DNA of 32,251 bases from Octopus bimaculoides (lineage: Eukaryota): assembly GCF_001194135.2 (NCBI RefSeq), contig NC_068981.1, positions 9,431,844 through 9,464,094 of the forward strand, given 5' to 3'. This document shows, one piece after another, positions 1 to 32,251 of this stretch; position 1 is the stretch's first letter, and each line of letters opens with the position of its first letter. A program made the translations under genes and the position numbers. A model generated the notes under the pieces. The model was not told the DNA's origin. It saw only the letters and a list, made by a program, of their open reading frames with translations, and made no database searches.

Positions 1-1079
1 ATAGAGTTTCTACCTACGCCTTTTCTACAGATCGAGCAGGGCCATCTACCTGAAGGTGTTTGTGATTTTTCTACCTTCCTACTTATTAGGATTTTGGTTT
101 TAGCTAGGTTGATTTTAAGGCCCTTCAATTCTAGTCCTTGCTTCCACACCTGAAACTTCTCTAGTTCTGATTGTGACTCAGCAATTAGTGCAAGGTCATC
201 AGCATAGAGGAGCTCCCAGAGGCATCCTGTCTTGAATTCCTCTGTTATAGCCTGGAGGACTATGATAAATAGGAGGGGGCTGAGGACGGAACCTTGGTGG
301 ATCCCTACCTCTACTCGGAATTCTTCACTGTACTCATTGCCAACCGTCACCTTACTGACAGCATCTCTGTACATGGCTCGCACAGCTCTCACTAACCATT
401 CTTCTATCCCTAGTTTCCTCATTGACCACCAGATAAGGGATCGGGGGACCCTGTTGAAGGCTTTCTTCATGTCAACGAAAGCCAGGTACAGAGGTTTATC
501 CTTGGCTAGGTATTTCTCCTGAAGCTGTCTAACCAGAAACATAGCATCAGTGGTGCTTTTACCTGGCACGAACCCAAACTGCATCTCATTTTAACTGATT
601 CTCTCCTGAATTAGTTGAGCTATGACCCTCTCCTTGACTTTCATTACCTGATCTAACAACTTGATACCTCTGTAATTATTTGTATCTAAAGTGTCACCTT
701 TACCTTTGTAGCAGTTGACTATGGTGCTGCTACACCAGTCATTGGTTATGACTCCTTCATGTATCACCTGGTTAACAATACGGGTGACTAGGCTATAGCC
801 AACACTGCCAGATATTTTGAGCATCTCTGCAGTGATTCCTGATGGGCTGGGGGAGCCTTCCTTGTCTTCATACTCTTAGTTGCTTTATCTACCATGGTAC
901 TGTCAACTCGGATAGCTGGTCCCCCTGTTGGGTCAACATTCGGCAGACTCTCTTTCTCACATCCATTCTCTTTATTGAGCAATCTTTCGTAGTGGCGTCT
1001 CCAAACCTCTTTCTTTGCAGCCTCGTTTAGTGCAAGCATACCATCATCCATGCGAACACATTTCTCTACCACGACATCT
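1..1079 (-). mobile_element. RTE-clade LINE, decayed reverse transcriptase region
   Basis: Minus-strand translation gives YRGIKLLDQV, QFGFVPGKSTTDAMF, GIHQGSVLSPLLFIIV and LYADD (about 195-206), with frameshifts. Runs off the window edge. Confidence 0.9.
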
Positions 1080-1461
1080 TGAAGAAAAACTTCTAAAAAT
1101 ATATATATTTCCCAGATTCGTAATCTCTGTATTTTTCTACATGGATAAAAAAAAAATTTTTTTTAAACTTACAAATTAAGAAATTGCAATGGGGATGGGG
1201 AGAAATTAAAATTTTGAAAACGTGATTTCTGGACAAAATCGTATTAACCCCCTTTTATACAATGAAACACTTGATAGTTTCTGATCCTTCTCAAGAACAG
1301 AAAGCACTTTCATGCAAACCCATGCAAATTGTACTCCCACTCTTCACTTTTAAACAAACACTAACTTCCATTACGCCAGTAATCCAGTTTACTATATACC
1401 AGCTGTGCCAATTCTGCACATAAGAAAGGAATAAATAATACAATGTGGCTGTCAGTCATAA

Positions 1462-1636
1462 CACCCAGGTCAATTACATCGACCCCTGTATTTAACTGGT
1501 ATTTTATCAACACTAAAAAAAATGAAAAACAAAATCAACCTTGGCAAAATTTGAACTCAGAAGAATGTGGAGACGGACGAAATGCTGTTAAGCATTTTGC
1601 CCAGCGTGTCAATGATTCTACCAGCTTGTCACCATC
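1462..1636 (-). mobile_element. tRNA-type SINE (family S1), diverged copy
   Basis: Reverse complement resembles the copy at 32040-32251, including a B-box-like GAGTTCAAATT. Confidence 0.55.
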
Positions 1637-1679
1637 AGGATTAGAAATAATAGAAAAAGGTGTGAATGACTATACATAC

Positions 1680-1834
1680 CCCAAAATTCATCCCCAAATA
1701 TACAAACTGCAGATCTAGTATGGGAGCAGAAACAAAGCAAAATGTAGTGAAAATATATATTTTGCTTTCTTTTAGATGCAAATTGATCAGTAAATGTATT
1801 TTGAATTGAGAAACACTTAAAGTCCATCTCACAT
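1680..1834 (-). CDS. Candidate internal exon of the unidentified minus-strand gene
   Basis: Acceptor ttctttgaccaattctag and donor GGG|gtatgt flank 155 nt open in two frames: CEMDFKCFSIQNTFTDQFASKRKQNIYFHYILLCFCSHTRSAVCIFGDEFW or VRWTLSVSQFK...LGMNFG. No family recognised. Confidence 0.45.
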
Positions 1835-2200
1835 CTAGAATTGGTCAAAGAATTAATAATTGACTATATTTCCAGGAAAAGAAAAGCCCCTATTGATATC
1901 ACTTCTCCTGTAATCAAGGAGCTGACTCAACATCATACGAGATTCTATCTATCAAATTCCCTCACAAAGCTTTGGTTAGCCCAGGGTAAGACACTTGCTG
2001 AAGGTGTCATGCAATGGGACTGAATCTAAAGTCACCTGGTTTTCAATTAAACTTCTTAACCATACAATCAAGATAGTATAATGGTTTATTACAGTGTAGT
2101 AACCTGTACATGCTCAAAATATGACCAGTGACATTGTTGGAGTTTAATTCTAGTTATCATTATGTAATTAATTAACAAACATAGATGCACATTATTTTTA

Positions 2201-2355
2201 GCTCTGTGGGATGGTTGGTGTTAAGAAGGGCGTCGAGTTATAAAAACCATGCCAAAGTAGACACAGAAGCCTGGTGCAGTCTTCTGTTTGGTCAACAAGT
2301 TGTCCGATCCATGCCAGCATGGAAGGTGGATGTTAAAGGATGATGATAATGATGA
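2201..2355 (+). mobile_element. RTE LINE 3' end, diverged
   Basis: Similar to 10000-10148 and ends in a gatgat tail. Confidence 0.6.
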
Positions 2356-2645
2356 AATTACTATTTGCATAAGAATAGAAACAAATTCTTTTCTGAAATA
2401 CAGCTAATTTCCATAGTAACCTGACCACAAAATACTAAAAAGCATTTGAATAAACAAATCCAGTTTTAGCTATTTTCTACTTGTTTCAGGGTTGAGCTTT
2501 TGACTTAAATTTATTCAACAAAATGTTAAAAGTTAAACTAGTGATGTATAGCAAAAAAATTCGAGTAAGAAATGAACCCAGAAGACTTGTAACTCTACAC
2601 TAGATTCTGTATATTATATGTAGAGGTTCAGAAATGCGTACAAAC

Positions 2646-2685
2646 TCTGATAGTCTAGGAACAGGAACGATGCTATATTTATCAA
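2646..2685 (-). CDS. Candidate 40-nt exon of the minus-strand gene
   Basis: Acceptor ttggttttttataag and donor GA|gtttgt. Reads (V)DKYSIVPVPRLS(E), phase-compatible with the candidates at 3767-3808 and 1680-1834. Confidence 0.3.
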
Positions 2686-2776
2686 CTTATAAAAAACCAA
2701 TGAAGGACCCTCAAGGTAGTTTCTCAATCAACTAGAAAAACAGCCAAATGTCTCTTAAAACATGCGTCAACATATT

Positions 2777-2978
2777 GATCTTTTGTTACCATATTTCTAT
2801 TGAGAAACAGTACCATTATTTCAATTAATTTTTCAAATAAAGAAGAATTTAGTAAGATAACTTTGAGCTTAAATTAACAGGAAATTTTAATGGAAGATGT
2901 TAATTCCAATCAGTTTAAAACAGGGAGTTTGCATCACGGAACTAAGAGCAGTCTTAGCATGTCGGTATCAAAAGTATT
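2777..2978. mobile_element. Degenerate TTAA-flanked MITE
   Basis: Ends tcttttgttacc / ggtatcaaaagta-ttaa. Interior resembles the reverse complement of 30197-30417. Confidence 0.45.
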
Positions 2979-3182
2979 AAGAAAAACAAAAAAAAAGGCA
3001 CATTAGATAATGTGCCTAGATGCACCCCAAAGATGGGGTGGTTACAATTTGAATTTCTTTGATCATGGGTCTGCTTGATCAGAATTGATTTGAGGTTAAA
3101 CAGCAATAACAATTAATAAAAGTTAAAATAATAACTCATCCCTAGATAAGGAGAGTAGTCATCACATATCCAATCTCATTTA

Positions 3183-3478
3183 ATCATCATCATTTAACAT
3201 CCGTTGTCCACGCTGGCATGGGCTGGCACACTGTGCTAGGATCCAGTCTGATTTGGCATGGCTTTCTACGGTTGGATGTCCTTCCTAAAGCCAACCACTC
3301 TGAGAGTTTAATGGGTGCTTTTACATGCCACTGGTACGGATGCCATTTGCATGACACTGGTATCTGCCATGATTGTGATTTTGCTTGGCTTGATGGGTCT
3401 TTTTCTCAAGCACAACTTGCCAAAGGTCTCTGTGAGGCCTAACACTCGAAAGGAGCTCAGCCACTTTGCCTCCATGAA
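3183..3478 (-). mobile_element. RTE LINE 3' end
   Basis: (cat)n tail, 3'UTR and the last ORF codons, all in reverse orientation relative to 9400-10148. Confidence 0.75.
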
Positions 3479-3684
3479 AAATTAAAACAGAAATATAATA
3501 ATAGTGCTATGTATTACTGCACAGTCACTATATAAGCTTCAGTTGACCAAAATGTTTTACTAAGCAAATCATCTGTGAATGAAAAATAGTTTGTCATCAA
3601 GGACAGAACTATGCAAATAACTTTAACAAAACCACTATACTATGACGAGTAACATTAAGCCAAGAAGATAACAAGGCCTATCTA

Positions 3685-3718
<34 letters not shown>

Positions 3719-3734
3719 GTGTGTGTGTGTGTGT
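3685..3734. repeat. Compound (TG)n(GA)n(TG)n microsatellite
   Basis: Directly visible. Confidence 0.95.
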
Positions 3735-3766
3735 AGTTAATAATTTTAAGGTTGAGTTGCATGTAC

Positions 3767-3808
3767 CTCCAATTGTGTCAACCCAGTGCAGTGGAGGTGT
3801 CAGTCTGA
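3767..3808 (-). CDS. Candidate 42-nt exon of the minus-strand gene (alternative acceptor would extend it to 3838)
   Basis: Acceptor gtatttcag and donor GAG|gtacat. Reads RLTPPLHWVDTIG, phase 1-1. Confidence 0.3.
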
Positions 3809-5542
3809 CTGAAATACTGACAATACAACTTGTATTGTCTACATAATGTCAAGCTTCTATCTATAACTTTCTTTATAAGCTGAACGTTATTACTTATACT
3901 TGTTACGTATTTTAGACTAATTTTAGCTACCAGCAAGTACTTTAAGTTGTTTCTGCTTTGGCTACAAACTTTTGTAGTTTGCAATGTCAGTGTTAACAAA
4001 AAAGAATAATAATAATAATAATAATAAAACAATATCTTTACTTAAAAACAGACACCCTTTACTTTAGAAAAATGAAGCCTTACTTTTAGAAACTCATTAG
4101 AATAAAAAGTTGTGCAAAACCTTAAATTTTCAGCACTTGCATAGAGTCTTTGTAAATCTTTATGAGTTGATAATTTATGTCATTCTTTTTGCTTTGCACA
4201 AGTAATTCCCTAAAAAGACTAAAGATGGATAGATCTCTGTTGTAAACATAGTAGACACTTATTTTAAATAAGTTACCATTTACCATTGATGTTCAGCCAC
4301 TTCAGTTTTCAATGGTTGGTTTATTTTTGATGTCATTTTCATCAGATAATAATCCCACTTCTGTATTTTTTGAAGGACATTCTTAGTGTCAAATACAGCA
4401 TGGTGCTACCCCTAATTATTTTTTACAGGTTACTTATTATTTCATCAAATATTCCAAGCTTATTATAAATTAAGGCTGTGTCAGACTCAATGCACCCTTA
4501 AGTACTTCCAACATGCTTTGGCATCTGACAGCTCTATTAATTCATTAAATTGTATGGATTTATTATTTTCTGATCTATCCTAATAACTTTGTTCTGTAGA
4601 TTTTTGAGTTTCTTGAGAAATACTCTGCTTTTCCTGCTTCTTTTGAAAGAGTGGGCTTTTAGTCAGGTCAATTTGCAGAGATTTCCTCACATCCATTTTC
4701 CTTAATAGATTCAAAAATACATCACAATAGAATTTTCTTTATGCTCACTCTAATCAATGTTATCTCAACACTGCAGTTTTATTAACCTAAACATATCACA
4801 CTTACCATCACTTATTTCAGTCTATTCCACAACTTTCTTTACTCCACCCATCTTTCATTTTATCGCCTACCTTTTAAAATCATACTCTTTATTCATCCAA
4901 AATTCCATTCTTATACTTGTCAACATTCATTCTTTTCTAGTCTTGTTTACCACAATATTCAGCCCCTAAACTACTAAATATCACCTTTAAGAGCTCATAT
5001 GAAAGTGCAAAATTTTAGTAATTTGCATATAACATGTTAAATCTAATATTTAATTTTATATAATCTCCAGCAGTATAGCCTGGCTTTGCCAGGGATTAAG
5101 TTAGGATTATTAAGGTAATCAAGTTCTTTATTTGAAACCAAACTAAGTAACATCGACGTCAAATTTGGGCCAAATGTGTTGAAATTGGTAAACTTTTGGC
5201 TGAAAATTGCAGACAACTTGATTGAGTTAACCCATAAGGAATTTGTTTATCAATTTTTTCCATTCATTGATTTTTTTTTTTTTTTTTTTCGTTTTTGGAG
5301 AACTTAAAGCATTGAAAGATCCCATGAGTCATAAAGTAATGCTGGCAAAAAGTTTGAACAAAATACATCAAAATTGGTAAAAGTTATGGTTGAAAATGAG
5401 GTGTAGCCAATTTTATTGGGAAATCCTATAAGAAATCGGTTTATCGATTGAAATTTTATCCTGATTAAATGGAAAACTCCATAAGGAATCAGTTTATTGA
5501 TTTTTCACCCCAAATAGGACTTAACCGAACACAATATTGCTG

Positions 5543-6018
5543 ATTCAAAAACATCTATATTTACACTTTAAAGTTTGTTTTCACACTCAACCCTGTTCTG
5601 CAGAATCAGTGTCGCAACGGGAGGTTTGTGCCCATTTCATCCTTTCGGGATCTAAAAAATAAGTACCAGTTGGACATAGGGGTCGATATAATCGACTATT
5701 CTCCACCTGCCCGAAGCCGCCCTTGTGGGAAAAATTTGAAATAATAATAATAGTAATAATAATAATGACCTCTGCCGATCAAACTCCCAAACCATGCGGG
5801 TTGGAAGTTTGATCAGCAGAGGTGGTCAGGTTGCACATGCCAGACCTTTGGAAACACCGACCCCATCATCTATCCCTCTTTGCCCATGGGTCGGGAATCC
5901 TTCCAGCAAGGAAAATAANNNNNNNNNNNNNNNNNNNNNNNNNNNNNNNNNNNNNNNNNNNNNNNNNNNNNNNNNNNNNNNNNNNNNNNNNNNNNNNNNN
6001 NNNNNNNNNNNNNNNNNN

Positions 6019-6049
<31 letters not shown>

Positions 6050-6594
6050 GCAACACACACACTAAATAAAAAGAAATGACAGGTATTTGTATGTGTGTGT
6101 GTATTAATGTGTATTCTCTCTCTCTCTATATATATATGGTAGTAAGTAAATGCGTTTTAAGAAAGATATTCAAAAAAATCAGTTTGTAGGGAATAAATGT
6201 TTGACTGTCGATCGTATTTGGAAGAGAGTGACAGGTATTTGTATGTATGTGTTTATTTGTATGCATGTGTGTATTTGTACGTATGTATGTATGAGTGTGT
6301 ATTCAAAAACATCTATATTTACACTTTAAAGTTGGCTTTCACACTCAACCCTGTTCTGCAGAATCAGTGTCGCAACGGGAGGTTTGTGCCCATCTCTACG
6401 TTCTGAGTTCAAATTCCGCCGAAGTTGACTTTGCCTTTCATCCTTTCGGGGTCTAAAAAATAAGTACCAGTTGAACACATGGGTCGATATAATCGACTAT
6501 TCTCCACCTGCCCCAAGTCACCCTTGTGGGAAAAATTTAAAATAATAATAATGATCTCTGCCGATCAAACTCCTAAACCACAACTAAGTGTTAA

Positions 6595-6632
<38 letters not shown>

Positions 6633-6870
6633 GCAACACACACACTAAATAAAAAAATGTTAAGTAAGTAAATGTGTTTTAAAAAAGATTGGTAAATTTT
6701 CAGATTAACACCTGCACGATTTTCACTACAGTGTTAGGGTTAAGGTTTTAGGGTCTGGGTTAGGGTTAGGTAGGTAATCGTGCGGGTGTTAATCTCAAGA
6801 TTTACGAAAAGATTTTTTAAAAAACTCAGTTTGGAGGGAATAAATGTTTGTCGATCGTATTTGAAAAAGA
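5543..6870. repeat. Local direct duplication spanning a 100-N gap
   Basis: 5543-5794 matches 6301-6580 (first copy lacks about 43 bp). 6019-6225 matches 6600-6870 (second copy carries a MITE). Confidence 0.85.
6691..6806. mobile_element. 116-bp MITE with 8-bp TSD and internal telomere-like repeats
   Basis: About 30-bp TIRs (gtaaattttcagattaacacctgcacgatt vs gtaaatcttgagattaacacccgcacgatt). TSD aaaagatt at 6683-6690 and 6807-6814. Interior contains degenerate TTAGGG. Confidence 0.85.
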
Positions 6871-7901
6871 TGTCTCGCTGTTTTTGTTGTTGTTGTTATC
6901 ATGGTGAAGGACAGAGTTAGAAATGGAAAGTGAACTTACAATTCCCGCCAATTAGAATGAGGTCATTGGTAACCATAGCATGGAAAGCGGACGTTAAACG
7001 AAGATGATGATGACGATGATATGTGTGTATTTACGTATGATTGGTAGTGTGTCTGTTTATATGACTCTCACTCTTTCTCCTTTGTTTCTTTGTCTTTTTC
7101 TTGGATCGTTCGTAAATGTTCATAAGAGAAAGTAGCAATTGAAATGATTTGTAAGAGGAATAGAAATAGTTAAGTAGATTGTTTTAGAGGGGCAAAGTAA
7201 TTTTGTATGTAGTTTTATGGATTTTATTCGTAATTAGGAGTTATTTTGACTGAAAAAATGACGCTGTGACCTAACTTATTGTATTTAGAATATTAACTCC
7301 GATTCTTTCATTCAAGAAATTTGGAATTGTGTAAATGTATGAATTTTAAACACACACACACACACACACACAGAGAAAATCTGCCTTTTATAGATAAGAT
7401 AATAAAACTTCTATAATGTGATTACTACCAAAAGAAGGCTTTTCGTTGAAATTTTTTTTTATACTTAACCCTTTTGTGATCATATTTTAAATAAAATTCA
7501 CTCAAAACATTAAGCACTATAATCTATCATTATAGTGTCTCCGGTTGACAAACACATGACTAAATAAGTTTCATTTGCATACAAGTTGAATTAACATTGT
7601 TTACATGTGATTCAACTGATAGAAGAATGTCCACAAATAAATGACAGTTACATATTGTAAAAGACAAACTTTCCTCTTGTATAATAGCTTATTTTCATTA
7701 ATTGTTGAATATTAGTTACAATATATGCAACAATACTTTTTCACTCTAATAAGTAGAAGAAAAATGTCTAAAAGTCTTTTTTTTTTTACTCTTAGAGTAG
7801 ACACAGCTATGTGGTAAAGAAGTTTGTTTAGCAACCATGTAATTCAAGATTCAACCCCTCCGTAAAGTACCTTGGACAAATATTTTCTACTGTAGACCAA
7901 T

Positions 7902-8136
7902 ATCATCATCATCATCATCGTTTAACGTCCGCTTTCCATGCTAGCATGGGTTGGACGATTTGACTGAGGACTGGTGAAACCGGATGGCAACACCAGGATC
8001 CAATCTAATTTGGCAGAGTTTCTACAGCTGGATGCCCTTCCTAACGCCAACCACTCAGAGAGTGTAGTGGGTGCTTTTACGTGTCACCCGCACGAAAACG
8101 GTCACGCTCGAAATGGTGTCTTTTATGTGCCACCCG
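7902..8136 (-). mobile_element. RTE LINE 3' end running into a gap
   Basis: (atc)n tail plus 3'UTR, near-identical to 13659-13819 and 17256-17348. Confidence 0.85.
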
Positions 8137-8844
8137 NNNNNNNNNNNNNNNNNNNNNNNNNNNNNNNNNNNNNNNNNNNNNNNNNNNNNNNNNNNNNNNN
8201 NNNNNNNNNNNNNNNNNNNNNNNNNNNNNNNNNNNNNNNNNNNNNNNNNNNNNNNNNNNNNNNNNNNNNNNNNNNNNNNNNNNNNNNNNNNNNNNNNNNN
8301 NNNNNNNNNNNNNNNNNNNNNNNNNNNNNNNNNNNNNNNNNNNNNNNNNNNNNNNNNNNNNNNNNNNNNNNNNNNNNNNNNNNNNNNNNNNNNNNNNNNN
8401 NNNNNNNNNNNNNNNNNNNNNNNNNNNNNNNNNNNNNNNNNNNNNNNNNNNNNNNNNNNNNNNNNNNNNNNNNNNNNNNNNNNNNNNNNNNNNNNNNNNN
8501 NNNNNNNNNNNNNNNNNNNNNNNNNNNNNNNNNNNNNNNNNNNNNNNNNNNNNNNNNNNNNNNNNNNNNNNNNNNNNNNNNNNNNNNNNNNNNNNNNNNN
8601 NNNNNNNNNNNNNNNNNNNNNNNNNNNNNNNNNNNNNNNNNNNNNNNNNNNNNNNNNNNNNNNNNNNNNNNNNNNNNNNNNNNNNNNNNNNNNNNNNNNN
8701 NNNNNNNNNNNNNNNNNNNNNNNNNNNNNNNNNNNNNNNNNNNNTCACTGACGTTATTACTGTTATTTCTTTATTTTCTGCAAAATGCACAAAAAAGCTA
8801 CACGTTTGCATTATGTTATATATACAATAATAATAAAGGACAGG

Positions 8845-10148
8845 AAGTTAGTTTTTGTTTGTGGCAGATGTTCAGGTGCAGTAAAGACTGTAAATGTGCA
8901 GAAAACAACTGCAGTCTCATTCCAAGGAGAAAAACTAGACGTAGTTGATAGCTTCCGCTATCTGGGTGACCAAGTTAGTAGTGGGGGTGGGTGCGCTGAA
9001 AGTGTAGCCGCTAGAATAAGAATAGCCTGGGCAAAGTTCAGAGAGCTCTTACCTCTGCTGGCGACAAAGGGCCTCTCACTCAGAGTAAAAAGCAGACTGT
9101 ATGACGCATGTGTACGAACAGCCATGCTACATGGCAGTGAAACATGGGCTGTGACTGCTGAGGACATGCGTAAGCTCGCAAGGAATGAAGCCAGTATGCT
9201 CCGATGGATGAGTAATGTCAGTGTGTATACCTGTCAGAGTGTAAGTATCTTGAGAGAAAAGTTGAGCCTAAGAAGCATCAGTTGTGGTGTGCAAGAGAGA
9301 CAATTGCGCTGGTATGGACATGTGGTGAGAATGGATGAGGATAGCTGTGTGAAAAAGTGCCACACCCTACTGGTTGAGGGAACCCATGGAAGAGGCAGGC
9401 CTAGGAAGACCTGGGATGAGGTGGTGAAGCACGGCCTCCGAACATTAGGCCTCACCGAAGCAATGACTTGTGACCAAGACATTTGGAAATATGCTGTGCA
9501 TGAGAAGACTCGGCAAGCCAAGTGAGACCAAAATCCAAGGCTTCTGCCAGGGATGTAGCCAGCCTACTTACGCGTAACATTCCTTCATTGGACACTAAAC
9601 TCCGCTTGCGAAGACCTGTTGAGGCAAGTGAAATTGAAATTGAATTAAATTTGTAGGAACACTAAACTCGGCTTGCGAAGACCTGTTGGGGCTATCGAAA
9701 TCGTGATGGCACCTGTACCAGTGGAGCACTAAGAGCACCGTCCGAGCGTGATCGTTGCCAGAGCCGCTGCCTGGCTTCCGTGCCAGTGGCACGTAAATAG
9801 CACCAGCGTGATCGTTATCAACGTCGCCTTCCTTGCACGTGAAAAGACATTCGAGCGAGATCATTGCCAGTACCAATGGACTGGCTCCTGTGTAGGTGAC
9901 AACGTAAAATACACCATTTCGAGCGTGGACGTTGCCAGTACCGCCTGACTGGCCTTCATGCCAGTGGCACGTAAAAGCACCCACTACACTCTCGGATTGG
10001 TTGGCGTTAGGAAGGGCATCCAGCTGTAGAAACTCTACCAAATCAGATTGGAGCCTGGTGTAGCCACCTGGTCCACCAGTCCTCAGTCAAATCGTCCAAC
10101 CCATGCTAGCATGGAAAGTGGACGTTAAACGATGATGATGATGATGAT
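8845..10148 (+). mobile_element. RTE LINE, 5'-truncated: open C-terminal ORF, about 620-nt 3'UTR and (GAT)n tail
   Basis: ORF 8785-9525 contains SFRYLGDQV, RIAWAKFRELLPLL, MLHGSETW, RQLRWYGHVVRM and GRGRPRKTW, typical of the RTE post-RT region. The UTR matches the dispersed short copies. Confidence 0.92.
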
Positions 10149-10150
10149 GT

Positions 10151-10318
10151 TACCATATATACGTTTACAAAACAAGGACGTTATATAGATCTCCTTGACT
10201 CAAGTTAGAGAAGGGGTGCGTATTATACACAAGGTTTAGGTTTTTCAGAGGTACAGCCCCCTAAATATCCCCTGCGTATTATACTCAAGGGTGGACTATA
10301 CTCGAGGATTTACAGTAT
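10151..10318. mobile_element. Tc2/pogo-like MITE, degenerate
   Basis: Right end ctatactcgaggatttacagta and left end taccatatatacg resemble TACCGTATATACTCGAG-type termini. Confidence 0.4.
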
Positions 10319-10385
10319 ATATAACCGTTTCTTCTTACTTGTGGGAGTCGCTCAAACTTTCTTAAAAAAGAACGGGGTGCTTACA

Positions 10386-10522
10386 CCAGTGTAAGCACAT
10401 AAATGTCAATCAAAACTGTCTGATGAAAGGGGACCTTTAATAATAAAGCATATTACTCTAATTCCAGTATTCAAGTACTATTCCCCCCCCCACCTTATTT
10501 TACATTTATGTGCTTACTCTGG
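10386..10522. mobile_element. 137-bp MITE (Tc1/mariner-like)
   Basis: TIRs ccagtgtaagcacataaatgt and ccagagtaagcacataaatgt (reverse complement). TA on the right flank. Confidence 0.6.
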
Positions 10523-10572
10523 TATATATATATATATTATAATGGAATAGTTAGTATGAAGCATTGTGTGGA

Positions 10573-10913
10573 ATATATTATATAAAATTCATGAGTAAGG
10601 CTGGAACAATGTGAAATAAATCCAAGGTGAATCACAAGAAAACAGGCATAGGAATTAATGGTGACTTACCCTGCATTCAATATTTCAGGGTTATGACCCC
10701 CTCTTCAGGAATTAGCTAATACTTCCTCAGAATTAGTGAATTCTGAGGAGGGTTACATTTGCAACATTCGCTAATTCCTGAAGAGGGAGTCATAACCCTG
10801 AAATATTGAATGCAGGGTAAGTCACCATTAATTCCTATGCCTGTTTTCTTGTGATTTACTTTGGATTTATTTTGCATTGTTCCGGCTCTACCCATGAATT
10901 TCATATAATATAT
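10573..10913. repeat. Foldback element with 144-bp inverted arms and a nested 11-bp hairpin
   Basis: 10573-10716 is the reverse complement of 10770-10913 with scattered mismatches. The spacer holds tcctcagaatt-agtg-aattctgagga. Confidence 0.9.
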
Positions 10914-10944
10914 ATATGCATATAAACACACACATGGATACACA

Positions 10945-12203
10945 CTGCCAAGATGCATAGAAAAAGGATCATTGCACAATTGAGAATTAACCTAGATGGG
11001 ATGCAGTTTGGTTTTGTGCCAGGGAGAAACACTATGGATGCTATATTCTGAGTAAGGCATCTGCAAGACAAGTATCTGGTCAAAAATAAACTATTTCTGT
11101 CTACACACACACACAACAAACAAAGAACTAATTTCAGATTCTGTCTACAAGTCTACAAGGCTTTACCCAGCCCAGGACAATAGTAAAAGACCCTTGCTCA
11201 AGATGCTGAGAGCATAGCGGCTAGAAAAAGAATGGGCAGAGCAAAATTCAGAGAGCTCTTACCTCTGTTGATAACAAAGGGCCTCTCCCTTAGAGTGAAA
11301 AGCAGATTGTACAATGCTTGTGTGTGAACAGCCATGCTACATGGCAGTGAAACATGGGATGTGACTGCTGATGACATGCGAAGGCTTGAAAGAGATGAAG
11401 CTAATGTGCTTCACTGGCTGTGTAATGTCATTGTGCATGTATGACAGAGTGGAAGCACCTTCAGAGAAAAGTTGGGTATAAAAGGCATCATATGTGGTGG
11501 TCAAGAGAGACAATTGTGCTGGTATGGTCATGTGATGCATATGCATGAGGACAACTGTGTGAAGAAGTGCTGATCACTAACTGTGGAGGGAGACTGTTGG
11601 GGAGGTAGACCCAAGAAGACATGGGACGAGGAAGTGAAGCATGATCTTGAAATATTGGGTCTCGTGGAGGCAATGATGAGTGACCGAGACATTTGGTGAT
11701 ATGCCATGTTTGAGAAGACCCATCAAGCCAAATGAATTCACAGTTGTTGCTGATGCTGGTGGCATGTAAAATGTACCTTTTGAATGTTGGGCGATAAACT
11801 GTGCTTGAGAAAACTGTCAAGCCAAGTGAAATTGTAGTCATGACTGATGCCAGGGTTGCATAACTGGCACCTCTGACAGTGGTATGTAAAAAGCACCCTT
11901 CAAACTGTGGAACTCACAGAGGCAGTGAAAAGTGACCAAGATCTTGGATAATATACTGAGCTTAAGAAGACCTGTCAAGCCAAGTGAGATAGTAGTCATG
12001 GCAGATACCTGCTTAGTAATTGGTATCTGTGCCAGTGGCATGTAAAAAGCACCCACTACACTCTCGGAGTGGTTGGTGTTAGGTAGGGCATCAGTAATAG
12101 AAACCATGCCAAGTGAGAATGGCGCAGCTCCTCAGCTTACCAGTGTTCAGTCAAACCATCCAACCCATGCCAGCATGGAAAACAAATATTAAATGATGAT
12201 GAT
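10945..12203 (+). mobile_element. Older decayed RTE LINE with an internal deletion and a SINE fragment
   Basis: QFGFVPGRNTMDAIF near 11005, a post-RT region at 11210-11730 homologous to 9010-9525, then 3'UTR and gat tail. Confidence 0.8.
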
Positions 12204-12298
12204 AAGATATATATATATATATTTAAGGGCATACATCTGTCCCTGTGTTTGGTGAGGATATATGCATGTGTGTGTGTGTGCATGTGTATATATATATA

Positions 12299-13535
12299 TC
12301 AGGTCATTAAGAATGAAATGTTCTATTTTCTTATGCACCAAGTTTGACAGTCATTAACTCTAATGTTTTATCCTGACAATTCTTTGAAGAGTTACACCAA
12401 TACTTTTCGAAATGCAATTCATGGTGTCTGATTATATTCAGAATTTTCTCTAGTAAATCAGTTTTTGTGAACCCATGGATGGATCAAGAATTTGTGTTGT
12501 TTATGAATACCTCCTGGACAGCTTGAAACATCAATGAGGTAGGTGTTTGATGAAGATGTGGCAAATGAGCACACTTTATGTCGTTGATTTGAGAAGTTCC
12601 GGTCTGGTGACTTTGCTCTTGAAAATCAGCCCCGTGGCAGACTTCAGACCAAGATGGATAATGATGAGCTGGAAACAGTAGTGGAAGTGGATTCATCTCA
12701 AACTACACATGAGTAAGCAACAAGGGTTGATGTTTCGATTTCAACTGTATTGGACCATCTGAAACAAATCGGCAAGGTAAAGAAGTTGGACAAGTGGGTG
12801 CCACGTGAACTGAACAAGAATCAAATGACACTTCGTCTTAAAACTTACCGTTCTTTGCTATGACAGCATAAAAGTGAACCATTTTTGCATTGTATTATTA
12901 CGTGTGATGGAAAATAGATTCTTTTCAACAATAGCAAGTGTTCTGCACAGTGGCTGGATTGAGATGAAGTGCCAAAACAAAGAATATTCACCAAAAAAAG
13001 CTAATGGTGTCTGTTTGGTGGTCCAGTGCTGGTGTCGTCCACTACAGCTTCATGAGACCTGATAAGTCAATTACAGCAGATGTATACGTCAACCAATTGG
13101 ATGAAATGAGGAATGAACTTGCAATTAAACAACCAAGATCGGTCAACAGAGACAGGCCAAGTCTCTTGCATGACAATGCTCGACCACATGATGCACAAAG
13201 AACATTACTCATGTTACAGGAACTGAACTTGGAAGCACTCTGTCATCCATCATATTCACCAGACCTTGCACCAACTGACTATCACATTTTCCAGGCATTA
13301 GTCAACTTTTTGCAAGGAAAAAACTTCAAATCTGAAGAAGATGCAAAAACAACCTTTTATGATTTCATCACCTCTTGCTCTCCAGAATTCTTCACTGCTG
13401 GCATAAATAAGGGACCGATAAAATGACAAAAATGTGTTGATAATTTAGGTGCATACTTTGATTAACTGCATTGCTTTTTGTTGGGTAAATTACACTTTCA
13501 GTTCAAAATTGGACATTTCATTCTTAATGACCTGA
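12299..13535 (+). mobile_element. Full-length mariner transposon (D,D34D type), defective transposase
   Basis: 31-bp TIRs with 2 mismatches (tcaggtcattaagaatgaaatgt...) and TA on both sides. ITCDGK*ILF near 12895, HDNARPH and HPSYSPDLAPTDY in ORF 13004-13426. In-frame stops and frameshifts. Confidence 0.95.
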
Positions 13536-13547
13536 TATATTATCTCT

Positions 13548-14211
13548 ATCCTTATAAAAAACAAAGTTTGCTTGTTTGTACGTTGACCACTGAAAACACT
13601 AAATAAAATTGAGAATATTTCAGGTTTTTCACATCATTTAAATTAATCTGACCATTCTCTGAGTGGTTGGCGTTAGGAAGGGCATCCAGCTGTAGAAACT
13701 CTGCCAAATTAGATTAGAGCCTGGTGTTGCCATCCGGTTTCACCAGTCCTCAGTCAAATCGTCCAACCCATGCTAGCATGGAAAGCGGACGTTAAACGAT
13801 GATGATGATGATGATGATGATTCTGTAGATAATTGTGCACTTATTTTCCAAAAACGGATGGGGAGGGTAAGTTGATGGTGTATTGGCATGTATTTCTAGC
13901 AATCCATGTACTGTCTATTTCACCATAATGACTATATATCCTAATAAAAAGTAAAGATTCCTTGTTTGTTTGTATGTTGACCACTGAAAACACAAAATAT
14001 AAAAAGCAAAGTTTATTTGTTTCTATGTTAATTGCTGAAAACACTAAATAAAATAAATATTTCAGGTTTTTATTTCATTTAAATATGACCATTCCACAGA
14101 TAACTGTGCACTTATTTTCTAAAAATGGAATTTTGGTGTGGTGAGAGCTGAGTTGATGGTGTGTTGGCTCCTATTTCTAGTAATCCACGTACTCTCTATT
14201 TCACCATAATG
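13548..14211 (+). repeat. Two tandem units with Helitron-like 5' termini
   Basis: 13548-13930 matches 13938-14211. Each begins a|tc...ataaaaa...gtttgtttgta. Located upstream of a Helitron helicase remnant. Confidence 0.5.
13659..13819 (+). mobile_element. Young RTE 3' end inserted in tandem unit 1
   Basis: (gat)n tail, ATTCT on both sides (13654-13658 and 13820-13824), and an empty site in unit 2 near 14090. Confidence 0.9.
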
Positions 14212-14442
14212 CTTTATACAGAGTGAAAAAATACTCAATCCACCCCCAACTTTAACATTACATACATTCCTTTGAAGTCACCGCCAGACCTCTGCTTTTT
14301 CTCTGTCTACATGTCCCTCTCTATATCTCTCTCCCTACCTCTACCTCTTTTTCTCTTTAGTGAAAAAATACATGAGACAGATAGAAAGGGAGTTAGGGGA
14401 AACAACAAGTGAGACAGAGGGGGGGATAGAGGTAGCCACATC

Positions 14443-15064
14443 TATAAATCTATCGATAAAGTTGTTGACGCGGATGATGCTGTTCATTATCCTGTTGAAT
14501 TCCTCAACTGTCTGGAACCATCAGGTATGCCACCACAAACCTGGGTCAGCCAAGATTGTGCAATGGTACACATATGGTTCTGACTGAACTACAGCCTCAT
14601 TATTAACCCTTTAGTGTTTAAACCGGCTATATCTGGCCCAAATATTCTACTCATTTTATGCTCAAACTGGCCAGAACCAGTATCTCTAACCTGTCCTGCA
14701 ATGTCATTCTAAAAATAAACAATTACATCTTTCAACTCTTGAAGCTACAAGATAATACCAGATTAATTTTTTAAAATGTAAATGAATAAGGATTACTTTT
14801 GACACATCAATTTGAACGCTAAAGGGTTAAAGCAAAAATCCTAACTGGATGTGTAAAGGGAGACATATTTATACCGAGAATACCACTAATACCAACAGAT
14901 GTCTCCTTTCATTTTAAATGAAGGCAATTCCCAGTGACCAATTGGTCAGTTATGCACTGACCAATTAACAAGTCACAAGATTAAACACTGCAGGTTGTCG
15001 GTCTCTGTCCAGAAGAGGACTGTTTTGCACAGGGTCAGTCGTATGTAGGTTGTTCTAGAGCAGG
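14443..15064 (+). pseudogene. Helitron PIF1-like helicase C-terminal remnant
   Basis: [40 protein letters not shown], then after the MITE AKILTG..IFIPRIPLIPTD..FK*RQFPV..INKSQ..GQSYVGCSR, with stops. Confidence 0.88.
14607..14826. mobile_element. 220-bp piggyBac-like MITE
   Basis: TTAA on both sides. TIR ccctttagtgtttaaa vs ccctttagcgttcaaa. Interrupts the Helitron helicase. Confidence 0.8.
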
Positions 15065-15652
15065 ATTTTTTATTTATTTATGCGCCCTTTCCAAGCCTAG
15101 TCAGGCTCATGGGCTNNNNNNNNNNNNNNNNNNNNNNNNNNNNNNNNNNNNNNNNNNNNNNNNNNNNNNNNNNNNNNNNNNNNNNNNNNNNNNNNNNNNN
15201 NNNNNNNNNNNNNNNNNNNNNNNNNNNNNNNNNNNNNNNNNNNNNNNNNNNNNNNNNNNNNNNNNNNNNNNNNNNNNNNNNNNNNNNNNNNNNNNNNNNN
15301 NNNNNNNNNNNNNNNNNNNNNNNNNNNNNNNNNNNNNNNNNNNNNNNNNNNNNNNNNNNNNNNNNNNNNNNNNNNNNNNNNNNNNNNNNNNNNNNNNNNN
15401 NNNNNNNNNNNNNNNNNNNNNNNNNNNNNNNNNNNNNNNNNNNNNNNNNNNNNNNNNNNNNNNNNNNNNNNNNNNNNNNNNNNNNNNNNNNNNNNNNNNN
15501 NNNNNNNNNNNNNNNNNNNNNNNNNNNNNNNNNNNNNNNNNNNNNNNNNNNNNNNNNNNNNNNNNNNNNNNNNNNNNNNNNNNNNNNNNNNNNNNNNNNN
15601 NNNNNNNNNNNNNNNNNNNNNNNNNNNNNNNNNNNNNNNNNNNNNNNNNNNN

Positions 15653-15691
<39 letters not shown>

Positions 15692-15705
15692 ATATATATA
15701 TATTC

Positions 15706-16060
15706 ATGTCCAGCATGGAAAACAGACGTTAATCGATGATGATGATATGCAAGTTATTTGTTGATGCTGCTAGAGGTAGTGCCATGTAAAAAGCATCCAG
15801 TCCACACTGTAAAGTGGTTGGCATTTGGAAGGGTATCCAGCTGTAAAAACTATGCTAAAACTGACTTTGCCTGTGCTTGTGGCATGTTAAACGCACTTAG
15901 TACACTCTGCAGGGTGGTTGGTGTTAGGAAGGGCATCCAGTCATAAAACCATACCAAATGAGACACTGAATCCTGGTGCAGCCTTCTACCTAGCCAGCTC
16001 CTGTCAGAACATCCAACCCATGCTAGCATGGAAAGTGAACATTAAATGATGATGATGATA
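15706..16060 (+). mobile_element. Two adjacent RTE 3' ends
   Basis: Short tail at 15706-15748 and a longer copy ending in gatgatgatgat near 16060. Confidence 0.7.
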
Positions 16061-16124
16061 TACATACATATATTCTTTTATGCATTTTAGACCAAAAACT
16101 GTGGCCATGCTAGGGCATTGTCTG

Positions 16125-17212
16125 TATTATCACTTTTTCAACAGTTAGTTTTTGGTGGAGGGAGTTTGATATTGTAGCCCTCTTTAGAGTTTCTTGCTGT
16201 GATGTAGGTTCATGGTGGGATCTTGGACAGCAGGCGATTGAGTTGTTTCTTGAAAGCATCTATCACCACTACATGTAGATTGCTCAGATTTTTTGGCAAG
16301 ATATCAAATAGCTGGCATACTTTGAATCCCAAGCTCTTGCAGTACATGGTTCCCACTTTAGACAGGACATGTGAGACTGTTGAGACAGTGTAGTGATGTC
16401 CAGTTCCGGGCTGGTATAAATAACTCTCATTGACAACCCCTTCTGGATCTTCCATATGTATATCACTGCATATCTCTCCTGTCAGCTCAAGAGACTAAAG
16501 GTATAATTCTTTCAGTCTTTCCCAATAACTCAGCAGTTCCATTGATGCAACCTTCCTAGTGTAGTACTGCTAAACTGCTTGAAGTTCCGTTATTGATTTG
16601 ATATTATGTGGTGACCACAGTTAATAGTCCCGTCTTCCATAGAACCAGCATAGTTTCCTGGTCCCTTGCTCTGAAAGTTCTCAGAATCCATCTGGCCAGT
16701 CACCTGGATACTGCCACCTCTTGGTAATATGTACATGAAATGAGGCATCATTGTTCATATCAATCCCCAGATGATGCACTCTGACTCTAAAGTATCTTTG
16801 TTGTAGCATGTTAGCACAAGTTGACTGATAGTGGAGAGCTTGGAATATTCCTGCATTAAACTGTATGTTGTTGTTGTTTTTTTTTATGGCATCTAGGTTT
16901 TTCTGTAAAAATTAGCATCAAAACATTCCTTGACTGCTTTTGTGTCATCAGAATAGCTAGTAAGTGTGGGTGTCAGTGTAACTGGTGACATATCCAAGAG
17001 AGCTATCATAAACAGCAGTAGTACCAAGACAGTTCACTGAGGCACTCCACTTGCTATTACTGTCTCTTTGGACAGAGCCTCCATTGGCTGGTACAGCCTG
17101 GTTTCTGTCTCTTAAGAAGTCATAAAACAACTTTTCCAGTCTCTGAGTTTCCGTAGCTAGCAATCTTTTGCAGCCTCTTTATCTATGTCATGAGGGAATG
17201 TTGTGTGAATAC
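16125..17212 (-). mobile_element. CR1/L2-group LINE, decayed RT and C-terminus
   Basis: Minus strand gives SGVPQ*TVL..LLFMIAL, TSYSDDTK, LWSPH, YWERLK, RERYAVIYIWK and LFDILPKNL..DAFKKQLNRLLSKIP. Confidence 0.85.
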
Positions 17213-17214
17213 TT

Positions 17215-17255
<41 letters not shown>

Positions 17256-17257
<2 letters not shown>

Positions 17258-17348
17258 CATCATCATCATCGTTTAACGTCCGCTTTCCATGCTAGCATGG
17301 GTTGGACGATTTGACTGAGGACTGGTGAAACCGGATGACAACACCAGG
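17256..17348 (-). mobile_element. RTE 3' end running into a gap
   Basis: Near-identical to 7902-7995. Confidence 0.85.
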
Positions 17349-17956
17349 NNNNNNNNNNNNNNNNNNNNNNNNNNNNNNNNNNNNNNNNNNNNNNNNNNNN
17401 NNNNNNNNNNNNNNNNNNNNNNNNNNNNNNNNNNNNNNNNNNNNNNNNNNNNNNNNNNNNNNNNNNNNNNNNNNNNNNNNNNNNNNNNNNNNNNNNNNNN
17501 NNNNNNNNNNNNNNNNNNNNNNNNNNNNNNNNNNNNNNNNNNNNNNNNNNNNNNNNNNNNNNNNNNNNNNNNNNNNNNNNNNNNNNNNNNNNNNNNNNNN
17601 NNNNNNNNNNNNNNNNNNNNNNNNNNNNNNNNNNNNNNNNNNNNNNNNNNNNNNNNNNNNNNNNNNNNNNNNNNNNNNNNNNNNNNNNNNNNNNNNNNNN
17701 NNNNNNNNNNNNNNNNNNNNNNNNNNNNNNNNNNNNNNNNNNNNNNNNNNNNNNNNNNNNNNNNNNNNNNNNNNNNNNNNNNNNNNNNNNNNNNNNNNNN
17801 NNNNNNNNNNNNNNNNNNNNNNNNNNNNNNNNNNNNNNNNNNNNNNNNNNNNNNNNNNNNNNNNNNNNNNNNNNNNNNNNNNNNNNNNNNNNNNNNNNNN
17901 NNNNNNNCAAAAATAATAAATTTCTATTCTACAATATTCTTTAGTCCAATGTAAAA

Positions 17957-18310
17957 GAGTAGGCGTGGCAGGGTGGTAAGAAGTTTGTTTTCCAACCACA
18001 TGATTCTGGATTCAGTCTCAGTGTGTATGACACCTTGGACAAGTGTCTTCTACAATAGCCTTGCGAATGAATTTGGTAGACGAGAACTGACAGAAACACG
18101 TCACATACATGTATGTGTGTTTGTCCTCACCACAGCTTCCAAACGGTATTTATGTGTTTATGTGCCCTGTAAGTTAGGGGTTCGGCAAACAGTAATCGAT
18201 AGCAAAGTAGCAGGCTTAAAATATTTAATAATGCAGTCGATTCGTTCGACTTAGGTTCTTTTCGGCATGGCTGCGGTCTAATGACTGAAACAAGTAAAAA
18301 AATAAAAGAC
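17957..18310 (+). mobile_element. SINE (family S2) with 3' tail module
   Basis: Similar to 24958-25390, including caccttggacaagtgtcttctac. Confidence 0.6.
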
Positions 18311-19473
18311 AAAAATAACATAAAAACAAACATTAATAAATATCTGTACGTAAACGTGAGTTAGGAAACGGTGGCGAATGAAATTTTGTAAATAGAATTA
18401 TAAACCTTCTTAACCATGTGCCTGTGCTGTTATATATACGTATATTAAATATATGTACACATACGTTAACAATTTATAAATTATATGGCNNNNNNNNNNN
18501 NNNNNNNNNNNNNNNNNNNNNNNNNNNNNNNNNNNNNNNNNNNNNNNNNNNNNNNNNNNNNNNNNNNNNNNNNNNNNNNNNNNNNNNNNNNNNNNNNNNN
18601 NNNNNNNNNNNNNNNNNNNNNNNNNNNNNNNNNNNNNNNNNNNNNNNNNNNNNNNNNNNNNNNNNNNNNNNNNNNNNNNNNNNNNNNNNNNNNNNNNNNN
18701 NNNNNNNNNNNNNNNNNNNNNNNNNNNNNNNNNNNNNNNNNNNNNNNNNNNNNNNNNNNNNNNNNNNNNNNNNNNNNNNNNNNNNNNNNNNNNNNNNNNN
18801 NNNNNNNNNNNNNNNNNNNNNNNNNNNNNNNNNNNNNNNNNNNNNNNNNNNNNNNNAAAGGCAGAAGCATATATATATGCTTTGTCCATCCCCACCACCA
18901 CTGCCTGACAACCGGCGTTGGTTTGTTTACGTCCTCGTAACTCAACGGTTCAGTCAGAAACCGATAGATTAAGTAACAGACTTTAAAAAAACCCTCTACG
19001 GTCGATTTGTTCGACTAAAACCCTTCAAAGTAGTTCCAGCATGGCCGCGATCCAATGACGGAAACAAGCAAAAAATACATCGATTACATTTATACGCATA
19101 AAGCATATGTATATACATACATTATATATATATTTACAAATAGATCAACTGAGGCTAAATATAGATCTATATACGCACACACATATATGTTTGTGTGTAT
19201 ATATATATGCATAGTTTTTTTTTTTTTAAGCTTCTGGTTTTGAGCTTTCTATTTTGGTCAATACGTGTTGGCTGTAATATAACAATGTCAAATTTCAGTT
19301 AATCTGCAACATGGATCGTTTAGAATTGAGAAATTGATCATAAAAAGGGGGGAAGCCCCCTATTTGCTGCTCCAATCTCTCATTCCGTTTATAATAACAA
19401 CAACATTAAAATAGCAGAGTATTTCAAAGAGGAGGAGGAGGACTCTCTAAATACCATGAAATGAACAACTTAC

Positions 19474-19581
19474 CTCTTCTAATATCGTATCTCGATCATA
19501 ATCATCATCGTCATCAATGTTTGTATTCTCCCCAAACGTTGTAATATCACCATTTTGGACTGTTGATTCAGACACCGCCAT
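19474..19581 (-). CDS. First coding exon of an unidentified gene (acidic N-terminus)
   Basis: AAGATGGCG start context, 36 codons MAVSESTVQNGDITTFGENTNIDDDDDYDRDTILEE, strong donor GAG|gtaagt, CpG-containing surroundings. Confidence 0.7.
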
Positions 19582-19660
19582 CTTACCTCCTTGCAGCGGC
19601 CGATCACGTGATTCTTTCTCTCTCCCTCCCTTACTCACTCACTCTCTCCTTACACGATTT
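19576..19660 (-). promoter_or_regulatory. Candidate promoter/5'UTR of the minus-strand gene
   Basis: YY1-type AAGATGGCG (19576-19584), E-box TCACGTGA (19604-19611) and a CT/GA tract. Confidence 0.45.
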
Positions 19661-20970
19661 ACGCTGCAATGATCATTAGGCATTCCTCCTCTTCCTCCTG
19701 CTTCTTCTCCTACCATCACCCTCTGTCACTGTTGTGGTGGGGGGGATTCTCTACGACGTTGCTGGACCTGCTAAAAATAGAAGCTAAATTCTCTTGAATT
19801 TCACCTACTATTTTGAATAAAGGAGAAATTGGACGATGAAATGCTGATGTGCAGGCGATGGCCAAAGATGGAACGTACAGTGTATGTAGGATACAATAAT
19901 GGATGTAGCCTTCATTGTTTTTAGGATCCCTCTACGCTTCCTCGATTAGTCAGCTCAGTAAACCTGTGATGAAAGACATTCAAGTAGTGTGTCTTCCAAT
20001 CGTTTATTTTTAGGCAGTGTGTCTCAAAGTGCAAAATCTATTGTGTCTTTGTTAAGTTCTCGCTATCCTCCTAATCTATCATCATAGATGTTCAATAATG
20101 ACCATCTCGTCTATATTTTTAAGCACGAAATAACTAGGTGTACATTATCTGATGTGTTCTTCCTTGTTTGGCTGCTACGCCCACGTTAGACCCGATCGAG
20201 ATGAAATATGACAAAAAGCGTTCTACTCATGCCCATCTCGTCTTTTTCCTGTTCACACATCTAGTTAGAAACATTGAAACACATATTTTTGTTTTGTGGA
20301 TGTTAAGATAGATTTCGCTCCTATTTCTAGCAGATCCAGTGATAACTTGGAGGCATAAGGCCAGATATTGGGTTGGGGGAGGGATAAGGGTTATTACTGA
20401 TTTCTTTGATTAGGGATAATCGATCACAGAACGGGTGGACCTAAAGGGCCATAACTCAATAGAACAAGGGACGTAACTCAAAACCACACTCGATTTCGAC
20501 TGATGCTTCATCAACTCTTGCAAACACTTAAACCGATTACTCTGTGATAAGCACAAAGTCAAAGTCGGTTAGACTGGCTTCAATATTTCACTAGAATATA
20601 TTTTATCAAAGGGGAAAATGTGATGTCGTTACCAGCAAGATTTGAACTTTATCTTTCATTGATAAACTACTGCTAATTCGGCGACTATATTTCTTTAGAA
20701 AGCTGATTATAATTAAATACAATTCAGCTATATTCAAGTTTTTTCTTTTTTGTAATACAATAAGTTGTTACTTGAAGAAAATTTAGTTACGATTTATAGT
20801 TAATTTCGACCACGTAGAGGCTTCCTCGTTCAAAAATATGATAGGGACGGTCAGTTGTGCTTTTCTCCCAAGTATATGTTACTATTCTTGTCACTGGTCT
20901 ACTTCTTATCTTTAACTCTCATAATTGCCAGCTAATGCTCCATTCTTTCTCCATAATTTTCCGCAGAACA

Positions 20971-21760
20971 TTTAATGGTTTAACAGGGTAGTTTACCATC
21001 GTAAAATTTAAAAAATTATCCTTATAAAATGAAATTATATTGCGATAAAAACCGGAAGTGATATCCTGTAATTTCATAATACTGACGTGTTATGTATCCA
21101 ATACATAAACGTGCATATATTCAACAGGAAAACTGTACAAGTATTGGCAATCTATTTTATATAAGATGAAAACATAACAGACAAATATTCATTGAGGGCT
21201 TAAACAAAGATAGCGGCGAAGTTCCGGCTATTTTTGGCTGACGAGACACATGTCGAAGCACCGGTAACCCAGAATGAGATAAGTGTGTGGACACACTGTT
21301 GTATAAAAGAGGGGAATTATCCTCCTATAGCGCTCGACATTTTGCGCACGAACCTTCCTAGACGTGTTAAGACTAGATATGCAAATATTCATAAGTCATT
21401 GATGCATGAAATGAGATTTGTAATAGATTTTCTCGATCTCTAAATTTGAATTGTCACACATGTTCATGTAAATAAATCATCACTAATCCCACATTGTCAC
21501 CTAAGTTTCTTCTTGTCGAGCATCTCTCGCCTTTCTATAGTCTGATATAGATGCTGTCATCATTTAGATCATAAAATTTGAGTAGATGATTGACAAGTTC
21601 ATAATTACTAAGACACATAGGCAGTCCACCCATCGATATCAAAAGAATTCCATTCGTAATTGACTATCGTCACTTCCGGTTTCTATCACAATATACTTTC
21701 ATTTATAAAAATGATATACTTTCACTATTTTACGATTTTAACTGCATGTTAACCCATTTA
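20971..21760. mobile_element. About 790-bp element with about 90-bp imperfect TIRs containing CCGGAAGTG
   Basis: 20971-21062 aligns with the reverse complement of 21669-21760, including ataaaaaccggaagtga vs atagaaaccggaagtga. Confidence 0.65.
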
Positions 21761-21887
21761 CTTCCATTTCCTTTAATGCTTGCATTAATTTGTAACTAAT
21801 TGTTAACCCTTTTTCTACCACTCTCGCCATTTATCTAGCTTCCTTTTTTTCTTTTCCTATATACTCTCTTTCTCTTTTCTTATCTCT

Positions 21888-21987
21888 NNNNNNNNNNNNN
21901 NNNNNNNNNNNNNNNNNNNNNNNNNNNNNNNNNNNNNNNNNNNNNNNNNNNNNNNNNNNNNNNNNNNNNNNNNNNNNNNNNNNNNNN
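21888..21987. other. 100-N assembly gap, possibly of unknown size
   Basis: Exactly 100 N. Other gaps: 5919-6018 (100 N), 8137-8745, 15116-15652, 17349-17908, 18490-18857 and 25290-25299. Confidence 0.95.
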
Positions 21988-22643
21988 TACTAGTCTTACA
22001 AAGATTAAGTGCTGGGGTTGATTTGTTTGACTAAAGCAAGCGCTCCAGCATGGCCACAGTCAAAAGACTGAAACAAATAAAAGAATATTACTTTGACTTG
22101 TAGTTGCAGGCATGGCTGCATGGTTGAGAAGTTTACTTCACAAACATATGTGTTAAAAAAATTCCAGCTGTTATCTGTGGATGAGCATGACTGGGTAACA
22201 TGTACCATGCTTTCACTAATTGTTTTAGGTGCCTGTGTAATCATGAACTGACATAAACAACCTCTTGACTCTCCCATCCTGCGACCAAACAGCACATCTA
22301 GGATATGATTTTTGGAAGGAGAAAGGGCTGCATCAGCCCCCGGTTGGTGCTCATTTTCAGCTAAGTAGGTTGGAGCAATGTGTAATGAAGTACATTACTC
22401 AAGGGCACAATGTGCTGCCTAACTCAGGAATTGAACCTATGGCATCACGATTGTGAGTCAGACACTCTAACCACTAGACCATGTGTCTTCAAAAAATACA
22501 CACACATATAATGTGTGTGTATTACATATATAATGGGCTTCTTTAAGTTTCCATCCATCAAATTCACTTACATCATCATCATCGTTTAACGTCCGCTATT
22601 TTTATATAATATTGTTAAGCAACTCCTTTATTTTATTCTTCAG

Positions 22644-22681
22644 GTAATGAAATTCATTGAGAAACGATCAAAAGAATGCAA
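22644..22681 (+). CDS. GPN1: GPN-loop GTPase 1, internal exon (VMKFIEKRSKECK)
   Basis: ttcttcag acceptor and gt donor, 38 nt. Matches recalled human VMKFIEKAQNMSK and is phase-compatible with the next exon. Confidence 0.85.
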
Positions 22682-22697
22682 GTACATATACCTTTTA

Positions 22698-23143
22698 ATC
22701 ATCATCATCATCATCGTTTAATGTCCGCTTTCCATGCTAGCATGGGTTGGACGATTTGACTGAGGACTGGCGAACCAGATGGCTGCACCAGGCTCCAATC
22801 CGATCTGGCAATGGTTCTACAGCTGGATGCCCTTCCTAACGCCAACTACTCCGAGAGTGTAGTAGGTGCTTTTACATGCCACTGGTACGAAGGCCAGTCA
22901 GGCTGTTCTGGCAATGGCCACGCTCAAAATGGTGTATTTTACGTGCCACCTGCTATGGAGCCAGTCCAGCGGCACTGGCAACGATCCCACTTGAATGTCT
23001 TTTCATGTGCCACTGGCACAAGTGCCAGTAAGGCAACGCTGGTAACGATCACGCTCAAATGGTGCTATTTACGTGCTATTGGCATGGAAGCCAGACAGCT
23101 GCTCTGGCAATGATCACGCTCGGACAGTGCTCTTAGCACTTCA
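22698..23143 (-). mobile_element. RTE 3' end
   Basis: (atc)6 tail and about 440 nt of reverse-complement 3'UTR. Confidence 0.88.
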
Positions 23144-23289
23144 CTTAGCCCCAACAGGTCTTGTTTTGTAATTATTTATCAAATATATTACCTATGTTTT
23201 GCTGTGGTTGAGAAGATACTTCAAGCGCTAAATAAAATCATGGTTGTCCTTGCATATAAGCTTGTCCCCTACATCCCTCTTCTGCTGAC

Positions 23290-23527
23290 CGCTCCTAATC
23301 TTGCAGGCTGGTGGGTGCTGGTGCCACATTAAGAAGGATCCATACCAGTGCCACATAAAGGCACCTGTGCTGGTGCTGCATAAAAGTGCCCAGTGCACTC
23401 TGTAAAGTGGTTGGTGCAAGGAAGCACATCCAGCTGTAGAAACCATGCCAGACATGGAGCCTGGACAGCTGCTATCAAACTGTCCAACCCATGCCAGCAT
23501 GGAAAACCGACATTAAATGATGATGTT
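23290..23527 (+). mobile_element. RTE 3' end, diverged
   Basis: 3'UTR similarity and gat tail. Confidence 0.7.
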
Positions 23528-23796
23528 TCAATTTAGCTAAAATTGAAGTTTTTGGTTCCACAATGGTTGAAGTTCTGTCAGTTTTATGCAATTACTCCAT
23601 CCTTTATCTTGCTCCTTTTACTTGATTCGGTCATTGGACTGTGGCCATGCTGGAGCACTGCCTTGAATGAATTGACCCTCACAACTTATTTTCTAAGTCT
23701 GGTACTTATTCTGTTTGTCTCTTGCCGAACCACTAAGTTATGGGGGCATAACACAAAGACGCACACAACAGGTTTCTGTTTTCTTTTTTTTCTTTT

Positions 23797-24114
23797 AGAG
23801 GGGCACTCTGTTGGTTACGACGATGAGGGTCCCAGCTGATATGGTCAACGGAACAGCTTGCTCATGAAATTAACGTGCAAGTGGCTGAGCACTCCACAGA
23901 CACGTGTACCCTTAACGTAGTTTTCAGGGAGATTCAGCATGACACAGAGTGTGACAAGGCCGGCCCTTTGAAATACAGGTACTACTCACTTTTGCCAGCT
24001 GAGTGGACTGGAGCAACGTGAAATAAAGTGTCTTGCTCAAGGACACAACACGTCGTGGGGAATTGAACTCACGACCTTACAATCGTGGGCCGAATACCCT
24101 AACCACTAAGCCAC
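23797..24114 (-). mobile_element. tRNA-derived SINE (family S3)
   Basis: Minus strand has A box TGGCTTAGTGG and B box GTTCAATTCC. Partial copies near 22320-22480 and 27640-27740. Confidence 0.75.
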
Positions 24115-24347
24115 ATTTCTACACAGTCTCCGTCTACCAAATTTATTCTCAAGGCATTGGTTGGCCTGGAGCTATATTAGAAGACACCTGCCCATGGTGC
24201 CCCATGGTGGGACTGAACCTAGAATCATGTTATTTAAGAGTTTATAAGTTCTATCTCATCTTGCTACCTAAATATATATTGCTATGTTTATAAACAGAAT
24301 TGAATCATAATGAAAACTTGTTACTTTGATGGCCTTTTATTTTGTAG

Positions 24348-24426
24348 GTATGTTATTTTGGACACACCTGGTCAAATTGAAGTATTCACTTGGTCAGCAT
24401 CTGGAAGTATTATCACAGAGGCTCTT
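24348..24426 (+). CDS. GPN1: GPN-loop GTPase 1, exon with the G3 motif ([26 protein letters not shown])
   Basis: [15 protein letters not shown] is diagnostic for GPN1. tttgtag acceptor and gtaagt donor, 79 nt. Confidence 0.96.
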
Positions 24427-24467
24427 GTAAGTAAATCCATACAGTATCATGTATTATTTTAAATATT

Positions 24468-24850
24468 TCATCATCATCATCATCATTTAACGTCCGTTGT
24501 CCATGCTGGCATGGGTTGGACAGTTTGGTTGGGCTGGCACACTGGAAGGCTGCACCAGACTCCATTCTGATTTAGCATGGTTTTCTATGGGTGGTTGCCC
24601 TTTCTAATGCCAACCACTCTGAGAGTGTAATGAGTGCTTTTCTGTGCCACCAGCATGGGTGCTATATGCATGACACCAGGTACTTTTATGTGCCACTGGC
24701 ACAGGTGCCAATTTGCATGACACTGATATCTGTCACAACTGTGATTTTGCTTGGCTTGTTGGGTCTTCGTCTCAAGCACGACATCATGCCAAAGGTCTTG
24801 GTCATTGCCTCCGTGAGGCCCAACACTCAAAAGGAACTCAGCCACTTTGT
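24468..24850 (-). mobile_element. RTE 3' end
   Basis: (cat)6 tail, 3'UTR and the ORF end in reverse orientation. Confidence 0.8.
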
Positions 24851-24957
24851 TTTTGTATTTGGTTTTCAAGATCCTTGGTGTGAATTCATGGTTGAAACAG
24901 ATTTTATTGTATATTGAGAGAGCCGTTATGCTTACAGATTGTTTGATTAATATAGCA

Positions 24958-25390
24958 CAGGAGTGGCTGTGTGGTAAGTAGCTTGCTTACCAACCACATT
25001 GTTCCAGGTTCATTCCCACTGTGTGGCACCTTGGGCAAGTGTCTTCTACTATAGCCTCGGGCCGACCAAAGCCTTGTGAGTGGATTTGGTAGACGGAAAC
25101 TGAGAGAAGCCTGTCGTATGTATATGTATGTATATGTTTGTGTGTCCGTGTTTGTCCCCCAGCATCGCTTGACAACTAATGCTGGTGTGTTTACGTCCCC
25201 TTAACTTAACGGTTCGGCAAAATAGACCGATAGAATAAGTACTAGGCTTCCAAAGAATAAGTCCTGGGCTTGATTTGCTCGACTAAAGGNNNNNNNNNNA
25301 AGAATAAGTCCTGGGCTTGATTTGCTCGACTAAAGGCGGTGCTCCAGCATGGCCACAGTCAAATGACTGAAACAAGTAAAAGTAAAATTA
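24958..25390 (+). mobile_element. SINE (family S2) with CORE-like centre and 3' tail module
   Basis: Head gagtggctgtgtggtaag...ggttcattcc, centre caccttgggcaagtgtcttctac. Related copies at 17957, 29280 and 29615. Confidence 0.7.
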
Positions 25391-25849
25391 TTTGGTCAGT
25401 CAGTCAATCATCTTGGTTTGCCTGATTGATTGATTGATTGACTGAATGATTGATCAAACAATTGATTATTTAAGTGGTTAAACAGTTAAGTACTTGACTG
25501 ATAATAATAACCCTTTCTGCTATCGGCACAAGGCCTGAAGTTTTTGGGGAGGGGACTAGTCGATTTCATAGACTCCAGTGTTCAACTGGTACTCTCATCT
25601 ACCCCTCCCAAAAAAAAAGATGAAAGACAAAGTCAACCTCAACCAAATTTGAACCCAGATCATAAGATGGACGAAGTGCTACTAAGCATTTTGTCTGGTG
25701 TGTTAACAGTTCTGCCAGTGTGTGTTTCTTATTGGCATGATGGCCCTCCCACTATACAACAAAATTATTTAAAATCATTATGAATTATCGGAATGCTGAT
25801 AGCATTGTCAAAAGTTCAAACTCTGCCTCAGTTATGCTCTAAAGCTCAC

Positions 25850-26250
25850 AGGCAAAGTACCTTATTTCATTTGCTGCAAAGACCTGTTGGGGCAAGTGAA
25901 AGCAAAATCGTGATGGCTCCTGTGCCCAGCATCACCTTCCAGGCACATATAAGACATTCGAGCGAGATCGTTGCCAGTGCCGCTGGACTGGCTCCTGTGC
26001 AGGTGGCACGTAAAATACACCATTTTGAGCATGGCCGTTGCCAGTACCGCCTGACCGGCCTTTGTGCTGGTGGCACATAAAAGCATCCACTACATTCTCG
26101 GAGTGGTTGGCGTTAGGAAGGGCATCCAGCTGTAGAAACGCTGCCAAATCAGATTGGAGCCTGGTGTAGCCATCTGGTTCACCAGTCCTCAGTCAAATCA
26201 TCCAACCCATGCTAGCATGGAAAGCGGACGTTAAACGATGATGATGATGT
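25850..26250 (+). mobile_element. RTE 3' end
   Basis: High similarity to 9620-10148, with (gat)n tail. Confidence 0.88.
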
Positions 26251-26625
26251 ATGTGGTTGTCAACATACATATTTCAGTGTTTAGCTCAAATATGAAGATT
26301 TCAGTTGTAAAATAATTTGCTCAATACTCAAACATCATGTTACAATTTTATCGTCAGAATTGGTTAAAAAAAGCAAAAAAGAAAACAGAACAATACAGTT
26401 GTGGAATATTAATTTCCAAAGCTTCTTTTAAGACATTGAAATCATTTTTTAAGGTTATTTTCTTTTGTTCATTTCATTTTGGAAATATACTCCATTTTCT
26501 GGTCTACTAATTGATGCAGTCTAATAGCGTTAACATGATTTGTAAACGTCCAAACACCGTTACTATTTTGCCAAATCCTGCTGCATTTCACATGGAATTT
26601 TTGATCCTCCAAAGTTGCCTTGGTG

Positions 26626-26744
26626 TATAAATATGCATCCACTGCGACCAACATATATCCAGAAATGTAGTGCAGCTTCTTCAAAGACTGACAAAGAACC
26701 AGGACTTCAGATGCAGTAAAGATATACCAGAATAGTTAAGTAGC
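26626..26744. repeat. Left arm of a 119-bp inverted repeat
   Basis: Reverse complement of 27886-28004, ungapped, 15 mismatches by manual count. Confidence 0.9.
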
Positions 26745-26970
26745 TCTTTCGCTGTAAATTTAAGTCTGAAAAATTCGATTTGTATTCCAGAAAAAATGGT
26801 AAGTCAAGTTATAGGATAAACGTTGCTTGTATTCAGAATTGTCACGAAACTTGATTGTATTTAATTAAATCTCTAAATTTAATTAGCTCTCATTTTCCTC
26901 CTTATAATTTAATATTTAGTTTTGTGATATTTTGAAGAAAGTATTAATTAAAATTTTCGTATATTTGGAG

Positions 26971-27083
26971 GCATCTTCATTTCCTCACGCAGTCTCAGTC
27001 CCGTCACATTTATGTCCAACATGCTCTACGCCTGCAGTATCCTGTACAAATCTAAGTTGCCATTTATTGTTGTGATGAACAAA
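26971..27083 (+). CDS. GPN1: GPN-loop GTPase 1 exon with an apparent 28-nt frameshifting deletion
   Basis: ASSFP in one frame, then [32 protein letters not shown] in another, donor gtaagt. 113 nt against 141 nt expected. Confidence 0.9.
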
Positions 27084-27412
27084 GTAAGTAAATCATCATC
27101 ATCATCATCGTCATTGTTTCATCATCTCATTGATTTTTGTGATGGTTTTGTGACTGGGTTAGATCAGTGGTTCTCAACTGGGGTCCACATAAGATTCTGT
27201 TGTTAAAATTTTATGTGCAATAAATTGGTTATATTTCTACAATACACAAAATATTTAGTTTTTTTTTTTATACAAAACCTAATAGCCACAGTTTATGTTC
27301 CTAACACTAGCTTAATGATGACTAAGTTATTTTACTAAATTCTTCACAGAGCATCTCAAAATAAATACAGTAACGAAAGGGTTAAAATGTATAATAGAGA
27401 AACGATTCATAA

Positions 27413-27632
27413 CCCTTTTGATACCAACCCGGCTGAAACTGGCTCTGGCTTTGAGTACAAATGTCTTGTTTCCATAAGTTTTGAATTAAAATCTTCCACC
27501 AAACCTTAGTCACAATTTATGTTGCTAACACTTACTGAATGATAACTAAGTTATTTTACTAAATTCTTTGTTATATTTAAAGTAATCGAATGAAACGCAG
27601 AACATCTCAACAGAAATACAGTAACAAAAGGG
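27413..27632. mobile_element. 220-bp piggyBac-like MITE
   Basis: CCCT...AGGG termini with ataa/ttaa flanks. Similar to 30197-30417. A partial copy lies at about 27285-27381. Confidence 0.75.
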
Positions 27633-27885
27633 TTAATGTAGTTCTCAAGGAGATTCCTATGTAACACACAGTGTAACAAGGTTAACCCTTTGAACTACAA
27701 GTACACCTCATTTTTGCCAGCTGAGTGGACTGGAGCAATGTCCAGTTACTATTCTAGTTACTATATTTTCCACTAAAACTATTACTTTGTCCATCTGCAG
27801 TACTAATTAGGTCACCTACCAACATGAAGTCTTATACCTGGTTAGCTATCTGAGCAATTTAAAGACTCATTTCATGGAAACTTCT

Positions 27886-28004
27886 GCTACTTAATTACTC
27901 CTGTATATCTTTGTTATATCAGAAGTCCTGGTTCTTTGTCGGTCTTTGCAGAAGCTGCACTGCATTTCTGGGTATCTGTTGGTCGCAGTGGATGCGTATT
28001 TATA
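27886..28004. repeat. Right arm of the 119-bp inverted repeat
   Basis: Reverse complement of 26626-26744. Confidence 0.9.
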
Positions 28005-28699
28005 AGTTCTTGGAGCATTTTCAGGAGCTCATTCACTGATTCTGCAATAAGATCCAGCTTGTAAAAAGTTTCCAAAGATATTCTGAACTTCTGCTTTTCT
28101 CGTCTTAAGATTTTTTAAGGAATTGAAGGAAGTGCAAAAACAATGTCCCAATAAACCAACACACATTGATTTCTTCGAATTCCTCCCCTATGTCATCCAT
28201 CGACACTTAATGTCCTTAGAACGTGAGAACGGACCTCCCATGTATTTTCTTTCCTCTTCACTTTATTATATATGACTATATTTCTTACATTCTTCCGGTA
28301 TACTTAAATTAGATCAAATTTAGTAAAATCGTCACGAGTTGTCTCCCATGCTTGCATAATTGCTATTTATAATTCTGGTCATTATCTAATGTATTTTTCT
28401 CATTACTTAATTTTTCTAATTTGCTTTTTGATAGTCATTGATTAAATATGTTAACATCAGCTTCTAAAATACAGAATGTTATAAACCGTCATTAGTTTTT
28501 TTGCTTGTACCTCAAAGTCTTTTTCTATAGAAAATTAATCTTGTAACTTGTAAATACAAACACTTCAGTTTATAAATGAATGTTAAATAGAAATTTGGCT
28601 CATGATGTGTTTATACATAATGTTAAATAAAATATATGTTATGAATATTATATATGTTTAATGTCTCCTTTGATATAATAATCATTAATATAATATGCA

Positions 28700-28880
28700 A
28701 ACAAAGTGGTAAGATGGCATCTTTTCGTCCTTTATATTCTGAATGCAAATTTTGCCTAGGTTGACTTAGCCTTTCATCCTTTCAAGGTTGATAAAAAAAG
28801 TACCAGTTGAGTACTGGGGTCGACATAATCGACTTAGCTCCTCTCCACAATTGCTGGCCTTGTTCTAACATTTGAAACCA
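28700..28880 (+). mobile_element. SINE family S1, diverged
   Basis: ttgacttagcctttcatcctttc...gtaccagttgagtactggggtcgacataatcgac matches the S1 body. Confidence 0.6.
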
Positions 28881-29397
28881 GTGTAATATGCAAAATCTCA
28901 TTTCATTGGGTTCCCCTATTTATTGGTAAAGTAGAGTGGTTGTGTAACTCTGTACAAGAGTGAATCTTCTGGTAGATCGCTGTGAACTGGCTCATTGGGC
29001 CACTCTTTGAGCTCAGATGTTTAACAAGGTTGTTATTCATAAGATTGCGTATTTGAAACAATAGTTTATAAAGCAATTACAAAGGCTCATGTACATTTAT
29101 TCTCTTTAACACTTTAGCATTTAAACTGGCCCTATCGGCCCAAATATCTTAATTGTTCAGTGTTCAAACTGGCCCCTTCCAACCTCTCTCATCAAGTCCA
29201 CCATCTCATTCTAAAAATAAGCAGTCACATCATTGAAATCTCAAAGCTATGATATAATAGCATGATTAACCCAAAACAATAGGTTCAGTCCCACTGTGTG
29301 ACACTTTGGGCAGGTCTCTTATACTTTGGCCATGGGCCAACTGAAGCCTTGTGAATGGATTCGGTAAATGGAAACATAAAGAAACCTGTAGTTTTAT

Positions 29398-30135
29398 CAT
29401 CATCATTGTTATTATCATTTAACGTCCGTTTTCCATGCTAGCATGGGTTGGACAGTTTAACCAGAGCTGGTAAAGCCAGAGGCCACACTGGGCTCCATTG
29501 TCTGTTCTGACAAGGTTTCTACGGCTGGATGCCCTTCCTAATGACAACCATTCCACAGAGTGTACTGGGTGCTTTTTATGTGGCACCAGCACCAGTATCA
29601 ATTCTGCTGTACAGCACGGAACCTTGAACAAGTGTCTGTTACTATAGCCTCAGGCTGACCAAAGCCTTGTGAGTGAATTTGGTAGACAGAAACTGAAAGA
29701 ACCTCATCGTATATGTGTGTGTGTGTCTTTGTCCCCACCCTATTGCTTGACTTTAGTGTTGGTGTGTTTATGTCCCTGTAACTTAGTGGTTTGGCAAAAG
29801 AAATTGACAGAATAAGTATTAGGTTTCAAAAAAAGGTCCTGGGGTCGATTCATTTGACTAAAATTCTTCAAGGTGGTGCCCCAGCATGGCCACAGTCTAA
29901 TGACTGAAAAATGTAAAAGATATATATGTGTGATTTTGTGTTTGTCCCACACAGCCACTTGACTAGCAATGTTGGTGTGTTTACATCCCTGTAACTTAGG
30001 AGTTCAGCAAAAGAGACAAAAATATAAAAAGTACCAGATTTGAAAAAGATAAGTTCTGGGGTCAATTCGTTTGACAAACTGTTCTTCAAGGCAGTGCCCC
30101 AGCATGGCCGCATTCTAATGACTGAAACAAATAAA
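29398..30135. mobile_element. RTE 3' end (-) followed by S2 SINE and two tandem tail modules (+)
   Basis: RTE tail 29398-29610. Module 29745-29915 is repeated at 29935-30135. Confidence 0.65.
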
Positions 30136-30196
30136 AGAAAAGATAAAAATAAGCCTTTACATTTGACACAGTAATCTGAATGCCAAAGGGATTTGA

Positions 30197-30417
30197 CCCT
30201 TTCATTACCAATCTGGCTGAAACTGGCTCTGGCTCTGAGTACAAATGTCTTGTTTTCATAAGTTTTGAATCAAAATTTCCCACCAAACTTTAGTCACAAT
30301 TTATGTTCCTAACACTAGCTTAATGATAACTAAGTTAATTTTACTAAATTCTTTGTTATATTTAAAGTAATTGAAAGAAATACAGAGCATCTCAACAGGA
30401 ATACAGTAACGAAAGGG
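30197..30417. mobile_element. 221-bp piggyBac-like MITE
   Basis: ttga-CCCT...AGGG-ttaa. Same family as 27413-27632. Confidence 0.75.
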
Positions 30418-30528
30418 TTAACCTCTCTCCATCTGTCCCGTAGCCTGTATGCTATCTACACGGATACATTTTAGCTCCTTCATTACCCATTGTTTCTCTT
30501 GTTTTTTTTTTCTTTTTTTTTGGTGCAG

Positions 30529-30675
30529 ACAGATATTGTGAGCCATGAATTTGCAGTGGAATGGATGACTGACTTTGAGACTTTTGAAGAAGCCTTACAG
30601 AATGAAACTTCATACATTTCAAACTTGACAAGGTCTATGAGTTTAGTCTTGGATGAATTTTACACTAACCTTAAG
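30529..30675 (+). CDS. GPN1: GPN-loop GTPase 1, internal exon ([49 protein letters not shown])
   Basis: Long T-tract acceptor, AAG|gtaaat donor, 49 codons. AVEWM.DF and [15 protein letters not shown] are diagnostic. Confidence 0.96.
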
Positions 30676-30708
30676 GTAAATCAGAGTTTACTTCTTCAAT
30701 GTACATCT

Positions 30709-31288
30709 TCATCATGATGATGATCATCATCATCATCATCATCATCATATGACCTTTTTGCCCATACTAGCATGGGTTAGATGGTTTGACAAGAACAGTG
30801 GGCCTCACCGAAGCGATGACAAGTGACGGAGACCTTTGGAGATATGCTGTGCTTGAGAAGACCCGGCAAGCCAAGTAAGACTGTAACTGTGGCCTATGCC
30901 AGTGCAGTATAACCAACCCATTTAAGAGTACCCTTCAATCATTGAGCAATAAACTGCACTTGCGAAGACCTGTTGAGGCAAGTGAAGTCGTCGTCGTGGC
31001 TGATGACAGTACTCTGATTGGCACTCGTGCTGGTGGCATGTAAAAAGCACCATTTGAGCGTGGTTGTTGCCAGTGTCGCCTGACTAGCTCCTGTGCCAGT
31101 GGCACATAAAAAGCACTATTCAAGTGTGGCCAATGCCAGTACTGCCTGACTGGCCCTCGTGCCAGTAGCACTTAAAAAGCACTCACGGAGTGGTTGGCAT
31201 TAGGCCTCCTGGCTTGCCAGTCCTCAATCAAACCATCCGACTCATGCCAGCATGGAAAGCGGACAGTAAATGATGATGATGATGATGG
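30709..31288. mobile_element. Back-to-back RTE 3' ends: short (-) copy joined to a longer (+) copy
   Basis: (atc)n tail plus about 45 nt reverse-complement UTR to about 30800, then ORF end, UTR and (gat)n tail on +. Confidence 0.75.
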
Positions 31289-31672
31289 TACTTATTTTAA
31301 CGGCCCTATAAAAGATGAAAGACAAAGTCAACCTCGGCAGAATTTGAACTCAGGACGTGAAGATGGATGAAATACCAACTTGTTGCCTTAATAATAACAG
31401 CTAGCTGACCCTGTGGATATTCCGTGATTTGATTAGAAGCGACCATCTAGTGTTAAATTATCATCTGTGTTTGCATGTGTGTGCCAAGAGCATTTGTATT
31501 TGTGTGTGTACCAATAGTTTATATCTGTGTGAGTGCGTGTCTGTTTCTAGCACAGATATTTATCATCTCACCACTTTAATCTAATATAAGATAAATTGAT
31601 AGGAAGATGTGTGTGTGTGTGTATGCCTGTAACATTTGTGTGAATCTCTCTTTTTCTTTCCCTCTCTGTCAT

Positions 31673-31710
<38 letters not shown>

Positions 31711-32039
31711 ACTTTACTATCTCCTTTCCACAATATGACAGATTAACACCACAGATTGTTTACACAGATCTGTCATTAGATTATTGCTGTTGCCCTAAGG
31801 GTCAATAATCCAAGAACCACCAGTTGGGGGTCAGTGTAACCCTTTCCTTATGATTCTTCTTTCCTGTCTTTCTTTTATCTCATTTCGGAAAAGATGGCCG
31901 ACTGTAGCAAGAGTGTTGAGAATAAATGAACCTGTTTGAGCGAGAAATTAAAGAGTTTAACAAAGGGTTCAGTGTTGGAATGTGGTTTGTGGGGTCGGCC
32001 ACGTGCCTCACTTTATAATTATGTTTTTCATTCATTTCT

Positions 32040-32251
32040 TATTTCTTCACTGCCCACAAGGGGCCACAAACGAGGGCAAGCAAAGGGATTAAGTCGATTA
32101 TATCGACCTCAGTGTGTAACTGGTACTTATTTAATCGACCCAGAGAGAATGAAAGGCAAAGTCGACCTCGGCGGAATTTGAACTCAGAATGTAGCTGCAG
32201 ACGAAATACCGCTAAGCATTTCGCCTGGCGTGCTAACTTTTCTGCCAGCTC
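32040..32251 (-). mobile_element. tRNA-type SINE family S1, near-intact
   Basis: Minus strand starts gagctggcagaaaagttagcacgcc and has B box GTTCAAATTCC at 32173-32183. Confidence 0.75.

Follow-up and report, generated by a model that had tools for sequence, protein, structure and literature searches.

Antisense RTE-like retrotransposon tails beside 5' splice sites of an octopus GPN1 gene are probably ordinary intronic insertions

Within a 32,251-nt stretch of octopus DNA (the window) that carries exons 5–8 of GPN1, all four 5' splice sites (donors) have an (ATC)n tract less than 50 nt away, and this local clustering of retrotransposon tails at the four donors is real. The tracts are best explained, with a probability of roughly 0.7, as belonging to ordinary intronic insertions of an RTE-like retrotransposon that is very abundant in octopods, for which function need not be invoked. 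A role for the tracts in splicing is a candidate that we do not favour.

Exon positions come from tblastn and from alignments with cephalopod GPN1 proteins, and the numbering follows the O. vulgaris gene map (Table 1). They are exons 5–8 of 12, and their donors make up four of the gene's 11, exons 1–4 and 9–12 lying outside the window. The window exons encode an orthologue of GPN1 (Pfam PF03029), namely the conserved GTPase core present in all orthologues. The window GPN1 is 90% identical to a partial GPN1-like protein of O. bimaculoides, and its best full-length matches are the GPN1 proteins of O. vulgaris and Argonauta; exon 6 is identical to O. bimaculoides at 75 of 75 aligned bases. Exon 7 measures 113 nt in the window versus 141 nt in three other octopods, with a 28-nt deletion after ASSFP that shifts the frame, and the GPN1 reading frame in the window is thus not intact; the exon is intact in O. 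vulgaris and Argonauta. The assembly gap in intron 6 sits inside a repeat and touches neither exon nor donor. Since the 37 bases on one side of it recur exactly on the other and the O. bimaculoides orthologue (L001, 3986–4228) is continuous across the position, the gap is spurious.

A minus-strand gene had been claimed from the sequence alone; we found no cellular one, the minus-strand ORFs scanned being either retroelement pieces or without a Pfam match. The minus-strand ORF at 3–590 is a reverse transcriptase, and a piece of mariner transposase lies on the plus strand at 12968–13423. An Rfam scan of 22000–32251 returned no match, and a human PIK3R4 query for the neighbouring kinase/HEAT gene, which flanks GPN1 in O. 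vulgaris, gave no coding match, so that this gene supplied no further donors.

The (ATC)n tracts start 17, 42, 9 and 34/48 nt past the ends of exons 5, 6, 7 and 8, respectively, which bears out the positions and counts given in the sequence-only reading. Its estimate of about ten plus-strand tracts agrees with our count of 10 (ATC)n tracts, each 9 nt or longer, in the window; 11 (GAT)n tracts bring the total to 21 in 30 kb, in both orientations. BLASTN against the longest RTE-like copy in the window, which served as the reference, confirmed that three of the four belong as tails to RTE-like 3' ends in antisense orientation and that the tract after exon 7 has no body. The body-bearing copies on the donor side are all 5'-truncated and antisense to GPN1, so that their tails face the upstream exon and read (AUC)n on the pre-mRNA. 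Another antisense tail fragment, 27 nt long and without a counterpart in O. vulgaris, is located 47 nt upstream of the acceptor of exon 5. After exon 8, the antisense fragment is adjoined by a sense copy whose translated ORF end reads ...EAMTSDGDLWRYAVLEKTRQAK followed by a stop. Twin priming was considered as the source of this antisense-then-sense arrangement and dismissed, since what is inverted is the extreme 3' tail and not an internal segment. By self-similarity within the window, repeats crowd both sides of the exons, the nearest lying 13–189 nt from donors and 47–227 nt from acceptors.

Table 1. Positions of GPN1 exons, RTE-like copies and neighbouring features in the window
Feature	Position	Strand	Basis and details
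Longest RTE-like copy (reference)	8785–10149	+	ORF list, self-match; 246-aa C-terminal ORF, ~620-nt 3' UTR, (GAT)6 tail
RTE tail fragment, 27 nt	22571–22597	-	96% identity to reference 1333–1359
GPN1 exon 5 (VMKFIEKRSKECK)	22644–22681	+	tblastn with O. vulgaris GPN1 protein, 100% identity; donor GT at 22682
RTE-like copy, 5'-truncated	22698–23145	-	84% identity to reference 936–1364; tail (ATC)6 at 22698–22715
GPN1 exon 6	24348–24426	+	donor GT at 24427
RTE-like 3' end	24468–24657	-	79% identity to reference 1173–1363; tail (TCA)6 at 24468–24486
Assembly gap, intron 6	25290–25299	.	25253–25289 repeated at 25300–25336
Inverted repeat, 119-nt arms, 87% complementary	26626–26744 and 27886–28004	.	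repeat search; brackets exon 7
GPN1 exon 7	26971–27083	+	alignment to O. bimaculoides; donor GT at 27084
(ATC)n tract without recognisable body	27092–27114	.	TRF; no BLASTN match to RTE reference
GPN1 exon 8 (TDIVSHEF...EFYTNLK)	30529–30675	+	donor GT at 30676
Compound (CAT)2(GAT)3(CAT)n tract (30704–30748) and 66-nt RTE tail (30725–30790)	30704–30790	-	BLASTN; (ATC)n starts at 30709/30723
Sense RTE-like copy: ORF end, 3' UTR, (ATG)6 tail	30793–31287	+	BLASTN, reference 656–1362

The RTE-like copies range from 27 to 1365 nt in length and all end at reference position ~1353–1365, the pattern of 5' truncation, and every copy with a body ends in (GAT)n/(ATG)n (for example at 10131–10149, 13798–13821 and 26237–26249), a tail other than poly(A). 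The 246-aa C-terminal ORF gave no Pfam match. When the RTE-like ORF was searched against proteins, most matches came from short metagenome contigs; some of its homologues carry RVT_1 and some a PHD-finger match. No full-length copy, from which an N-terminal APE-type endonuclease could be read, occurs in the window or in the loci compared with it. O. vulgaris has 23 body-bearing tails in 61.5 kb, and the 10.9-kb GPN1 gene of Argonauta has 12 antisense and ~5 sense tails. Judged from these sequence features, the element appears to be an RTE-like non-LTR retrotransposon with a (GAT)n tail, very abundant in octopods, whose clade membership is putative. RTE elements of octopus have been published, with microsatellite tails a common RTE feature (PMC9115989), and repeats make up ~66% of the O. 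vulgaris genome (PMC13282606).

Comparison across octopods revealed that the pattern, which had been attributed to every GPN1 donor, does not extend to the whole gene: of the 11 donors, only 3 have a tract within 50 nt in O. vulgaris and only 1 in Argonauta hians, in which the donors of exons 5, 6 and 7 have none. Presence and absence at orthologous introns divide the four tracts, as the insertions at exons 6, 7 and 8 are common to three Octopus species but that at exon 5 is found in the window lineage only, the site in O. vulgaris being empty (cttttaat/attgttttg). The exon 6 copy has orthologues in O. bimaculoides (~9 units) and O. vulgaris (~4 units), and the exon 7 tract has 6–12 units in the three Octopus species and is absent in Argonauta. 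The exon 8 tract is orthologous but degenerate in O. bimaculoides; in O. vulgaris it is orthologous and displaced to +93 behind (TAC)n(TTC)n. Unit numbers of the exon 6–8 tracts vary from ~4 to 15 between species, and the O. vulgaris–O. bimaculoides split has a published estimate of 13–33 My (PMC13282606). Orthology of the exon 8 tail between Argonauta and Octopus is at most putative, since alignable sequence is confined to the exons and 10–25 nt of flank. We count at least four independent donor-proximal insertions in GPN1, namely one at exon 5 in the window lineage, two in the Octopus ancestor (exons 6 and 8) and one in O. vulgaris (exon 4), and an Argonauta exon 2 insertion at +8 is a fifth such event.

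The sequence-only reading held that four of four donors is hard to attribute to chance, which uniform placement upholds. When antisense tails are placed uniformly in the window introns, 0.11 donors are expected to have one within 50 nt and four were observed (Poisson p = 5e-6), nearest-tail distances in the window give Fisher p = 2e-5, and O. vulgaris gives p = 8e-4 under the uniform null; this null is too strict, and the 50-nt limit and the pattern were picked post hoc. O. vulgaris introns outside the framing of the idea, by contrast, had no donor-proximal enrichment (Fisher p = 0.31), and the relative positions of antisense tails in the held-out O. vulgaris introns and all Argonauta introns gave KS p = 0.17. 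A neutral simulation of intron growth, the outcome of which is driven by an assumed ancestral intron length, placed a tail near 3–15% of donors, versus 1.6% by naive density. Against ordinary copies stand the number of separate donor-proximal insertions in one gene (at least four), the weak donor-ward trend in Argonauta (p = 0.066), and the fact that a chance of 10% for each donor would still give all four a probability of only ~1e-4.

We propose that octopus introns are largely made of such insertions, with short unique flanks remaining around the exons. A donor would require few intron bases, an acceptor a branch point and pyrimidine tract, and because of these lighter sequence needs insertions could sit closer to donors than to acceptors. 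Those that date from a short-intron stage would stay by the exon, and later ones would lengthen the intron behind them. The YCAY richness of the tracts would be a by-product of the tail sequence. In mouse, all classes of transposable elements are depleted directly beside splice sites (PMC3446317), and octopus tails 9–17 nt from a donor are therefore closer than that rule predicts, a further point against ordinary copies.

The independent donor-side events of the window lineage (exon 5), O. vulgaris (exon 4) and Argonauta (exon 2) could also reflect an insertion bias, in which endonuclease and target-primed reverse transcription prefer DNA just 3' of 5' splice sites on the sense strand. The element might be drawn to A/T-rich stretches that share microhomology (AT, ATC or TCA) with its tail, or to DNA that transcription has opened, and antisense copies would then pile up at donors without selection. 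The uniform-null p values for the window and O. vulgaris are consistent with such a bias, as are the second tail upstream of the exon 5 acceptor and the junction flanks, which are mostly A/T-rich and end in GTAA or TGTA in 4–5 of ~38 cases. However, the 38 junctions, a far too small sample, have no clear consensus and none resembles GTAAGT, the GTAAGTAA motif is adjoined by the exon 7 tract only, and the held-out O. vulgaris introns without enrichment argue against the bias, which we consider unlikely.

The earlier idea was selective retention of the tracts as an intronic splicing enhancer, which would aid the definition of small exons in long introns. The first 100 intron nt after the four window donors contain 6, 9, 9 and 11 YCAY motifs, versus a background mean of 1.8 per 100 nt and a 95th percentile of 5, so that, as sequence motifs, the clusters of a NOVA/Pasilla-type enhancer are present at these donors. 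They lie where, according to the RNA maps of Nova and Pasilla, binding 3' of an exon promotes inclusion (PMC3165201), LINE-derived sequence that recruits splicing regulators in mammals provides a precedent (PMC6108849), and the exon 6 and 7 tracts keep at least four units in three Octopus species. Yet the clusters are conserved after those two exons only: in O. vulgaris, where the exon 5 cluster is absent and that of exon 8 displaced, the first 100 intron nt hold 0 and 1 YCAY, respectively, and both exons are kept in the annotated protein. Eight of 11 O. vulgaris donors and the Argonauta donors of the three exons named above lack a tract within 50 nt, and repeat number is unstable across species. 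Moreover, the exons look constitutive, since they code for the conserved GTPase core and skipping of the 38-nt exon 5 would shift the frame. Selective retention thus appears very unlikely, and we rate lower again the general form of the idea, that octopod antisense RTE/SINE tails are favoured in the first ~50 intron nt and that (AUC)n is a candidate NOVA-type (YCAY) enhancer for small exons in transposon-swollen introns. The least probable account is one of RNA structure, with pairing between a donor-side antisense copy and a sense one farther downstream in the same intron, giving a loop-out or dsRNA for possible ADAR editing. Intron 5 does contain 51-nt arms (22709–22759 and 23475–23525) that are 88% complementary, and intron 6 has arms of 56 nt and 74 nt that are 84–88% complementary, but the window's part of intron 8 has no pair of at least 30 nt, the scanned stretch of intron 7 yielded nothing besides the repeat on either side of exon 7, and pairs are expected by chance at such a density of copies in two orientations.

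The GPN1 tails show that an abundant retrotransposon can sit 9–48 bases from a donor in a conserved gene, and the intron-growth simulation offers genome-wide tests a worked null in place of uniform placement. If true, enhancer-seeding tails would be a way for a genome that is two-thirds repeats to keep its exons recognisable, and cephalopod transposon expansion would be tied to splicing control.

Among known systems, the RTE-clade LINEs of octopus (such as RTE-2_OV) and the SINEs with the same tails resemble the window element in having a microsatellite tail and not poly(A). They are further alike in a ~600-nt 3' UTR, in many 5'-truncated copies with only the 3' end in common, and in very high copy number (PMC9115989; PMC13282606), whereas the window copies comprise only the C-terminal ORF and 3' UTR, and the likeness to RTE-2_OV is by description. 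NOVA/Pasilla YCAY enhancers share with the GPN1 tracts a dense UCAU run ~50 nt or less past the 5' splice site (PMC3165201). Their known targets, in contrast, are alternative exons under regulation whose clusters are conserved, while the GPN1 exons encode a conserved protein core and the clusters beside them are transposon tails of varying length, two of the four missing or displaced in O. vulgaris. MATR3 and PTBP1 on mammalian LINEs likewise involve intronic retrotransposon sequence with multivalent motifs for splicing regulators (PMC6108849), but those act mainly as repressors, over extended antisense L1 bodies far inside introns, and are not tail microsatellites near a donor. The antisense bias of mammalian introns (PMC3446317) has a counterpart in the antisense trend of Argonauta GPN1. 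The exclusion zones described in mouse (PMC3446317), on the other hand, differ from what we observe in octopus: with GPN1 tails 9–48 nt from donors, and those of exons 6–8 predating the split of the three species, the transposon-free zone beside octopus donors must be very short.

The (ATC)n tracts beside the GPN1 donors of the window are real yet ordinary, formed by antisense, 5'-truncated retrotransposon copies whose tails probably adjoin four successive donors by chance. TRF and an exact scan place the tract starts at 22698, 24468, 27092 and 30709/30723, which is 17, 42, 9 and 34/48 nt past the ends of exons 5, 6, 7 and 8. BLASTN against the window's longest RTE-like copy (8785-10149; 246-aa C-terminal ORF, 3' UTR of ~620 nt, (GAT)6 tail) identified three antisense RTE-like 3' ends and found no RTE-like body at 27092. 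The sequence-only reading had thus described the tracts correctly, and its "about ten" plus-strand tracts correspond to the 10 of at least 9 nt that we counted in the window (11 on the complement). It had also mentioned a minus-strand gene; we found no cellular one in the window, and the feature at 3-590 is a reverse-transcriptase fragment. Among proteins homologous to the C-terminal ORF of the RTE-like copy, several match PF00628 (PHD-finger), a domain unexpected for the RTE clade, and the classification of the element deserves a proper phylogeny.

Features of the window, with evidence or remarks
Feature	Position	Strand	Remark
Reverse-transcriptase fragment of another LINE	3-590	-	RVT_1, E = 8e-25
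Mariner transposase fragment	12968-13423	+	Transposase_1, E = 3e-20
Antisense RTE tail, 27 nt	22571-22597	-	47 nt before exon 5 acceptor
GPN-loop GTPase 1 (GPN1) exon 5/12	22644-22681	+	
Antisense RTE-like 3' end	22698-23145	-	BLASTN vs reference copy
Antisense/sense RTE arms, intron 5	22709-22759 / 23475-23525		
GPN1 exon 6/12	24348-24426	+	
Antisense RTE-like 3' end	24468-24657	-	BLASTN vs reference copy
Antisense/sense RTE arms, intron 6	24472-24527 / 26194-26249		
Antisense/sense RTE arms, intron 6	24582-24655 / 26065-26138		
Inverted repeat, 119 nt	26626-26744 / 27886-28004		87% complementary; 1141 nt between arms
GPN1 exon 7/12	26971-27083	+	
GPN1 exon 8/12	30529-30675	+	
Antisense RTE-like 3' end	30725-30790	-	Only 66 nt; BLASTN vs reference copy
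Sense RTE-like copy	30793-31287	+	Adjoins the 30725-30790 antisense piece

The protein nearest to the window exons is a partial GPN1-like model on an unplaced O. bimaculoides scaffold (P0001, L001). A second protein search, whose query was extended with yeast Npa3 sequence, recovered the full-length GPN1 proteins of O. vulgaris (P0121, L002; 12 exons over 41.5 kb) and Argonauta hians (P0122, L003; gene of 10.9 kb). Between the window and both the O. bimaculoides and O. vulgaris loci, introns are ~85-92% and exons 95-100% identical, a divergence that we read as placing the window in a third Octopus-like species. Exons 1-4 are absent from the window; collinearity with O. vulgaris, which has exon 4 just 840 nt before exon 5, is lost upstream of ~22530, and window 1-22530 contains six N gaps. 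This points to insertions specific to the lineage, to a scaffold misjoin near 21888-21987, or to both. Exon 7 lacks, at 26985-26986, 28 nt that O. bimaculoides (where they read TACAGTGGTTGTGTACATAATGGACATT), O. vulgaris and Argonauta all have. A CATTTC direct repeat lies on either side of the missing segment, whose loss throws GPN1 out of frame; an error in the assembly or the reads could account for this, as could a genuine slippage deletion. The Ns at 25290-25299 sit in intron 6 within another repeat. An exact 37-nt duplication flanks this 10-N gap (25253-25336) and no break interrupts the O. bimaculoides orthologue at this point, so the gap represents overlapping contig ends left unmerged and has no bearing on the tract finding.

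The proposal that every GPN1 donor is followed by a tract within about 50 nt holds just for the four exons of the window. We mapped 11 donors in O. vulgaris, checking the coding sequence against the protein, and only those after exons 4 (+30, a full antisense copy), 6 (+42) and 7 (+9) have one; nothing follows exons 1, 2, 3, 9, 10 and 11. In Argonauta the sole such donor is that after exon 2 (+8). There, a tract lies at +52 after exon 8, an antisense 3' end lacking a tract at ~+60 after exon 5, and a short sense copy after exon 10, and nothing is found within 200 nt of the donors of exons 6 and 7. Orthologous introns were compared, as the sequence-only reading had called for: in three-way alignments the window, O. 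bimaculoides and O. vulgaris share orthologous insertions after exons 6-8, with ~4 to 15 tract units. In O. vulgaris the exon 5 site is precisely empty (cttttaat|attgttttg), the window's insertion being lineage-specific, and the orthologous tail after exon 8 has its ATC run moved to +93 by (TAC)n and (TTC)n expansions. These long expansions (L002 31372-31465) begin straight after the donor and have no counterpart in the other two Octopus sequences, which makes the first 100 nt of intron 8 a hot spot for microsatellites and not a conserved site. Alignment between Argonauta and Octopus is limited to the exons and 10-25 nt of flank, indicating that the introns have fully turned over.

For the four window donors, 0.11 tails within 50 nt are expected and 4 observed (Poisson, p = 5e-6), and nearest-tail distances in the four introns give p = 2e-5 (Fisher). 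Across the 11 O. vulgaris donors, 0.18 are expected and 3 observed (Poisson, p = 8e-4); two of these donors overlap those that prompted the idea and are therefore not independent evidence. The held-out O. vulgaris introns 1-4 and 9-11 yield p = 0.31 and all Argonauta introns p = 0.066 (Fisher), and the relative positions of antisense tails in both sets together p = 0.17 (KS). Uniform placement is moreover too strict a null. When introns were simulated as growing by random insertions from an ancestral length of 150-1000 nt, an antisense tail fell within 50 nt of the donor in 3-15% of cases, versus 1.6% by naive density; at 10% per donor, at least 3 of 11 has p ~0.09 and 4 of 4 ~1e-4. Four of four is unusual for one gene, yet in a genome with roughly 10^5 four-donor runs we estimate that several such runs would still be expected by chance.

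We consider a neutral account the most likely, with a probability of about 0.7. Repeats make up ~66% of O. vulgaris (PMC13282606), and by self-similarity the nearest repeat lies 13-189 nt from window donors and 47-227 nt from acceptors, as fits insertion-saturated introns and donors that tolerate closer neighbours than acceptors do. Biased insertion is an unlikely source of the pattern. The junctions of 38 tails have A/T-rich flanks and share no clear consensus (a few end GTAA or TGTA, a lead only), and no target-site duplication is evident at the exon 5 insertion. A role in RNA structure is the least probable reading, although the RTE arms of introns 5 and 6 (51-74 nt, 84-88% complementary) could pair on the pre-mRNA into possible double-stranded RNA or ADAR substrates.

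Exon 7 is itself bracketed by the 119-nt inverted repeat, a geometry that can promote back-splicing or the skipping of an exon; the O. vulgaris match to the left arm has apparently received an RTE tail insertion (L002 near 23841-23876). Right after the exon 7 tract, ~160 nt of intron (27110-27271) are ~98% identical to O. bimaculoides and ~93% to O. vulgaris, far above the intron average of ~88%. This segment is unique within the window, has no Rfam match, and may derive from an old transposon or serve as a regulatory block.

Selection of the tracts as YCAY enhancers, the NOVA/Pasilla sites proposed from the sequence, we regard as improbable. The first 100 intron bases after the four window donors do hold 6, 9, 9 and 11 YCAY motifs (background mean 1.8, 95th percentile 5). 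The O. vulgaris counts are 0 after exon 5 and 1 after exon 8, and both exons are included in its annotated protein; the comparative data lean against the tracts being needed. YCAY clusters are bound by Nova, with inclusion enhanced when binding is downstream of the exon, and Pasilla in Drosophila has a similar map (PMC3165201). In mammals splicing regulators can be recruited by LINE sequence (PMC6108849), and in mouse transposable elements are scarce beside splice sites, with the antisense orientation favoured (PMC3446317).

What the first reader, a model, noticed from the sequence alone, without database searches (positions are those of the whole stretch)
26971..27083. 28-nt frameshifting deletion in a core exon of normally essential GPN1
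Seen: after an AG the exon reads gca tct tca ttt cct (ASSFP), then ca cgc agt ctc agt ccc gtc aca ttt atg (RSLSPVTFM) in a different frame. The recalled human segment is 47 aa (141 nt) and this exon is 113 nt, so TVVIYVMDT plus 1 nt is missing. Reading through hits TGA at 27073-27075. A better-looking acceptor (ttcctcacgcag, 26992) is also out of frame with the previous exon. Known: GPN1 is needed for RNA polymerase II biogenesis and is essential in yeast. The flanking exons look intact. Inference: assembly error, heterozygous null allele, young pseudogene copy, or a split exon whose 50-nt first part lies elsewhere.
Basis: partly seen in the sequence, partly recalled or inferred. Interest (0 to 1): 0.72.

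Follow-up and report, generated by a model that had tools for sequence, protein, structure and literature searches.

The report
Frameshifting 28-nt gap in octopus GPN1
One exon of the essential GPN1 gene in this draft octopus genome lacks 28 bases that three other octopus species keep, but this looks like a recent local defect of the assembled copy (assembly error, one bad allele or a dead duplicate), not a species living without GPN1.

Summary
The window holds exons 5-8 of an octopod GPN1 gene. It is collinear, introns included, with the GPN1 loci of Octopus vulgaris, O. sinensis and O. bimaculoides.

Exon 7 is 141 nt in all three species and 113 nt here. Exactly 28 nt are missing (codons TV(I/V)VYIMDI plus 1 nt). 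That removes a buried beta-strand with invariant Tyr and Asp, shifts the frame and gives TGA at 27073-27075. No alternative splice site restores a usable frame, and the lost piece is nowhere else in the window. The "split exon" idea is therefore rejected.

The lesion is young. Exons 6-8 carry 1.2% window-specific substitutions against 3.5% in non-coding sequence. The five substitutions within 30 nt of the deletion are mostly transversions, against 21% elsewhere. One of them turns the acceptor CAG into GAG. Deletion and neighbours therefore look like one local event.

The assembly is gap-ridden, and exons 1-4 are missing upstream of a 100-N gap. Without reads I cannot separate an assembly error (favoured, about 0.5) from a real null allele or a recent partial duplicate. 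Biological interest is low.

The parts
22644..22681 (+). GPN1 exon 5 (VMKFIEKRSKEC + 2 nt), acceptor ttcag, donor gtacat; intact
   Evidence: 100% protein identity to O. vulgaris residues 121-134, with two synonymous differences
24348..24426 (+). GPN1 exon 6 ([26 protein letters not shown], holds the G3 motif DTPGQ), ends in phase 0; intact
   Evidence: nucleotide-identical to O. vulgaris and O. sinensis, with no window-specific change
26955..26970 (+). Damaged 3' splice site of exon 7: ttttCCtCtatttgCAG in three species, ttttCGtAtatttgGAG here (C>G 26959, C>A 26961, C>G 26968 at position -3)
   Evidence: all 8 O. vulgaris GPN1 acceptors that could be resolved are YAG
26971..27083 (+). GPN1 exon 7, 113 nt instead of 141 nt; ASSFP in frame, the rest frameshifted; also V>L (26994) and T>S (27051)
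26985..26986 (+). Deletion junction: 28 nt (TVIVYIMDI + 1 nt) missing between these bases; placement ambiguous by one T (1-nt microhomology); no longer direct repeat at the ends
   Evidence: the deleted residues form strand E166-172 of the O. vulgaris model and include invariant Y170 and D173
26980..26992 (+). Good-looking acceptor tttcctcacgcag created by the deletion; out of frame with exon 6 and runs into TAA
   Evidence: my own reading of the frames
27073..27075 (+). Premature TGA reached when exon 7 is read from its normal acceptor
30529..30675 (+). GPN1 exon 8 (TDIVSHEF...EFYTNLK), splice sites intact; one conservative change V>I (30616)
21888..21987 (.). 100-N gap 650 nt upstream of exon 5; collinearity with the O. 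vulgaris GPN1 locus starts only at 22539, and nothing upstream matches exons 1-4 or their introns

Best explanation
The window carries the middle of an octopod GPN1 gene (exons 5-8) in a fragmented short-read draft assembly. Exon 7 has one young, local lesion: a clean 28-nt deletion flanked by an unusual cluster of transversions, one of which also destroys the exon's acceptor. As assembled, this copy cannot make GPN1. The frame shifts after ASSFP, a stop follows 29 codons later, and a buried beta-strand with invariant Tyr and Asp is gone even if the frame were restored. GPN1 is essential, and the rest of this locus still shows purifying selection. The lesion therefore does not describe the animal's working gene. 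I think it most likely arose in the assembly itself, for example error-rich contig or read ends joined falsely during gap closure, with the real exon being 141 nt. Shown: the deletion, its consequences, the orthology, the youth of the lesion and the odd substitution spectrum. Inferred: that the cause is technical.
For: The deletion is exact and unique to the window against three species. Window-specific substitutions are 4 in 339 nt in exons 6-8 against 93 in 2659 nt elsewhere, so constraint held for most of this lineage's history. Within 30 nt of the junction, 4 of 5 window-specific substitutions are transversions, against 19 of 92 elsewhere (Fisher p = 0.011). These are the only runs of five consecutive substitutions with at least 4 transversions among 93 runs. 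That fits random errors better than ordinary lineage substitutions. The assembly is poor: seven N runs in 32 kb and contigs of 0.6-7 kb. GPN1 exons 1-4 are absent upstream of a 100-N gap, although O. vulgaris has them within 10.2 kb of exon 5. The same locus in O. bimaculoides is also broken up, on an unplaced 12-kb contig with a 4.1-kb gap. GPN1/Npa3 is described as essential for Pol II biogenesis (PMC3002788, PMC12612918). The deleted strand is conserved from yeast Npa3 (TVIAYIVD) to human.
Against: The junction lies 1.7 kb from the nearest N run and has only 1 nt of microhomology. There is no repeat that would make a de Bruijn graph collapse. The scaffolder seems to leave at least 10 N at small gaps (25290-25299) instead of fusing contigs. 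A clean 28-nt deletion with 1-nt microhomology is also what end-joining repair produces in real DNA, and clustered real mutations are also transversion-rich (my own knowledge, not tested here). No reads were available, so a technical origin is not demonstrated. The transversion excess was noticed after the fact.
Confidence: 0.5

Rival explanations
1. A real null allele. The sequenced animal is heterozygous for a complex deletion (28 nt lost plus nearby substitutions from error-prone break repair), and the assembler happened to keep that haplotype. The other allele is intact and supplies GPN1.
For: The deletion is clean, with 1-nt microhomology, in unique sequence and away from gaps. The flanking exons and splice sites are intact and conserved, so the lesion is young. 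A single complex event would explain the transversion cluster and the damaged acceptor together.
Against: A heterozygous loss-of-function allele in any one essential gene is rare per individual. Five extra substitutions in one repair event is a lot. Nothing in the window shows a second haplotype.
Confidence: 0.22
2. A recent partial DNA-level duplicate of GPN1 (exons 5-8 and onward, with introns) that is decaying, while the intact parent gene lies elsewhere in the genome.
For: Exons 1-4 are absent, and the 21.9 kb upstream is not collinear with the GPN1 5' region of O. vulgaris; only repeats match. There is a disabling deletion plus a GAG acceptor. On the window branch there are 3 non-synonymous changes to 1 synonymous, against 1 to 9 on the other branches (Fisher p = 0.04).
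Against: The loss of collinearity coincides with a repeat block and a 100-N scaffold join, so it can be technical. Window-specific change in exons 6-8 is only a third of the intron rate, which excludes a copy that has been dead for most of the branch. The three amino-acid changes are conservative. Two of them fall at positions that vary among the functional GPN1s retrieved: I in SYI in P0008, and Y, L or R at the KTK position in P0013, P0035 and P0008. No second copy was seen in any collection.
Confidence: 0.2
3. The deletion is real, fixed and sits in the only GPN1 gene. Function is rescued by unusual splicing, frameshifting or another GPN paralogue.
For: Nothing positive. It is only not formally excluded without reads and transcripts.
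Against: No AG/GT combination restores the frame while keeping the conserved part. The only in-frame acceptor (ctaag|TTG at 27057) leaves 9 codons (my reading). A -1 slip at TTT CCT CA would restore SRSL, but the site is not an X XXY YYZ heptamer, and the product would still lack strand 166-172 with invariant Y170 and D173. Skipping exon 7 is in frame but removes 47 residues, including NK of the G4 motif. Exons 6 and 8 remain under constraint.
Confidence: 0.02
4. A split exon: the first part of exon 7 (ASSFPTVVVYIMDIS) lies elsewhere as a separate small exon, and cacgcag at 26992 is the true acceptor.
For: tttcctcacgcag looks like a good acceptor.
Against: The 15 nt before it are the orthologous start of exon 7, preceded by the orthologous intron. 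The acceptor is out of frame with exon 6. The lost 28 nt or peptide is not found in the window with up to 8 mismatches or by peptide pattern.
Confidence: 0.01

Closest known systems
GPN-loop GTPase 1 of Octopus vulgaris (CAI9715804.1, P0296) and O. sinensis (XP_029639534.2, P0355); 387 aa, 12 coding exons
   Same: Exons 5-8 are collinear, introns included, over 9.7 kb at 85-91% DNA identity. Exon 6 is nucleotide-identical, with the same exon phases and splice sites.
   Different: The window's exon 7 lacks 28 nt and has a GAG acceptor. There are three conservative amino-acid differences. Exons 1-4 are not present upstream, and exons 9-12 lie beyond the window.
GPN-loop GTPase 1-like, partial, of Octopus bimaculoides (XP_014788602.2, P0001; contig LGKD02119490.1)
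   Same: This is the closest sequence found, at 92-94% identity in aligned blocks. It shares three synonymous states in exon 8, and it too sits in a fragmented short-read assembly.
   Different: Its exon 7 is an intact 141 nt with a CAG acceptor. SINE insertions around the locus differ in place and orientation, so it is a separate lineage.
Human GPN1 (PDB 9t5j chain B) and yeast Npa3 (PDB 5hci, 5hcn)
   Same: Same family. The octopus protein matches at E = 4e-140 and 2e-101. The segment lost here is conserved as TVVIYVMD in human and TVIAYIVD in yeast.
   Different: Those are complete, functional GTPases. The window copy as assembled encodes at most a truncated product.
Unprocessed (duplicated) pseudogene, or a segregating loss-of-function allele
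   Same: There is a disabling frameshift and a damaged splice site in an otherwise recognisable gene that keeps its introns.
   Different: No neutral decay is seen in exons 6 and 8. A functional partner copy or allele has not been seen (not testable here).

Membership tests
GPN-loop GTPase 1 (GPN1/XAB1/Npa3; Pfam PF03029) | Sequence match to the family profile | tested here: met
   The conceptual exon 5-7 product hits PF03029 at E = 2e-10. The joined exons hit GPN1 proteins at E down to 2e-58.
GPN-loop GTPase 1 (GPN1/XAB1/Npa3; Pfam PF03029) | Orthologous position: collinear exons and introns with annotated octopus GPN1 | tested here: met
   Window 22539-32039 is collinear with L002 20140-34546. 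The four-way exon alignments agree.
GPN-loop GTPase 1 (GPN1/XAB1/Npa3; Pfam PF03029) | P-loop (GxxGxGKS/T) and GPN motif present | tested here: not met
   No exon 1-4 sequence was found in any frame of the window. These exons may lie in gaps or on other scaffolds.
GPN-loop GTPase 1 (GPN1/XAB1/Npa3; Pfam PF03029) | G3 (DTPGQ) and G4 (NKxD) motifs in one continuous reading frame | tested here: not met
   DTPGQ (exon 6) and NK|TD (exons 7/8) are both present, but the 28-nt deletion separates them by a frameshift and a TGA at 27073.
Processed pseudogene (retrocopy) | No introns; poly(A) remnant | tested here: not met
   The introns are present and orthologous.
Unprocessed or duplicated pseudogene | Disabling lesion | tested here: met
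   There is a 28-nt frameshifting deletion and a CAG>GAG acceptor.
Unprocessed or duplicated pseudogene | Neutral evolution of the exons (exon rate about equal to intron rate, dN/dS near 1) | tested here: inconclusive
   The exon rate is 1.2% against 3.5% in non-coding sequence, so an old pseudogene is excluded. N:S of 3:1 against 1:9 gives p = 0.04 on very few sites.
Unprocessed or duplicated pseudogene | An intact parent copy elsewhere in the same genome | not testable with these tools
   No eukaryotic genome or read collection for this species was available. Exact look-ups found nothing.
Assembly artefact | Lesion at a gap, a repeat or a low-complexity tract | tested here: not met
   The nearest N run is 1.7 kb away and the microhomology is 1 nt. 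The (ATC)n run starts only after the donor.
Assembly artefact | Raw reads disagree with the assembled sequence | not testable with these tools
   No reads were available.
Programmed -1 ribosomal frameshift site | Slippery heptamer X XXY YYZ at the point where the frames change | tested here: not met
   The sequence at the junction is T TTC CTC A. Even a restored frame would lack strand 166-172.

The most novel reading that the evidence does not exclude
The 28-nt deletion is real and homozygous in the only GPN1 locus of this octopus species. An animal would then live without a canonical GPN1, or rescue it by an unknown RNA-level or translational mechanism.
Probability: 0.02. Interest if true: 0.8.

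Novelty: new member of a known kind. Interest (0 to 1): 0.15.

Why it matters
If the lesion is an artefact, it matters only as a warning. This draft assembly breaks an essential, highly conserved gene, and annotation built on it would report GPN1 as truncated, missing or a pseudogene. If it is a real heterozygous allele, it is one example of the recessive lethal load of a wild marine invertebrate. If it is a duplicate, it is an ordinary young pseudogene. Only the very unlikely case of a fixed loss would bear on RNA polymerase II biogenesis.

Tried and rejected
- **Other octopus copies with or without the deletion.** I ran three protein searches: short exon plus intron read-through, the joined exons, and a long chimeric query. 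They found only O. bimaculoides, O. vulgaris and O. sinensis, all intact. No sequence from the window's own species turned up.
- **Exact look-ups.** I looked up window ORFs and seven guessed gene models. None is on record, so the species and assembly remain unidentified.
- **The lost 28 nt elsewhere in the window.** I searched the DNA with up to 8 mismatches and by peptide pattern and found nothing.
- **Exons 1-4 in the window.** tblastn and motif scans found none.
- **Alternative splice sites or a ribosomal frameshift that could rescue the frame.** None gives a usable product (my reading).
- **Local clustering of substitutions as evidence.** The density is not unusual: other 60-nt stretches hold 6 substitutions. 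Only the spectrum is unusual.
- **SINE insertions to root the three lineages.** The insertions are independent and give no information.
- **Rfam and tRNA scans of the window.** No matches.
- **Single-sequence structure model.** Its confidence was too low, so I replaced it with an alignment-based model.

Full report
**What is in the window.**
The window is soft, AT-rich animal DNA with seven runs of N: 100, 608, 537, 559, 367, 100 and 10 bases. It is therefore a short-read draft scaffold with contigs of 0.6-7 kb. tblastn with a recalled human GPN1 found four GPN1 exons on the + strand. tblastn with the O. vulgaris protein retrieved later found the same four.

| Exon | Coordinates | Length |
|---|---|---|
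| 5 | 22644-22681 | 38 nt |
| 6 | 24348-24426 | 79 nt |
| 7 | 26971-27083 | 113 nt |
| 8 | 30529-30675 | 147 nt |

Exons 5, 6 and 8 have YAG acceptors, and all four exons have GT donors. Exon 7's own acceptor is GAG (see below).

**Check of the observation.**
- Exon 6 ends in phase 0 (GCT CTT|gtaagt).
- Exon 7 opens in frame with GCA TCT TCA TTT CCT (ASSFP).
- The conserved continuation [32 protein letters not shown] is in another frame.
- Reading through reaches TGA at 27073-27075.

**Related sequences.**
A protein search with the joined exons found a partial O. bimaculoides GPN1 (P0001, XP_014788602.2) as the best hit. A long query found the full-length O. vulgaris and O. sinensis proteins (P0296 and P0355, 387 aa). 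I fetched their loci: L001 (O. bimaculoides, an unplaced 12-kb contig with a 4.1-kb gap), L002 (O. vulgaris) and L003 (O. sinensis).

Window 22539-32039 is collinear with L002 20140-34546 at 85-91% identity, introns included. This is therefore an unprocessed GPN1 locus, not a retrocopy. The window is about equally far from O. bimaculoides (92-94% identity) and from O. vulgaris (89-92%). SINE insertions around the locus differ in all three. The window is thus a third octopod lineage. I could not name the species.

**The lesion.**
In the four-way alignment all three other species have a 141-nt exon 7. The window has one gap of exactly 28 nt between TTTCC(T) and (T)CACGCAG. The lost sequence encodes T166-I174 (O. 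vulgaris numbering) plus the first base of Ser175. Only a single T of microhomology flanks the junction, and the nearest N run is 1.7 kb away.

The lost residues are conserved from yeast Npa3 (TVIAYIVD) to human GPN1 (TVVIYVMD). They include the invariant Y170 and D173 of a 31-sequence alignment. In an alignment-based AlphaFold model they form strand E166-172, where the 10-residue block means of pLDDT are 92-94 over residues 151-170.

The exon's own 3' splice site is also damaged. The other species have ttttcctctatttgCAG; the window has ttttcgtatatttgGAG. All eight O. vulgaris GPN1 acceptors that I could resolve are YAG.

**Can the copy still work?**
No route gives a usable product.
- The strong acceptor created by the deletion (26980-26992) is out of frame and runs into TAA.
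- The only in-frame AG (27055-27056) leaves nine codons.
- A -1 slip at TTT CCT CA would restore SRSL, but the site is not a slippery heptamer. The product would still lack the core strand.
- Skipping exon 7 is in frame but removes 47 residues, including part of the G4 motif.
- The lost 28 nt is nowhere else in the window, so the split-exon idea fails.

**How old is the lesion?**
On the window's own branch there are 4 substitutions in the 339 nt of exons 6-8 (1.2%). There are 93 in 2659 nt of other aligned sequence (3.5%). Exon 6 has none. Purifying selection therefore acted for most of this lineage's history, and a long-dead pseudogene is excluded.

The three amino-acid changes (V>L, T>S, V>I) are conservative. 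For two of them, the retrieved functional GPN1 proteins also vary at that position. The ratio of 3 non-synonymous to 1 synonymous change, against 1 to 9 on the other branches, is only weakly suggestive (p = 0.04).

**A clue to the mechanism.**
Substitution density near the junction is not unusual. The spectrum is. Four of the five window-specific substitutions within 30 nt of the junction are transversions: C>G, C>A, C>G and G>C. Elsewhere 19 of 92 are transversions (Fisher p = 0.011). These are the only such runs among 93. I noticed this after the fact.

It argues that the deletion, the acceptor damage and the V>L change belong to one local event and not to gradual divergence. That event could be technical, for example error-rich read or contig ends falsely joined during gap closure. 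It could also be biological, for example a complex end-joining repair.

**Context.**
No trace of exons 1-4 is present in the window, although O. vulgaris has them within 10.2 kb upstream of exon 5. Collinearity stops at 22539, in a repeat block just after a 100-N gap (21888-21987). The 21.9 kb further upstream matches the O. vulgaris locus only through repeats. It holds transposon debris, including a mariner-type transposase fragment at 13004-13426. This fits a scaffold misjoin or unassembled sequence. It would also fit a partial duplicate.

**Verdict.**
GPN1/Npa3 is needed for RNA polymerase II biogenesis and is described as essential (PMC3002788, PMC12612918, PMC13486763). The rest of the locus is still constrained. 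The lesion therefore almost certainly does not represent the animal's working gene.

| Explanation | Probability |
|---|---|
| Assembly artefact | about 0.5 |
| Real heterozygous complex null allele | about 0.22 |
| Recent partial duplicate that is decaying | about 0.2 |
| Fixed loss with some rescue | about 0.02 |
| Split exon | about 0.01 |

Only reads or transcripts of this species can decide. Whichever applies, this is a known kind of thing and of low biological interest.

Noticed in passing
window 26956-27015: Four of five window-specific substitutions next to the deletion are transversions (three of them C<->G), against 21% transversions among 92 others. This suggests one complex event or local sequence error.
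   Followed up: partly
window 1-21887: The whole upstream 22 kb is not collinear with the GPN1 5' region or the upstream neighbour (a protein-kinase gene) of O. vulgaris. It holds only transposon debris (mariner-type transposase fragment 13004-13426, RT-like ORF 8785-9525) and six contigs separated by N runs. This may be a scaffold misjoin at 21888-21987.
   Followed up: partly
window 9700-10150, 22700-23136, 25942-26255 and others: There are many copies of a 300-450-nt SINE-like repeat headed by an (ATC)n run (catcatcatc gtttaacgtccgc tttccatgct agcatgggttggac). (ATC)n runs sit directly 3' of the donors of exons 5, 6, 7 and 8.
   Followed up: no
window 26247-26400; L001 1568-2035; L002 23187-23516: SINE copies are inserted at or next to the same intron-6 spot in three octopus lineages but in different positions or orientations. 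This suggests independent insertions at a hot spot.
   Followed up: partly
L001 (O. bimaculoides LGKD02119490.1): In the O. bimaculoides v2 assembly, GPN1 exons 6-8 sit on an unplaced 12-kb contig with a 4105-N gap. The RefSeq protein reads through the exon 8 donor into the intron (…[17 protein letters not shown]…). GPN1 is also badly assembled and annotated in that species.
   Followed up: no
window 26926-26927: A window-specific 9-nt deletion (TATGTTTCT) lies 45 nt upstream of the exon 7 acceptor. It is the second largest of 11 window-specific deletions in 3 kb of three-way alignment.
   Followed up: no
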